Virus record (IMG/VR): IMGVR_UViG_3300022074_000004
Length of the DNA: 64,000 nt
From: a virus
Reading direction: 5' to 3' (one strand)
Shown: positions 1 through 64,000 of the stretch, piece after piece
Layout: every line of letters begins with the position of its first letter
Numbering within the stretch: the first letter of the stretch is position 1
The notes under the pieces: model-generated
Seen by the model: only the letters and a program-made list of their open reading frames with translations
Databases searched by the model: none
Told to the model about the DNA's origin: nothing
Translations under genes and position numbers: made by a program

Positions 1-2
1 TG

Positions 3-3000
3 AAAGAAGAAAATATAAATTTACAAAAAGATTGTTTTTATATTAAAAATCATAGGTATGAATCTGGAGAACTCATAAAATATTACTCAACAACTGGAAC
101 AGCCATAGGTGGACTAGAAATTGGCAAGGAATATGTAGTAACAAAGATAAGTGACGATGAATTTAGCATTTCTCAAGTTGGGGAAGACAATGTAAAAGAA
201 TTTTATAATAAAAACCAATATATTGACATAATATCTGTTGGTAGTGGCAAGCATACATTTAACTGCCCAGAAATCAAGGTAAGTATAATCAGTGAGATTG
301 GATTGTCTCCTGTTGGGACAGAGACGTTTGAATTAAAAGTTCAGCCAGTTTTTAGAGGCCAAGTAGAAGCCGTCTACTTGGCAGATGAAGGTTCTAATTA
401 TGGATCTCCAGAGATATTGAACTATAATAGAACACCAAACTTAAGTTTAAGTAAAGGCTCTGATGCTCAAGTAAGCCCTGTCATCAAAAATGGCGAAATC
501 GTAGATGTTATTGTTTTAAATCAAGGTAAAAATTATACCTCCCCACCAAATATAAGAACTATCGGAGATGGAGCTGGTGCTGTACTAACTCCCATCATTG
601 AAAATGGATTCTTGAGAGATGTTAATGTTATAAATGGTGGATTTGGTTTTGGTCAAGAAACATTTATAATTATTGAGTCAGTTGGTCAAGATTGTAAGTT
701 CAATACAACTATACAATCTTGGAATGTCAATTTATTTGAGAAAAATATATCAAATATTGGTGCGGATGATATTTCAGTCGAATGTGGCTTAAATGATAAG
801 TATGGTCTACAGTACTCATATCTATATGCTCCTAGATCTTTAAGAGAATCTGTTTTTTCTATTAATTCAAGTGGAGAAGTGATATATGGTTCAAAAGATC
901 TTAAAAAGAAAAATAATAAAGAAACCGAATCCGATCACCACTCACCAATAATAGGATGGGCCTATGATGGAAGCCCAATTTATGGACCATATGGTTATTC
1001 TCAGAAAAACGGTGGACAAATTGTACAGATGAAGTCAGGTTATAAATTAGACCTGAAACCAAATAGGCCATCAACATCTATCTTCCCAGAAGGTTACTTT
1101 TTAGAAGATTATTCATATTTTGATTCGAATGATGAATCTGTTCTCGACAGAAATAACGGAAGATTTTGCGTAACTCCAGATTATCCAAATGGAACTTATG
1201 CATATTTCTCTACACTTGATGCAGAGAGTGTAGAATCGTCTGGCCTCTTTGCAAAATATAAAAAACCACAATTCCCATATTTTATTGGAGATTGTTATGA
1301 GAATGTTCCAATAGACTTCAATTTTGAAAAATCTTCTAATCAGGATGATTTTATATTTGGAGGAAATTGGGCAAGAAATACTTCTCCATACAATTTAGAT
1401 TTTTCTGGGAAAAATTATAAGTATATTAATGTTCCAGATACTTCATCCCAAAAAGTAGTAATTGATTCTATTAAGTCGAGTGGAATAGATTCAATTTCAG
1501 TCAAAAGTGCCGGAGATCTTTACAAGGTCGATGATAAAGTTTTATTTGACGATGTGGGTAGTGGTGGTAATGGAGTATCAGCAAAAGTTTCTAGAATATC
1601 AGGAAAAACAACTAAACAAATTTCTTTTGATATAGTAAAAAAAGAAAATATAGAAGTATCCTCTACAAATAGAAAAAATGAGTACCTAGTTACTTCGGAT
1701 GTCCCACATAGCCTCAATGATGGTGACATAGTGAATCTAAACAGCCTCTCAAGAAATTTTGAATTGACCGGATCTTATCCTGTTGGTGTAAGTACAAATA
1801 TACTGAAAATTTCTCAAGATATACTGGATGTATCTCAGACTGGGCAAATCACATACTTTAATGTAATAGGAAACCTTAATGAAAATGCAATTCGCGAGAA
1901 TGACATTTTGCAGATTGGTACAGAAAAGATCAAGGTACTAAAAATCAATAGATCAAATTATACTATAAAAGTATTAAGGCAATTTGATGGGACTATTGGT
2001 TCATCTTACCCAATTTTTACAAATATTATAGAATTGCCAAGGAAACTTAAAATAAACTCAAAAGAAAAAGTATTGTCTCCTCAAAATAAACAAATATATT
2101 TTGATCCATCAAAATCTGTTGCAACTGGCAATACTTTTGGGATTGGTATAGGTGTATCTTTGCTGACAGAAGATGGGGAGTTGCATATTCCAACAAAGGC
2201 AATCTATCTTAAAAATCATGGATTGAAAACTGGAGATAGTATCACATACTCTACTGGAGGTGGAGACGGGTTAGTAGTATCTGAAGATGGAGTTACAACA
2301 AGATCTCTTACAGATGGGGAAAATTTATTTGTAGGAAGAGTTTCTGATGATTTAATTAGTATATCCACTGTTAGGGTAGGGTTAGATACCCAAGGCGTTT
2401 TTGTCGCCCTTGAGGGCGCTTCTGGTGCGTCTAGAACGCTTTATTTTGATAGTATTGGAACTGGAGAAAATCACAGCTTCACCACCAACTACGTATCAAC
2501 CACAGGAAATATTTCAAGAAATGAAGTTACTCTAGAAACAGAAAATCCCCATGAATTGACTGATGGGGATGAGATCTACTTAGAAGTCAATCCACAGGAA
2601 ACGTTTACATATGAGGTTTCTTATGATGATCAGAATAGAAGATTAATCTTTAATAAAAAATCTTTCACCGATCCAAATGTAAGCGTCTCAGAAAATACAA
2701 TTTATATTGAAAATCATAATTTAAGTTCCGGTGATAAGATATTGTACACATCAGACAATCCTTCAGATGGATTGGTAAGTGGAGAGATGTATTATGCTAT
2801 TTTCTTCAATGAAAATAAAATAGGTTTAGCACAAAGTTATTTCGATTCAATCAGCAACAATTTTATTGATATAAAAACCCAATCATCCGGAAACATTGGT
2901 TCTATAAATCCAAAAATTAGTGTTTATAGAGATTCAACAATTATTTTTGATGTTTCAGACGCATCTCTTTCATACTTGAGACAAACCATAAGTTATTCCG

Positions 3001-6000
3001 CATTTAAGCTTGATTTTTACTTAGATACAAATCTTTCTTTATTTTGGAATGATGCAATAACAAACATACAAAGGTCCGGAAGGCCAGGGGTGGATTCTGA
3101 CGCAAAAATTACTTTGAAAATTAATTCAGAATCTCCAGACATGATTTACTATAAGTTAAATCCAGTAATTCAGGATGGATTGCCAGATTCTAAAAAATAT
3201 AGCTTTCCTGATTTGGAAATTGATGGAATGTCAACTATTCAAGTGAAAGATAGTGAATATAGTGGAAAATATAATATAAAAACAATTTCTGATACTGAGG
3301 TAAAATTCAATACGACAAGAATTTGTGAAAAAGATGTATATACATCAGATATATCAAATATAAACTATAGTACAAATTCAAAAACTGTATCTGGACCGAT
3401 TGAAAGTGTCTTAGTAACAAATCCAGGTAAAGAGTATACAAAAATGCCTAGAATCTCTTCAATAGAAAGTGAAGATGGCGATAGTGCAATATTAGAACCT
3501 TTTGGCTCATCTGTTGGAGAGATTAATAATGTTAAGATAGAAAATCTAAAAAAAGATTATCCATCAGACGAAACATTAAGACCAACTGCATCATTTACCC
3601 AAATTTTAAAGGTAGAGCCATTGTATTCTATCTCTTCTATAAACTTGACTGATTTCGGAAGAGGATATCTCGTTCCACCAAAATTAGTTGTAAAAGATTC
3701 TGTTACAGATGAAGTGGTTCAAGATTTAGATCTTGAATATAAATTAGGAGATTCTGAAGTTAAAATTATTAAGAATACTCACAGATTAAGGGATGCTATT
3801 CCTCAAATAATACCAACCCGCAATAGCAATGGAATTGGCATCTCAACTATTAGCTATGATCCCGATACACATGACGCTACTATAACTTTATCAACTCAGT
3901 ATAGCGATTCATCAGATTTCCCAATAAAACCAGGAGACAAATTTTTAGTAGAAAGTGCATTTGCAGTACCAGGCGGACTTGGCTTCAATTCTGAGGATTA
4001 TAACTACAAGCTATTCACTGCAATATCAACAAATGAAAGCATTGGCGGGGGATTTGGCACAATCTCTTATAATATGTCAGAATTATTTTCTCTTGGTGAT
4101 ACAGCTGGAACTTATGACCATATAAGATCACTTGGTAGGATTATACCAGAATCATATTTTCCAAAATTTGAAGTATCTATAGAACAAAGTGATTTTTTGA
4201 CCAGAGAAACTTATGAACTTAATGAAACTATAAAAGGAAAGCTTCATAATGGGACTATTGAATACTGGGAATCAGAGACTGGATTGATGCATATTTTGTC
4301 AAATGAAATATATGATATTGGGTCAATTGTAAGAGGAATTTCTTCAAAAGCGGAAGGAAATGTTATATCCTCTATTAGGACAAAATCATATTTTCCTTTG
4401 GGTTCTTCATTAAGTATAAGAAAGTCATCAAATACAAATTCTGGATTTTTAAACGACAGCTTCCAAAGATTACAGGATAGTGACTATTATCAGAATTTCT
4501 CATATTCAATAAAATCTAGAATACCATATGAGACTTGGAATGATCACATATCTCCACTGACACATACGGCTGGATTTAAAAAATTCTCAGACTATCAGAT
4601 TGAATCTATGGCAGATAGTCAAACATCAATGAGAGTTAATATTTCTAGCAATTCTGTCGATCAAGTCAATGATTTAATTGGAAAAGTCAATTTAAATTCT
4701 TTCTCGGACTTTGATCTAGTATCTGAAAATGATGTTGATGGAATATCAAACAAAATATTGTTTAATAGCAAAATCTTAGGTGATTATTTTGAATCTGTTG
4801 GTAATAAGGTTTTAGAAGTAGATAACATTTCAAATCTTTTTAATAGCAATCCAAGATCAACAAAATTTAGCCCAGTAGCTACATTTAGTAAACTGGATAA
4901 TAGATATCTAAAATTCATTACTTTAGTAAAAGATAGAAGATATACGCAACAAAGACAATTAATGATTATCGATCTAATTCATGATAATTTTGAGGGGTAT
5001 ATCAATCAATACGGTAGAGTGGAAACAGAGTATGATCTTGGATCTTTTGATTATACAATTATTGGAAATCAGGGTATTTTATTATTCTATCCAGAGAGGC
5101 ATGAAATAAATGATTATGATATATCTGCAATATCATTTAACTTGGATGAGATCATATCAAGTGCTGTAGATACTATCATTGGTACATCATTAATAACCAC
5201 TGAAGGGAAAGAGCTGCAAGGTGGCACTTCTACAGTTTTTGAAATAGATGCATCTTACAGCTCGATAAAATTATTATTACAAATAAATCCAGAGTCTCAA
5301 GTTGGGAAAGAATTTGAGGTTAGTGAATTAAATATCATGAATGATGGTTCAAATATCCACATTTTAGAAAATACAAAATTATCTACAGATTTGGGCCAAA
5401 ATAGCACTGTTGGTTTGGGGACATATCATGCATATATCGATGGATCCAAATTAAAGGTAGACTTTATTCAGAATCAAAATACGAACATAGATTCTGGAAT
5501 TATTAATACATACTGCATTGCTTTAGGCGATGAAAATTCAAGTGGATCTCAGACAGAATATTTGAAGCATGTAACATTCAATTCCAAGTCTACAACAATA
5601 GCATCATCTCCAACTCCAAGTGAAATAGTAATTGCAGAATATGAAACTGAAGAAACATATAATGCAGCACACTTGATGGTACAAATTTCTGATACTACGA
5701 ATGATAAAAAACAATTCTCTGAAGTTATTGTGGTTGATAGTTATGAATCAGGCATTCCTACATACGAAACATATGATACTGAATACGGTATTATAAATGA
5801 TGGGGATGTGTTAGGCGAGATTAGCTCAAGAGTTATCTTAGATGGTACATATAAAACTCAAATAATGTTTACTCCTATAGCAAATATTGATACCCATGTC
5901 AATGTCTTTATGACTGCTTTGAGAAATCAGGATGATACAAGAGACCAAATCAATATGGCCAGTGGCAGTATTAGAAGTTACGGCGGTATCTATGAAGGAA

Positions 6001-9000
6001 CACACTCTGATATAAAGAAATCTTTCGAATTATATAACTCCGGAGAAAAAATATTTGAAAGAACTTTTGATAGTCAAGATCAAGATATTGTGAATATTGC
6101 TGATGATAAACTTAATATCAATACTCACTTCTTTGTCACTGGAGAGTCAATTAAATATGTTCCAGGAAGTCCAAATTCAATTTTTGAGGCAATCGAGATA
6201 GAACCAACATCTTTTGCTGGAATTGGTGTCACTGATAGGTTGCCACAAGATATATTTGCAATTAAGCTTCCAGACAATACGCTTAGATTTGCTTCTAGTG
6301 CAGAAAATGCTCTAAAGTCAACACCGGAGTTTATAAAATTTGTAAATTATGGTGTTGGTTCGGCCCATAGAATTGTAGCTAATAATCAAAATACAAAAGC
6401 TCTTCTTACAATTGACAATGTAATACAATCACCAATTGTAGAATCTAAAAAGACAGCATCAGTAACTCAAGATGTATTTACAACAAGTGATATAATTCGA
6501 TTTGATGATACGACTGGATTTTTTGGAACTGACTTGATTAGAGTCAATGACGAAATTATGATGATTGAAAGTATTGGGATCGGATCTCCAGAAAATGTAC
6601 GTGTTAGAAGAACTCAGTTGGGAACAAAGATATCTCCACACTCTGCTGGCTCAACTATAACCAAATTAAATGGTAATTATAATATTGTTGATAATACATT
6701 AAACTTTGTAAGAGCACCATATGGAAGATTACCATTTTCAACATCTACTGGGTCTCCAGAAGAAAGAGACTGGTCTGGAATATCAACTAGCTCCAATTTT
6801 AGTGGAAGAATTTTCTTAAGATCAGGTATACCAAATACAAGTAGTGAAACATATACTACAAATTATATTTTCGATGATATATCTGACCAGTTTAATTCGA
6901 CACAAAATGAATTTGTTTTAAAATCTAATAGCTCGAATGTAAGTGGAATAAAAAATGGCATAGTTATTGTTAATGATGTATTCCAATATCCAGGAAGAGT
7001 AAATTGTGATATATTGACTTCTGATGCTTCTGGAATATCAACCGTCAAATTTACAGGAAATAGTAGGACAATTACAAATGATGTTGGTATATCAAGTTTC
7101 CCTAGAGGTGGTTTGATTGTATCAGTTGGCTCATCAGAAGGTCTAGGATATCAACCACTTATAACTGCTGGAGGATTTGCAACTATCAATTCTAGCGGAG
7201 AAATTGATTCCATAACAATGGATAATGTTGGATCTGGATATAGAGCTGGTTTGCAAACTGTAAACGTAAGTGCCATTAATGATCCCGATGATATTCAGAT
7301 AATTGGTACAGCGAATATTGTTGATGGAAAAGTTTCTAGTGTGAATATATCAAATCCAGGTAGTGGATATTCAGCTGCACCTAGAATTGAATTTGACGAT
7401 CCACTAAATTACTATGATTTGCCTTTGATTTACTCAGCAAATTCTACTGGGTCTGGACAGGGAGCATCTATAAACATTATAGTTGGGCAGGAATCTAAAG
7501 TAATAGATTTTTCAATAACAAATACTGGTTATGGGTATAATGTTGGAGACAAATTAACTGTTCCAACATCCACCGCAGTTGGTATAGAAACAAACTCAAA
7601 TTTTGAAGAATTTGTTATAACTGTTGACAAAACCATTTCGGATACTTTTAGTGGATGGACATTTGGGGAATTGGAAGTCCTTGATAATATTGAAAGATTC
7701 ATTGACGGAGAAAACACAATATTTCCTCTATTGAGTTCAAATATTGAGAAATCAATTATTTCAAATAGAGGATCTTCAATTGATGTTAAAAATGTATTAC
7801 TTGTATTTGTCAATAATATTCTTCAGATACCAGGAGAGGGGTATATTTTTAATGGAGGAAGTACAATTCAATTTACAGAGCCATTGAAAAAAGAAGATAC
7901 TGTTGAGATTTTATTCTATAAAGGAAGTGGTGATGTTGATGTAATTCCAAGAAACATTATTGAGACGGTTAAGGCGGGGGATGATCTTCAAATAATCAAT
8001 GACCCCTCAGTTGGTCAAAAAGAATTCTTAAAAGAAGATATACGTGTAGCAACAGAGGTTACATCAACAAATGTTGTGATTACAAATCCATATTATGGAC
8101 CAGGAAATATTGATGAGGAATCTCTATTACGTCCTATAACTTGGACTAAGCAAACTGAAGATAAAATTATTGATGATGTTTTCGTCGGTAAAGATAGAGA
8201 GCTATATGAGGCATCAATAAATCCAATATCTTATATAATCGGTTCTGTTGGTATTGGGCAAACTGTTGTTTATGTTGATAGTCTAAGACCAACATTTAAT
8301 TCCAAAAATGAAAATAATATAGACATTTCTTTCCAAAATGAAGTTACACTAATATCTCAAGATGAGGTAAAAGTTGAAAGCAATGATGTTACATCTTATT
8401 CAGGAGACTATGGTATTATTGTTGGGTTTGGTGTCACAACAACTACATCAAATAAAATAATTTTTGATCTTTATATACCAGAAGATTCTCCACTGAGAGA
8501 CAGCTCAATTAATGAAACTCCTATCACGGTTAGCGAATTGTCTGCCGGAGATTATTTCTCAGTCAGTAATTCCATAGTTTCTGCTGATCCAGATTTATAC
8601 CCTCTTATCTCTTATGATCACAACTCAGGTGCAGTAGTTGCAAAAACAGATTCATATCTTGACTCTATTTTTGTGGTTGAAAGTGCAGAGAATGTTGATA
8701 AGCAACTAAATGGTATTACAATAACTGTAAGGAGAGTATACTGTAATATAACACCTAATGGAATACTTGACCGCGATCGTTTTGATTCCAGTCTATTCTC
8801 TTTTGATAGTGATAGTACTAAATTTGATAGCGTTCCAAGCAGTCAAAATAGTGGCCCAGTTTACACCGGAACTATTAGTACCTCCAATTTTATAGGACAT
8901 TATAGTTGGGGTAAGGTAATTCTTGATGGTAGGATTAAAAACTACTCGTATAATGCATATGCATTAGATGGATATGCTGGGATTTCAACTTCTGCAATGG

Positions 9001-9044
9001 TTAGAAGAACAATACCATTAAAATATAATAATTACACCGGATAA
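3..9044 (+). CDS. Giant baseplate wedge initiator-like structural protein (gp7-like), 5'-truncated; contains a YHYH-like domain
   Basis: Frame is open from base 3 (KEENINLQKDCFYIKNH...), so the TTG at 303 is not the true start. Has HSPIIGWAYDGSPIYGPYG..LDRNNGRFCVTPDYPNG, the LQDSDYYQNFSYSIKS..HTAGFKKFSD wedge motif and GxGY repeats; lies upstream of gp8. Confidence 0.8.
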   Translation, partial: KEENINLQKDCFYIKNHRYESGELIKYYSTTGTAIGGLEIGKEYVVTKISDDEFSISQVGEDNVKEFYNKNQYIDIISVGSGKHTFNCPEIKVSIISEIGLSPVGTETFELKVQPVFRGQVEAVYLADEGSNYGSPEILNYNRTPNLSLSKGSDAQVSPVIKNGEIVDVIVLNQGKNYTSPPNIRTIGDGAGAVLTPIIENGFLRDVNVINGGFGFGQETFIIIESVGQDCKFNTTIQSWNVNLFEKNISNIGADDISVECGLNDKYGLQYSYLYAPRSLRESVFSINSSGEVIYGSKDLKKKNNKETESDHHSPIIGWAYDGSPIYGPYGYSQKNGGQIVQMKSGYKLDLKPNRPSTSIFPEGYFLEDYSYFDSNDESVLDRNNGRFCVTPDYPNGTYAYFSTLDAESVESSGLFAKYKKPQFPYFIGDCYENVPIDFNFEKSSNQDDFIFGGNWARNTSPYNLDFSGKNYKYINVPDTSSQKVVIDSIKSSGIDSISVKSAGDLYKVDDKVLFDDVGSGGNGVSAKVSRISGKTTKQISFDIVKKENIEVSSTNRKNEYLVTSDVPHSLNDGDIVNLNSLSRNFELTGSYPVGVSTNILKISQDILDVSQTGQITYFNVIGNLNENAIRENDILQIGTEKIKVLKINRSNYTIKVLRQFDGTIGSSYPIFTNIIELPRKLKINSKEKVLSPQNKQIYFDPSKSVATGNTFGIGIGVSLLTEDGELHIPTKAIYLKNHGLKTGDSITYSTGGGDGLVVSEDGVTTRSLTDGENLFVGRVSDDLISISTVRVGLDTQGVFVALEGASGASRTLYFDSIGTGENHSFTTNYVSTTGNISRNEVTLETENPHELTDGDEIYLEVNPQETFTYEVSYDDQNRRLIFNKKSFTDPNVSVSENTIYIENHNLSSGDKILYTSDNPSDGLVSGEMYYAIFFNENKIGLAQSYFDSISNNFIDIKTQSSGNIGSINPKISVYRDSTIIFDVSDASLSYLRQTISYSAFKLDFYLDTNLSLFWNDAITNIQRSGRPGVDSDAKITLKINSESPDMIYYKLNPVIQDGLPDSKKYSFPDLEIDGMSTIQVKDSEYSGKYNIKTISDTEVKFNTTRICEKDVYTSDISNINYSTNSKTVSGPIESVLVTNPGKEYTKMPRISSIESEDGDSAILEPFGSSVGEINNVKIENLKKDYPSDETLRPTASFTQILKVEPLYSISSINLTDFGRGYLVPPKLVVKDSVTDEVVQDLDLEYKLGDSEVKIIKNTHRLRDAIPQIIPTRNSNGIGISTISYDPDTHDATITLSTQYSDSSDFPIKPGDKFLVESAFAVPGGLGFNSEDYNYKLFTAISTNESIGGGFGTISYNMSELFSLGDTAGTYDHIRSLGRIIPESYFPKFEVSIEQSDFLTRETYELNETIKGKLHNGTIEYWESETGLMHILSNEIYDIGSIVRGISSKAEGNVISSIRTKSYFPLGSSLSIRKSSNTNSGFLNDSFQRLQDSDYYQNFSYSIKSRIPYETWNDHISPLTHTAGFKKFSDYQIESMADSQTSMRVNISSNSVDQVNDLIGKVNLNSFSDFDLVSENDVDGISNKILFNSKILGDYFESVGNKVLEVDNISNLFNSNPRSTKFSPVATFSKLDNRYLKFITLVKDRRYTQQRQLMIIDLIHDNFEGYINQYGRVETEYDLGSFDYTIIGNQGILLFYPERHEINDYDISAISFNLDEIISSAVDTIIGTSLITTEGKELQGGTSTVFEIDASYSSIKLLLQINPESQVGKEFEVSELNIMNDGSNIHILENTKLSTDLGQNSTVGLGTYHAYIDGSKLKVDFIQNQNTNIDSGIINTYCIALGDENSSGSQTEYLKHVTFNSKSTTIASSPTPSEIVIAEYETEETYNAAHLMVQISDTTNDKKQFSEVIVVDSYESGIPTYETYDTEYGIINDGDVLGEISSRVILDGTYKTQIMFTPIANIDTHVNVFMTALRNQDDTRDQINMASGSIRSYGGIYEGTHSDIKKSFELYNSGEKIFERTFDSQDQDIVNIADDKLNINTHFFVTGESIKYVPGSPNSIFEAIEIEPTSFAGIGVTDRLPQDIFAIKLPDNTLRFASSAENALKSTPEFIKFVNYGVGSAHRIVANNQNTKALLTIDNVIQSPIVESKKTASVTQDVFTTSDIIRFDDTTGFFGTDLIRVNDEIMMIESIGIGSPENVRVRRTQLGTKISPHSAGSTITKLNGNYNIVDNTLNFVRAPYGRLPFSTSTGSPEERDWSGISTSSNFSGRIFLRSGIPNTSSETYTTNYIFDDISDQFNSTQNEFVLKSNSSNVSGIKNGIVIVNDVFQYPGRVNCDILTSDASGISTVKFTGNSRTITNDVGISSFPRGGLIVSVGSSEGLGYQPLITAGGFATINSSGEIDSITMDNVGSGYRAGLQTVNVSAINDPDDIQIIGTANIVDGKVSSVNISNPGSGYSAAPRIEFDDPLNYYDLPLIYSANSTGSGQGASINIIVGQESKVIDFSITNTGYGYNVGDKLTVPTSTAVGIETNSNFEEFVITVDKTISDTFSGWTFGELEVLDNIERFIDGENTIFPLLSSNIEKSIISNRGSSIDVKNVLLVFVNNILQIPGEGYIFNGGSTIQFTEPLKKEDTVEILFYKGSGDVDVIPRNIIETVKAGDDLQIINDPSVGQKEFLKEDIRVATEVTSTNVVITNPYYGPGNIDEESLLRPITWTKQTEDKIIDDVFVGKDRELYEASINPISYIIGSVGIGQTVVYVDSLRPTFNSKNENNIDISFQNEVTLISQDEVKVESNDVTSYSGDYGIIVGFGVTTTTSNKIIFDLYIPEDSPLRDSSINETPITVSELSAGDYFSVSNSIVSADPDLYPLISYDHNSGAVVAKTDSYLDSIFVVESAENVDKQLNGITITVRRVYCNITPNGILDRDRFDSSLFSFDSDSTKFDSVPSSQNSGPVYTGTISTSNFIGHYSWGKVILDGRIKNYSYNAYALDGYAGISTSAMVRRTIPLKYNNYTG

Positions 9045-9047
9045 ATA
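9042..9047 (+). promoter_or_regulatory. T4-type late promoter core TAAATA before sulfotransferase
   Basis: ATAAATA overlapping the stop codon, 17 nt before the ATG at 9065. Confidence 0.55.
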
Positions 9048-9064
9048 CAAATAAATTATTTGAT

Positions 9065-9763
9065 ATGAAGCTATATTGTAAAGACTTTAATAGTATTAAT
9101 GAAGCTATCAATTTTCCTTTAAATTGTATTTTTGTAGCAATCCCAAAGACTGGGACAACATCTATAAGGGATCAAGTAGCTAGTAGAGGAAATCATTTTA
9201 TAAAAAATCCTCACTTAACTCTTAATCAACTAAGAGATATAATATATCCATATTTGCTCACCTGCAATCTGGGCACAAATTCAAATTATCCGACGACAAA
9301 TTTTCATCCATCTGATGAAGATATTTTTAATGCATCAAAAAAACTTTTTAATGAGATGTACAAGTTTGGCTCTGTTAGAAATCCTTGGGCAAGAGTGTAT
9401 TCATTATATACTCGTGAAGAAGGTGTAGAGTCTAAGAATAAAATGTCATTCGCCAGCTTTATTGATAGACTATCATATTCAAGTGATACTTGTATACATC
9501 CATTAAGAACAAAATGTCAGTTAGATTGGTTTGAAGATAGAGAAGGAAATGTAATTGCAGACTACATTTATAAAGTAGAGGAAATGGATGAAGCGGTAGT
9601 TAAAATCAGAGAGCAAACCGATGGTAAGATAAGTATTAGAAAAAAACACTTAAATAGAGTGAATACTCCAGACAAATATAAAGAAATATATTCTGGATAT
9701 GACAAGAAGGTAGTCGAAAAACTTTTTGAAAAAGATATAGATTATTTTAAATATACTTTTTGA
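9065..9763 (+). CDS. Sulfotransferase family protein
   Basis: 5'-PSB loop FVAIPKTGTTSI, 3'-PB motif GSVRNPWARVYSLY, C-terminal KDIDYFKYTF. Confidence 0.85.
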   Translation: MKLYCKDFNSINEAINFPLNCIFVAIPKTGTTSIRDQVASRGNHFIKNPHLTLNQLRDIIYPYLLTCNLGTNSNYPTTNFHPSDEDIFNASKKLFNEMYKFGSVRNPWARVYSLYTREEGVESKNKMSFASFIDRLSYSSDTCIHPLRTKCQLDWFEDREGNVIADYIYKVEEMDEAVVKIREQTDGKISIRKKHLNRVNTPDKYKEIYSGYDKKVVEKLFEKDIDYFKYTF

Positions 9764-9776
9764 TTTTTATCAGCCA

Positions 9777-9782
9777 TAAATA
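9777..9782 (+). promoter_or_regulatory. Late promoter core TAAATA before fibre gene
   Basis: Intergenic CATAAATA 24 nt before the ATG at 9807. Confidence 0.6.
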
Positions 9783-9806
9783 CAAATATCGCAGTATAGA
9801 TGAGAA

Positions 9807-11075
9807 ATGTCTAGATTTGGCATAAACACAGGAACAGTAGCAAATGATGGCACAGGAAGTACTCTCAGAGAAGCTGGAGTTGGTATAAATGCTAACTTTC
9901 AAGAAATATATAATTGTCTTGGAGATGGGACAGATATCTCATTAGATACTAGCACCTTTGCTCTAAAAACAGAGCTAAGTAACTACCTAACTTCAGCTGA
10001 TCTCACTGGATATGCTCAAACAAGTCAACTATTTGACGGTGACTATAACAGCTTAACAAACACCCCAATTAACACGACTATTCAGATTACAGATACTGAA
10101 GTGTCGAATTGGAATACTGCATATGGTTGGGGCGATCATGCACAAGCAGGCTACTTAAGTTCATATACAGAGACAGACACCCTTTCTACTGTAACTAGTA
10201 GAGGTGCTGTTGCAAGTGCAAAAATTGAGGCCGATCACGGCATTTCTCTTCCTGAAGGTTTCAATGTTGACATTGGAAGTGACTTTACAATGGGTGTGGT
10301 TCCTATTTATGACGCTTCTAGATTCGCCAATGTACAGACAGCAAATATTAAATACACAGGACCTGGCGGTATTTTATTTGAAACAGACGATGTTGTGTTT
10401 AAAAGTTTAGCAAATAATAGAACTTTCGCCAAATTTGATGATTCTTGGGGTCATGCAGACCTATATTATAACGGTGATCATAAATTTAGAACTACTAGTG
10501 ATGGAATTAAAGTATATGGAGATGTTGAAGCTGAGGGAAAGGTATATTTTTCAAATGTATTCACAGATATAGCTAGCTTACCAGACGCATCAACATATCA
10601 TGGAATGTTTGCACATGCCCATGGCACAGGGAAGGGATATTTTGCTCATGGTGGCAATTGGACCGAGCTTTTAGATGAAAACACATCTATTCCCACATTA
10701 TTGGCCAGACAATCTAAATCTATTCAAACTACTTCAACGATTGTCGATGGGGAGACTAATGATACAGAAGAGATAGCGGTCGGGAAAACTTATATTTTAT
10801 ATAAGATAGAGACATCTGCTGCGGCTTGGGTAAGACTTTATGTAGATACTGCAAGCAGAACAAGTGATTCTACAAGGGATGAAAACACAGACCCTCAACC
10901 AGGGTCTGGAGTAATTGCTGAGGTAATTACTACAGGAGCACAGGAACAAAAAATGACACCAGGCGTATTTGGCTGGTGCGAATCAGGGTCAAATATTCCA
11001 CTGGCGATAACAAATAAAAGTGGCTCTGATCAACAGATAACAGTTACGCTCACATATCTAGTGTTAGAGGGATGA
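9807..11075 (+). CDS. Baseplate-attached fibre-like protein with gp9/gp10-type N-terminus
   Basis: N-terminal INTGTVANDGTGSTLREAG..INANFQEIY; fibre-type segments WNTAYGWGDHAQAGYL, LYYNGDHKFRTTSDGIKVYG, LPDASTYHGMFAHAHGTGKGYFAH. Confidence 0.7.
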   Translation: MSRFGINTGTVANDGTGSTLREAGVGINANFQEIYNCLGDGTDISLDTSTFALKTELSNYLTSADLTGYAQTSQLFDGDYNSLTNTPINTTIQITDTEVSNWNTAYGWGDHAQAGYLSSYTETDTLSTVTSRGAVASAKIEADHGISLPEGFNVDIGSDFTMGVVPIYDASRFANVQTANIKYTGPGGILFETDDVVFKSLANNRTFAKFDDSWGHADLYYNGDHKFRTTSDGIKVYGDVEAEGKVYFSNVFTDIASLPDASTYHGMFAHAHGTGKGYFAHGGNWTELLDENTSIPTLLARQSKSIQTTSTIVDGETNDTEEIAVGKTYILYKIETSAAAWVRLYVDTASRTSDSTRDENTDPQPGSGVIAEVITTGAQEQKMTPGVFGWCESGSNIPLAITNKSGSDQQITVTLTYLVLEG

Positions 11076-11076
11076 T

Positions 11077-12828
11077 ATGGAAAAAAAGTTATATGTTGTA
11101 ACACTATACAATCGCGAAGATCTAGAAGATTTTTACGCGGAAATGGAAGAGAGTGGGTATAAAAGAGAATTGAAGAGACCTCTGAGCAGAAACACTAATT
11201 ATTTTTTAGATCCATATCAGGTAACAAAACTTAAAGAAGACCCTAGAGTATGGGATGTTGCCCTTGTAGAAGATTTTGAGTTTAAAGAAGACGGTTTTGT
11301 AAATAGAGTTCCATACAACGTCGATGTTGACGCAAATTCTGGAACTTTTTATAAAGGATCTGGGCTTACACTTACAAGTCAAAGTTGGGCAATACCACAT
11401 TGTGCCGGTCCAACTACTGGAAAAGGTGTATATGGTAAAGATGCTACAGGAGCATTAACTGGAGATGTTACTGTTTTTGGTGATGGTAGGCATGTTGATA
11501 TAGTTGTTGGAGATAGTCCAATCGCATATGATTCGGAGGAATGGTATAGTCTTGATGGTTCAACAAATAGATTTGTTCAATACCAATGGTTTGATGAACT
11601 AAATCAATATCTAGATGACTTTGACACAACTTGGGATCAGGCCAGTTTAAACTTAATATTTTCAGATAATCAATATGGTGGATCTGGAACTATTGAGTAC
11701 TACACACTAGCGGAGCAGATTGCAAATTCCATCAATGATCACGGGTATAGTATGGCATCGATCGCTGCTGGAAAAATCTATGGCTGGGCAAAAGAATCAA
11801 ACATTTATAGTTTAGTTTGTATTGGAACTTACAAAAGTGGTCAATATATAAGAAATGATCTATTAATGGATTATCTACGTGCTTTTCACAGATATAAACC
11901 AATAAACCCCGAGACTGGGAAACAAAATCCAACTGTTTTTAATGCAAGTTTTAGCACTTCGACGCCAACAGCAAAAAGAGTTGATGCTAACGGAAATGTG
12001 ACTTATGATTTAGAGCTTTCTGATATAGTGGCAATTCTTTCGGGGCCAGATGTATCAAATATAACAAACTATAATGCAGGAAATCCGGGACCATCTGGTT
12101 GGACAGAAGCTGGACTTGCAGCAGATTTTGGAATAACCTTTGGTGTTGATAGTTATCCATTGTATAGTACATCATTAGTTGCTGATTTAGAGGATGCAAT
12201 AGATGATGGAATAATTGTTTGCACATCAGCCGGAAATACTGATTTAAAAATTGATAAGGAGACAGGAAGTGATTGGAATAATCATATTGCAATTCTAGAT
12301 TCAGACGAAGCACAAGGTTATAGACTATTTCCATACAATAAAGGTTCTTTCCCAGCTTCTCCAGAGACATCAGTAACCATTGTAGGTGCTATTGGTGCAA
12401 ACTCTGATCTTGGGATATGGGATGACTCAAATTATGGACCAGGAGTTGGTGTATATGCTCCAGGAGAATTAATAATATGTGGGGTAGCACGATCAGCAGC
12501 TTCATTTGAAAATGCAGCATCATATTCTTCTGGTGGTCATTATTTCTATGTAAGTACTGGAACGAGTGCTGCAACTCCACAAGTTTCGGGAGCGGCAGCA
12601 TTGCTTGCATCTGGTTCATATAGATTTACTCAAGACGATCTGAATGCATATTTAGAAAACCATAGTATATACGATCTATTGACTATACCAACATCAAAGG
12701 ATGGCAGTGAGAACAAGATGCTACACATAGAAAACCCAAGGAATGAATCTGGATATATTGATAACAGTGTAGGGATAAGAGGTGATAGTGGATCTGTTTA
12801 TCCTCGCAAAGATACACTTTTTGGTTAA
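11077..12828 (+). CDS. Subtilisin-like serine protease (peptidase S8) with probable N-terminal propeptide
   Basis: Catalytic motifs in order: VDIVVGDS (Asp), DHGYSMASIAAG (His), SAGN (oxyanion Asn), TGTSAATPQVSGAAALL (Ser). Confidence 0.88.
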   Translation: MEKKLYVVTLYNREDLEDFYAEMEESGYKRELKRPLSRNTNYFLDPYQVTKLKEDPRVWDVALVEDFEFKEDGFVNRVPYNVDVDANSGTFYKGSGLTLTSQSWAIPHCAGPTTGKGVYGKDATGALTGDVTVFGDGRHVDIVVGDSPIAYDSEEWYSLDGSTNRFVQYQWFDELNQYLDDFDTTWDQASLNLIFSDNQYGGSGTIEYYTLAEQIANSINDHGYSMASIAAGKIYGWAKESNIYSLVCIGTYKSGQYIRNDLLMDYLRAFHRYKPINPETGKQNPTVFNASFSTSTPTAKRVDANGNVTYDLELSDIVAILSGPDVSNITNYNAGNPGPSGWTEAGLAADFGITFGVDSYPLYSTSLVADLEDAIDDGIIVCTSAGNTDLKIDKETGSDWNNHIAILDSDEAQGYRLFPYNKGSFPASPETSVTIVGAIGANSDLGIWDDSNYGPGVGVYAPGELIICGVARSAASFENAASYSSGGHYFYVSTGTSAATPQVSGAAALLASGSYRFTQDDLNAYLENHSIYDLLTIPTSKDGSENKMLHIENPRNESGYIDNSVGIRGDSGSVYPRKDTLFG

Positions 12829-12838
12829 TAAATAAATA
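12829..12838 (+). promoter_or_regulatory. Tandem late promoter cores before gp8
   Basis: TAAATAAATA in a short intergenic gap. Confidence 0.6.
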
Positions 12839-12852
12839 AAAACCTTTGTGTA

Positions 12853-14406
12853 ATGGCAGCAATAATCACGGACCAAATTAGAATTTTAAATGCAAAGAAT
12901 TTTGTCAATGAAGTAAAGTCTTCTAACAATTCTTATTACTCATTTATTGGTCTCCCAAACTCAACAGAATATCAATCTGATTGGAATGTAAGCCCGCCTT
13001 CACCAAAAGATAATTTTGATGAAGAGAATAATTATTGGGATACAATGATTGCAATGAAGAGGATAAGCTCTTCCGATATAAGGAGAGTTGTTGTAAGAAG
13101 GCCATGGAACTCTGGTACAACTTATGACATGTATAGACATGATTATAACAGATCAAATACTGCAAAAATATCTGGAGCCACTAATTTATACAACTCATCT
13201 TTTTATGTTGTAAACAGTGAATATAAAGTATATATTTGTCTGCAAAATGGAACTACGCCGGATAACCCAAGCGGAAAGCCATCATTGGATGAGCCACTTT
13301 TCACGGATCTAGAACCTAGAGCTGCTGGAAGTAGTGGAGATGGATATATTTGGAAATATTTGTATACAATTAAGCCAAATGATATTATAAAATTTGAATC
13401 GACAGATTTTATTCCTGTCCCAGAAGACTGGGAAAGCGGACCAGATAATGACTCTGTGCGAAATAATGCTGTAAATGGATCTATTAAGACTGTAGTTATA
13501 CTCAATAGAGGGGAAGGGATTGGTCCTATTGGAGGAACCGAATTTACCAGGGTTCCGATATCTGGTGATGGTACAGGAGCAGAGTGTACTATTATAACAA
13601 ATAATGATAGAAAAGTTGAGTCAATAACAATTTCAAATCAAGGGCAGAATTATACATACGGAACTGTAGATTTAAGTGCAGGATCTGTTCCAGATGGAAC
13701 TGTTACACCAGTATTTGATGTAATAATGTCACCACAGGGTGGACATGGTGCAGACATTTATAAAGAGTTGGGAGCATATAATGTATTACTCTATTCTAGA
13801 ATAGAGAATGATCAATCAAACCCAGATTTTATTTCCGGGAATCAAATTTCTAGAGTTGGCATCGTAGCAAATCCGAGACAAACTGATAATACTATCTTAA
13901 CCTTAGATAAAGCCAGTGCTGTTTATGCATTGAAATTGACTGGGGTTGGTTTTGATACTGCATCCTTTACTCCAAATTCAACTATTACACAAACTGTAGG
14001 AACAAATAAGACTGCTGTTGGTAGAGTTATTAGTTATGATCAAGTTACAGGAGTCTTGAAGTATTGGCAAGATAGAACCTCTCATGGATTTACGGTTTCT
14101 GGTGATGCTGTAGCCAATCCACAGTATGGGTTGGAATTATTAGAATTTACAAATACCCCAGAATCTGGAGGTAGTTTAACTATTGTTCCATCATCTGGTC
14201 AAAGTTTGGATATTGATACCAATTTTTCGGGTATTTCTACCACAATAAATAATAGAACTTACTATCTTGGTCAAGAATTTTTTGGCGGTTTATCTCTCCC
14301 AGAGGTTAAAAAATATTCTGGAGATATAATTTACGTAGATAATAGGCCATCTATTACTAGATCGCAAAATCAAAAAGAAGATATAAAGGTCATCTTGCAA
14401 TTCTAA
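12853..14406 (+). CDS. gp8: Baseplate wedge subunit gp8
   Basis: MAAIITDQIRILNAKNF start, YDMYRHDY, YKVYICLQNG, DGYIWKYLYTI, SGDIIYVDNR..QKEDIKVILQF end. Confidence 0.93.
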   Translation: MAAIITDQIRILNAKNFVNEVKSSNNSYYSFIGLPNSTEYQSDWNVSPPSPKDNFDEENNYWDTMIAMKRISSSDIRRVVVRRPWNSGTTYDMYRHDYNRSNTAKISGATNLYNSSFYVVNSEYKVYICLQNGTTPDNPSGKPSLDEPLFTDLEPRAAGSSGDGYIWKYLYTIKPNDIIKFESTDFIPVPEDWESGPDNDSVRNNAVNGSIKTVVILNRGEGIGPIGGTEFTRVPISGDGTGAECTIITNNDRKVESITISNQGQNYTYGTVDLSAGSVPDGTVTPVFDVIMSPQGGHGADIYKELGAYNVLLYSRIENDQSNPDFISGNQISRVGIVANPRQTDNTILTLDKASAVYALKLTGVGFDTASFTPNSTITQTVGTNKTAVGRVISYDQVTGVLKYWQDRTSHGFTVSGDAVANPQYGLELLEFTNTPESGGSLTIVPSSGQSLDIDTNFSGISTTINNRTYYLGQEFFGGLSLPEVKKYSGDIIYVDNRPSITRSQNQKEDIKVILQF

Positions 14407-14412
14407 AGGATT

Positions 14413-17400
14413 ATGCCACAGCAAACCAATCTCAACGTAGAGCCTTACTTTGACGATTTTAATTCTCTTAATGACTATCATCGGGTTCTATTTAAACCAG
14501 GATATCCTGTTCAAGCTAGAGAGCTAACAACTCTTCAGTCAATAATGCAAGATCAGATTGAAAAATTTGGTCAGCATTTTTTCAAGGAAGGATCCAAAGT
14601 TATTCCGGGAAATACTGGATACTCTCAATTATATTACTGTGTGCAGATAAATGCGACATACTTGGGCGTTCCAGTTTCTGCGTACATTGATCAGGTTGTT
14701 GGATCTAGAATAACTGGATTGACATCAGGAGTTTCTGCTTATGTTGATTTTGTATTGCCTGCTGATCAATCTGAAAGAGGATTATTGACATTATACGTCA
14801 ATTATTTAAGCTCAAGCACCCAAAATAACTCAACTCAAACATTCTCAGACGGAGAAGAGTTAGTTTCTGATGATGTACTAACATCAACTCTTTTTGCAAA
14901 TCCATTTGTGCAACAAGGATCTCCATTCGCCACAACAATTTCGAATGGTGCTGCAGCAACTGGTTCAGTATTCCAAATAGAAAGTGGTGTTTACTTCGTA
15001 AGAGGAAACTTTGTAGCAGTAGATAAGGAATATTTAATTTTAGATCAATATTCAGATAGACCAAACTATAGAGTAGGACTATTAATCAGTGAAGAAATTG
15101 TTACTGCTGATATTGATGAGTCTCTCAATGACAATTCTCAAGGATTTAATAACTACTCATCTCCTGGAGCAGACAGATTAAAAATTACTGCAAGTTTATT
15201 TAAGAAAGGATTAGATGATCTAGATGACACTAATTTTATTGAGCTTGCAATAGTAGAAAATGGAATTTTAAAAGTAAATAGTAATATATCCACATCAGGA
15301 ACTGGAATTAGGGATGGAATATCTGATGCGGTTGCAAATAGAAGCTTTATTCAATCTGGCAATTTTTATACAAAACCGTTTGAAGTTAGCGTAGAAGATT
15401 CTCTTGATAACAAAATAGGAAATAGAGGATTATTTGATGTAGACCAATTCACTCCAAGTGGTGGTTCTCCATCAGAAGACTTGGCAATATATAAAGTTTC
15501 TCCAGGAAAAGCTATAGTTAGGGGATTTGAAGTTGAAACGACATCACCAGTGATGATTGATGTGCAGAAGCCAAGAGTTAGCAAATCTCTAACAGATCAA
15601 TTGATTTCCTTTAATACTGGAAGCACTTTAATTATTAAAAAATTATATGGACTGCCAACCATAGGAATTGGAAATGGATATCACGTAAGTTTGAGGAATG
15701 CTGTAGTTGCTTCTTCTACAGGTGAAGCTGGAATGGAGATTGGTGTTGCGAGAGTTTACGATTTTAGATTAACATCAAGTACATATAATGCCAATTCTGA
15801 TGATAATGAGTGGGGTATTTCTCTTTATGATATTGATATATTTTCAACTGTAACTTTAAGCTCGTCAGTAACTTATGACACTCCAACATTTATAAGGGGT
15901 AGTAATAGTGGAGCAACTGCATTTTTAAGAGATAGTGTATCTTCCAGTAGCTCTATAACTGTATATGGTATAAAAGGAACTTTTGAAGATGGTGAAAAAC
16001 TGTATTTTGATGGTCTAGAAAGTGATATAACTATATCATCAATAACAAATTATGGATTGTCAGAAGTAAAATCATTGCTTTCAAAAGATGGAGCTACTGT
16101 TGATTTTAGTTGTGATTTGGTCAAAGTAAGTGACTCATCAGAAGATTCTTTATACACAGAGTTGACAAAGAAAAATATTTCTTCGGTAAATTTAGAAGAT
16201 TCATCCATTACAATTAGAAAAACATATACAGTAAATATCACAAATAATACTGTAGAGACAAATACAACACCTACTGCAGGTACTAATGAAGTATTTTTGC
16301 AGTTCAACCCAGAGAGATATTCCTTAGTTAGATCTGATGGGACTACAGAGCAATTAGATTTTTCAAAATTACAGCTTTCTTTAGACTCAAAGTCTCTTAT
16401 TTTCTCTAATTTAGGATCTGATGATGTAGGAGCTACTCTTATTGCGACATTAGAAAAGACTGCTCCGACTTCAAAAGCAAAGATACTGAATAGAGTTGAT
16501 TCGATTGTCATTGATAAGACAAAGTTATCTCATGCTCCAAATAACTTAGATTACAATACATATCCATTTGGAACCAGAGTAGAAGATGAAATTATATCCT
16601 TAAATAAACCAGATATCGTAGAGATACATGGCGTATTTGAATCTGCATCAAGTACGGTTAATGCATCTTGTCCAATGATTTCACTTATAACATTGAGTAC
16701 TCAGTCTTCAACAACAAGCGAACTGATAGCTGGAGAAACTATAGTAGGACAAATTAGCGGAGCTGTTGCAATTCTTGCGGAAAAACTTACCAATCCCACA
16801 GACATTTCTATTTTATATAAAAATGATACAAAGTTTAGAATTGGAGAACAAGTAATCTTCTCTGATTCAGACCACACAGCAGTAGTCAATAATGTAGTCG
16901 CTGAAAGTTTTGATATATCTTCAAATTACACATACTCAAGTGGTCAGGAAAAAACATTCTATAATTATGGAACTATAAAGAGAAAAACAGATGCTAATTC
17001 CCCAAGCAAGAGGTTAAAAATTTATTACTCAGTTGGTTACCATGATTCCACAGATGATGGTGATATTACCACTGTAAATTCATACCAAACTTTTAATTAT
17101 GGGTCAGAAATTCCATCTATCGATGGAATTAGAAACACAGATATTATCGATATCAGACCTAGAGTATCTGATTTTACTTATGACGAAACATCAGAACGCT
17201 CTCCACTAGAATTTTTTGGAAGAAGCTTTTCTCAGCAAGGAAATACTGCAAAAAATATTTTAGCATCAGGAGAGCAAATTTCTATTGACTTGGCTTACTA
17301 CAGAGGAAGAATAGATAGCATTTTCCTGACAAAAACGGGGAAGATGCAGGTTAAGTATGGAGTTCCTTCTGACAATCCAGAAAGACCAGATCAAGTAGAT

Positions 17401-20400
17401 GGTACTTTAGAAATTGCTACTATCAATATGCCCCCGTATCTTTATGATACAGAGGATAGCTCAATTACTATCTCTGAAAATAAGAGATACACTATGAGTG
17501 ACATAAAGAAATTAGAAGATAGAATTGAGAGCCTAGAAAAGTACACAACATTATCAGTACTAGAAACAAAAGCAGCAAATTTGTTTGTAGAAGACTCTAC
17601 TGGTCAAGACAGATTTAAATCTGGCTTCTTTGTTGATGACTTTACAACATTTAAATCCCAAGACGATTCCATTCCAATCAACAACAGCATTGACGAAAGT
17701 TGTAACGAATTGAGGCCAAGCCACTATACAACATCAGTTGATTTTATTCCAGGACCTGTGACTGGAATAGCCCCAGGAGAAGATTTATCACTATCCGAGA
17801 TAGAGGGAGTTAATATTAAGAGAGAGAATAATATAGTAACTTTAGATTATTCTGACGTTGAATGGCTTTCTCAAATGTTTGCTACAAGGACTGAGAGTGT
17901 TACCCCATTTATAACCAATTTCTGGCAGGGATTTGTAGATATTACTCCGAGCTCAAGTTCTTGGGTTGATATTAGAAAAAATGGAAGTGTAGATACCCAA
18001 GATGGATTTGAGCCAAATATTTGGAATTCTTGGCAAAAGAATTGGATTGGAGTAAGTCAAAATTATTCATTGAATGAATACTCTGCAGCAAAATATAAAA
18101 ATTCATCAATAACTCAAGAAGAAGGGAAAGCGACAGTTGGAATCAATAATCATGTCAATACTTTAAAGCCAAATCCTGGTTCTGGTCATAGAGTTCAAGA
18201 TAAGATTATTAAAAAAATAAGTTTGAGTACAAAATCAAAAAATATTCACTTCGAGGCAAAAAACATAAAGCCAGGAACAAGAATGTATGCATTCTTTGAT
18301 GGTAAAGATGTCAGTAAGTATTGTGTTCCAAAAATGTTGGAAATATCGATGCTAAATGGTACGTTTGAGGTTGGAGAAACTGTTGATGGTATTATGATTT
18401 CAAATGGCTTAGATCAGAAAACAAGTGAATCTGCTCGTATTTCATTTAGAGTCGCAAAAGCAAATCACAAAGAAGGTCCATACAATGCTCCAACCAAATT
18501 GTATGCAGAGGATCCATATAATGTCAGAATCATCCCTGATAACTATTCTTCAACGTCAACAATACTGAATGTAGATACAGTTTCACTATCAAATTATGCT
18601 GAAGTTGGATATCATGGATGGGTGGAAGTTGGTATGCTTCTCACAGGAAGAGATAGTGGAGCACAAGCAACTATATTAAGCACATCATTGGTATCAGATG
18701 CCACTACCTGTCTCACAGGCAGCTTCTATATTCCAGATTCATCAAGATCTATAAATCCAAAATTCGAATCAGGAGAGAAGGTATTTACTCTAAACAGTGA
18801 TGAAGATAATGATGAAAATATATCAACATCTGTTGCAGAAACATCATATTTCTCTTCCGGTATTCTAGAAACTGTATATGATGATATGGTATCTATTAGA
18901 AATCCAATATCTCAAAATAGACACGAATTTATTGAAAGTCTTGTCAGAAATGGAATTGATACTGAGGTTACATCTGGTGCTTCAAATAAAACATCACTTG
19001 AAAATACTGTCGCCTGGTGTGATCCACTTGCACAAGTATTTAAAGTTGAAGATGATCATGGAATATTTGCAACAAGATGTGATGTTTACTTCAGAACAAA
19101 GGATGTTACTGGAATACCAGTTGAAATTCAAATAAGACCGATGAAGAATGGTGTTCCATCTGATAAAATTGTTCCTGGATCAAGGATTGCACTAAATCCT
19201 GCAGAAATACAAACATCTTCTGATGGTTCATTAGCAACAACATTTGAGTTTGGTTCTCCAGTGTACTTAGAAGGTTCAAATACAGAGTATGCAGTCTGCT
19301 TGAAGTCAAGTTCAACTAAGTATTCCGTATATATTTCAAAAATAGGTGAGTTTGATATCCTTTCAGATTCATACATATCAAATCTCTCATATCTTGGCCC
19401 ATTATTTAAATCACAAAATACTTCTAGTTGGGAGCCAAGTTTACTGGAAAATCTCAAGTTCTCTATCTACAGAGCAGATTTCTTAGAATCCGGATCCGTA
19501 GAATTTTATAATAAAGAATTGGCATCATCTAAACTAATGCCAGATTCTCTGTCATTTAGTTCTAGAAAAATAAAAGTAACATTAACAGCTGCCATAACTG
19601 CCCTATCACCAGGAACTGTTCTGACACAAGATAATACAAATGCAACAGCAATTGTAACTAAATCAACAACAACTGAGTTAACACTCGACAATGTTCAGGG
19701 AGAATTTTTACAGAATAATACGGATAAACTAATATACACTCCTGTAGGTGGATCTGCTACTGATTTAGTAGATGGATCAAGTAATTTAGTTTATCCAAGT
19801 GCAATCAATATTACAGGTGATGGATTGCATGTAAAGATCAATCATAAAAATCATGGAATGCACTCAACGAATAATAAAGTTAAATTATCAAAGGTTAGCT
19901 CTGATATAAAAGCAACCAAATTGAGTGTTCTTTATCCTACAGGATCTACAATATCAATATCGCTTGATGATGCATCTGAATTTTCAACTTTTGAAAATGT
20001 TCCTGTAGGGACAAATAATACTGGCTTCATAATAATTGAGGATGAAATAATTGAATACACTGGTGTAACCGGAAATCAACTTACTGGTATCACTAGAGGA
20101 ATTGATAATACCTCTTCCAGAACATATCCTTTTGGAACTCCAGTTTATAAGTATGAAGTAAATGGAATAAATTTGAGAAGAATCAATAAAACTCATGATA
20201 TTGCTATTTCGGAAACAACACCAGTAACATTTGATTCTTATTATATTAAATTGGATATGTCCGAAGTGTTCAATTCAAATAATGATCCTAGAGATGATGA
20301 TCTCATATCAGCTAAGTTGTTTGCAAAGGAGACAAAAACTTGTGGGGGATATTTGGCTGAGGCTGCATACAATATCCCATTTGAAATAATAACTCCAAAT

Positions 20401-21114
20401 ATTCACAACTTGACAGTTGATGGAACAAATATATCTGCTCAAATAAGAACTACTACAGGCCAATCTTTGAGTGATGAAGAAGTGCCGTTCCTGAATACTG
20501 GATTTGAAGAGGTATCAATAAATAAGACAAATTATTTAAATTCTCCAAGAATTATTTGCTCAAAAGTTAATGAAGATGCGAGAATGTCCGCAAATCCAGG
20601 AAGCAAATCAGCAAACCTCAGATTATTCTTAAGCACGACAAATTCAAAACTAAGTCCTGTAATTGATGCAGAAAGAGTAAGTATGATACTTACATCAACA
20701 AGGATCAATAGTATAATTGAGAATTATGCTACGGATGATAGAGCTAATCAATTGTTCACAGATCCCACTGCATGCCAATATGTTTCCAAGGAAATGAATA
20801 TTGAGAGTTCAGCAAAAGCAATCAAGATCCTACTCAATGCAGAATTAACCCAGGGAACAGAAATTCGTGCTTTCTATGCCACGAGTCCAAACAAAGGGTT
20901 TGATCCAGTATTTACACCATTCCCAGGAAAGGGAAGTGCTAAAGATGGAACCCCAGACAAAACGGTTGCAAAATCTCTTGGATATAAAGAATATGAGTTT
21001 ACAACTCCAGAACTATCTGAATTTAAGTCATATAAGATAAAAATAATCTTAACGTCTAAGAGCCAGGTAAATATCCCAAGAATTAGAGATTTAAAAGTAA
21101 TCGCATTGGCATAA
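14413..21114 (+). CDS. VrlC-like (DUF4815-type) large virion structural protein
   Basis: NLNVEPYFDDF..HRVLFKPGYPVQARELTTLQS, PGADRLKI, RYTMSDIKKLEDRIESLEKYT, FKSGFFVDDF, DPLAQ, PRIRDLKVIALA end; between gp8 and gp13. Confidence 0.88.
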   Translation: MPQQTNLNVEPYFDDFNSLNDYHRVLFKPGYPVQARELTTLQSIMQDQIEKFGQHFFKEGSKVIPGNTGYSQLYYCVQINATYLGVPVSAYIDQVVGSRITGLTSGVSAYVDFVLPADQSERGLLTLYVNYLSSSTQNNSTQTFSDGEELVSDDVLTSTLFANPFVQQGSPFATTISNGAAATGSVFQIESGVYFVRGNFVAVDKEYLILDQYSDRPNYRVGLLISEEIVTADIDESLNDNSQGFNNYSSPGADRLKITASLFKKGLDDLDDTNFIELAIVENGILKVNSNISTSGTGIRDGISDAVANRSFIQSGNFYTKPFEVSVEDSLDNKIGNRGLFDVDQFTPSGGSPSEDLAIYKVSPGKAIVRGFEVETTSPVMIDVQKPRVSKSLTDQLISFNTGSTLIIKKLYGLPTIGIGNGYHVSLRNAVVASSTGEAGMEIGVARVYDFRLTSSTYNANSDDNEWGISLYDIDIFSTVTLSSSVTYDTPTFIRGSNSGATAFLRDSVSSSSSITVYGIKGTFEDGEKLYFDGLESDITISSITNYGLSEVKSLLSKDGATVDFSCDLVKVSDSSEDSLYTELTKKNISSVNLEDSSITIRKTYTVNITNNTVETNTTPTAGTNEVFLQFNPERYSLVRSDGTTEQLDFSKLQLSLDSKSLIFSNLGSDDVGATLIATLEKTAPTSKAKILNRVDSIVIDKTKLSHAPNNLDYNTYPFGTRVEDEIISLNKPDIVEIHGVFESASSTVNASCPMISLITLSTQSSTTSELIAGETIVGQISGAVAILAEKLTNPTDISILYKNDTKFRIGEQVIFSDSDHTAVVNNVVAESFDISSNYTYSSGQEKTFYNYGTIKRKTDANSPSKRLKIYYSVGYHDSTDDGDITTVNSYQTFNYGSEIPSIDGIRNTDIIDIRPRVSDFTYDETSERSPLEFFGRSFSQQGNTAKNILASGEQISIDLAYYRGRIDSIFLTKTGKMQVKYGVPSDNPERPDQVDGTLEIATINMPPYLYDTEDSSITISENKRYTMSDIKKLEDRIESLEKYTTLSVLETKAANLFVEDSTGQDRFKSGFFVDDFTTFKSQDDSIPINNSIDESCNELRPSHYTTSVDFIPGPVTGIAPGEDLSLSEIEGVNIKRENNIVTLDYSDVEWLSQMFATRTESVTPFITNFWQGFVDITPSSSSWVDIRKNGSVDTQDGFEPNIWNSWQKNWIGVSQNYSLNEYSAAKYKNSSITQEEGKATVGINNHVNTLKPNPGSGHRVQDKIIKKISLSTKSKNIHFEAKNIKPGTRMYAFFDGKDVSKYCVPKMLEISMLNGTFEVGETVDGIMISNGLDQKTSESARISFRVAKANHKEGPYNAPTKLYAEDPYNVRIIPDNYSSTSTILNVDTVSLSNYAEVGYHGWVEVGMLLTGRDSGAQATILSTSLVSDATTCLTGSFYIPDSSRSINPKFESGEKVFTLNSDEDNDENISTSVAETSYFSSGILETVYDDMVSIRNPISQNRHEFIESLVRNGIDTEVTSGASNKTSLENTVAWCDPLAQVFKVEDDHGIFATRCDVYFRTKDVTGIPVEIQIRPMKNGVPSDKIVPGSRIALNPAEIQTSSDGSLATTFEFGSPVYLEGSNTEYAVCLKSSSTKYSVYISKIGEFDILSDSYISNLSYLGPLFKSQNTSSWEPSLLENLKFSIYRADFLESGSVEFYNKELASSKLMPDSLSFSSRKIKVTLTAAITALSPGTVLTQDNTNATAIVTKSTTTELTLDNVQGEFLQNNTDKLIYTPVGGSATDLVDGSSNLVYPSAINITGDGLHVKINHKNHGMHSTNNKVKLSKVSSDIKATKLSVLYPTGSTISISLDDASEFSTFENVPVGTNNTGFIIIEDEIIEYTGVTGNQLTGITRGIDNTSSRTYPFGTPVYKYEVNGINLRRINKTHDIAISETTPVTFDSYYIKLDMSEVFNSNNDPRDDDLISAKLFAKETKTCGGYLAEAAYNIPFEIITPNIHNLTVDGTNISAQIRTTTGQSLSDEEVPFLNTGFEEVSINKTNYLNSPRIICSKVNEDARMSANPGSKSANLRLFLSTTNSKLSPVIDAERVSMILTSTRINSIIENYATDDRANQLFTDPTACQYVSKEMNIESSAKAIKILLNAELTQGTEIRAFYATSPNKGFDPVFTPFPGKGSAKDGTPDKTVAKSLGYKEYEFTTPELSEFKSYKIKIILTSKSQVNIPRIRDLKVIALA

Positions 21115-21115
21115 T

Positions 21116-21313
21116 ATGGAATACAAAAGAGATGATTCTACAAATTCTATATCAAATACAGATACAAACAAATATGAGGAATATGTATCAAGAAGAAATT
21201 CTAAGATAAAACATAATAAAAAAGTTGATTCTATGAGAGTTGATTTGGACAATATGAAAGATGAAATTAGTGAAATTAAAATGATGTTAAAAAAACTCAC
21301 TGATGGAATATGA
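21116..21313 (+). CDS. Small coiled-coil protein following VrlC-like gene
   Basis: ORF abutting upstream gene; C-terminal heptads LDNMKDEISEIKMMLKKL. Confidence 0.75.
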   Translation: MEYKRDDSTNSISNTDTNKYEEYVSRRNSKIKHNKKVDSMRVDLDNMKDEISEIKMMLKKLTDGI

Positions 21314-21569
21314 TGAGCTTATACTGACTGGAAACATGTTAAATTTTGAACAGCTAAAAGAAAAGTGCCTTGAAAATCCACCAAGACACCCACAGTTTAA
21401 AAACTTAATACCATATATTGAAGAATGTGATGATATTGAGGAAATGAGAAAAATGGCATTATCTTGGTGTTGGTCTGTCTATCACCAAGAAGATGCTAAA
21501 AGAGACATGTATAATACTATAAGATATATGGAAACAGGAACTTGTGATGGTGATGGTGGGGTTTTATGA
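21303..21569 (+). CDS. Hypothetical protein
   Basis: 88-aa ORF filling the gap before gp13. Confidence 0.6.
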   Translation: MEYDELILTGNMLNFEQLKEKCLENPPRHPQFKNLIPYIEECDDIEEMRKMALSWCWSVYHQEDAKRDMYNTIRYMETGTCDGDGGVL

Positions 21570-21576
21570 ATAATGA

Positions 21577-21582
21577 TAAATA
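21577..21582 (+). promoter_or_regulatory. Late promoter core before gp13
   Basis: Intergenic ATAAATA. Confidence 0.65.
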
Positions 21583-21607
21583 CTTTCAATAGGTCTATTA
21601 GAAGTAA

Positions 21608-22456
21608 ATGTCAAAGCCATCAAGTAGGTCTGAATTAGTAAATTATTGTAAAAGACAATTAGGTGCTCCAGTACTAGAAATTAATGTTGCCGAAGAGCAA
21701 CTAGATGATCTTGTAGATGACGCTCTGCAGTATTATCATGAAAGGCATTTTGATGGAGTGGTGCAAACTTACTTAAAGTATAAAATAACACAAGATGATA
21801 TTGATAGAGGTAGAGCAAAAGAAAAAGATGGAAATGTAGGTGTAACTACAACGACTGTTAGCTCAGAGATGCCAGGAATGGGAACTGTAAGTTTTTCCTA
21901 CAATGAATCTGGTAATTATTTACAAGTTCCATCGTCTGTAATAGGAATAACTAAGATATATCACTTTGATGGTGCAAATACCACTACAAATAATATGTTT
22001 AGTTTGAAATATCAAATGTTTCTAAATGATCTCTACTATTGGGGGTCTATGGAGATTCTTACATATGCGATGACTAAAACATATTTGGAAGATCTTAACT
22101 TCTTATTAACGACTGAAAAGCAAATCAGATTTAATCAGAGAATGGATCGATTGTATATTGATATTGATTGGTCAGCCGTAAAAGAAGGCGAGTACTTGAT
22201 TATAGATTGCTATCGTCTTCTTGACCCAAACGAATATACAGATGTATGGAACGATTCTTTTTTAAAAAGATACCTAACGGCACTCGTGAAGAGACAGTGG
22301 GGGCAGAATCTAATTAAGTTTACTGGAGTAAAACTTCCCGGAGGAGTTGAGTTAAATGGAAGAATGATATACGAAGATGCTCAGAGAGAAATTGACTATA
22401 TCCTAGAGGAAATGTCAAGCACATATGAGCTCCCACCACTAGATATGATTGGTTAA
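21608..22456 (+). CDS. gp13: Neck protein gp13
   Basis: LGAPVLEINV, HFDG, KRQWGQNLIKFTGVKLPGGVELNG, ELPPLDMIG. Confidence 0.95.
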   Translation: MSKPSSRSELVNYCKRQLGAPVLEINVAEEQLDDLVDDALQYYHERHFDGVVQTYLKYKITQDDIDRGRAKEKDGNVGVTTTTVSSEMPGMGTVSFSYNESGNYLQVPSSVIGITKIYHFDGANTTTNNMFSLKYQMFLNDLYYWGSMEILTYAMTKTYLEDLNFLLTTEKQIRFNQRMDRLYIDIDWSAVKEGEYLIIDCYRLLDPNEYTDVWNDSFLKRYLTALVKRQWGQNLIKFTGVKLPGGVELNGRMIYEDAQREIDYILEEMSSTYELPPLDMIG

Positions 22457-22457
22457 T

Positions 22458-23876
22458 ATGTTAAATCCATTTTTTACACAAGGTACGGTAGGCGAGCAAA
22501 GCCTAATCCAAGATCTAATTAATGAACAATTGAGAATGTATGGCATTGAAGTTCACTATATGCCAAGATCTTTTATTGGGGAAAACGATGTTATAAGAGA
22601 GGTTGTACAGTCAGCATTCACAAGTTCATATCCAATAGAAGCTTACATACAAAATTATGAAGGATATGCAGAGAACCCAGTTCTACTCTCAAAGTTTGGT
22701 ATAGAACAAACTCAAGAAGTAGTTTTTGTAATATCTCAGGAAAGGTGGGAAAGTTATATTGAACCGCTTATTAGAGATAAACCGGATGTAAAATTATCCA
22801 GTAGACCAAAAGAAGGTGATTTGATATATCTTCCTCTGGGAGATCGTTTATACGAAATAAAATATGTAGAACATGAGAAACCATTTTATCAACTCCAGAA
22901 AAATTATGTTTATGAGTTGAGATGTGAACTCTTCCGTTATGAAAATGAAGTTATTGATACTGACATTCATGAAATTGATGACAATCTTATTGGAAATGAA
23001 ATTGATGGAAAAAATTCAGATGGAACTTCAGTAATCTTAGGTCCAACACAAACAATTCTTGTCACTGGTATAGGTATTACTGCTACCGCAACAGCAACAA
23101 TTGCTGATGGTGGCATACAACTCGTTTCAATTACAAATAGAGGAAGTGGGTACTTTGATAATCCAACAGTTAAGTTTTCAACTGCCCCAAGTGGTGGAGT
23201 TACTGGTATTGCAACAACTAGATTGATTGGCGGAATAAATCTACATGATGCAACACTTGGAACAAGATCTAGATTGGTTCAACATGTTGATATTGTAAAT
23301 ACAGGATCTGGATACACAAAAGCTCCTGGGGTTGGATTTGATGGGACTGGAAGTGGTGCCGCAGCTGTAGCTCAAATCGCAGATGGTGTTGTAAGTTCAT
23401 TTGATATTACAAACCCTGGACTTGGATACGTAGATCAACCTACTATCACAATTACCGGCGATTCTACCGTAGGAGCCGCTGCAACGGCTGTAATTGGAGA
23501 GGATGGGCAAATTACTTCAATTAATCTAATTAACGCTGGAATAGGCTATACAGAGGCTCCTACGATCACCATATCTGATCCATATATGGAATCTCAAGGA
23601 AACTTTATATTTAATGAAGTTGTAACAGGATCCGAGACTGGAACAACTGCCAGAGTTAGGTCATGGAGTTTTACAAATGTTTTGGATGTTTCAAATATCG
23701 CTGGAGAATTTAAGGTAGGAGAAGTCTTAACAGGGTCAGAATCTGGAGCAACTCATAGAGTATTATTTGTTGACAAGTTCCCAACAGATGATGGATTTGC
23801 TGACAATTTCAATATAGAAGCAGAGTCTGATAATATTATAGATTTTTCTGAAAACAATCCATTCGGAACTCCATAA
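22458..23876 (+). CDS. gp14: Neck protein gp14 with inserted GxGY repeat modules
   Basis: MLNPFF..EQSLIQDLINEQLRMYG, RPKEGDLIYLP, PFYQL..YELRCELF, DFSENNPFG; start moved to ATG 22458. Confidence 0.93.
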   Translation: MLNPFFTQGTVGEQSLIQDLINEQLRMYGIEVHYMPRSFIGENDVIREVVQSAFTSSYPIEAYIQNYEGYAENPVLLSKFGIEQTQEVVFVISQERWESYIEPLIRDKPDVKLSSRPKEGDLIYLPLGDRLYEIKYVEHEKPFYQLQKNYVYELRCELFRYENEVIDTDIHEIDDNLIGNEIDGKNSDGTSVILGPTQTILVTGIGITATATATIADGGIQLVSITNRGSGYFDNPTVKFSTAPSGGVTGIATTRLIGGINLHDATLGTRSRLVQHVDIVNTGSGYTKAPGVGFDGTGSGAAAVAQIADGVVSSFDITNPGLGYVDQPTITITGDSTVGAAATAVIGEDGQITSINLINAGIGYTEAPTITISDPYMESQGNFIFNEVVTGSETGTTARVRSWSFTNVLDVSNIAGEFKVGEVLTGSESGATHRVLFVDKFPTDDGFADNFNIEAESDNIIDFSENNPFGTP

Positions 23877-23879
23877 ATA
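23874..23879 (+). promoter_or_regulatory. Late promoter core before gp15
   Basis: CATAAATA overlapping the gp14 stop. Confidence 0.6.
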
Positions 23880-23900
23880 CAGTATATAAAAGCTATAATT

Positions 23901-24896
23901 ATGTTTGAATATTATTATAACGAAATATTAAGAAAAACAATCATCGCCTTTGGTACGATGTTTAACAATATTTCCATCAAGCACTTTGATAAGAATAATA
24001 ATGTAGTTGATGTTATAAAGGTTCCTCTTGCCTATGGACCAACTCAAAAATTTCTCGCAAGAATTGAGCAGTCTCCAGATTTAAATAAATCTACTGCGAT
24101 CACTCTTCCAAGAATGTCATTTGAGTTCAATGGTTTAAAATATGACTCTTCAAGAAAAGTAACAACAACACAACAATTTGTTGCTATTGACAGTGAAGAA
24201 GGTGCAAAGAAGACTTATATGCCAGTTCCATATAATATGGAATTTGAACTAAGCATCATGGCAAAAGTAAATGATGATATGCTCCAAATAGTTGAACAAA
24301 TATTACCATACTTCCAGCCATCTTACAACATAAGTATAGAAGTAGTAGAAAGGATAAAGGAGAAAAGAGATATTCCAATCGTATTGGAAAATATCACAAT
24401 GCAAGATGATTATACAGGAGATTTCACTAGCAGAAGAGTTTTAACATACAGTCTTAAATTTACTGCAAAAACATATCTGTTTGGTCCTGTTACATCTGCA
24501 ACTAAGGATATTATCAAAAAAGCAACTGTCAGATATCTCGATGGGAAAGATAGTACTAGTGCAATTCGTGATGTTACATATTCAGTAAAGCCAAGAGCAA
24601 TAAAAGATTACAATGGAGATATTGTAACTACTGTATCGGAAGATTTTGATACAACAGCTATAACAATAGAGGTTGATGATTTAAGCACTTTAACCGAAGA
24701 TAGCTACATTGATATAGAAGGAGAAAGAATGTATGTAAAAACAATATCAGATTCTAAGGCGTTAGTGGAGCGTGGTAGAGATGGAGCCATAGTCACTTCA
24801 CACTTGAGAGGAGCTCCTGTAAAACTCATTACTCAAGAGGATGATGTTTTAGTAGAAGAGGGTGATGATTTTGGATTTAGTGGAGATCTATTCTGA
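23901..24896 (+). CDS. gp15: Tail sheath stabiliser/completion protein gp15
   Basis: YYNEILRKTIIAFGTMFNNI, VPLAYGP, LPRMSFE, QIVEQILPYFQP, YLFGP. Confidence 0.95.
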   Translation: MFEYYYNEILRKTIIAFGTMFNNISIKHFDKNNNVVDVIKVPLAYGPTQKFLARIEQSPDLNKSTAITLPRMSFEFNGLKYDSSRKVTTTQQFVAIDSEEGAKKTYMPVPYNMEFELSIMAKVNDDMLQIVEQILPYFQPSYNISIEVVERIKEKRDIPIVLENITMQDDYTGDFTSRRVLTYSLKFTAKTYLFGPVTSATKDIIKKATVRYLDGKDSTSAIRDVTYSVKPRAIKDYNGDIVTTVSEDFDTTAITIEVDDLSTLTEDSYIDIEGERMYVKTISDSKALVERGRDGAIVTSHLRGAPVKLITQEDDVLVEEGDDFGFSGDLF

Positions 24897-25318
24897 TGTC
24901 AGATAAATTTAAAGATTTAAATGAAACCTTTGATGTAGAACCAAGTGATTCAGAATCCAGTAAGATACAAAAGATTGAAGATATTAGTTCTACAGTAGAA
25001 GATATTAAAAAAGACTATGAATATACTCGTGGTAATTTATATTCAATCATAGAAAAAGGTCAAGAAGCAATTGATAGTGTTCTTGAGTTGGCACAAGAAA
25101 CAGAACAGCCAAGAGCATATGAAGTTCTTGGCCAGTTGATTAAAAATGTCTCTGATACAACAGATAAGTTGATGGAGCTTCAGAAAAAACTTAAAGATGT
25201 TGAAGAAGAAAGTGGAAAAAATAAAGGTCCTTCAACAGTTAACAATGCCCTATTTGTTGGCTCCACAGCAGAGCTTTCAAAACTATTGAAGAATGGCCTT
25301 AAGGATCTTGATAAATAA
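24896..25318 (+). CDS. gp16: Terminase small subunit gp16
   Basis: DYEYTRGNL, PRAYEV, NNALFVGSTAELSKLL. Confidence 0.93.
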   Translation: MSDKFKDLNETFDVEPSDSESSKIQKIEDISSTVEDIKKDYEYTRGNLYSIIEKGQEAIDSVLELAQETEQPRAYEVLGQLIKNVSDTTDKLMELQKKLKDVEEESGKNKGPSTVNNALFVGSTAELSKLLKNGLKDLDK

Positions 25319-25342
25319 AACAGGTATTCTTTCTGATGTGAC

Positions 25343-26026
25343 ATGTTAGAAGAAAAGAAAAAGAAGAGTGACAAAGAAAAGATCAAAGGGATTGGTCGTG
25401 GGTATTGGGGAAGATTTGGTATAGAAGATGACCCAGAAGAGTGTTCCAATGGTGGGGATGTTGGAGAATCTGTAGTAATTGATGATGCGAATGGAAAAGC
25501 ATACGCAAAAGTAATAGATATAATCAAAAATAAAAGTATTAAAGACTATTACAATATAGATGAGGCAGTCAGAATTCCAGCAAAGACTGGAAATATGATT
25601 GATGTATATTTCAACTGGAGAGGAAGATATATTTCCTTAAAAATGTTTTTCCCTGAAGTAAGAATGCCTACAAAGCAGGATATTGGGGATCAAATTGAAA
25701 AGGCATATCCAGGTGCCCGTGTACTTACATACAACTTATCAAAGTTAGTCTCTGGAGAACCATTTCTGCAGATTGAAGATATGTCAGGAATGTCCCAAAG
25801 ATCTGGTGACAAGAGAAGCACCAAGAGTGGTGCAGGAATGACTGCAAAGGGTGTCGCAAAGTACAACAGACGCACTGGTGGTAATTTGCAGACTGCCGTA
25901 ACTACGCCCCCATCTAAACTTAAGCCAGGATCTAAATCAGCAAAACGTAGAAAGAGTTTCTGTGCTCGTTCAAAGAGTTGGAACGGTGAAAGAGGAAAAG
26001 CAGCACGTCGTCGCTGGAATTGCTGA
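25343..26026 (+). CDS. Modular late protein with very basic C-terminal domain (candidate capsid-internal protein)
   Basis: Preceded by TAAATA (25312-25317); C-terminus AKRRKSFCARS..ARRRWNC; between gp16 and gp17. Confidence 0.7.
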   Translation: MLEEKKKKSDKEKIKGIGRGYWGRFGIEDDPEECSNGGDVGESVVIDDANGKAYAKVIDIIKNKSIKDYYNIDEAVRIPAKTGNMIDVYFNWRGRYISLKMFFPEVRMPTKQDIGDQIEKAYPGARVLTYNLSKLVSGEPFLQIEDMSGMSQRSGDKRSTKSGAGMTAKGVAKYNRRTGGNLQTAVTTPPSKLKPGSKSAKRRKSFCARSKSWNGERGKAARRRWNC

Positions 26027-26253
26027 TGAAAACATTTAAAGAATTCATGAAGGAGGCAAAGGATGAGACCGAAATTGGTGCTCATACTGGAAAATTAGTG
26101 CCTAAGAAAAAAATGTCTGCTGCGAAGCGACATGAATTTGAAAAGCAGAGAAGAGAGAACTTAAAGAAACGACCTGGAGACGCTCCTGGTGATAATAAGT
26201 TGATTAATGCACTTAGAGATAAGGCAAAAAGAGAAGGAAATTATGCCAATTAA
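26026..26253 (+). CDS. Small basic protein with T4-type capsid targeting sequence
   Basis: ATG at 26026 gives MKTFKEFMKEAK; Lys/Arg-rich. Confidence 0.7.
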   Translation: MKTFKEFMKEAKDETEIGAHTGKLVPKKKMSAAKRHEFEKQRRENLKKRPGDAPGDNKLINALRDKAKREGNYAN

Positions 26254-26256
26254 ATT

Positions 26257-27906
26257 ATGACTGATTCTTATCTTGGTAATCCCCTACTTAAAAAGTATGG
26301 AACAACCCATGAGTTTACACAGGAACAAATTATTGAAATTATGAGGTGTCAAGATGACCCAGTATACTTTGCAAGTCATTATGTAAAAATCGTTTCTCTT
26401 GACGATGGTTTGACACAATTTCAGCCATATGATTTTCAGGAGAAATTGATAAGCAATTTCCATGAGAATAGATTTAATATTTGCAAAATGCCTCGTCAGA
26501 CAGGTAAGTCTACAACTGTGATTTCATATCTTTTACACTTTTTATTATTCAATGCAAATGTAAGTATTGGTATATTGGCAAACAAAGCGTCAACCTCAAG
26601 AGAACTTTTGAGTAGACTTGCAACTGCATATGAAAACATTCCAAAGTGGATGCAGCAAGGTGTGATAAACTGGAACAAAGGTAATATTGAATTAGAAAAT
26701 GGCAGTAAGATATTGGCAGCTTCTACGTCTGCAAGTGCTGTTCGAGGTATGTCATTTAACATCCTCTTTCTCGACGAGTTCGCGTTCGTCCCAAATCACG
26801 TTGCTGACCAATTCTTTGCATCTGTTTATCCTACTATTACTTCTGGTAAAAGCACCAAAGTAATTATTGTTTCTACGCCACATGGTATGAATCACTTCTA
26901 CCGAATGTGGCATGATGCAGAAAGATCAATTAATGAATACGTACCGACTGAAGTTCATTGGTCAGAAGTTCCCGGTAGAGACGATAAGTGGAAAAAGCAA
27001 ACAATTGCAAATACTTCTGAATCTCAGTTCAAGGTTGAGTTTGAATGTGAATTCTTAGGATCTGTTGATACTTTAATTGCACCAAGTAAATTGAAGTCTT
27101 TGGTTTATGAGAACCCAAAGACAATGAATGCTGGTTTAGATGTATATAAAGACCCGATAAAAGATCACGATTACGTTATAACTGTTGATGTTGCCCGTGG
27201 AGTTGGAGAAGATTTTTCGGCATTTGTTGTTGTAGATATTACAGAGTTCCCACACAAGGTTGTAGCAAAATATAGAAATAATGAAATAAAGCCAATGCTA
27301 TTTCCAAATGTTATTTGGGAAGTTGCGAGAAGTTATAATAGTGCATATATTTTATGCGAAGTTAATGATGTTGGAGACCAAGTAGCATCAATCATTCAAT
27401 ATGATCTAGAATATCAAAATTTACTTATGTGTTCCATGAGAGGTCGTGCTGGACAAGTAGTGGGTCAAGGATTTTCAGGCAAAAAAACTCAATTGGGATT
27501 AAAGATGTCCAAGACCGTAAAGAAGGTTGGATCTCTTAATCTAAAAGCGATGATTGAGGAAGATAAACTTATTTTTTCTGATTATGAAATAATATCAGAG
27601 CTAACTACTTTTATTTCAAAAAGAAATTCATTTGAAGCTGAAGATGGTTGCAATGACGACTTAGCAATGTGTCTTGTCATTTACGCTTGGTTAGTCGCTC
27701 AAGATTACTTTAAAGAATTAACAGACCAGGATGTAAGAAAAAGATTATATGAAGAGCAAAAAAATCAGATTGAACAAGACATGGCACCTTTTGGATTCAT
27801 GTCAGATGGTCTAGATGATAATGAAAGTTTTGTAGATCAAGATGGTGATCGCTGGCATACGGATGAGTATGGAGATAGAGCTTATATGTGGGATTATCTA
27901 TCATGA
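26257..27906 (+). CDS. gp17: Terminase large subunit gp17
   Basis: Walker A MPRQTGKST, Walker B ILFLDEFAF, VSTPHGMNHFY, nuclease motifs VDVARG and NDDLAM. Confidence 0.97.
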   Translation: MTDSYLGNPLLKKYGTTHEFTQEQIIEIMRCQDDPVYFASHYVKIVSLDDGLTQFQPYDFQEKLISNFHENRFNICKMPRQTGKSTTVISYLLHFLLFNANVSIGILANKASTSRELLSRLATAYENIPKWMQQGVINWNKGNIELENGSKILAASTSASAVRGMSFNILFLDEFAFVPNHVADQFFASVYPTITSGKSTKVIIVSTPHGMNHFYRMWHDAERSINEYVPTEVHWSEVPGRDDKWKKQTIANTSESQFKVEFECEFLGSVDTLIAPSKLKSLVYENPKTMNAGLDVYKDPIKDHDYVITVDVARGVGEDFSAFVVVDITEFPHKVVAKYRNNEIKPMLFPNVIWEVARSYNSAYILCEVNDVGDQVASIIQYDLEYQNLLMCSMRGRAGQVVGQGFSGKKTQLGLKMSKTVKKVGSLNLKAMIEEDKLIFSDYEIISELTTFISKRNSFEAEDGCNDDLAMCLVIYAWLVAQDYFKELTDQDVRKRLYEEQKNQIEQDMAPFGFMSDGLDDNESFVDQDGDRWHTDEYGDRAYMWDYLS

Positions 27907-28106
27907 TCAATAGAAAAAACACCAAAGAAAAAGTTATTGATCTAATACGCTTTGTTATTTTTACACAATTACTGATTGTTGCTGCAACTATCTTTGGATG
28001 TTTTGTACCAGGTAAAACTTGTGATGGAGAATCAAAGCAATATATTGCAAATATGATGACTCTTATAACTACCTCTACATTTGCATTATATGCAGCAGAA
28101 AAATGA
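27903..28106 (+). CDS. Small two-TM membrane protein
   Basis: ATG overlapping the gp17 stop; two hydrophobic segments. Confidence 0.6.
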   Translation: MINRKNTKEKVIDLIRFVIFTQLLIVAATIFGCFVPGKTCDGESKQYIANMMTLITTSTFALYAAEK

Positions 28107-28342
28107 TAGATGGATTTGATGACAATCAAATTAAATTAGGGCATCTCCTGCTCACTGATAGAACTTGCAATAAATGTGGGCAGGTAAAAAATTTATTGGA
28201 TTGTTTTTACAGGACAAGAAAAGACAGAGGTCCGGTAGCGGCTTCATACTCATATGAATGTAAAGAATGTACAAAAGAGAGGATTGTCTCAAAAAGAAGA
28301 AAAAAAGACAGAATTGATAGATGGGAATACCCTGATTGGTAG
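28103..28342 (+). CDS. Small zinc-finger protein
   Basis: CNKC...CKEC; overlaps upstream stop. Confidence 0.75.
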   Translation: MIDGFDDNQIKLGHLLLTDRTCNKCGQVKNLLDCFYRTRKDRGPVAASYSYECKECTKERIVSKRRKKDRIDRWEYPDW

Positions 28343-28380
28343 TTCACGCTAGGTTTCCCCAATGAAACTTGCCCTTTTAA

Positions 28381-28386
28381 TAAATA
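28381..28386 (+). promoter_or_regulatory. Late promoter core before gp18
   Basis: AATAAATA intergenic, followed by GGAGA Shine-Dalgarno. Confidence 0.7.
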
Positions 28387-28419
28387 ATTTTTAGTTTAAT
28401 ATAGTTAACGGAGAAACAA

Positions 28420-30549
28420 ATGGCAACTCCACAATTATCTCCCGGTCTGATTTCAAGAGAGATTGACCTGACAGTTGGTAGAGTTGATAATGTAATCGAT
28501 ATTACTGGAGCTTTTGCAGGCCCATTTTCAATTGGACCAGTTGATGAGACAGTAATTATTGAGAGTGAAAGAGATTTGATTGACACATTCGGACAACCAA
28601 GCGAAGTGGGCAATCACTTTGAGTATTGGATGAGTGCTGCATCATATCTTTCATACGGTGGAAATATGAACATCGTAAGAACATCAGGAAGCAATCTCAA
28701 AAATGCGAATGATACTGGTGTTGCGACTATGATCAAAAATTATGATGACTATCAATTGTATCACACAACAGCATCTTCTTATAGCTTTGCTGCTAAAAAC
28801 CCAGGAACATGGGCAAATGGAATGGCAGTATGTATGATCGATGATTTGGCAGATCAAATTATTGAGATTGACTCGAACGATCTGGCTGCAGATGGAGCTG
28901 TTGTTGGCGAAGGCATCACTGCACCGTTAACAGCCGTAACAATACCAGGAAGTGGTTCAACAGCACCATTCACTGGAGTTCTTAAAGGAATTATTACATC
29001 AGTTAATAGCTCAACAACAGCTAATAGTACACTGACAGTAAAGATTGTATCCAGAGTCTCCACAGCAGGAGAAGAAACAGCTATGAGCTATGTGCCACTT
29101 AGCGCATATGCAGCTTTTGCAGCAGCATCAACTATTTCGTATGTAGATTCCACTGGAACAGAAGTAGCAACAGCAACTGTAGAGAAAGCATATGACTGGT
29201 ACGATCAACAAACTCTTAATTTAACAAACAGTGTTGTTTACTGGAAATCTATTGCACCAAAACCAGTAGCCACAAACTACACACTTTCCAGACAAGGAAA
29301 TAACGATGGTCTTCACATTGTTGTAGTTGATGATCTCGGTACTGTGACAGGTGTCCGTGGAAATATCATGGAGAAGCATCTGTTCCTCTCGAAAGCAAAA
29401 GATGCAGTTTCAGACGTAAGTTCACCACAAAAAAATTATTATAAGAATTATATTGCAGATTTCTCTACAAATGTGTATGTTGGAGATAATGCTTTAACAT
29501 TAGCAGCAACAGGTTTTTCATCTGGCTATACTCCAGCTAGTGCTGAGTGGGGAGAAGATGCACAAGGTAGTGTATTTAAGTCTGCAGGAAATCTATCATT
29601 TACACTTTCTGCTGGTGCAGATTATGGTGCAGACGGTTCAATGGATACCGGACTGCAAGATTTGATGGCATCATATAGTCTTTTCACTAATTCCGATAAC
29701 GTGGAAGTTGATTTCTTGATCATGGGTCCAGGTCTAGCTGATAGAAACGAATCTCAAGCAAAAGCAAATTATTTGATTTCTATTGCAAATGAGAGAAAAG
29801 ATTGTATGGCGGTTATTGGGCCACATTATTCCGATCTTGTTGGTGTAACTAATTCAGATACTCAAACAGATAATTTGATTAGTTATTTTGGATCACTACA
29901 GTCTTCATCATATGCAGTATTTGACAGTGGATACAAGTATACTTACAATAGATTTGCAAATAAATTCTGTTACCTTCCTTGCAATCCAGACATTGCAGGA
30001 ATCATGTCTAGAACAAATATTGACTCATTCCCATGGTTCTCTCCTGCAGGAGAGAATAGAGGAACTCTGAATAATGCAGTTAAGTTGGCATATAACCCAT
30101 CTAAGACAGATAGAGATCGTTTATATCCAAATAGAATTAACCCTGTTATCACTCAAACTGGTAAAGGAACATTCTTATTTGGAGATAAAACTGCTCTATC
30201 ATATCCATCTGCATTTGATAGAATAAATGTTCGTCGTTTGTTCTTAACAATTGAACAGGCTCTAGATGGTGCTGCACAGGCACAATTATTCGAGCTTAAT
30301 GATGATACAACTAGAAGCGGATTTATTAACATTGTTGAACCATATCTTCGTGATATCCAGGCAAAGCGTGGATTAGTTGATTTTAGAGTTATTTGTGATG
30401 TCACAAACAATACTCCAGATGTTATTGATAATAATGAGTTTAGAGCAGATATCTTCTTAAAACCAACAAAGTCAATTAACTATATTACATTAACATTTGT
30501 TGCCACCAGAACTGGTGTTGACTTTGAAGAAGTTATAGGTCGAGTTTGA
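28420..30549 (+). CDS. gp18: Tail sheath protein gp18
   Basis: SPGLISREIDLT, PWFSPAG, FGDKT, AFDRINVRRLF, KPTKSINYITLTFVATRTGVDFEE. Confidence 0.97.
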   Translation: MATPQLSPGLISREIDLTVGRVDNVIDITGAFAGPFSIGPVDETVIIESERDLIDTFGQPSEVGNHFEYWMSAASYLSYGGNMNIVRTSGSNLKNANDTGVATMIKNYDDYQLYHTTASSYSFAAKNPGTWANGMAVCMIDDLADQIIEIDSNDLAADGAVVGEGITAPLTAVTIPGSGSTAPFTGVLKGIITSVNSSTTANSTLTVKIVSRVSTAGEETAMSYVPLSAYAAFAAASTISYVDSTGTEVATATVEKAYDWYDQQTLNLTNSVVYWKSIAPKPVATNYTLSRQGNNDGLHIVVVDDLGTVTGVRGNIMEKHLFLSKAKDAVSDVSSPQKNYYKNYIADFSTNVYVGDNALTLAATGFSSGYTPASAEWGEDAQGSVFKSAGNLSFTLSAGADYGADGSMDTGLQDLMASYSLFTNSDNVEVDFLIMGPGLADRNESQAKANYLISIANERKDCMAVIGPHYSDLVGVTNSDTQTDNLISYFGSLQSSSYAVFDSGYKYTYNRFANKFCYLPCNPDIAGIMSRTNIDSFPWFSPAGENRGTLNNAVKLAYNPSKTDRDRLYPNRINPVITQTGKGTFLFGDKTALSYPSAFDRINVRRLFLTIEQALDGAAQAQLFELNDDTTRSGFINIVEPYLRDIQAKRGLVDFRVICDVTNNTPDVIDNNEFRADIFLKPTKSINYITLTFVATRTGVDFEEVIGRV

Positions 30550-30587
30550 TACTTAAAATTAACAACACAAATTAAAGGAGAAAAAAA

Positions 30588-31238
30588 ATGGCCACTGAGA
30601 CTAATACACAAGCTGATGAGCACGCAGGAAAAAGTAGTATTACGGATTTTAAAACAAAATTAAGTGGAGGAGGTGCCCGCCCCAATCTATTCTATGTTGA
30701 ATTCACAGATCTTTTTAATGATCCCATTGAGGATGATCTTACTGGTCAAGATCTGACTGACGCTAAAGAGTCCAATGTTACAAGAAATGATCAATTTTCA
30801 TATCTTTGTAAGGCAGCACAAATTCCAGCATCTGTAATTGCATCAATTGATGTTCCTTTTAGAGGTAGAATTTTGAAGGTTGCAGGCGACAGAACATTTG
30901 AGCCATGGACAATTACAGTCATTAATGATCAAAATTTCAACGTTAGAGAAAGATTTGAAGATTGGATGCAAAAAATTGCACAATATACTGATGCTTCTGG
31001 TGATGCAAAACCAGACTCCTACTATAAAAAAGCAACAGTACATCAACTCGGTAGAGGTGGAGATGCTAAATCTGATCTAACTAAATTGAATGGTAGTGGA
31101 TTGAAAACTATTAAGAAGTACAAGTTCCATGATATTTTCCCAACCAATCTTGGTGCAATTGAATTGAACTATGAATCAACAAATGCAATTGAAGAGTTTA
31201 CTGTAGAGCTGCAAGTTAACTATTGGGAATCCATATAA
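30588..31238 (+). CDS. gp19: Tail tube protein gp19
   Basis: GGGARPNLF, VPFRGRILKVAGDRTFEPWTITVIND, IEEFTVELQVNYW. Confidence 0.96.
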   Translation: MATETNTQADEHAGKSSITDFKTKLSGGGARPNLFYVEFTDLFNDPIEDDLTGQDLTDAKESNVTRNDQFSYLCKAAQIPASVIASIDVPFRGRILKVAGDRTFEPWTITVINDQNFNVRERFEDWMQKIAQYTDASGDAKPDSYYKKATVHQLGRGGDAKSDLTKLNGSGLKTIKKYKFHDIFPTNLGAIELNYESTNAIEEFTVELQVNYWESI

Positions 31239-31241
31239 ATA
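31234..31241 (+). promoter_or_regulatory. Late promoter TATAAATA before gp20
   Basis: Perfect T4 late consensus. Confidence 0.8.
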
Positions 31242-31264
31242 GTAGAAAACAAATCTATTAAATA

Positions 31265-32971
31265 ATGGCAAGGCTCTTTGGTTTTTCAATTGATGATAAT
31301 GAAGATAAGCTGAGTAAATCAGCGGTCTCCCCCGTTCCTCCAAATAATGAGGACGGGGTTGACCATTATATGAGTAGTGGTTTTTTTGGTTCGTATCTTG
31401 ATATCGAAGGTGTTTATAAGACAGAATTTGATCTAATAAAAAGATATCGCGAGATGTCTCTTCACCCAGAGGTTGATACTGCAATCGAAGATATCGTAAA
31501 TGAAGCAATTGTTTCTGATCAAAATGATAGTCCAATAGAAATTGAACTATCAAATCTTAAAGCCAGTGATGGTATAAAGAAGACTATTAGAGAAGAATTT
31601 AGGCATATCCTTGATATGCTTGATTTTCATAAAAAGTCTCACGAAATTTATAGAAATTGGTATGTTGATGGTAGATTGTATTACCATAAAATTATTGATT
31701 TAAAAAATCCACAAGATGGTATTCAAGAGCTGCGTTACATAGACCCAATGAAAATGCGGTATGTTAGGCAGCAAAAGAAAACGGAAAAAGATAAGTATAA
31801 TCAGCTTATTAGTAGTAATATGCTGAGAGATGAAAATCCAATGGAATATAATTTTCCAGAAATAGAAGAATATTTCATCTATAACCCCAAATCTACTGGG
31901 ACTGGAAACCCAATGCAAACAAATACAACAAAAGGTATTCGTATTGCAAAAGATTCCATCACATATTGCACATCTGGTTTGGTAGATAGAAACAAAGGAA
32001 CTACTCTTTCTTATCTTCACAAATCAATTAAATCTCTCAATCAACTCAGAATGATTGAGGATAGTTTGGTAATCTATAGATTGTCAAGAGCACCAGAGCG
32101 TCGTATTTTTTACATCGATGTTGGCAATTTGCCTAAAGTAAAAGCAGAGCAGTATTTGCGTGATGTAATGATGCGTTACAGAAATAAACTTGTATATGAC
32201 GCATCAACAGGAGAGATCAGAGATGACAAAAAGTTCATGTCTATGCTTGAGGACTTCTGGCTCCCTAGAAGGGAGGGAGGACGTGGAACTGAAATTACTA
32301 CTCTGCCTGGAGGTCAAAACCTCGGAGAAATCACAGATATTGAATACTTTAAGAAAAAACTCTACCGGGCCCTTAATGTTCCGCCGTCGCGTATGGACGG
32401 AGAAGGTGGATTTAATCTGGGTAGATCATCTGAAATCCTTAGGGATGAGTTAAAATTTACAAAGTTTGTAAGTCGTTTGAGAAAGAGATTCTCAAATATG
32501 TTCCATGATATTTTGAGAACTCAACTAATTCTGAAGAATGTAGTCACCCCAGAAGATTGGGAAAAGATGAAAGAGCATATTCAATATGACTTCTTGTATG
32601 ACAATCACTTCTCAGAACTCAAGGAATCCGAATTGATGCAGGATAGATTTGGATTATTAGAAACCGCTCAACCTTATGTTGGAAAATATTTCTCACAAGA
32701 TTATGTACGTAGGAAGATTTTACGTCAAACTGATGAGGAAATCATTGAACAGGATAAGATGATTGAAAAAGAAATTGCAGATGGCGTTATCCCAGATCCA
32801 AATCAACCAGTTGATCCAGAAACGGGAATGCCTATGGACCCGACTGGAATGGATGATCCTGCAGTTGCAGCAGGTGGTGGCGAAATGGGAGCTGTTCCAA
32901 CAGAACCAGATTTGGAACAACAAGCAAGAGCAACAAAAGCACCAGAAATGCCTAAAGGTGGTGAAATATAA
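31265..32971 (+). CDS. gp20: Portal protein gp20
   Basis: LVIYRLSRAPERRIFYIDVGNLPK, EDFWLPRREGGRGTEITTLPGGQNLG. Confidence 0.98.
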   Translation: MARLFGFSIDDNEDKLSKSAVSPVPPNNEDGVDHYMSSGFFGSYLDIEGVYKTEFDLIKRYREMSLHPEVDTAIEDIVNEAIVSDQNDSPIEIELSNLKASDGIKKTIREEFRHILDMLDFHKKSHEIYRNWYVDGRLYYHKIIDLKNPQDGIQELRYIDPMKMRYVRQQKKTEKDKYNQLISSNMLRDENPMEYNFPEIEEYFIYNPKSTGTGNPMQTNTTKGIRIAKDSITYCTSGLVDRNKGTTLSYLHKSIKSLNQLRMIEDSLVIYRLSRAPERRIFYIDVGNLPKVKAEQYLRDVMMRYRNKLVYDASTGEIRDDKKFMSMLEDFWLPRREGGRGTEITTLPGGQNLGEITDIEYFKKKLYRALNVPPSRMDGEGGFNLGRSSEILRDELKFTKFVSRLRKRFSNMFHDILRTQLILKNVVTPEDWEKMKEHIQYDFLYDNHFSELKESELMQDRFGLLETAQPYVGKYFSQDYVRRKILRQTDEEIIEQDKMIEKEIADGVIPDPNQPVDPETGMPMDPTGMDDPAVAAGGGEMGAVPTEPDLEQQARATKAPEMPKGGEI

Positions 32972-32978
32972 AGATATC

Positions 32979-33140
32979 ATGGACACTGATTTAAAGAAGT
33001 GTGTTATCAGTTATATCATAGAAAATCAATGGAAACATCCACACTTAGGTGGATTAAATTTACAAAATAGCCATCCATATCTACATCCATATAAAAATAT
33101 TCATCCACTTTATCTAAGAAATATACCTAAGAATAAGTAG
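32979..33140 (+). CDS. Hypothetical 53-aa His-Pro-rich peptide
   Basis: ATG 32979 after the gp20 stop; WKHPHL..HPYLHPYKNIHPLY. Confidence 0.4.
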   Translation: MDTDLKKCVISYIIENQWKHPHLGGLNLQNSHPYLHPYKNIHPLYLRNIPKNK

Positions 33141-33141
33141 A

Positions 33142-33149
33142 TATAAATA
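33142..33149 (+). promoter_or_regulatory. Late promoter TATAAATA before head core genes
   Basis: Perfect T4 late consensus. Confidence 0.8.
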
Positions 33150-33179
33150 ACTGTTAGTAAACTTTAATATTTTATAACT

Positions 33180-33356
33180 ATGGATGAGCTATTAGATATG
33201 ATTTCACGGGACGAGTCACCATCCCAAGTGAGCGATTCTATTAAAGAGCTTTTATTCCAAAAAGCAACTCAAAGGGTTGACGCATTCCAACCAATGGTAG
33301 CAAAAACTGCTTTTGATTTAGAGGCAGAGCAAGAGGAGGAAGCTGGAGATGAATAG
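33180..33356 (+). CDS. Small acidic prohead core-like protein (58 aa, absent from ORF track)
   Basis: Hand translation MDELLDMISRDESPSQVSDSIKELLFQKATQRVDAFQPMVAKTAFDLEAEQEEEAGDE; sits where T4 has gp67/gp68. Confidence 0.7.
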   Translation: MDELLDMISRDESPSQVSDSIKELLFQKATQRVDAFQPMVAKTAFDLEAEQEEEAGDE

Positions 33357-33609
33357 AACTTTACTAATTGGAGATGAGTCTCCAATCCCAACACTAAGTA
33401 CTTCTGCCAGTACTTTTGATTCAGCTACTGTTGTTAGAGTGGTTAACTCCACTGCTACAGCAGAAACTTTGACAATGATTAATGATGATGCGGAATCCGT
33501 ATCCATTACTATCATGCCAAACTCTATTGAGTTTATTGAAAAGAAGCCAACCTATACTATTTGGTGCAGTGCATCACTGCGAGGAGCAAAAGTAGGATTT
33601 ACAAATTAA
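33349..33609 (+). CDS. Hypothetical head-region protein
   Basis: 86-aa ORF between gp20 and gp21 ending GAKVGFTN. Confidence 0.75.
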   Translation: MNRTLLIGDESPIPTLSTSASTFDSATVVRVVNSTATAETLTMINDDAESVSITIMPNSIEFIEKKPTYTIWCSASLRGAKVGFTN

Positions 33610-33613
33610 GAAA

Positions 33614-34264
33614 ATGAAACTAATTAGGGAAGAGATAGAGAACGTAGAAGTCATTACAGAAAATGTAAATGGCAAAAAAACACTCTTTATTCAAGGTCCA
33701 TTCCTGCAGACAGAGATGAAAAATAGGAATGGAAGAATGTACAGAATGAATGTAATGGAACCAGAAGTTGGTCGTTACACCGAGTCTTACATTAATAGAG
33801 GTCGTGCTTTAGGCGAATTGGGTCACCCAGATGGTCCAACTATCAATCTCGATAGAGTTTCGCATAAAATCGTAAGTCTTCATAGAGAAGGAAATAATTT
33901 TATTGGAAAAGCACAAATCCTCTCTACACCAATGGGGAAAATTACAGAGTCTTTATTAAAAGATGGTGTTACCCTTGGCGTCTCTTCTCGTGGTATTGGT
34001 TCATTAAGAGAAACAAAAGATGGATATAAAGAAGTTGGTGAAGATTTCCAGTTAGCAACAGCTGCTGATATTGTTGCTGATCCTTCTGCGCCAGATGCTT
34101 TTGTTAATGGCATTATGGAAGGGAGAGAATGGGTTTGGGAAGGTGGTATCCTTCGGGAACAACTCGCAGAAAAAACTAAAAAAAGAATAAATACATTAGT
34201 TGATCAAAGATCGCTTGAAGAACATAAATTAAGTCTTTTTGAAGATTTTATATCAAAACTTTAA
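33614..34264 (+). CDS. gp21: Prohead core protease gp21
   Basis: NRNGRMY, ALGELGHP, GVSSRGIGS, DIVADPSAPDAFV. Confidence 0.97.
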   Translation: MKLIREEIENVEVITENVNGKKTLFIQGPFLQTEMKNRNGRMYRMNVMEPEVGRYTESYINRGRALGELGHPDGPTINLDRVSHKIVSLHREGNNFIGKAQILSTPMGKITESLLKDGVTLGVSSRGIGSLRETKDGYKEVGEDFQLATAADIVADPSAPDAFVNGIMEGREWVWEGGILREQLAEKTKKRINTLVDQRSLEEHKLSLFEDFISKL

Positions 34265-34269
34265 ATTAC

Positions 34270-34279
34270 TAAATAAATA
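34270..34279 (+). promoter_or_regulatory. Late promoter cores before gp22
   Basis: TAAATAAATA intergenic. Confidence 0.7.
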
Positions 34280-34313
34280 TAGATTATTCAAAGGTTAAAT
34301 TGGGAGAATAAAC

Positions 34314-35504
34314 ATGTCCAGTGGAGATCTACAAGAAATGGAAGTAAGCACAAAGCAGTCTAAGACTGCTGTAAATGCTGGTGCAAAACCTGCTGAACCA
34401 ATGCCAAAAATGGCCGACCCAGGAACTCAACTTGGTGCTATTGAAGATCTCGGTGGTCCTACCCCCGAGAACTATAAGCCCGATAACGATTCCGCCAAGT
34501 TCAAGGATCCTTCAGCTACCTTGAAACAGGTGAAGGATATAATCACAAAGGGTGCAAAAGCTGCAGACCCAATGCCAACCTTGGATAAGAAAAATGCTCT
34601 ACCTGAAGAGGTAGAATCTGAAGAAACCGAAGTCGAAGCAGAAGCTTCTCAGGAAGTTGTTTCAGAAGATGAGCTTGACGAGGGCTCATGTGGAAGCAAG
34701 CCAAAGAAGAAGAAAGCTGCCTACGAAGAAACTGAAGAAGAAGGTGAAGAAGTTTCTGAGGAAGAAGAAATCACTGTCGAATATAGCGTTGAAGAAGATG
34801 TCAATGCATTGTTTGAGGGTGAGGAACTATCAGAAGAATTCCAAGATAAAGCAAAAACAATTTTTGAAACTGCAATCAACGCTAAGCTCGATCAACTGAA
34901 CGAGCAGCTGACTCAGAAGTATGAGGAAGCATTTGAAGAAGAAGTTGCAGAAATGAAGAGTGCGCTCACTGAAAGAGTGGACTCCTACCTTGAGTACGTT
35001 GCTGATGAATGGTTCACTGAGAACATGATCAGCATCGAAAAAGGTCTGAAGATTGACATGACTGAGAGTTTCCTCTCAGGCATGAAGGATCTTTTTGAAG
35101 CACATTATGTAGAAATCCCTGAAGATAAATATGATGTTCTCCATAGCATGACAAATAAACTTGATGAAATGGAAAGTAAACTCAACGAGCAGATTGAGAA
35201 AAACGTTTCCCTGAATGCACGTCTCTCCGAGTCTGTTGCTGATGGAATCGTAGATCAAGTCTCTGAAGGTCTTGCACAGACACAGAAAGAGAAGCTCGCC
35301 TCACTTGCCGAAAGTGTAGAGTTTGAAAGTGAAACCCAATATCGTGAAAAGTTGGAGACTTTAAAGGAAGCATATTTTGCACCTAAGAAACAGTCTACAG
35401 CTACAACAACTGAAACCCTGTCAGAAGGCGTAAGCAATGATCACCAGCAATATTCTGGATCGATGAGTGCATATGTCAGAGCACTGGGAAGCACAGTTAA
35501 ATAA
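34314..35504 (+). CDS. gp22: Prohead core scaffold protein gp22
   Basis: Acidic coiled coil, LSEEFQDKAKTIFE, VDSYLEYVADEW; between gp21 and gp23. Confidence 0.93.
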   Translation: MSSGDLQEMEVSTKQSKTAVNAGAKPAEPMPKMADPGTQLGAIEDLGGPTPENYKPDNDSAKFKDPSATLKQVKDIITKGAKAADPMPTLDKKNALPEEVESEETEVEAEASQEVVSEDELDEGSCGSKPKKKKAAYEETEEEGEEVSEEEEITVEYSVEEDVNALFEGEELSEEFQDKAKTIFETAINAKLDQLNEQLTQKYEEAFEEEVAEMKSALTERVDSYLEYVADEWFTENMISIEKGLKIDMTESFLSGMKDLFEAHYVEIPEDKYDVLHSMTNKLDEMESKLNEQIEKNVSLNARLSESVADGIVDQVSEGLAQTQKEKLASLAESVEFESETQYREKLETLKEAYFAPKKQSTATTTETLSEGVSNDHQQYSGSMSAYVRALGSTVK

Positions 35505-35557
35505 CTGAAACTGATTTATTAAATCAAACCGTAAACGTCACACAAAGGTAAACGCAA

Positions 35558-37033
35558 ATGTTCCACTCAGAGCATCTGCAGGAAAAGTGGGCACCTCTCC
35601 TCAACCATGAGGGTCTTGATCCTATCCAGGATTCCCACCGTAAGGCAGTTACTGCCGTCCTGCTCGAAAACCAAGAAAAATTCCTCCGTGAGCAAAGTGC
35701 ATTCGAAAATGGCACTACAATGCTTACAGAAACACCAAATATGCACACCAATAGCGGTGCATCTGGTTCACCTGCTGGTTTCTCAGGTACTGCTGCTGCA
35801 GCAGGTCCTGTCGCAGGTTTCGATCCAGTTCTGATCTCCCTGATCAGACGCTCTATGCCTAACCTGGTCGCTTATGACCTCGCAGGCGTTCAACCAATGA
35901 ATGGTCCTACCGGACTGATCTTCGCAATGCGTTCGCGCTACGAAAATCAGGCTGGAGCGGAGACATTCTTCGACGAAGTCGATTCAGCATTCTCTGGACA
36001 AGATGCTGGTGGCGACATCACCCAAGGTAACTATGTTGATGGTTCCAGTGGTGCTGCTGCTGGTTTTGGTGCTGCTGCACAAGCAGGATCCAACCCTAAC
36101 GTCCTGAACCCAGTTGGCGCTGACGAAGCTGCACAAAATGCACAGCAGCTTCAGTATAAAGTTGGTCAGGGTATGCAAACTGCAGATTCTGAGGCACTCG
36201 GAAGCGCAGCTGGCGATCACTTCAACCAGATGGCATTCTCAATCGAGAAGGTCACTGTAACCGCTAAGTCCAGAGCACTGAAGGCAGAATACAGCCTTGA
36301 GCTTGCACAGGATCTGAAGGCAATTCATGGCCTGAATGCAGAAGCTGAGTTGGCAAACATTCTGTCAACTGAGATTCTTTCTGAAATCAACCGTGAAGTC
36401 ATCAGAACTCTGTACAAGGTTGCTGAACCTGGCGCACAGCACAACGTTGCAACCGCTGGTCTGTTTGACCTCGATGTTGACTCCAACGGTCGTTGGTCTG
36501 TTGAGAAGTTCAAGGGTCTTCTGTTCCAGATGGAGCGTGATGCAAACGCAATCGCACAAAGAACACGTCGCGGAAAGGGCAACATCGTCATGTGCTCAGC
36601 AGACGTTGCTTCTGCACTGACCATGGCTGGTGTACTCGATTACACCCCTGCTCTGAATGCAAACCTGAACGTTGATGACACCGGCAACACCTTCGCAGGT
36701 ACACTGCAAGGCAAGTATCGCGTATACATCGATCCTTATTCAGGTGGTTCAAACCCAGGATCCAATGGTGCTCAGTACTATGTCATGGGTTATAAGGGTT
36801 CTTCACCTTATGATGCTGGCATGTTCTACTGCCCATATGTACCTCTGCAGATGGTACGTGCAGTTGGAGAGAACACCTTCCAGCCTAAGATCGGCTTTAA
36901 GACCCGTTACGGTCTGGTAGCTAACCCATTCGCTGAAGGTCCAGATACCGCTAACGGCGCACAAGGTCTTGGAAGACTGACAATGAACTCCAACCGTTAC
37001 TACAGACGTGTAATGGTTAAGAACCTTATGTGA
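35558..37033 (+). CDS. gp23: Major capsid protein gp23
   Basis: FDPVLISLIRR, GVQPMNGPTGLIFAMRSRY, RALKAEYSLELAQDLKAIHGL, FQPKIGFKTRYG; strong codon bias. Confidence 0.99.
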   Translation: MFHSEHLQEKWAPLLNHEGLDPIQDSHRKAVTAVLLENQEKFLREQSAFENGTTMLTETPNMHTNSGASGSPAGFSGTAAAAGPVAGFDPVLISLIRRSMPNLVAYDLAGVQPMNGPTGLIFAMRSRYENQAGAETFFDEVDSAFSGQDAGGDITQGNYVDGSSGAAAGFGAAAQAGSNPNVLNPVGADEAAQNAQQLQYKVGQGMQTADSEALGSAAGDHFNQMAFSIEKVTVTAKSRALKAEYSLELAQDLKAIHGLNAEAELANILSTEILSEINREVIRTLYKVAEPGAQHNVATAGLFDLDVDSNGRWSVEKFKGLLFQMERDANAIAQRTRRGKGNIVMCSADVASALTMAGVLDYTPALNANLNVDDTGNTFAGTLQGKYRVYIDPYSGGSNPGSNGAQYYVMGYKGSSPYDAGMFYCPYVPLQMVRAVGENTFQPKIGFKTRYGLVANPFAEGPDTANGAQGLGRLTMNSNRYYRRVMVKNLM

Positions 37034-37065
37034 TATAATATAAGTTCCGTGTGAAGGAAGTGTCT

Positions 37066-37092
37066 GAGGGTCTTTCGAGACCCTCTTTTTTT
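37066..37092 (+). terminator. Intrinsic terminator after gp23
   Basis: GAGGGTCT-TTCG-AGACCCTC followed by T7. Confidence 0.92.
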
Positions 37093-37097
37093 ATCCA

Positions 37098-37103
37098 TAA
37101 ATA
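37098..37103 (+). promoter_or_regulatory. Late promoter core before gp3
   Basis: CATAAATA just after the terminator. Confidence 0.7.
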
Positions 37104-37112
37104 TTCAATAAA

Positions 37113-37667
37113 ATGGCAAATTTTGCAAGACAAATTGAAAATAGAAATTTTTTGTCTCCGATAGGATTCAAGTTTACTTTGACTAGAGCTCCAAAGTCAT
37201 CATATTTTTGTAACAAAGCAAATATTCCCGAGTTGGTTTTGGGAACAACTGCTCAACCAAACTACTTCAGACCAATTCCACAACCAGGTGAAATAATTGA
37301 GTTTGGTGATTTGACAATAACATTCTTAGTAGATGAAAATTTAGAAAATTATATGGAAATCCAAAATTGGATACGTGGTTTAGGATTTCCGGAAAGGGGT
37401 TCTGAGTTTGGAGAATTATTAGATGGAGGAGTAGTTCCAGTTGGAGATCCTACAGACCCTCAAAACATATATTCTGATGGAACTCTTCAAGTGCTGGGTA
37501 GCAATTTTACTCCAAAATTTGAAGTATACTTCAATGATTTATTTCCATATAGGTTGACTACACTCGATTTTGATGCTACAAGTACGGATGTAGACTACTT
37601 TACAGCAGAGGTAGGTTTCAAGTATACTATGTACAAGATATGTAATGAAAAGGGCGAATACTTATGA
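37113..37667 (+). CDS. gp3: Tail completion / tube terminator gp3
   Basis: NRNFLSPIGFKF, FLVDENLENYMEIQNWI, SDGTL; follows gp23. Confidence 0.9.
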   Translation: MANFARQIENRNFLSPIGFKFTLTRAPKSSYFCNKANIPELVLGTTAQPNYFRPIPQPGEIIEFGDLTITFLVDENLENYMEIQNWIRGLGFPERGSEFGELLDGGVVPVGDPTDPQNIYSDGTLQVLGSNFTPKFEVYFNDLFPYRLTTLDFDATSTDVDYFTAEVGFKYTMYKICNEKGEYL

Positions 37668-38146
37668 TCGGATTTGAGAATGAAATTGTTATTGAAGTTG
37701 ATAAGGGTGCGATTAATCTTGAGGTAGTCCAAAAAATGTGGGAAAAAGATTCCGAACTTGATATGGACAATCTACATCAGGAAGCAATTAATACATCCAG
37801 GTTACATGCAAAATATTATGAATTATATAATATGACAAAATTATTGAAAGAGAGGGCTGAGCAGGTAAGAAAAAACATTAGACATCAAAGATATGAATTT
37901 TATTCCGGGAAAGCAGATCCTGAAATCTATCAAGAAAATCCTTTTCCCAAAAAGATTAGGGATAAAGAAACTATGCAAAAGTATCTGGATGCAGATCAGG
38001 AACTCACAAGATTTTCGTTAAAGATTAAGTATTACGATATAATTTTAGATTATATAGATAATATACTGAACAAAATGATTGCTAATAGATCTTACCAGAT
38101 TCGAGCCGCAATTGATTTCATGAAATTTAACTCAGGGTTGGGATAA
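37664..38146 (+). CDS. uvsY: Recombination mediator UvsY
   Basis: MWEKDS..LHAKYY, YSGKADPE, YLDAD, RSYQIRAAIDFMKFNSG; upstream of uvsW. Confidence 0.9.
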   Translation: MIGFENEIVIEVDKGAINLEVVQKMWEKDSELDMDNLHQEAINTSRLHAKYYELYNMTKLLKERAEQVRKNIRHQRYEFYSGKADPEIYQENPFPKKIRDKETMQKYLDADQELTRFSLKIKYYDIILDYIDNILNKMIANRSYQIRAAIDFMKFNSGLG

Positions 38147-38358
38147 TGGAAGACGAATTTTTTGAGGAAGAATTTGAAACAGCATATCAATTAGAAGTCG
38201 GTATAGACGATATATATTTGATGTATCACTGTGTTCAAGAAACAATTAAAAATTGGCCAGGAGCTCCTGCTAGGCCAGTTGAAGAACAACAACATCTTTG
38301 GGATTTGAGAGATAATCTTTATCGATGTATTTTGGATCATAAGTTTCACGAAATGTGA
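38146..38358 (+). CDS. Hypothetical protein
   Basis: 70-aa coupled ORF, WPGAPARPVEEQQHLW. Confidence 0.7.
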   Translation: MEDEFFEEEFETAYQLEVGIDDIYLMYHCVQETIKNWPGAPARPVEEQQHLWDLRDNLYRCILDHKFHEM

Positions 38359-38385
38359 TAAATAATCATAGATGATTATACGTTT

Positions 38386-39873
38386 GTGATTGATACGACA
38401 GCAAATCTTATTATATCCAAATCCAACGAAGTTTTTTTAAAAGTAAAAACAGAACCTCACATTGAATATGAGCTAAGAGATCATTTTACTTTTGAAGTTC
38501 CGAATGCAAAGTTCATGCCACAGTATCGTGGCAAAAATTGGAATGGAGAAATACATTTATTTGATATGAGATCAAAACAGATCTATGTTGGTCTGTTAGA
38601 TAAGATTGTGCAGTTTTGTGATAATTATAATTACACGTATAAATTTGAAGATAATAAATTTTACGGAGCTCCATATGAAGAGAATGAAGACATCACGTAT
38701 GAAGGTGTCAAAGGATATATGGAAGCAATTACTCGCTATAGTCCAAGGAAGTATCAGGTCGAGGGAGTATATGGTGCGCTAAAACATAACAGGAAATTAT
38801 TGATAAGCCCAACTGCTTCTGGAAAATCTCTGATGATTTACTCAATCGTGAGATACTATCATTCTCAAGGCGAAAAAATATTGCTAGTTCTACCAACGAC
38901 ATCTTTAGTAGAGCAGTTATATAAGGATTTTGAGGATTATGGATGGGATTCGGAAGCATACTGTCACAAAATATATTCAGGTAGAGAAAAAAGTAATGAT
39001 ATGCCAGTTACAATTACAACGTGGCAATCTATTTACAAGTTGGATAGATCTTTTTTTGAAGATTATAATGTCATTATAGGTGATGAAGCTCATTTATTCA
39101 AGAGCAAGTCTCTTATACAAATTATGACTAAATTACACCATGCAAAGTATAGATTTGGGTTCACAGGTACTTTAGACGGCACACAGACGCACAAGTGGGT
39201 CTTAGAGGGCTTGTTTGGACCGTCATATAAAGTAACAAAAACAGAAGAGTTGATGAGGAAGGGTCATCTTGCTCAACTTGATATTCAGTGCCTTGTCCTA
39301 AAACATGAAGGAAAAAATTTTAACAGCTATGAAGATGAAATTCAATATTTAATATCTCATGAACAAAGAAATGCATTTATAAAAAACTTGACACTAGATC
39401 TAAAAGGAAATACTTTAGTTCTCTTTCAAAGAGTAGAATCTCATGGATCTATATTATACGAAAAGATAAATAAAGATAAGCGAGATGAGCATAAAGTATT
39501 TTTTGTACATGGCGGAGTGGATACTGAAGAAAGAGAATTAGTTCGTGAAATTACTGAAAGGGAAAATCACGCAATTATTGTAGCATCATATGGAACTTTT
39601 TCAACAGGGATCAATATAAAAAATCTTCATAATGTGATATTTGCATCTCCATCAAAGTCTAGAATTAGAAATTTGCAATCGATTGGTAGAGTTCTTAGGA
39701 AGTCTAGCAATAAATCTAAAGCAATTCTTTATGATATCGGAGATGATATAAGAAAGGGATCTAAAAATAATTATACTCTTAATCACTTAATAGAGAGAAT
39801 AAAAATATATAATGAAGAAAAATTTAATTATGAAATAGTCACAATTCAACTTAGAAAAGGAGATTCCATGTGA
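38386..39873 (+). CDS. uvsW: SF2 helicase UvsW
   Basis: SPTASGKS, GDEAH, TGT, QSIGRVLR; TAAATA at 38359-38364. Confidence 0.96.
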   Translation: MIDTTANLIISKSNEVFLKVKTEPHIEYELRDHFTFEVPNAKFMPQYRGKNWNGEIHLFDMRSKQIYVGLLDKIVQFCDNYNYTYKFEDNKFYGAPYEENEDITYEGVKGYMEAITRYSPRKYQVEGVYGALKHNRKLLISPTASGKSLMIYSIVRYYHSQGEKILLVLPTTSLVEQLYKDFEDYGWDSEAYCHKIYSGREKSNDMPVTITTWQSIYKLDRSFFEDYNVIIGDEAHLFKSKSLIQIMTKLHHAKYRFGFTGTLDGTQTHKWVLEGLFGPSYKVTKTEELMRKGHLAQLDIQCLVLKHEGKNFNSYEDEIQYLISHEQRNAFIKNLTLDLKGNTLVLFQRVESHGSILYEKINKDKRDEHKVFFVHGGVDTEERELVREITERENHAIIVASYGTFSTGINIKNLHNVIFASPSKSRIRNLQSIGRVLRKSSNKSKAILYDIGDDIRKGSKNNYTLNHLIERIKIYNEEKFNYEIVTIQLRKGDSM

Positions 39874-40283
39874 TAGAAGAAGACTTTTATGCTGTCATTA
39901 AACTTAAAACAGGAGAGGAAGTATTTGCAAAGGTTGCTGCCTCAGAAGAAGATGATAGAATATTTTTAATATTATCAAATCCAGTAGTAATTGGTGAAGT
40001 GCATATTAAGTCTGATATTGTAGGCTATAAGATCGAACCTTGGATCAAGATGTCTAAGGATGATTTATTTTTTATAAATTTAGATGATGTACTAACTATG
40101 TCCGAATCATTTGATCTTGAAGTCATTCGTATGCATCAAGAATATATTCATAGAAATAAAAGACATAAGAATGGTGGGTCCGGACAGATCACTAAGAAGA
40201 TGGGGTATATTAGCAATATTCATGATGCAAAGGAAATTCTAGAAAAACTCTTCAATAAAGAATCTGAAACTGATTTAGATTAG
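39870..40283 (+). CDS. Conserved hypothetical protein between uvsW and gp55 (possible Sm-like fold)
   Basis: IKLKTGEEVFAKV N-terminus; syntenic position. Confidence 0.75.
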   Translation: MIEEDFYAVIKLKTGEEVFAKVAASEEDDRIFLILSNPVVIGEVHIKSDIVGYKIEPWIKMSKDDLFFINLDDVLTMSESFDLEVIRMHQEYIHRNKRHKNGGSGQITKKMGYISNIHDAKEILEKLFNKESETDLD

Positions 40284-40317
40284 TATCTATAGTATTTCTA
40301 TCAACCCTGACAGAGTT

Positions 40318-40346
40318 ATCCTACTCATATTTTCATAGTTTGTCAA
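40318..40346 (-). promoter_or_regulatory. Antisense sigma70-type promoter TTGACA-17-TAGGAT
   Basis: TGTCAA at 40341-40346 and ATCCTA at 40318-40323 on the + strand, 17-nt spacer. Confidence 0.55.
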
Positions 40347-40351
40347 GTGAT

Positions 40352-40380
40352 TTGGCAATAATCAATTTCAGTGATATAAT
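40352..40380 (+). promoter_or_regulatory. Sigma70-type promoter for gp55
   Basis: TTGGCA-17-TATAAT with extended TGn. Confidence 0.75.
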
Positions 40381-40405
40381 TACTACATAATTATGAAAGT
40401 ATTTT

Positions 40406-40942
40406 ATGTTGAGTAATACTGTGGCAAAAAGAAAAAGATCAGAGCACTACGTAAACAATAAAGAGTTCCTGGCAGCACTGTCTGAATATAGGGCAGAGGT
40501 TGAGAGAACTTTTATTCAGAAATATGGAAGAGAACCAACAAAGGAAGATAGGTCTCAGAGATGGGATACAAAGCCAAGGATACCCAGGTATATTGGTGAG
40601 TGTTTTCTTAAGATTGCAAATCATCTATCATTTAAACCAAACTTTGTAAACTACATGTTCAAAGAGGATATGATTTCTGATGGGATTGAAAATTGTGTTC
40701 AGTATATTCACAATTTTGATCCATCAAAGTCTCAGAATCCCTTTGCATACTTCACTCAAATTATTCACTACGCTTTTCTTCGTAGGATTCAGAGAGAGAA
40801 ACGTCAATTGGAGATCAAGAATAAAATCATTGAGAAGTCCGGATACAGCGAGGTGTTTGACGATAGCAATACACTTGACGGATCCAACTATTCTGACTAT
40901 AATCAAATTAAGGATTATGTTCACTCAAAACTTCGTCACTAA
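40406..40942 (+). CDS. gp55: Late transcription sigma factor gp55
   Basis: HYVNNKEF, YIGECFLKIA, DMISDGIENC, NPFAYFTQIIHYAFLRRI. Confidence 0.96.
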   Translation: MLSNTVAKRKRSEHYVNNKEFLAALSEYRAEVERTFIQKYGREPTKEDRSQRWDTKPRIPRYIGECFLKIANHLSFKPNFVNYMFKEDMISDGIENCVQYIHNFDPSKSQNPFAYFTQIIHYAFLRRIQREKRQLEIKNKIIEKSGYSEVFDDSNTLDGSNYSDYNQIKDYVHSKLRH

Positions 40943-41982
40943 TGAAAGTTGCTATTATTACGGACACACATTACGGTGCTCGTAAAAATTCCAAATTATT
41001 TCATGATTATTTTTTAAGATTTTATAACGATATATTTTTCCCGACCATAGATAAGGAAGGCATCGATACGATCTTGCATCTTGGTGATGCATTTGATAAT
41101 CGTACTGCAGTTAATTTTGCTGCATTATCTTGGTCAAAAGATAATATCTTTGATCCAATTAAAGATAGGGGTATTAATGTTCACTTGATTGTTGGTAATC
41201 ATGATTCTTACTATAAGAATACAAATGACGTGAACGCAGTTGATCTTCTTCTTCGTGAATATGATAATGTGAGTGTGTATTCTGAAGTAACAGAAGTATT
41301 AATTGATAAGCTTAAGATCCTGTTTATTCCTTGGATTAATTCAGAAAATGAAGAAAACTCTTTTAAACTTATTCAAAGTACGGATTGCAAAGTGTCGATG
41401 GGGCACCTTGAACTCGCAGGGTTTGCAGCTAATAAGCAAGTCTTCATGGAGCATGGTTATGATAGCAAACTATTTCAGAAGTTCGAGAAAGTATTCAGCG
41501 GTCACTATCACACTCGATCAACTGATGGAAAAATCACATATTTGGGCAACCCATATGAGATTTACTGGAATGATGTAGAAGATCCTCGGGGATTTCATAT
41601 CTTCGATACCGATACTCTTAAACTTACACCAATTAACAATCCATACCGATTGTTTTACAAGTTGTATTATAACGATGAACCTGCATCTCTTCTTGATGCT
41701 AGACCTTATAGAGACAAGATTGTAAAATTAATTGTCCGTAACAAACCAAGACCAAAAGAGTTTGAGAAAGTAGTTGACAAGCTTTACTCAGCTGGAGTTG
41801 CTGATCTTAAAGTTATAGAGAATTTTGTTATTCAGGAGGCAGAAGATTTTGAAGCCTATGAAACAGAAGATACTCTATCCATTCTAAATCGTTACATTGA
41901 GGATTCTGAAGTTGACCTTGATAAAAACAAGATTAAGATCATTATGGAGCAAGTCTACAAAGAAGCATGTGAGATGATATAA
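40942..41982 (+). CDS. gp47: Recombination endonuclease gp47 (Mre11/SbcD-like)
   Basis: DTHYG, LGDAFD, GNHD, SGHYH phosphoesterase motifs. Confidence 0.96.
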   Translation: MKVAIITDTHYGARKNSKLFHDYFLRFYNDIFFPTIDKEGIDTILHLGDAFDNRTAVNFAALSWSKDNIFDPIKDRGINVHLIVGNHDSYYKNTNDVNAVDLLLREYDNVSVYSEVTEVLIDKLKILFIPWINSENEENSFKLIQSTDCKVSMGHLELAGFAANKQVFMEHGYDSKLFQKFEKVFSGHYHTRSTDGKITYLGNPYEIYWNDVEDPRGFHIFDTDTLKLTPINNPYRLFYKLYYNDEPASLLDARPYRDKIVKLIVRNKPRPKEFEKVVDKLYSAGVADLKVIENFVIQEAEDFEAYETEDTLSILNRYIEDSEVDLDKNKIKIIMEQVYKEACEMI

Positions 41983-41983
41983 T

Positions 41984-42256
41984 ATGTTTGTAATTAGCGT
42001 TTCTGGTAGAGAAAGTGATAGCATTTACTATGCTATTGATGAGAATAAGGAAGAGGTTATCTACTTTTTCGAAGAAGTGGATGATGCGGTTAGATTTGCT
42101 ATGATGCTTGAAGATGATGGTTATCCCCAAATGGTTGTCACTGAAGTTGATAGAGAAGTAGCTATTCAAAGCTGCGAAGTTAATGATTGCAAGTATGCTA
42201 TCATTACAAAAAATGATTTTGTAATTCCTCAGGAGGGAAATCGTGATTTTATTTGA
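41984..42256 (+). CDS. Conserved hypothetical protein
   Basis: Acidic 90-aa ORF between gp47 and gp46. Confidence 0.75.
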   Translation: MFVISVSGRESDSIYYAIDENKEEVIYFFEEVDDAVRFAMMLEDDGYPQMVVTEVDREVAIQSCEVNDCKYAIITKNDFVIPQEGNRDFI

Positions 42257-43958
42257 AAAGATTCGGTGGAAGAATTTTCTCTCCACTGGTAATCAGTTTA
42301 CTGAGGTTTCTTTATGCAATAAATCTACAACCCTAATCATTGGAACAAATGGAACAGGTAAGAGCACCATTCTGGATGCACTTACCTTTTCTTTGTTTGC
42401 AAAACCATTTCGTAAAATTAATAAGCCACAGTTGCCAAACTCTGTTAATGAGAAGGACTGTGTTGTTGAAATTGAGTTTGAGATTTCTTCTGTGAAGTGG
42501 AAAGTTGTCCGTGGAATTAAACCAAATATCTTTGAGATTTATCGTGACGGAACATTTCTAGATCAATCAGCGTCTGCTGTAGACCAGCAAAAGTGGTTTG
42601 AGCAGAATGTTCTAAAGATGAATTATAAATCTTTTACTCAGATTGTAATCCTGGGTAGCAGTACTTTTGTGCCATTTATGCAGCTGACTGCTGCAAATCG
42701 CCGTGAGGTTATTGAGGATCTTCTTGATATCCGTATCTTTTCAAGTATGAATGTCGTTATAAAGGATAAGATTAGAAGTCTTAAGGAAGATATGAAGATC
42801 TATGATTTAAAAAAGTCTTCTATATCTGAAAAATATGATATGCAAAAGAATTTTATTGAAAAAATTGAAAGAGATTCTGAGTTTATGATTAATACAAAGC
42901 AGAATCGTATTGATCATTTGGATTCAGAGATGGCAGATCATCTTAAAAAGATAGAAAAATATAATGATGAGATGGTTGAGAAGCAAATTGAGTTTGATGA
43001 TTGGTCTGGTGATAAAGGAAAGCTGAAGAAGTTAAATGTGCTACGTGGAAAGATTTCTCAAAAGATTGATCTAGTAACTAAAGAACATAATTTCTTTAAG
43101 AGTAATACGGTTTGTCCTACCTGTACGCAGTCTATTGAGGAAGACTTCAGGATAAATAAAATTACAGATGCTCAAAATAAGACTGAAGAGTTGCAATCAG
43201 GTTTTTCTGAACTTGAAAACGCGATTAAAGAGGAGGAAGAGCGAGAGCATCAACTTAACGCTATTACTAGGGAGATAACTAACCTCACACATGGTATATC
43301 TACAAACAATGTTGCGGTCTCTGAGATCAGGAAACAAATCAAGAGTTTGGAATCGGAAATTCAAGGAATTACCAGACAGATTGAAGATAAAAGTATTGAA
43401 ACTGACAAATTATTAGAGTTCGAGCAGAAGCTAGAAAAGTGTATTGGAGATATATCTAGAATTCGTGAGTTAATTAATTACTACGATTTCTCATACCATC
43501 TTTTAAAAGATGGTGGTGTAAAAACCAAGATTGTTAAAAAGTATTTGCCTTTGATTAATCAGCAGGTAAATAGGTATCTTCAGATGATGGATTTTTACAT
43601 CAACTTCTCTTTAGATGAAGAGTTTAGTGAATCTATCCAGTCTCCTATTCATGACAATTTCTCATATGCTTCTTTCAGCGAGGGTGAGAAGATGAGGATT
43701 GACTTGGCACTTTTGTTTACTTGGAGGGAAGTTGCTGCAATGAAGAACTCTGTCAATACAAACCTTTTGATTATGGACGAAGTTTTTGATAGTTCTCTAG
43801 ATGGGTTTGGAACAGAAGAGTTTTTAAAGATTATCAAATTTGTAGTTAGAGATGCAAATGTTTTTGTCATCTCTCATAAAGAAAGCTTATTTGATAAGTT
43901 TGATGGCACGATAAAATTTGAGAAGATGAAGGGATTTAGTCGGATTGTGGACAGCTGA
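42243..43958 (+). CDS. gp46: Recombination ATPase gp46 (Rad50/SbcC-like)
   Basis: GTNGTGKST, zinc hook CPTC, FSEGEKMRIDLAL, LIMDEVFDSSLD. Confidence 0.97.
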   Translation: MILFEKIRWKNFLSTGNQFTEVSLCNKSTTLIIGTNGTGKSTILDALTFSLFAKPFRKINKPQLPNSVNEKDCVVEIEFEISSVKWKVVRGIKPNIFEIYRDGTFLDQSASAVDQQKWFEQNVLKMNYKSFTQIVILGSSTFVPFMQLTAANRREVIEDLLDIRIFSSMNVVIKDKIRSLKEDMKIYDLKKSSISEKYDMQKNFIEKIERDSEFMINTKQNRIDHLDSEMADHLKKIEKYNDEMVEKQIEFDDWSGDKGKLKKLNVLRGKISQKIDLVTKEHNFFKSNTVCPTCTQSIEEDFRINKITDAQNKTEELQSGFSELENAIKEEEEREHQLNAITREITNLTHGISTNNVAVSEIRKQIKSLESEIQGITRQIEDKSIETDKLLEFEQKLEKCIGDISRIRELINYYDFSYHLLKDGGVKTKIVKKYLPLINQQVNRYLQMMDFYINFSLDEEFSESIQSPIHDNFSYASFSEGEKMRIDLALLFTWREVAAMKNSVNTNLLIMDEVFDSSLDGFGTEEFLKIIKFVVRDANVFVISHKESLFDKFDGTIKFEKMKGFSRIVDS

Positions 43959-44006
43959 AGAACTGTCCACTCTGCCTTCGACTCTGCCCCCACTCTTCCC
44001 TATAAT
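43947..44006 (+). promoter_or_regulatory. Promoter with upstream inverted repeat before the zincin-VWA gene
   Basis: GTGGACAG-8-CTGTCCAC (43947-43970), then TCGACT-17-TATAAT (43978-44006). Confidence 0.7.
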
Positions 44007-44027
44007 TGGTGCATACGCAAAACGAAG

Positions 44028-46160
44028 ATGCCCGTCTCCCACGAAATCAAGTCCCAACTGGCCAGGCTTCTTGCTACAGAAGATATTATTGTAGAGCACC
44101 GTCAAGTTGATACCGCACAGTTCAATGTATCAACTCGTGTTCTGACGTTGCCTCTATGGGATCGTGCTAGTAATTCAATATATGATCTTTTGGTTGGCCA
44201 TGAGGTTGGGCATGCATTGTTCACGCCTGATGTCGATCCTCCAAAAGATGTGCCACATTCTATTTTCAACATTGTTGAGGATGCTCGTATTGAGAAACTG
44301 ATGAAGCGTAGATATCCTGGGCTCTCCAAAAGTTTTTTCAAAGGATATAAAGATCTTTCAGATCAAGATTTCTTCTGTTTGGAAGGCGAAAATATTGATA
44401 AAATGAGTCTTCCCGATAGGGTCAATTTGTATTTTAAGATTGGTAATCATATTGATATTAATTTTGATAATTATATTGAGATGCCAATCGTTCGTATGAT
44501 TGCTGGGTGCGAAGATTTCAAAGATACTATTGTTGCTGCAAAGGCACTTTATAACTTGTGTAAATCTGGTAACAATAGTGCCAATAAAATGCCTCAGCCC
44601 CCTGGAGAATCTCCCTCTGATGAGAATGAGGATGGTGATAGTATTGACAACCCAATGGGAGGAATTTCTTCAGCAGATGGAGATCAATCTAATGAAAATT
44701 CTGATAATAGTAAGGGTACTGGTGGTGGAGACTTTGACGATCTCTCAACTCATACAGTAGATAGTCTTGAGGAGAAATTGAAAGATCTCACTAATCAGTA
44801 TAGTAGAGATAATATTTACGTAGAAATTCCAGATATTAATTTGAATACGGTTGTTGTTCCAAATTCTGATATTCATGCAGAGTGTGATCGTGTATCAAGA
44901 GCTTGTCAGGATGCTATTGATAGCTATTGTTCTGAAAACAATTCTTATGATATTTTTGAAACAGTCGATGCAAGCTTCTATGCGTTTAAGAAGTCATCTG
45001 CAAAAGAAGTTAGTTATTTGGTAAAAGAGTTTGAATGCAAAAAAGCTGCAGACTCATATGCTCGCTCTTCAGTAGCTCGTACAGGAGTTTTGGATTGCTC
45101 TAAACTTCATACTTACAAATACAGTGAGGATCTTTTTAAAAAAGTAACTACCATTCCTGACGGGAAAAATCATGGATTGATTTTTGTTCTTGATTGGTCT
45201 GGTTCTATGGCCAATGTTTTACTTGATACGATCAAGCAGCTATACAACTTAATTTGGTTCTGCAAGAAGGTCTCTATTCCATTTGAGGTATATGCATTTA
45301 CTAACGAGTGGAATCGTATTTCATATTCTGAGGAGTATGGAAGATATATTCCCATGGATATGATTCCACACTATGAAAAAGAAGAAGGTCTTATTTGTGT
45401 GGAAGATAGTTTTAGTATGATGAATTTGCTTACTAGTAAGGTGGGTGCTAAGGAGCTTCAAAAACAAATGATTAATATTTGGAGAGTGGCTAAACATGTA
45501 AGCAATAGTGCCAGTGGATATAGAATTCCTGAGAAGCTTACTTTGTCCGGAACTCCTTTGAACGAAGCTATTATTACCCTCCATAAAATTTTGCCAAAAT
45601 TTATAAGAGATACTGGAGTACAAAAAGTTCAGTGTATTATCCTAACTGATGGCGAAGCGGGTTCTTTAGTTCGACATGTTAGTGTAAATCGTCCTTGGGA
45701 AGATCAAGAATTCTTGGGCACCAGAAGACTTCCTTTGGATCATAGTTACTTGAGGGATAGGAAAACAGGAACAACTAGACTTTTAGGTCCCTACTATAAT
45801 GATTTTACAGATACTCTTTTAAAAAACTTAAAAGATAATTTTGCAGATGTCAATCTTATTGGTATCCGGGTTTTGATACCTCGTGATGCAAATTCGTTCA
45901 TTCGCCAGTATTATTCTCATGGAAGTGATCCTTACTTAAAAATTAATGAAGAATGGCGGAAGAGTAGAAGTTTCTGTATAACAAGATCTGGATATGATGC
46001 TTATTTTGGTATGGCATCTACTACTCTTTCCCAAGATTCTGATTTTACAGTTGATGATGGTGCAACAAAAGGTCAGATCAAATCTGCTTTTGTAAAAAGT
46101 TTCAAGTCTAAAAAATTGAATAAGAAAGTTCTTGGTGAATTTATCTCTCTAATATCATGA
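44028..46160 (+). CDS. Zincin-like (HExxH) + von Willebrand A domain protein (CobT-like partner of MoxR ATPase)
   Basis: HEVGHALFT..NIVEDARIE; acidic linker; MIDAS motifs LDWSGSM, SGTPL, LTDGE. Confidence 0.85.
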   Translation: MPVSHEIKSQLARLLATEDIIVEHRQVDTAQFNVSTRVLTLPLWDRASNSIYDLLVGHEVGHALFTPDVDPPKDVPHSIFNIVEDARIEKLMKRRYPGLSKSFFKGYKDLSDQDFFCLEGENIDKMSLPDRVNLYFKIGNHIDINFDNYIEMPIVRMIAGCEDFKDTIVAAKALYNLCKSGNNSANKMPQPPGESPSDENEDGDSIDNPMGGISSADGDQSNENSDNSKGTGGGDFDDLSTHTVDSLEEKLKDLTNQYSRDNIYVEIPDINLNTVVVPNSDIHAECDRVSRACQDAIDSYCSENNSYDIFETVDASFYAFKKSSAKEVSYLVKEFECKKAADSYARSSVARTGVLDCSKLHTYKYSEDLFKKVTTIPDGKNHGLIFVLDWSGSMANVLLDTIKQLYNLIWFCKKVSIPFEVYAFTNEWNRISYSEEYGRYIPMDMIPHYEKEEGLICVEDSFSMMNLLTSKVGAKELQKQMINIWRVAKHVSNSASGYRIPEKLTLSGTPLNEAIITLHKILPKFIRDTGVQKVQCIILTDGEAGSLVRHVSVNRPWEDQEFLGTRRLPLDHSYLRDRKTGTTRLLGPYYNDFTDTLLKNLKDNFADVNLIGIRVLIPRDANSFIRQYYSHGSDPYLKINEEWRKSRSFCITRSGYDAYFGMASTTLSQDSDFTVDDGATKGQIKSAFVKSFKSKKLNKKVLGEFISLIS

Positions 46161-46300
46161 AAGAAAATTGGAAAGAGATTGCAAAGGCATCTGAGAAGGA
46201 TGCTAAGATTCTTAGGGTCCTTGAAGAAGGACCCAAATCCCTTACAGATGCTTGGTTGCTTCAGGCAATGAAGTATAAGTATGGACGATCCAAAAACTGA
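46157..46300 (+). CDS. Hypothetical 47-aa protein (absent from ORF track)
   Basis: ATGA overlap; MKENWKEIAKASEKDAKILRVLEEGPKSLTDAWLLQAMKYKYGRSKN. Confidence 0.65.
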   Translation: MKENWKEIAKASEKDAKILRVLEEGPKSLTDAWLLQAMKYKYGRSKN

Positions 46301-46339
46301 CCACTAGGTCTCCCCTCTATTACCATTCCCCTCTATACT
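46282..46339 (+). promoter_or_regulatory. Promoter with degenerate inverted repeat before the AAA+ gene
   Basis: TGGAC-N12-GACCAC (46282-46304), TATACT at 46334-46339; same layout as 43947-44006. Confidence 0.55.
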
Positions 46340-46360
46340 TATTTCATCCACAAAAATCAA

Positions 46361-47467
46361 ATGGCTATTTCTACAGAGTACATTCGCACTTCACTTCAAA
46401 ATCTTTATGGCGATTCCATCTCAACAGGAGATATCAAAGCATGGTGTGCAATGAATGGCACTGCATACTCGACAGTGTGTAAGAAACTAGAAAACTTTAA
46501 AGTTGGTCGTGGTAAATGGAATCTTGAAGTAACTTCTGAGACAATTCAAGATCTTGAAGAGACTTATAATGTCCCTTCAGCAGAAAAGCAAATCCTGATC
46601 CCAGAAAAAAATGATACCTTCATCCAGTTTGGTAACTTTAGTAGTGTTAAAAAAATTATTAAGTCCGGTTTATTTTATCCGACGTTTATTACGGGTCTCT
46701 CTGGTAATGGCAAGACGCTCTCAGTTGAGCAAGCGTGTGCTCAGTTGGGTCGTGAATTGATTCGTGTAAACATTACTATTGAAACTGATGAAGATGATCT
46801 CATTGGCGGATTCCGTCTTGTCGATGGCGAGACCGTTTGGCACGATGGTCCGGTCGTCGAAGCCTTGCAGCGCGGTGCGATTTTACTGCTTGACGAGATT
46901 GACTTGGCTTCCAACAAGATTCTTTGCCTTCAATCAATCCTCGAAGGAAAGGGGGTGTTCCTGAAGAAAGTCGGTAGGTATGTTAAGCCAGCTTCTGGAT
47001 TTAATGTTTTTGCTACCGCAAATACTAAAGGTAAGGGATCTGATGATGGTCGCTTCATTGGCACCAATGTTCTTAATGAAGCATTCTTGGAGCGTTTCCC
47101 TGTAACCTTTGAGCAAGAGTATCCTACTCCCCAAACTGAAAGAAAGATCCTTGAAGCAGTTTGCAAAGAACTTGGACTAAAAGATCAGGATTTCTGTAAG
47201 CGTTTAGTTGATTGGGCTGATATTATTCGTAAAACTTTTTATGATGGTGGTATTGAAGAAATTATCAGTACTCGTCGTCTCGTGCATATCATTCAGGCAT
47301 ATAATATCTTTGGTGATAAAACAAAGGCAATTGAAGTTTGTGTGAATCGTTTTGATGACGATACTAAGCAAGCATTCCTTGAGCTGTATGATAAAGTTGA
47401 TGCTGATTTTGTGATGCCCACCGAAGAGGATCACCAGAAACAGTGTCTTGACGAGCATAACTTCTGA
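46361..47467 (+). CDS. cobS: MoxR/CobS-like AAA+ ATPase
   Basis: GLSGNGKT, LLLDEID, ATANTKGKG, LNEAFLERF, ISTRRL. Confidence 0.9.
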   Translation: MAISTEYIRTSLQNLYGDSISTGDIKAWCAMNGTAYSTVCKKLENFKVGRGKWNLEVTSETIQDLEETYNVPSAEKQILIPEKNDTFIQFGNFSSVKKIIKSGLFYPTFITGLSGNGKTLSVEQACAQLGRELIRVNITIETDEDDLIGGFRLVDGETVWHDGPVVEALQRGAILLLDEIDLASNKILCLQSILEGKGVFLKKVGRYVKPASGFNVFATANTKGKGSDDGRFIGTNVLNEAFLERFPVTFEQEYPTPQTERKILEAVCKELGLKDQDFCKRLVDWADIIRKTFYDGGIEEIISTRRLVHIIQAYNIFGDKTKAIEVCVNRFDDDTKQAFLELYDKVDADFVMPTEEDHQKQCLDEHNF

Positions 47468-47477
47468 TGGTAGAATT

Positions 47478-48071
47478 ATGACAAACTCATGGAGTTTACT
47501 GTATGATGAACTTTATTCAAATAACAAAATGACTGAACATTCCGAGTATTATTATGATTACAATCGTAATGATCCAGACCGTCTAAATCGTCTTTATGAA
47601 AAATCAGACGATGGTATCCTTGGTGCTGATGGACTTGATACTCTTTCTTTCAATATCAGTGATGCCACTGATGAAGATCGTATCGACTTTTGGCATGGTT
47701 ATGAACCAGAGGGTTATGACTTTAGTATTGATGTCCCAGAACTTCCAGAAACTCCAGACAACAACAATGGACGTTGGAAATATAATGAAGATGTTATTCT
47801 GAAGGATATTCATGAATATGTAAGTGGCACTTATCGTAGTCACTATACTGGGAAATCAAGTGGATTTAAAGATATCCAAACCATTGATTTGATGGCAGCC
47901 AAAGGACTTGCTTCTGCATTCTGTCAGTCAAATATTATTAAGTATGGTACACGATATGGTGATAAGGATGGTCAGAATAAAAAAGATTTGTTAAAAGTCA
48001 TTCATTATGCTATGTTACTTTTGCATTTTGATGACCACTATAAGCCAACTAAATCTGATTTCCCCTATTGA
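47478..48071 (+). CDS. DUF3310-like protein with acidic N-terminal extension
   Basis: SHY..FCQSNIIKYGTRYGDKDG..DLLKVIHY; TGGTAGAAT extended -10 just upstream. Confidence 0.65.
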   Translation: MTNSWSLLYDELYSNNKMTEHSEYYYDYNRNDPDRLNRLYEKSDDGILGADGLDTLSFNISDATDEDRIDFWHGYEPEGYDFSIDVPELPETPDNNNGRWKYNEDVILKDIHEYVSGTYRSHYTGKSSGFKDIQTIDLMAAKGLASAFCQSNIIKYGTRYGDKDGQNKKDLLKVIHYAMLLLHFDDHYKPTKSDFPY

Positions 48072-48091
48072 AAATGCAAACAATCAACAAA

Positions 48092-48757
48092 ATGAAACTT
48101 TCCGACAAGACAATCTCTTTACTTAAGAATTTTTCTTCAATCAATCAATCAATCCTTTTTAAGGAAGGTAACAAGCTTCGCACTATCAGCATTATGAAAA
48201 ACATTCTTGCTGAAGCTACTGTGAGTGAGGATTTCCCAAAAGATTTTGGTGTTTATGATCTGAATCAATTTCTTAATGGATTGAGCCTGTATCAAAATCC
48301 AGAACTTGATTTTGGGGATGAAAGTTTTGTTATCATCAAAGAAGGAACATCTCGTTCCAAGTACTTTTTTGCGGATCCAAATGTCATTGTTTCTCCCCCT
48401 GACAAAGACATTTCACTTCCAACAGAAGATGTTTGTTTTGAGCTAAGTACAGTTCAGTTAGATAAGTTGTTGAAAGCATCGGCAGTTTTCCAAACTCCAG
48501 ATCTTTCTGCGATCGGTAAGGATGGTGTGATTAAGCTTGTTGTTCGCGACAAGAAGAATGATACATCAAATGATTGTGAAGAAGTTGTTGGAGAGACTGA
48601 TACAGAGTTTTGTTTCAACTTTAAAGTTGAGAATATTAAGATTCTTCCTGGGACATATGATGTAGTTGTTTCTCAAAAACTTCTATCTAGGTTTAGTGCA
48701 AAAAATAGTGATCTGACATATTACATTGCAATGGAACCTGATTCTACTTTTGGATGA
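48092..48757 (+). CDS. gp45: Sliding clamp gp45
   Basis: MKLSDKTISLLKNFSSINQSI, FGVYDLNQFL, YYIAMEPDS; start could be 48074. Confidence 0.95.
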   Translation: MKLSDKTISLLKNFSSINQSILFKEGNKLRTISIMKNILAEATVSEDFPKDFGVYDLNQFLNGLSLYQNPELDFGDESFVIIKEGTSRSKYFFADPNVIVSPPDKDISLPTEDVCFELSTVQLDKLLKASAVFQTPDLSAIGKDGVIKLVVRDKKNDTSNDCEEVVGETDTEFCFNFKVENIKILPGTYDVVVSQKLLSRFSAKNSDLTYYIAMEPDSTFG

Positions 48758-48990
48758 ACAAAATCTTAACATACATGAGGGTGCTTGGGTGCTCCCTCAT
48801 TGTCTCTGCACATTTCGCCATGGTATACGTGAGTGTAATGTCAGGAACAATCATTCACTTGATTGCTGATCTCATTTGTATCCCATACTTTGTAAAATTT
48901 AAAATATGGGATATGGTGATCATGCTCAGTTTTCTTATTGTAATCGGAGTATCTAAACTATGGAACCCGATCCTTACGTCCAGTTTTTAG
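48754..48990 (+). CDS. Small membrane protein
   Basis: Three short hydrophobic segments; ATGA overlap. Confidence 0.65.
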   Translation: MNKILTYMRVLGCSLIVSAHFAMVYVSVMSGTIIHLIADLICIPYFVKFKIWDMVIMLSFLIVIGVSKLWNPILTSSF

Positions 48991-49283
48991 AGAATTGGAT
49001 ACCTGGAATTGGTGAAAGCACCGAACTCCATGATCACTTGCATAAGCACTTTGATTTGGGTTTTAGTGTTAATGACGAAGCAAGATTGCTTGGTTTTCAA
49101 TTGGGTCACCATCCCGCAGGTCACTTCTTCCATGTGATTATCTTTGCTTTGATGAGTTTGACGATATATCCTAAGAATTATCGCAACACATGGAAAGATG
49201 TAAAGGATTTTTATGAAGCATATTTGTTGGGGAAAAGATGGCAGTCAGTATCATATTGGTTTATACCTAAGGAAATATTATGA
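48960..49283 (+). CDS. Hypothetical protein
   Basis: 107-aa His-rich ORF in operon. Confidence 0.65.
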   Translation: MEPDPYVQFLENWIPGIGESTELHDHLHKHFDLGFSVNDEARLLGFQLGHHPAGHFFHVIIFALMSLTIYPKNYRNTWKDVKDFYEAYLLGKRWQSVSYWFIPKEIL

Positions 49284-49543
49284 AAGAATTTTTATTGTTT
49301 CTTCTGAGTTTCTCAGATATACTTTTTATTCCACTTATTTTTGGATTTGTTTTATCACTAATCCTTGAAGTTACCATTCAAAAGCCGGAGTTTGTATCGT
49401 TCCGTAAATTCATGTGGAAGCAGAATTTAATGTTTAATTTCATTTGGCTCATTTGCTGGATTACTCTTGCAGTTGTATACTCAAGAGAGAGTGGATCAGT
49501 TAATTCATTCGGAGACTCAAACATCTTGTGGAGAAACCCGTGA
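49280..49543 (+). CDS. Small two-TM membrane protein
   Basis: Two hydrophobic segments; ATGA overlap. Confidence 0.65.
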   Translation: MKEFLLFLLSFSDILFIPLIFGFVLSLILEVTIQKPEFVSFRKFMWKQNLMFNFIWLICWITLAVVYSRESGSVNSFGDSNILWRNP

Positions 49544-50070
49544 ACATTTTTGTCACAGACCCATGTCCAGTAAAATCTGCATACGTTCTTCCTGACAAGC
49601 ATATTGTCAAGATGCCCCTGGAGTGTTGTCAAATGCTCTCCATCGTTGCCTCAGAAAAATGGGGTCGAGGGTATGGAAACCTACCCAAGGCTGACGGAAC
49701 GCCTTACAGCACCGATAAGGGGGCTTTCAGGAACCATCCATGCACAGTATGGACTGGTTCATTTGTTCATAACTGGCGGTGGGTGATTCGTCATGGACTT
49801 GCACTCTGTGAAGAATACTCCAATCGATATGGAAAGGTTCATTCTTGCTTGCATACTCTTGCATATGCAAATCAAATCTTTCCGGTTCCTGATCCTGCTG
49901 GCAGGTCTGGTAAAGGTCCACAACCCTTTGTTCGTGCAATGCCAGATGAGTTTAAGAATGACGAATCAATAGATACGTTCACTGCATATAAAATGTATAT
50001 TTCTTCTAAGGCGTGGGTAAAGAGTAATTACAGGCGTATTCCAAGTCGTAAACCTGATTGGGTAGAATAA
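49540..50070 (+). CDS. Pyrimidine-dimer DNA glycosylase/DenV-like family protein
   Basis: GTG start NIFVTDPCP..DKHIVKMPLECCQMLS, NHPCTVW, EYSNRYGKVH, AMPDEFK. Confidence 0.7.
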   Translation: MNIFVTDPCPVKSAYVLPDKHIVKMPLECCQMLSIVASEKWGRGYGNLPKADGTPYSTDKGAFRNHPCTVWTGSFVHNWRWVIRHGLALCEEYSNRYGKVHSCLHTLAYANQIFPVPDPAGRSGKGPQPFVRAMPDEFKNDESIDTFTAYKMYISSKAWVKSNYRRIPSRKPDWVE

Positions 50071-50543
50071 TGAGCTTTGTTCAATTCAAAAAACATCGTG
50101 TTTTCAGAGAAACTGAATCTGTAATCTTCTATGATATTTCAGTAGAAGATTCCAATGCATCTGATCTAGTGGTTCATACAGGACCTGCTATTTCTCCTCC
50201 AGATGATATTGTTGGAGCAAAGCAATTTTATATTCATTATCATCAGACTGATCACAATCGAGTTCTATCTGGAACTCGTACCTTTGAACTTGTAAATCTC
50301 GGTTGGAAGTTTCCATATCACATCGTTCACTTGAATCGTCAGAGTGGTGCATTAATCATTCCTCCTCAAACATTTCATAGGAGTGTCTCTGGAGAGGATG
50401 GATCAATAGTTATCAATCAAGCAATTCGTGATGATGAGTTTGATCCAGAAAAAGAGTTCTCAGAGGTCTCCTCTGGGCAAAACTCAGAACTCTACAATGT
50501 TCTCGCACATGAGAAGCCAGTAATCCACAACATTGGGGAGTAG
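50070..50543 (+). CDS. Cupin-fold protein
   Basis: HYHQTDHNRVLSG and LIIPPQTFHRS cupin motifs. Confidence 0.7.
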   Translation: MSFVQFKKHRVFRETESVIFYDISVEDSNASDLVVHTGPAISPPDDIVGAKQFYIHYHQTDHNRVLSGTRTFELVNLGWKFPYHIVHLNRQSGALIIPPQTFHRSVSGEDGSIVINQAIRDDEFDPEKEFSEVSSGQNSELYNVLAHEKPVIHNIGE

Positions 50544-50548
50544 GTCTT

Positions 50549-50695
50549 TTGAATACTACATTAACTATTGATGATGGTGTCCTGACTTTCCCTCCAGAGA
50601 TATTAGAAGTGACTGGTTGGAAAGATGGTGATGTGTTAGAATGGATTGACCGTGAAGACGGGTCTTTTGAACTGAGGAAAGTCAATGAGTCGTGA
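50549..50695 (+). CDS. AbrB/MazE/SpoVT-like DNA-binding protein (48 aa, absent from ORF track)
   Basis: TTG start after GGGGAG; MNTTLTIDDGVLTFPPEILEVTGWKDGDVLEWIDREDGSFELRKVNES. Confidence 0.7.
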   Translation: MNTTLTIDDGVLTFPPEILEVTGWKDGDVLEWIDREDGSFELRKVNES

Positions 50696-51632
50696 TGAGT
50701 TTCTTTGGGTCGAGAAGTATCGTCCCAAAACAATTGAAGAATGCATCCTTCCAGAGGACATCAAAAAAACCTTTCAGGGATTCTTAAGTAAAGGAGAGGT
50801 TCCAAATCTTCTTCTTGCTGGACCTGCTGGTTGTGGAAAAACTACTGTAGCAAAAGCACTATGTCATGAATTAGGAGCTGATTATTATGTCATCAATGGA
50901 TCCGACGAGGGACGTTTCCTTGATACGGTCAGAAATACTGCAAAAAATTTCGCTTCGACCGTATCACTTTCGTCAACTGCTAGACACAAAGTCATCATCA
51001 TCGATGAGGCGGATAACACAACAAACGACGTACAACTCTTACTTAGGGCGTTTACAGAGGAGTTTTCTGGCAACTGCAGATTCATCCTTACCTGCAACTT
51101 CAAAAACAAAATCATCGAACCACTTCATTCCCGTACAGCAGTGGTTGAATTCGGAATTGGGACAAAGCAAAAACCAGCAATCGCTGTGTCCTTCTCCAAA
51201 CGAATTCAAGAGATACTTAATGCAGAGCGAGTTGAATATGACACAAAAGTCATCTATGAACTCATCAACAAGCACTTCCCTGACTGGAGAAGAGTCCTCA
51301 ACGAATGTCAACGATACTCTTCCTCTGGTAAGATTGATACGGGAATTCTTGCAACGTTCAGTGACGTAAAGGCAGATGAATTGGTTAAGAAGCTTAAAAA
51401 CAAGGACTACGGTGAGTGCCGTAAGTGGGTTGTCAATAACCTGGACAATGATACTAATTTACTTTTGCGTCGTATTTACGATGCTCTTAATATTTCCTTG
51501 GTTCCGAATAGCATTCCTTCTGCTGTGCTTATTCTTGCTAAGTATCAGTATCAGATGGCGTTCGTGGCGGATCAAGAAATAAATATGCTTGCTTGTCTTA
51601 CTGAAATTATGGTGGAGTGTGAATTTAAATGA
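50685..51632 (+). CDS. gp44: Clamp loader large subunit gp44
   Basis: LWVEKYRP, GPAGCGKTT, IIIDEAD, FPDWRR. Confidence 0.97.
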   Translation: MSRDEFLWVEKYRPKTIEECILPEDIKKTFQGFLSKGEVPNLLLAGPAGCGKTTVAKALCHELGADYYVINGSDEGRFLDTVRNTAKNFASTVSLSSTARHKVIIIDEADNTTNDVQLLLRAFTEEFSGNCRFILTCNFKNKIIEPLHSRTAVVEFGIGTKQKPAIAVSFSKRIQEILNAERVEYDTKVIYELINKHFPDWRRVLNECQRYSSSGKIDTGILATFSDVKADELVKKLKNKDYGECRKWVVNNLDNDTNLLLRRIYDALNISLVPNSIPSAVLILAKYQYQMAFVADQEINMLACLTEIMVECEFK

Positions 51633-52132
51633 ATATCACTAAACTTGACAATCCTTTTACTAGTTCATTTTATGATTTAGAAAAGGTTATAAAATCCTAT
51701 GATTTGTTATGGAATAATATGGCGGCGAAGAATGATTCGCACCCAGCTTTCCTTAGCCATACAGTTATTGCTAGACCAAGTCCTGAGACAAGATTTCCAA
51801 AAGAAATGTCTCCACATATAGAATTGGTTAATAATGTCGTAAATGAAATTTTTGATTACAATAAAGTTCCTGTAAATTGTATTTTACGAATAAATTTCAA
51901 TCTATGTTATCCTACAGGAGTCAGTAAGCAAACTCCTTGGCATACTGATCATCATTTTCCTCACATTAATATGCTGGTTTATTTTTCTGATTCTGATGGC
52001 GAATTGCTTGTAAGAGATGAAAAGCATACTCCCAGAAATGGTGATATTGTAATGTTTCCGGGGAGTATTGAACACTGTATTAATACTCCCACAGTAGATC
52101 CTAGATATGCTATGGTAGTCACTTTTATGTGA
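51629..52132 (+). CDS. 2OG-Fe(II) oxygenase superfamily protein
   Basis: WHTD..FPGSIEH..R-Y-A-M-V motif spacing. Confidence 0.75.
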   Translation: MNITKLDNPFTSSFYDLEKVIKSYDLLWNNMAAKNDSHPAFLSHTVIARPSPETRFPKEMSPHIELVNNVVNEIFDYNKVPVNCILRINFNLCYPTGVSKQTPWHTDHHFPHINMLVYFSDSDGELLVRDEKHTPRNGDIVMFPGSIEHCINTPTVDPRYAMVVTFM

Positions 52133-52160
52133 TATAATGTAAAATTGAAGAACTAAAAAA

Positions 52161-52295
52161 ATGAGAACACAAAACAAAGAAAATTATTATTATTGGTTCT
52201 GGATTGTGGCTATGATTGCCTTCATAGTCCCTCAGGTATTTACTGCCTGGGCTTATTTAAATATTGTCTCAATTCTCAAAGGATGGACTTTTTGA
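52161..52295 (+). CDS. Small membrane peptide (44 aa, absent from ORF track)
   Basis: MRTQNKENYYYWFWIVAMIAFIVPQVFTAWAYLNIVSILKGWTF; GTGATATAAT upstream at 52129. Confidence 0.55.
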   Translation: MRTQNKENYYYWFWIVAMIAFIVPQVFTAWAYLNIVSILKGWTF

Positions 52296-52296
52296 C

Positions 52297-52476
52297 ATGA
52301 ACAAAGACGACTTGATGCATCTAAAAATTCAAGCAGCAATGCGAGAGAACAACATTCCTGAAAATGAAATCAAATACATTGGTGAGGGTGAAGGAACTCA
52401 TTGGTATCGTATTGCTGATAAATATAGTGTCCCCGTAAATATGATCGAGGGATTTGATAGAGTTGATAACGAGTAA
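52297..52476 (+). CDS. Hypothetical protein
   Basis: ATG 52297 MNKDDLMHLKIQAAMRE; tightly packed. Confidence 0.65.
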   Translation: MNKDDLMHLKIQAAMRENNIPENEIKYIGEGEGTHWYRIADKYSVPVNMIEGFDRVDNE

Positions 52477-52477
52477 T

Positions 52478-52747
52478 ATGAAAAATACTATCTCTAAGTT
52501 AATTGACAGATCCTTAAGATTTCATCATCGAGATATTCATAAAGAGCTTGATGAAATAAAAGAAAAGCAGGATAAAATACAAATTCGCTTTAGAAATTAC
52601 GAGCGACATTACGTTTTCTGGGGTATCGCAATAACCTCAGTGGTGGCGGGGCTGATGTATGTTGGAACAGCTTATCATAGGATGGCTGATGTTGTTAGTG
52701 ATATGGATATAGTTATAGAATTACCAGACATTAAGTATCTTAACTGA
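52478..52747 (+). CDS. Hypothetical single-TM protein
   Basis: ATG 52478; one hydrophobic segment. Confidence 0.6.
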   Translation: MKNTISKLIDRSLRFHHRDIHKELDEIKEKQDKIQIRFRNYERHYVFWGIAITSVVAGLMYVGTAYHRMADVVSDMDIVIELPDIKYLN

Positions 52748-53127
52748 TGGAATTGAAAGATTGGTTGAACTCAATAAACTTTAATAAGGAAAACCTTATT
52801 AAAGAAAACCCCGATATCGTTAAACAATACCCCCCATACATTGTCAATCGTTGTCTGTCTGGGCACCTTGATTGTGTCATGTTTGCCAATGAAATGAATA
52901 AGTATTCATTTTTACAAAAAGATATGCAATATTCTTTTTATCTAAATAGTTTGAGGAAAAGGAAGAGATTCTCTCCTTGGATCCGAAAGGATTCGATTCA
53001 AGACTTAGAATGTGTAAAAGAATACTATGGTTATAGTAATGAGAAAGCATTTCAAGCGTTGAAGATCCTCACCAAAGAACAGCTTAATTATATCAAGAAA
53101 AAACTTGACATTGGAGGAATCAAATGA
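52747..53127 (+). CDS. gp62: Clamp loader small subunit gp62
   Basis: YPPYIVNRCLS, ANEMN, RKRKRFSPW, KEYYGYSNEKA. Confidence 0.94.
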   Translation: MELKDWLNSINFNKENLIKENPDIVKQYPPYIVNRCLSGHLDCVMFANEMNKYSFLQKDMQYSFYLNSLRKRKRFSPWIRKDSIQDLECVKEYYGYSNEKAFQALKILTKEQLNYIKKKLDIGGIK

Positions 53128-53552
53128 CTGAACCAATATATGATTGGTCACAAGATAAGATGGTTGAAATCTTTCTCAGTGAACCTGATGACTTTTTGAA
53201 AGTCAGAGAGACTTTGACAAGAATAGGTGTCGCCTCAAGAAAAGAGAAGAAGTTGTACCAATCTTGCCATATTCTTCATAAGCAGGGAAGGTATTTTATT
53301 GTTCACTTCAAAGAGCTCTTTGCTCTTGATGGCAAGAATACTAATTTGACTATTAATGACGTGCAAAGACGCAATAGAATTATTAAATTAATTTCTGATT
53401 GGGGTCTTGTTGAGGTGTCGAATGAAGAAGCTATCGCTGATATTGCACCTTTAAATCAAATTAAAGTGTTAGCTTATAAAGACAAATCAGAGTGGATTTT
53501 AGAGCAAAAGTACAATATCGGAAAAAAGGGAAAAACCCAAGAAGAAAATTAA
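53124..53552 (+). CDS. regA: Translational repressor RegA
   Basis: DDFLKVRETLTRIGVAS, LYQSCHILHKQGRYFIVHFKELFALDG. Confidence 0.97.
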   Translation: MTEPIYDWSQDKMVEIFLSEPDDFLKVRETLTRIGVASRKEKKLYQSCHILHKQGRYFIVHFKELFALDGKNTNLTINDVQRRNRIIKLISDWGLVEVSNEEAIADIAPLNQIKVLAYKDKSEWILEQKYNIGKKGKTQEEN

Positions 53553-53569
53553 ACTTGTTCTAAATAGTT

Positions 53570-53640
53570 CTGAGTCTTTCGTGCAGACTCTACGAATGTC
53601 GGAAACCCGAAGACCTCCCTTGACGGGGAGGTCTTTTTTT
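53570..53640 (+). ncRNA. Candidate structured small RNA / attenuator after regA
   Basis: TAAATA at 53561-53566, several overlapping stems, ends in a terminator; no ORF. Confidence 0.4.
53610..53640 (+). terminator. Intrinsic terminator after regA
   Basis: AAGACCTCCCT-TGAC-GGGGAGGTCTT plus T-run. Confidence 0.9.
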
Positions 53641-53648
53641 ACTATAAT
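53620..53648 (+). promoter_or_regulatory. Sigma70-type promoter for the nuclease gene, embedded in the terminator
   Basis: TTGACG-17-TATAAT. Confidence 0.75.
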
Positions 53649-53671
53649 ATGATCGTACAACACACAAACAG

Positions 53672-54253
53672 ATGCCTACCCTTAAGGAAAATTTTTCTAC
53701 GGTTCTTTCTACTTACGATCTGAAAAAACCAGCACGTCAGTCTTCTTTGATTGCACCTTGGTTGGGTATTGAACGCACTCCGTCAGGTTTGTCTCAACGT
53801 GTTGGTAATTATCTTGAGGATTTATTTGCTCTTGATATGGGTGTACAGAATAAATTGTCAGAAACTGATTTTAAGAAAGGTCGTTTTTATATGATCACTC
53901 AGAATGGAGAAGACCATCAAATTGATATGCTTGCTATGCCTTCAGAATGGGTGAAGTGGAAGAGATATTTGCATCGTGAGTTAAAAACAAATACTGATCT
54001 TGATCGTGGAAAGAAACGTGATACTTTGGCTAAAGAACAGGGAATTTGTGCATGGATGGAATCCAAGGGTTGGGAATATGATAGTGGGGCCTTTTGCCCT
54101 TTCTTTTACAGCAAAGGAAAAAATGTAAGCGGACTTGGTTGGGTTGATGGTTTGCAGTGGTATATTGATACTTTCAAACCTTCTTGGGCTATTCAAGATT
54201 TCAAAGATCTTGGACGTGATCCTGATACTCATCGTAAGCTGGGATTATTGTGA
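53672..54253 (+). CDS. PD-(D/E)xK nuclease, type II restriction endonuclease-like
   Basis: GNYLE..QIDML..RELKTNTDLD motif order; adjacent to a methylase. Confidence 0.6.
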   Translation: MPTLKENFSTVLSTYDLKKPARQSSLIAPWLGIERTPSGLSQRVGNYLEDLFALDMGVQNKLSETDFKKGRFYMITQNGEDHQIDMLAMPSEWVKWKRYLHRELKTNTDLDRGKKRDTLAKEQGICAWMESKGWEYDSGAFCPFFYSKGKNVSGLGWVDGLQWYIDTFKPSWAIQDFKDLGRDPDTHRKLGLL

Positions 54254-54259
54254 TATAAT
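54250..54259 (+). promoter_or_regulatory. Extended -10 promoter for the methylase
   Basis: GTGATATAAT, 20 nt before the ATG at 54280. Confidence 0.55.
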
Positions 54260-54279
54260 AAACTATTGACTGAGTATAT

Positions 54280-55146
54280 ATGAAACCTGTCATAAAGTAT
54301 CAAGGTGGTAAGCGAAAAGAATTGCCATTAATTAAAAATATGCTTCCCAGAGACTTCGACCGAGTTGTTGAACCTTTCTGTGGTGGTGCTGCTGTATCAT
54401 TTGGATTGCAAACTCCTGCAATCCTAAATGATATTAATCCAATGGTAATCAATCTCTATAAAGTATTGCAGAGTGATGATTATGTGCATGTTCTAAATCA
54501 CATTGACATCATTAAGACTTATGAGCATGATGCACTACAAGAGGCATTTTATGCTGCAAGAAATGTGATTAACAATCCACAAGATTTCACTCCGCTAATA
54601 CAAGCAGTCTCATACATTATTGTCAGGCAGCTGTGTTTTTCTGGCATGGAGAGATACAATGCAAAGGGAGAATTTAATGTACCCTTTGGGCATTACAAGA
54701 AAATGTCATGTAATCTAACAGCAGATCATCACACATTTTTGATTAAGTGTGATATCAGACATGGATCATTTGTTGACATATTTGATGATGTGACTGTTAG
54801 TGACTTTGTATTCATTGATCCACCATACCTGGAAAGGTTGGGATATACTCAGGGTGATGGTGGTGATGACTTGCACGAAGAACTTGCGAAATGCTTGAAA
54901 TCTACTGATGCAAAGTGGATGATCATACATAGTGATCATGAATTTTATCGTGAATCATATCAAGATTATAATATCATTGATAAAGACTTTACTTATGCTC
55001 AAAGATTTGGAAAGGACAAAGAAACAAGTCAAGCACCTACGATAGACAGTTTCATTGAGGGGGCTGTAGAAAAAGAGGAGAAACCCAAAGTCTTAAAAGA
55101 TCACACGGGAGCAAAGGTAAAGCATCTTTATATCACGAATTACTGA
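54280..55146 (+). CDS. dam: DNA N6-adenine methyltransferase (D12/Dam class)
   Basis: KYQGGK, VEPFCGGAAV, LNDIN, FNVPFG, FIDPPY. Confidence 0.93.
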   Translation: MKPVIKYQGGKRKELPLIKNMLPRDFDRVVEPFCGGAAVSFGLQTPAILNDINPMVINLYKVLQSDDYVHVLNHIDIIKTYEHDALQEAFYAARNVINNPQDFTPLIQAVSYIIVRQLCFSGMERYNAKGEFNVPFGHYKKMSCNLTADHHTFLIKCDIRHGSFVDIFDDVTVSDFVFIDPPYLERLGYTQGDGGDDLHEELAKCLKSTDAKWMIIHSDHEFYRESYQDYNIIDKDFTYAQRFGKDKETSQAPTIDSFIEGAVEKEEKPKVLKDHTGAKVKHLYITNY

Positions 55147-55247
55147 CATAGAAGTTGACATCACTTTAAAGCTCTGCTACAAATAGACCAGTTCCGTCCG
55201 GCGTTAGACATCGCTAGGAACTGCAAAAACTATTACGGAGAATAACC

Positions 55248-56261
55248 ATGGCTACGCTAACAAAACCGCTGGCAGCGGTTATGAATGTGCTCGCTCTTGT
55301 CGATGGCTTTATAAAGAAAGGCATTTCAGGAGTACGAAAGAAATTTTCTAGGGGCGACTTCCTTCCTGTTGAATGGGTAAAGGTCAAAGATTTAAAGGTT
55401 GATCCCAAGTATCAGCGATTGATCAACCTTGGGTTTATCAAGAAAGCGAAGGAGTTTGACCCCCTTCTTGTTAAACCTCTCTCGGTCTTCCAACGTCCTA
55501 ATGGCGACCTGATGGTTGTCGATGGACAACACACTACAGTCCTTGCAGCAACTTATGTTGAGGATGCAGAGAATTTTGAACTTCCCTGTCAAATTCAAGT
55601 TCATGATTCTGATTTTACCACCGAACAATGCGAAAAAGCAGAAGCTGCATACTTCAAGCGTTTCAACTCTTTGAGGAACACTGTAAGTGCAGTTGCAAAA
55701 CTGCGTTCTGATATTGCTCAAGGTGCTAAGTATGCTATCGCTCTTGAAGAGAGTTTCCAAAGTCTCAATGTTCATGTTGAGGGTATCGGTGCTCCCGATG
55801 ATGGCAGCAACGCCGTTCATGGTTATGACAAACTGAGAGTTTCCATCACTAAGTACAATAATAGTCTCACCAAGACTGCAATTGATCTGTACAAAGTTCA
55901 CAATGCAGCAGATGACAACAGCTGGAATTTACCTCTTAATGGTGGTATGATCCTTGGTCTTGCTGCAACTTACCACTTTGTTGATAACCATCTGGGAGAT
56001 GGTAAGAAGCGTGAAGGATTCCTTTACTATCTGAATGAACTTCTTCCCAATCTTACAGTTGCTGAGTACATTCTAAAAACTGCTGGTCCTCAAATGGATG
56101 TTTTGATCCTTCAAAACATTATCGAGAACTACAATATTCTGTGTAAGATGAAGATGCTTACCTATCCAGTTATCGGTATGGAAAAGTGGAAGACATGGAA
56201 AGAAGATCCTATCCATGGCACACCTAAGGATGTATCTAAGGATGAGGATTCTGATGACTGA
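55248..56261 (+). CDS. ParB/Srx-like N-terminal domain protein (YQR...DGQH)
   Basis: LKVDPKYQR..VVDGQHT..EAAYFKRFN; GGAGA SD; TTGACA at 55155-55160. Confidence 0.75.
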   Translation: MATLTKPLAAVMNVLALVDGFIKKGISGVRKKFSRGDFLPVEWVKVKDLKVDPKYQRLINLGFIKKAKEFDPLLVKPLSVFQRPNGDLMVVDGQHTTVLAATYVEDAENFELPCQIQVHDSDFTTEQCEKAEAAYFKRFNSLRNTVSAVAKLRSDIAQGAKYAIALEESFQSLNVHVEGIGAPDDGSNAVHGYDKLRVSITKYNNSLTKTAIDLYKVHNAADDNSWNLPLNGGMILGLAATYHFVDNHLGDGKKREGFLYYLNELLPNLTVAEYILKTAGPQMDVLILQNIIENYNILCKMKMLTYPVIGMEKWKTWKEDPIHGTPKDVSKDEDSDD

Positions 56262-56278
56262 TAACCGAATAAAAAGTT

Positions 56279-56303
56279 ACGGGGTTCATCACCCCGTTTT
56301 TTT
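56279..56303 (+). terminator. Intrinsic terminator before hsp20
   Basis: ACGGGGT-TCATC-ACCCCGT plus T-run. Confidence 0.88.
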
Positions 56304-56320
56304 ATGCTATAATATAAATA
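56285..56320 (+). promoter_or_regulatory. Overlapping sigma70-type and late promoters for hsp20
   Basis: TTCATC-17-TATAAT with TGn (56285-56313) and TATAAATA (56313-56320). Confidence 0.7.
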
Positions 56321-56324
56321 TTGA

Positions 56325-56381
56325 TGGTTGCCTTCGGGGACCACAAAACACAAACTCGCTTAACTAAGGAGCTATCAAATG
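56325..56381 (+). promoter_or_regulatory. ROSE-like RNA thermometer candidate in the hsp20 5' UTR
   Basis: cUUCGg hairpin, then UCGCU pairing with SD AAGGAG around a bulged G. Confidence 0.55.
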
Positions 56382-56813
56382 GGAGACCTAACGAGGTACA
56401 ATGCTGCCAACATGAATCAGCTGTTGGAACGTATAAATAGAAACAGTATTGGTATGGACGAGTACTTTGATCGTCTGTTTACACTGCACGAAACAACGAC
56501 AAATTATCCTCCATATAACCTAATTCAAGTTAGTGATACGGAATCACGGCTGGAATTAGCACTTGCTGGATTTAAAAAGGAACAAGTAAATGTCTACACG
56601 CAAGATGGAAAACTTTTCATTGAAGGACAACGAGAAGACGGAGAAACAGAAACCAAGTATGTCCATAGAGGAGTGGCTCAACGATCATTCACAAGATCTT
56701 GGACCATGGCAGAGGATACGGAAGTTAGATCAGTTGAATTTGAGGCGGGGCTTCTAAGTATTAAAATGGGAAGAGTCGTTCCAGAACATCATCTTCGTAA
56801 AGATTGGTTCTAA
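56379..56813 (+). CDS. hsp20: Small heat shock protein (Hsp20/IbpA-like)
   Basis: NYPPYNLI, LELALAGF, HRGVAQRSFTRSW, GLLSI. Confidence 0.95.
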   Translation: MGDLTRYNAANMNQLLERINRNSIGMDEYFDRLFTLHETTTNYPPYNLIQVSDTESRLELALAGFKKEQVNVYTQDGKLFIEGQREDGETETKYVHRGVAQRSFTRSWTMAEDTEVRSVEFEAGLLSIKMGRVVPEHHLRKDWF

Positions 56814-56842
56814 AATAAATAATATTGAATATCGTCGCCGCT

Positions 56843-56886
56843 GGGGGGCAACTGGCAAAATCCAGTTGACGCCCCCCTATTTTTTT
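56843..56886 (+). terminator. Long bulged terminator after hsp20
   Basis: GGGGGG CAACTGG-CAAAAT-CCAGTTG ACG CCCCCC TA T7. Confidence 0.85.
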
Positions 56887-56894
56887 GCTATACT
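56866..56894 (+). promoter_or_regulatory. Sigma70-type promoter embedded in the terminator, upstream of the gp43 operon
   Basis: TTGACG-17-TATACT with TGn. Confidence 0.75.
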
Positions 56895-56916
56895 GTGATT
56901 GACCTTGAATATACCA

Positions 56917-57174
56917 ATGGAGAATCCAATAAAAATTATTCAGATGACCAACTGCGAGAGACTTATCAGTCAGATCGAAGAAGTTGGTGCTGAAATTGGC
57001 GAACCTGACTGCAAGTTGATCAATCCTATGGAAATTTGTGAGGGTAATATGCTCTCTCCTTGGATGGTAGAAGTTACCATGCAGGACACATTCATGATCA
57101 GTTCAGATAAGATTATTACTCTTGCTGATCCAACCCCAACACTCCTTGAAAAATACCTACAAGAAACAAAGTAA
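56917..57174 (+). CDS. Conserved hypothetical protein
   Basis: LISQIEEVGAEIGEPDCKLINP; between hsp20 and gp43; start moved to ATG 56917. Confidence 0.75.
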   Translation: MENPIKIIQMTNCERLISQIEEVGAEIGEPDCKLINPMEICEGNMLSPWMVEVTMQDTFMISSDKIITLADPTPTLLEKYLQETK

Positions 57175-57176
57175 TT

Positions 57177-57410
57177 ATGGCACTATCAAATTCAGTTGCA
57201 GAGTCTCTCAAAGAAGCAGAGCTCAATCTTCGTAATGCACTTGCATTTGCCGCTCGGCAAGAGCGTCCTATGGTTTGCACCTGTATTGCAGAAATGATCT
57301 CAAAAATTGAAACAGTAAAATCCATGGATGGCATATTAGATAAAGTCGATGCCAGAAGTCCAGGAAGTAGTGGAATATTTGGACCGTTTTTTGACCCAGA
57401 TGAAGATTGA
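57177..57410 (+). CDS. Hypothetical protein
   Basis: MALSNSVAESLKEAELNLRNALAFAARQERP. Confidence 0.75.
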   Translation: MALSNSVAESLKEAELNLRNALAFAARQERPMVCTCIAEMISKIETVKSMDGILDKVDARSPGSSGIFGPFFDPDED

Positions 57411-57447
57411 TTTCTAACTATAGAATTATATTACTGGAGGAATTTCC

Positions 57448-59943
57448 TTGAAATTTTACACAAACGTTCAGATGATTGGCAATGAATTCCTCGTTCGTGG
57501 CGTCGAAAATGGAAGACGATTTCATTCTCGTGACAGTTTCAGTCCTACCTTTTTCATAAAGTCCAATAAAAAGACAAAGTATAAAACTCTAACAGGAGAA
57601 TATGTTGAAGAGATTCAACCAGGGACAGTTCGAGAGTGTAGAGAGTTTTGTAAAAAATATGAACAAGTAGATGGGTTTGAAGTTTACGGGAATGAAAAAT
57701 ATATCTATCAGTACATTTCAGAAAATTATCCTGAGGATGAAGTAAAGTTTGACACAAAACAGATTAAGCTAGTTACGATTGATATTGAAGTAGCGTCAGA
57801 ATACGGATTCCCAGATGTGGAATCTTGCTCAGAAGAAATTCTTGCAATTACAATGCAAAATTATGCTACAAAGGAGATCACCACATGGGGGGTCAAACCT
57901 TTTAATGTAAAGCAAGATAATGTTACATATCATTATAGGCCAACAGAACGAGAACTTCTGGGGTCTTTTCTTCATGAGTGGATATCTGACATTCCTGATG
58001 TGGTAACTGGTTGGAATATCCAGTTGTATGATATTCCATATATCTGCCGTAGGATGGAAAGAGTTCTTGGCAAGAGAACTATGAAAACTTTTTCTCCTTG
58101 GGGTTTGGTGTCGGAGAAGGAGATCTACATTCAGGGAAGAAGAAATTGTATCTATGATATTGGTGGAATAACACAGCTTGATTATCTTGATCTTTATAAG
58201 AAGTTTACTTATAAAGCACAGGAATCTTATCGTCTTGACTATATTGCAGAAGTAGAATTGGGCCAGAAAAAACTGGACCACTCTGAGTTTGATACATTCA
58301 AGGATTTTTACACCTATGGGTGGCAAAAATATATTGAATATAATATTGTTGACGTAGAACTTGTTGACCGATTGGAAGACAAGATGAAGTTGATTGAACT
58401 TGCTATTACTATGGCATATACTGCCAAAGTAAATTATATTGATGTTTTTTATCAGGTAAGAATGTGGGATAATATTATCTACAACTACTTGAAGAATAGA
58501 AATATTGTAATTCCTCCTAATAATTCATCAGAAAAGAGTGAGAAGTATGCTGGTGCATATGTTAAAGAACCTATTCCTGGAAAGTATGATTGGGTTGTGA
58601 GTTTTGACTTGAACTCACTATATCCTCACCTGATTATGCAATATAATATCTCACCAGAGACATTGCTTGAGGAGAAACATCCTACAGTATCTGTGGATCG
58701 TATTTTGAATGAAGATATAACATTTGAGATGTATAAGGATTATGCAGTATGTGCTAATGGTGCTATGTTCCGCAAAGATGTTCGTGGATTCTTACCTGAA
58801 CTAATGGAGAAGATGTATGGGGATCGTGTTATTTTTAAAAAGAAGATGCTTGCGGCAAAGCAACAGTATGAAAAGACACCTACTGTTGCACTTGAGAAAG
58901 AGATTTCTCGGTGCAACAACATTCAGATGGCGAAGAAGATTTCGCTTAATTCCGCTTATGGTGCTATTGGTAACCAATACTTTAGGTATTACAAATTAGC
59001 AAATGCAGAAGCAATCACTCTCTCTGGGCAGGTAAGTATTCGTTGGATTGAAAATAAAATGAATGCATATCTAAATAAATTGTTACAAACAGAAGAAGAG
59101 GATTATGTCATCGCATCAGATACTGATTCGATATATCTTAATCTTGGACCTCTTGTTGATAAATTTCTTGCTAATAGGTCTGGCGACAAAGCAAAAGTTG
59201 TGGACTTACTTGATATGGTCTGCCGTGATAAACTGGAACCGTATATCGACAAATGTTACGAGGAACTTGCGGTCTATGTATCTGCATATGACCAGAAGAT
59301 GCAAATGAAGCGGGAGAATATCGCTGATCGCGGTATTTGGACTGCTAAGAAACGGTATATTCTAAATGTATGGGATAGTGAGGGTGTTCGTTATGAAGAG
59401 CCCAAACTCAAGATGATGGGTATTGAAGCTGTGAAGTCCTCTACACCAGCACCTTGCCGTAAGATGATTAAGGATGCTCTCAAGTTAATGATGAGTGGCA
59501 CCGAAGATGAGGTGATCGACTTTATCGAGAGTAGTCGTAAAGATTTTAAAAAACTCCCACCAGAGCAAATTTCATTCCCAAGATCCGTATCTGATGTTGT
59601 GAAATACAAATCAGCATCAGATATCTACACAAAGGGAACTCCTATTCATGTTCGTGGAGCACTCCTATTCAATCATTATATAAAACAAAATAAGTTGGAT
59701 AACAAATACTCTCTAATTCAGAATGGTGAGAAGATTAAGTTTTGCTACTTAAAGACACCAAATATCCTCAGAGAAAATGTTATTTCATTTATTCAAGATT
59801 TCCCAAAGGAACTTGGTATTGACAAGTACGTTGATTATGACTTACAATTTGAGAAGTCTTTTTTAGAACCTTTAAAAATCATCCTAGATTCTATAGGATG
59901 GAAAGTTGAAAAAACTGTAAACCTAGATTCATTTTTTGCATAA
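57448..59943 (+). CDS. gp43: Family B DNA polymerase gp43
   Basis: DIE exonuclease, SFDLNSLYP, KISLNSAYG, SDTDS, KKRY; TTG start with GGAGG SD. Confidence 0.98.
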   Translation: MKFYTNVQMIGNEFLVRGVENGRRFHSRDSFSPTFFIKSNKKTKYKTLTGEYVEEIQPGTVRECREFCKKYEQVDGFEVYGNEKYIYQYISENYPEDEVKFDTKQIKLVTIDIEVASEYGFPDVESCSEEILAITMQNYATKEITTWGVKPFNVKQDNVTYHYRPTERELLGSFLHEWISDIPDVVTGWNIQLYDIPYICRRMERVLGKRTMKTFSPWGLVSEKEIYIQGRRNCIYDIGGITQLDYLDLYKKFTYKAQESYRLDYIAEVELGQKKLDHSEFDTFKDFYTYGWQKYIEYNIVDVELVDRLEDKMKLIELAITMAYTAKVNYIDVFYQVRMWDNIIYNYLKNRNIVIPPNNSSEKSEKYAGAYVKEPIPGKYDWVVSFDLNSLYPHLIMQYNISPETLLEEKHPTVSVDRILNEDITFEMYKDYAVCANGAMFRKDVRGFLPELMEKMYGDRVIFKKKMLAAKQQYEKTPTVALEKEISRCNNIQMAKKISLNSAYGAIGNQYFRYYKLANAEAITLSGQVSIRWIENKMNAYLNKLLQTEEEDYVIASDTDSIYLNLGPLVDKFLANRSGDKAKVVDLLDMVCRDKLEPYIDKCYEELAVYVSAYDQKMQMKRENIADRGIWTAKKRYILNVWDSEGVRYEEPKLKMMGIEAVKSSTPAPCRKMIKDALKLMMSGTEDEVIDFIESSRKDFKKLPPEQISFPRSVSDVVKYKSASDIYTKGTPIHVRGALLFNHYIKQNKLDNKYSLIQNGEKIKFCYLKTPNILRENVISFIQDFPKELGIDKYVDYDLQFEKSFLEPLKIILDSIGWKVEKTVNLDSFFA

Positions 59944-60563
59944 TGGAAGAATTATCTATTTTGCCTAGAAAAATTTATAAATTCAAGGCAGACCCAAAAC
60001 TCATTGAAGATGCTCTACCTCTACTGAGGGAAGAGGTGTATAGACCAAATCAAGCAAATAGAACTACGGATAATGATTATCTTTTGAATGATGAAAAGTA
60101 TAAAGACATTAAAGAGTGGATTATGTCTTGCTTGGAGAAATTGCGGGTTGAGATGAATTATTTGTGTGATGAGTTAACTGTAACTCAATCATGGGCAAAT
60201 CTTTCTGGACCAGGTGATTGGCATCCTCCACATATTCATCCAAATTCTATACTCAGTGGGATTATATATTTAACTGAGTCTGTAGGGTATACACAGTTCA
60301 AGTGCCCAAATGATTGGTACATAACCAGCAACACTCAAGTTCAGGCCATAAAAGTATCGTTTGAACCAGAAGCGAGTGTTTCTAATGATGAATATATTTC
60401 TAGCCCTGGAGATATGATAATATTTCCGTCTAGTTTTATGCATGGAGCTGACCCCCATGAAGGAGAAAATAATGATAGAATAACGATATCATTCAATGTA
60501 TTTCCAACTGGAAAAATTGGTCGAGATGATTATCTTTCAGGATTAACTATTGAGGTGAAGTAA
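59943..60563 (+). CDS. Putative 2OG-Fe(II) oxygenase
   Basis: SWAN..HPPHIHPNSILSGIIYL..IFPSSFMHG..RITISFN. Confidence 0.82.
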   Translation: MEELSILPRKIYKFKADPKLIEDALPLLREEVYRPNQANRTTDNDYLLNDEKYKDIKEWIMSCLEKLRVEMNYLCDELTVTQSWANLSGPGDWHPPHIHPNSILSGIIYLTESVGYTQFKCPNDWYITSNTQVQAIKVSFEPEASVSNDEYISSPGDMIIFPSSFMHGADPHEGENNDRITISFNVFPTGKIGRDDYLSGLTIEVK

Positions 60564-61570
60564 TGGATTTTTTACAAGAAATTGTGAAGGAGGTCGGTAA
60601 TGAGTACACAAAACTTGCATCCGATATTGAAGAAACTGAAGAATTCGTTGATACTGGTTCGTATATTTTTAACGGACTTGTTTCAGGTTCCATTTTTGGC
60701 GGTGTATCTGGCAATAAGATTACTGCCATTGCTGGCGAGTCTAGTACTGGAAAAACTTTTTTCTCTCTTGCTGTCGTCAAAAACTTCCTTGATTCTAACC
60801 CTAATGGTTATTGTCTATATTTTGACACTGAAGCCGCTGTTAACGGGTCTCTTATGGCAAGTAGGGGCATCGACTTAAATCGTGTCGTGGTCTCTAATGT
60901 TGTGACAGTTGAGGAATTCAGAAGTCTGGCATTGAGAGCAGTCGATGTGTATCTCAAAAAACCTGAGGATGAGCGCAGACCTGTTATGTTTGTGCTAGAC
61001 TCTTTAGGAATGCTTTCTACAGAAAAGGAGATCAGAGATGCTATTGATGATAAGCAGGTTAGAGACATGACTAAATCTCAGCTTATTAAAGGTGCATTCC
61101 GTATGTTGACTCTTAAACTGGGTCAAGCAAAAATTCCTTTAATTGTCACAAATCACACCTATGATGTAATTGGATCTTATGTTCCTACAAAAGAAATGGG
61201 AGGAGGCAGCGGACTTAAGTATGCGGCTTCTACGATCATTTATCTCAGCAAGAAAAAAGAAAAAGATGGAACAGAAGTCATTGGAAACCTTATCAAGGCA
61301 AAGACTGCTAAGTCGCGTTTAAGCAAGGAGAACAAAGATGTTACGGTGCGTTTGTATTACGATGAGCGTGGTCTTGATCGATATTATGGTCTTCTTGAAC
61401 TCGGTGAGATTGGCGGACTTTGGAAAAACGTTGCTGGTCGATATGAGATAGGTGGTAAAAAAGTCTATGCAAAAGCAATTTATAAAGACCCAGAACAATA
61501 CTTCACTCCAGAGGTGATGGACCAACTCGAACAAATTGCACAGAGGGAATTCAGTTATGGACAAAATTGA
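60563..61570 (+). CDS. uvsX: RecA-like recombinase UvsX
   Basis: GESSTGKT, YFDTE, VLDSLG, MGGGSGLKYAAS. Confidence 0.96.
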   Translation: MDFLQEIVKEVGNEYTKLASDIEETEEFVDTGSYIFNGLVSGSIFGGVSGNKITAIAGESSTGKTFFSLAVVKNFLDSNPNGYCLYFDTEAAVNGSLMASRGIDLNRVVVSNVVTVEEFRSLALRAVDVYLKKPEDERRPVMFVLDSLGMLSTEKEIRDAIDDKQVRDMTKSQLIKGAFRMLTLKLGQAKIPLIVTNHTYDVIGSYVPTKEMGGGSGLKYAASTIIYLSKKKEKDGTEVIGNLIKAKTAKSRLSKENKDVTVRLYYDERGLDRYYGLLELGEIGGLWKNVAGRYEIGGKKVYAKAIYKDPEQYFTPEVMDQLEQIAQREFSYGQN

Positions 61571-62933
61571 GGTTCTAATTCTTAGAAACCTATTATATAA
61601 TGAAAAGTATTTAAGAAAGGTACTCCCTTTCATCAAACCAGATTACTTCGAAGATTCAAACCAAAAGGTTGTCTATGAAGAAATCTTCAATTATGTCAAT
61701 CAGTATAATTCTCTGAGTACAAAGGAAGTTCTTTGTATTGAGGCGGAAAAGCGTACTGATATCAATGACTCCTCATTCAAAGAGGTGACAAAGCTTATCA
61801 GCTACTTAGAGGATGAGCCGACAGATTATGATTGGCTGATTGATACTACAGAAAAGTGGTGTCGAGATCGTGCTATATACTTAGCACTTATGGAATCAAT
61901 TGCTCTCGCTGATGGTAATAACGAGAAGAAAGGAAGAGATGCTATTCCTGGTATCCTATCTGATGCTTTGGCGGTATCATTTGATTCCAATATTGGTCAC
62001 GACTATCTAAACGATTATGAAGAGCGATTTAAGTTTTACACCCAAAAGGAAGACCGGATCCCATTCGATCTGGAATATTTTAACAGAATTACACAGGGTG
62101 GTCTGGTTAACAAGAGTCTCAACGTCGCTCTTGCTGGTACAGGCGTCGGTAAGTCTTTGTTCATGTGCCACGTTGCTTCTTCAGTCCTCCTTCAAGGAAG
62201 TAACGTTCTCTACATCACGCTTGAGATGGCTGAAGAAAAGATTGCAGAGAGAATTGATGCTAACCTCCTCAATGTTCCCATTCAAGAAATTTCAGAATTG
62301 CCAAAAGTAATGTTTGAGAATAAGGTAGCAAATTTAGCAAAGAAAACCCAGGGAACACTTATAATTAAAGAGTATCCTACAGCCAGCGCCCATAGTGGAC
62401 ATTTTAAAGCACTTCTTAATGAACTTGCACTTAAGAAGTCATTTAGACCTGATATTATTTTCATTGATTACCTTAATATATGTGCTTCCAGCAGGTATCG
62501 CTCAAACGGCAATGTCAATTCATATTCTTATATTAAGTCGGTTGCAGAAGAGCTTAGAGGACTGGCTGTTGAAGCAAACGTCCCTATCGTTTCTGCCACG
62601 CAGACCACTCGTTCTGGCTATGGTAGCTCTGATGTTGACATTACTGACACTAGTGAGTCCTTTGGTCTCCCTGCTACTGCTGATCTTATGTTTGCCCTTA
62701 TTTCTTCAGATGAGCTTGAGGGGCTCGGACAAATTATGGTAAAACAGTTGAAGAATCGATATAACGATGTCAATTTCTTCAAGAGATTTGTCATTGGTAT
62801 TGATCGTGCAAAGATGAGATTGTATGATTGTGAGCAGAGTGCTCAGGATGATATACTTGACAAAGGAGAAGAAGAGGAGTATAGTTACGAAGAGTCCACA
62901 ATCAAGAAATCATTTGAGGGGTTCAAATTTTAA
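61557..62933 (+). CDS. gp41: Replicative helicase gp41
   Basis: AGTGVGKS, ITLEM, IDYLN, SATQTTR, QLKNRY; start moved to ATG 61557. Confidence 0.96.
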   Translation: MDKIEVLILRNLLYNEKYLRKVLPFIKPDYFEDSNQKVVYEEIFNYVNQYNSLSTKEVLCIEAEKRTDINDSSFKEVTKLISYLEDEPTDYDWLIDTTEKWCRDRAIYLALMESIALADGNNEKKGRDAIPGILSDALAVSFDSNIGHDYLNDYEERFKFYTQKEDRIPFDLEYFNRITQGGLVNKSLNVALAGTGVGKSLFMCHVASSVLLQGSNVLYITLEMAEEKIAERIDANLLNVPIQEISELPKVMFENKVANLAKKTQGTLIIKEYPTASAHSGHFKALLNELALKKSFRPDIIFIDYLNICASSRYRSNGNVNSYSYIKSVAEELRGLAVEANVPIVSATQTTRSGYGSSDVDITDTSESFGLPATADLMFALISSDELEGLGQIMVKQLKNRYNDVNFFKRFVIGIDRAKMRLYDCEQSAQDDILDKGEEEEYSYEESTIKKSFEGFKF

Positions 62934-63370
62934 TGACTATTTCAATCAATAAAGAAGATATGTCCAATAAAGTCGATACTGATAAGTACCTAGAGTTTGT
63001 GAGCAGAGTTACTAGCACTCCTTCTCAGGATCATGATGCATTTGTTTATCGCATTCAAGAACTGATTGCCGATGATTTTGAAACTCATCGTCTTCTCACT
63101 GCATCTGTAGGTATGTGTGCTGAGGCAGGTGAGTTTACTGAGATTGTCAAAAAGATCGTCTTCCAAGGCAAACCCGTCAATGAAGAAAATATGTTTCATC
63201 TAAAGCGTGAACTAGGTGACATCATGTGGTATGTTGCTCAAGCATGTATGGGCCTGAATATTTCCCTTGATGAGGTTATTGAGATGAATGTAGAAAAACT
63301 ACAATCTCGTTATCCAGGTGGATCTTTTGATGTTCACTATTCTGAAAATCGTAAGGAGGGAGACGTATGA
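62933..63370 (+). CDS. mazG: MazG-like nucleotide pyrophosphohydrolase
   Basis: EAGEFTEIVKK, RELGDIMWY, NVEKLQSRYP. Confidence 0.93.
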   Translation: MTISINKEDMSNKVDTDKYLEFVSRVTSTPSQDHDAFVYRIQELIADDFETHRLLTASVGMCAEAGEFTEIVKKIVFQGKPVNEENMFHLKRELGDIMWYVAQACMGLNISLDEVIEMNVEKLQSRYPGGSFDVHYSENRKEGDV

Positions 63371-63510
63371 CTAAAAGAACTTTTGTAACCAAGTCTGGAG
63401 ATACTTGGGAATGGGAAGAGACTGAAGAAACTCGTAAGGCAGTAGAAAGATTGCATCAAGATATTCGTAAACTTGAAAAAGAAGCACCTGATCATGGAGT
63501 TGGAAAATGA
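63367..63510 (+). CDS. Hypothetical 47-aa protein (absent from ORF track)
   Basis: ATGA overlaps at both ends; MTKRTFVTKSGDTWEWEETEETRKAVERL. Confidence 0.6.
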   Translation: MTKRTFVTKSGDTWEWEETEETRKAVERLHQDIRKLEKEAPDHGVGK

Positions 63511-63719
63511 AATTACTTACACTCGAAGATTATGAAAAGGCAGGAGAAACATTCTGGCCTAAATATTGGTATGTTGCCAAAGAACTTGGTGAAGGAGCAA
63601 GAGCAGAAGACATTCTCAGGGTTATGGAAGCGGTTGGTGGGATCGCACTCAAAGTTGCCCTCGAAGACAAAGAAGGACCATTTGGATTTAATAAAAAGGA
63701 GGATAATGGAGCAGACTGA
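63507..63719 (+). CDS. Hypothetical protein
   Basis: MKLLTLEDYEKAGETFWPKYWYVAKELG; coupled. Confidence 0.7.
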   Translation: MKLLTLEDYEKAGETFWPKYWYVAKELGEGARAEDILRVMEAVGGIALKVALEDKEGPFGFNKKEDNGAD

Positions 63720-63951
63720 ACATCCCGAAATCACAGAAGTTGATTGGATTGATGATGCTTTCTATATTCGCAAGACAAGATTTGGATTGTTTACTAGTGT
63801 AAGAAAAGATACTGGGAAAGATTTTCTTACTGGTGCAACCTTTGAGGCTGTTCTTGATATGAGTAGATGGCATCTAAAGTGTGAACAGGAAGGAACTCTT
63901 GAACAATACACTAGAGTTGTTGGTAATGCAGTTGTAGACGGAAAGCTTTGA
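63706..63951 (+). CDS. Hypothetical protein
   Basis: ATG 63706 after AGGAGG SD; WIDDAFY..VVDGKL. Confidence 0.7.
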   Translation: MEQTEHPEITEVDWIDDAFYIRKTRFGLFTSVRKDTGKDFLTGATFEAVLDMSRWHLKCEQEGTLEQYTRVVGNAVVDGKL

Positions 63952-64000
63952 TACATAAATACTTTTATTAAAAAAGTATTTTGTTCCAATGAACTCAAGA

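Follow-up and report, generated by a model that had tools for sequence, protein, structure and literature searches.

What controls the small heat-shock gene, hsp20, that T4-like cyanophages carry into their hosts? These phages rank with the sea's most abundant viruses, and we know of no account of the role of their hsp20 gene or of its control. The gene belongs to the 25-gene core of T4-like cyanophages (PMC3037559). The locus analysed here lies in a 64,000-nucleotide stretch of viral DNA (hereafter, the window; IMG/VR record IMGVR_UViG_3300022074_000004), in which the hsp20 leader had been predicted, from the letters of this single sequence, to fold into a ROSE-like RNA thermometer that hides the Shine–Dalgarno (SD) sequence at low temperature. 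The original prediction knew of no characterised cyanophage ROSE element, and the literature likewise yielded none: in full text, no paper was found that ties cyanophage hsp20 to an RNA thermometer, and in a 2024 review, phage RNA structures that respond to temperature are still a matter of speculation (PMC10884466). A conserved leader of the ROSE type would give viruses their first described RNA thermometer of this class. We conclude that a ROSE-like translational thermometer, related by descent to the ibpA leaders of proteobacteria, is the best explanation of the element and a reasonably probable one.

The hsp20 transcription unit and its leader

The window comes from an uncultured T4-like ocean cyanophage; among named phages, S-SM2 and S-SKS1 come closest, with 77–79% identical nucleotides across this region. 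The genes around hsp20 run as follows: D12 adenine methylase, DUF6551 gene, hsp20, DUF6561 gene, gp43 DNA polymerase. The hsp20 open reading frame (56379–56813, plus strand, as are the terminator, the −10 box and the leader parts described below) encodes an IbpA-like small heat-shock protein of 144 amino acids with a Pfam HSP20 domain; its best NCBIfam matches are IbpA and IbpB, and it shares 34% identity with E. coli IbpA. An intrinsic terminator of the DUF6551 gene (56279–56303; 7-bp stem with five G-C pairs, T run) sets hsp20 apart as its own transcription unit, an arrangement common to most homologous loci. An extended −10 promoter box, TGCTATAAT (56305–56313), can be read from the sequence, with no clear −35 element, and TGYTATAAWT-like boxes stand at an equal distance in hsp20 homologs. 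Together, the terminator and the extended −10 box place the presumed 5′ end of the hsp20 transcript near 56320–56322, which would give a leader of ~58 nt.

Two neighbouring features deserve mention. The next transcription unit (56820–56894) is built like that of hsp20, with a G-C-rich terminator hairpin and then directly a promoter (TTGACG, 17 nt, TATACT, with TG), and lacks a ROSE-like leader. A sub-threshold match to PrrB/RsmZ at 56187–56305 (26.6 bits versus a cut-off of 44, E = 0.0004) spans the GGA-rich 3′ end of the DUF6551 gene and the terminator, and is probably due to chance.

The leader folds into two hairpins joined by a spacer. A 5′ hairpin with a cUUCGg loop had been placed at 56325–56343; this stretch reads UGGUUGCCUUCGGGGACCA and does carry that loop (C56332 to G56337), with, in addition, a bulged G56330. 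Hairpin 1 as defined here (56326–56342) omits an optional U-A pair from that span: G56326–U56329 pair with G56339–C56342, and C56331–C56332 with G56337–G56338, leaving G56330 bulged and UUCG as the loop. The spacer that follows (56343–56354, ACAAAACACAAA) is, as foreseen, single-stranded and contains nothing but A and C; it might serve as a ribosome landing site. Hairpin 2 comprises the anti-SD CUCGCUU (56355–56361), which holds the ROSE motif UCGCU (56356–56360) and bulged G56358, the loop AACU (56362–56365) and the SD AAGGAG (56366–56371). Its predicted pairing is confirmed base for base (C56355-G56371, U56356-A56370, C56357-G56369, C56359-G56368, U56360-A56367 and U56361-A56366), and G56358 is unpaired in the sole register that pairs both flanks. 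The start codon, an ATG at 56379, is unpaired in the conserved fold. Both hairpins share a local module in which GG faces a pyrimidine, a bulged G and a C (YGC/GG; G56330 and G56358), as read from an alignment of 43 leaders. A covariance model of the element finds no further copy in the window (76 bits for the sole copy, 12 bits for the next best match).

In the mechanism that we propose, the hsp20 mRNA would begin with a short two-hairpin ROSE-like translational control element. Hairpin 1 would act as a heat-stable fold that sets the register, and hairpin 2 as a weak 6-bp helix in which UCGCU/AAGGAG pairing would bar the 30S subunit from the ribosome-binding site at low temperature; warming would open hairpin 2 and so give more Hsp20 without new transcription. 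From the structure we infer occlusion of the SD in vivo, a temperature response and a set-point below that of the enterobacterial elements.

Conservation and covariation among phage leaders

A scan of viral contigs gave 80 hsp20 loci with 75–95% protein identity and a strikingly conserved upstream leader. Two alignments were used: A1, with 43 distinct leaders aligned by MAFFT, and A4, with 53 distinct leaders aligned to the model. A BLAST search with the 67-nt leader matched at least 238 phage records, at one place per genome and always at hsp20. The covariance model, built from A1, recovers the element in the Prochlorococcus phages P-SSM2 and P-HM1 and in S-SSM7 at 39–42 bits. In P-HM1 (NC_015280), the annotated GTG start of hsp20 falls inside leader hairpin 1; this annotation is probably wrong, since an SD-preceded ATG lies 51 nt downstream. 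P-SSM2 also carries a manA RNA motif (RF01745, 181.6 bits), a known family, upstream of purL, two genes before hsp20.

In 53 of 53 leaders, hairpin 1 is fully paired (100% of cells), and five of its six pairs show compensatory changes; in A1, for example, one pair changes from G-C to A-U, and another occurs as A-U, U-A, C-G and U-G. The bulged G and both C-G pairs of this hairpin are invariant in the 43 close leaders, and the wider set of 53 contains a single compensated C-G to U-A change. Its loop is variable (UUCG, GAAA, GUAA, GAAC or GCAA). Hairpin 2 is paired in 98.4% of cells in the 43 leaders, the four exceptions being an alignment slip, and in 99% in the 53. None of 500 shuffles matches the observed pairing or covariation, and slid registers all reach at most 70%. 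Without a given structure, RNAalifold returns hairpin 1, bulge included, and, of hairpin 2, the lower half. An extension of hairpin 2 by flanking pairs was considered and rejected, as A1 columns 36/54 and 35/55 are not consistently paired.

The anti-SD is strongly conserved: pairwise, its identity amounts to 1.0 for 38 leaders and to 0.99 for 43. The same genomes give 0.63 for third codon positions, 0.66 for four-fold sites in invariant codons, 0.58 for the stretch from the SD to the AUG, 0.51 for the loop of hairpin 2 and 0.43 for the 5′ flank. Judged by these comparisons, the anti-SD is under purifying selection. Its sole variant, CUUGCUU, turns a C-G into a U-G pair and so keeps the pairing, and G56358 is bulged and invariant in 53 of 53 leaders. 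The loop of hairpin 2 changes in sequence and in length (3–5 nt) among homologs, with the stem register constant, and seven of the 12 spacer positions are invariant in the 43 leaders. Two-sided covariation was found at no pair of hairpin 2, because ribosome binding fixes the SD side; the case for this pairing therefore rests on complementarity and invariance. Loss of UCGCU/SD pairing in homologous leaders, which by its own terms would have refuted the original prediction, was not observed: the pairing is kept in 53 of 53.

These comparisons also bear on two other ways of reading the region. Chance complementarity in an unconstrained intergenic region would accord with the folding of the single sequence, in which the SD hairpin in its local context (−2.8 kcal/mol) has a z of only −1.16, that is, chance level on this sequence alone; conservation, covariation and specificity across hundreds of phages nevertheless refute it, and its probability is vanishingly small. 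A conserved upstream open reading frame (ATG at 56324, 37 codons) was likewise rejected: its ATG, frame and loop lengths are not conserved, and substitutions follow base pairs, not codons.

Six metagenomic cyanophage leaders have an additional hairpin of ~30 nt that follows the −10 box and precedes hairpin 1, ~100 to 65 nt upstream of the hsp20 ATG, in which, in most cases, an SD-like (A)GGAGG pairs with CC(C)UU; these six are three-hairpin variants of the element.

Given that hundreds of related phages keep the leader, temperature probably sets their chaperone output at the level of translation.

Membership in the ROSE-like kind

By the published definition (PMC3669281, PMC11342760), a ROSE-like element has two to four hairpins, the last of which holds the SD, imperfectly paired with a U(U/C)GCU anti-SD that leaves a predicted G bulged; most such elements precede small heat-shock genes. 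All sequence features of this definition are present and conserved in the phage leader, which supports the predicted assignment. The SD lies in the 3′-proximal of two hairpins in the 53 leaders; the anti-SD is imperfectly paired and contains UCGCU (56356–56360), with the UUGCU variant as the only exception; G56358 is bulged opposite the SD; and the element occupies the 5′ UTR (from ~56320, the deduced start, to 56378) of a small heat-shock gene of the ibpA/hspA type. A FourU reading does not apply, as the anti-SD is CUCGCUU and the Rfam scan gave no FourU match.

The Rfam ROSE models, put forward with the prediction as a check, gave a sub-threshold match only. ROSE_3 (RF02523), the sole thermoregulator model to align to the leader in the Rfam scan, does so over its full length and in the right place, but at 18.8 bits versus a cut-off of 43; two homologous leaders, likewise aligned along the whole model, score 22.6 and 27.2 bits, also below the threshold. 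ROSE (RF00435) and ROSE_2 (RF01832) gave no match on the window leader at E ≤ 10, and Rfam 15 has no family for the phage element. Two controls help to read these scores. The validated ibpA element of E. coli MG1655 reaches 100 bits on ROSE_2 and just 20.8 on ROSE_3, and none of 20 cellular gammaproteobacterial ibpA-like loci gave a ROSE match at E ≤ 1, while 19 of the 20 carry the motif. Both controls indicate that the Rfam ROSE models are lineage-specific, and a score below the cut-off is thus no argument against membership.

The motif itself, U(U/C)GCU shortly upstream of the SD, occurs at 24 of 26 cellular gammaproteobacterial loci versus 2.8% in shuffles, and two cellular genes have leaders that the phage covariance model matches, with 29 and 25.5 bits. 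This model also gives a 15-bit match in the ibpA–ibpB spacer of E. coli MG1655, where the hairpin GCUC-G-CC GUCA GG-GAGC shares the bulged-G module with the phage hairpins. On this comparative evidence, the leader is a real member of the ROSE-like kind, with a well-supported structure and homology, from which we infer thermosensing.

Predicted stability and accessibility of the SD

Nearest-neighbour energies omit non-canonical contacts known in ROSE stems, so that the figures given in this section are indicative only: at 37 °C, hairpin 1 is predicted at −6.1 kcal/mol versus −1.7 kcal/mol for hairpin 2 as an isolated stem, which agrees with the heat-stable upstream hairpin and labile SD hairpin of the ROSE-like kind. 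The bulged G is predicted to cost ~3.8 kcal/mol, hairpin 2 without G56358 coming to −5.5 instead of −1.7 kcal/mol. Isolated-motif folding at 37 °C puts hairpin 2 within −0.7 to −1.9 kcal/mol in 49 of the 53 leaders; the other four are three CUUGCUU variants and one more, whose isolated folds depart from the ROSE register. Neither loss of the bulge nor gain of a G-C pair beside the hairpin 2 loop was seen in any of the leaders, and this narrow energy range and the kept bulge fit selection for marginal stability.

For the whole leader, the RNAfold optimum is the two-hairpin fold at ≤20 °C and a long-range fold at ≥25 °C. The latter, in which UUGAUGGUU.CCUU pairs with AAGGAGCUAUCAA (−14.3 kcal/mol), also hides the SD; it was rejected as the functional fold because both of its arms vary freely among homologs. 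At 20 °C, the predicted unpaired probability of the hsp20 SD is 0.04, versus a median of 0.41 for the 40 SD-bearing open reading frames of the window, among which it ranks 6th; this places it, suggestively only, among the most occluded SDs of the window in the folding model. The predicted shift in SD accessibility from 10 to 45 °C is modest.

By these predictions, the core hairpin of E. coli is more stable than the phage SD hairpin by ~2.4 kcal/mol, and it needs 40–45 °C to come down to the energy that the phage hairpin has at 20–25 °C. Such a weak hairpin 2 would fit a set-point moved toward ocean temperatures; the same calculations would equally suit a weak brake, already open in part at ambient temperature, and hairpin 2 may, as modelled, be open to a large extent at ocean temperatures. 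If the thermometer reading is right, nature provides in the phage leaders a series of weak thermometers that may be tuned to low temperature.

A hairpin this weak is also what would be expected of a constitutive expression element that senses nothing, in which hairpin 1 would shield the mRNA 5′ end from RNases, the A/C spacer would be a ribosome landing or enhancer site and the weak SD hairpin would trim the rate of translation. Hairpin 1 lies a few bases from the predicted 5′ end and has hyperstable tetraloops, the spacer is A/C-rich with fixed bases, and hairpin 2 is predicted to be very weak, all of which such an element would accommodate. It leaves unexplained, however, the invariant ROSE anti-SD and bulged G over 53 leaders, the restriction of the leader to hsp20 among phage genes and the design that it has in common with cellular ibpA homologs, and we consider it improbable.

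Possible self-repression by Hsp20

The invariant bases in hairpin 1 and the spacer exceed the needs of a pure thermometer and speak against that reading in its simplest form. They draw attention to a second activity of the cellular system: E. coli IbpA represses its own translation by binding its folded 5′ UTR, for which Arg93 is irreplaceable and Tyr34, Arg97 and Lys98 are also needed (PMC10474464; bioRxiv 10.1101/2020.04.20.050740). By analogy, the phage leader might mainly be an operator for self-repression, at which free phage Hsp20 would bind its own folded 5′ UTR and block translation, leaving the RNA for aggregating proteins when these appear; output would then track the folding load during infection, not temperature. 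The phage protein is IbpA-like, and alignment with the E. coli protein, read against PMC10474464, equates R93, Y34 and R97 of IbpA with R102, Y43 and R106 of the phage protein, of which R102 and Y43 are conserved in distant relatives. IbpA repression requires the thermometer stem-loops (bioRxiv 10.1101/2020.04.20.050740), and the bulged-G YGC/GG module in both hairpins, together with seven fixed spacer bases, is needless for a hairpin that merely melts. Against this, the K98 position is S107 in the phage protein, and the C-terminus of phage Hsp20, PEHHLRKDWF (56772–56813 of the window), lacks an IXI motif, which IbpA needs to form the oligomers that repression requires (PMC10474464); more distant T4-like phage Hsp20 relatives keep a C-terminal IPI or IDI. 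Binding of the leader by phage Hsp20 is therefore putative, by analogy with IbpA, and we regard a leader that works mainly in this way as unlikely. Self-repression and thermosensing can coexist, however, and as a second layer of control, absent from the original prediction, self-repression is plausible and might matter just as much.

A combination of the two can be proposed tentatively: a sensor with two inputs, in which the bulged-G module would be an Hsp20 binding and shut-off site and hairpin 2 a weak thermometer set some 15–20 °C below the enterobacterial ones, in keeping with the temperatures of the ocean. Output would rise once Hsp20 is drawn onto unfolded or assembling proteins. Should this reading hold, phages would have brought a proteobacterial stress circuit, minus its sigma-32 promoter, into cyanobacterial cells. 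In either form, the leader would link sea temperature or protein-folding stress directly to phage gene expression, in a way that can be tested.

Depth in phages and origin of the gene

More distant hsp20 genes (28–45% protein identity) have the same leader architecture, usually in the UUGCU form. Contigs with such genes have been binned in metagenome-assembled genomes (MAGs) labelled Formosa, Acidibacter, Thermoplasmata, Psychromonas, Actinomycetota, Gammaproteobacteria, Porticoccaceae and Acidimicrobiaceae. Four MAG contigs were examined; gp43 polymerase lies beside hsp20 in all four, and gp41 helicase or cobS is present in three. Given these phage genes, the examined contigs belong to T4-like phages, not cells, and their assignment looks like binning contamination. 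The same architecture on distant T4-like contigs indicates that gene and leader travelled together through the marine T4-like phage lineage; the regulatory RNA has thus stayed with the chaperone gene across a phage lineage that extends beyond cyanophages.

A cellular source for the gene was sought and rejected: the first 120 homologs listed are all phage-like, and matches above 36% identity in genome collections lie on phage contigs binned into MAGs. In a tree of 40 proteins, the cyanophage Hsp20 group is strongly supported (99/96 to 100/97) and is nested in a broader cluster of phage proteins, separate from those gammaproteobacterial IbpAs that were sampled; support is weak for the deeper branches of this tree, and no donor can be named from it.

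Comparison with known RNA thermometers

A phage-encoded mRNA structure with temperature-dependent translation is known from the lambda cIII gene, whose RNA thermometer works as a switch between two alternative folds, with more activity at lower temperature. The hsp20 leader is unrelated to it in sequence, structure and gene.

In overall design the leader resembles the ibpA thermometer of Pseudomonas (ROSE_3, PMC3669281): both are leaders of ~60 nt with two hairpins before an ibpA-type gene. In both, hairpin I is rich in G-C and withstands heat, hairpin II is short and labile, and a single-stranded spacer lies between them; in hairpin II, U(U/C)GCU is imperfectly paired with the SD, the AUG being unpaired. 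The predicted energy pattern, stable hairpin 1 versus labile hairpin 2, is also alike. The phage hairpin 2 is weaker, however, with U-A pairs at its loop end instead of flanking G-C clamps, and the phage element, known here from sequence, is carried by a virus of marine cyanobacteria. The promoters differ as well: that of the phage is a sigma-70-like extended −10 box of the phage early type, not a sigma-32 promoter, whereas sigma-32 promoters are visible upstream of cellular ibpA-like homologs. With a sigma-70-like rather than a sigma-32 promoter, any heat response of the phage gene would therefore be purely translational.

The SD hairpin itself is closely matched by that of E. coli ibpA (ROSE_2), which has the same arrangement of 3 bp, bulged G, 3 bp and a 4-nt loop (CUCGCUG-AUUU-CAGGAG in E. 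coli versus CUCGCUU-AACU-AAGGAG in the phage), with CUCGCU and GGAGCUAU in common. The E. coli element differs in having three hairpins and two extra closing pairs.

A cyanobacterial setting is shared by avalong, the ROSE-like thermometer of an Anabaena small heat-shock gene (PMC4152365), which likewise has two hairpins with a ROSE-like anti-SD in the second. It differs in its bulged base, a U and not a G, and in its long hairpin 1, which carries an alternative anti-SD in the loop. Cyanobacterial hosts use other kinds of thermometer for their small heat-shock genes (PMC4152365), and the genes differ too: that of avalong is of the cyanobacterial type, whereas the phage gene is of the proteobacterial IbpA type.
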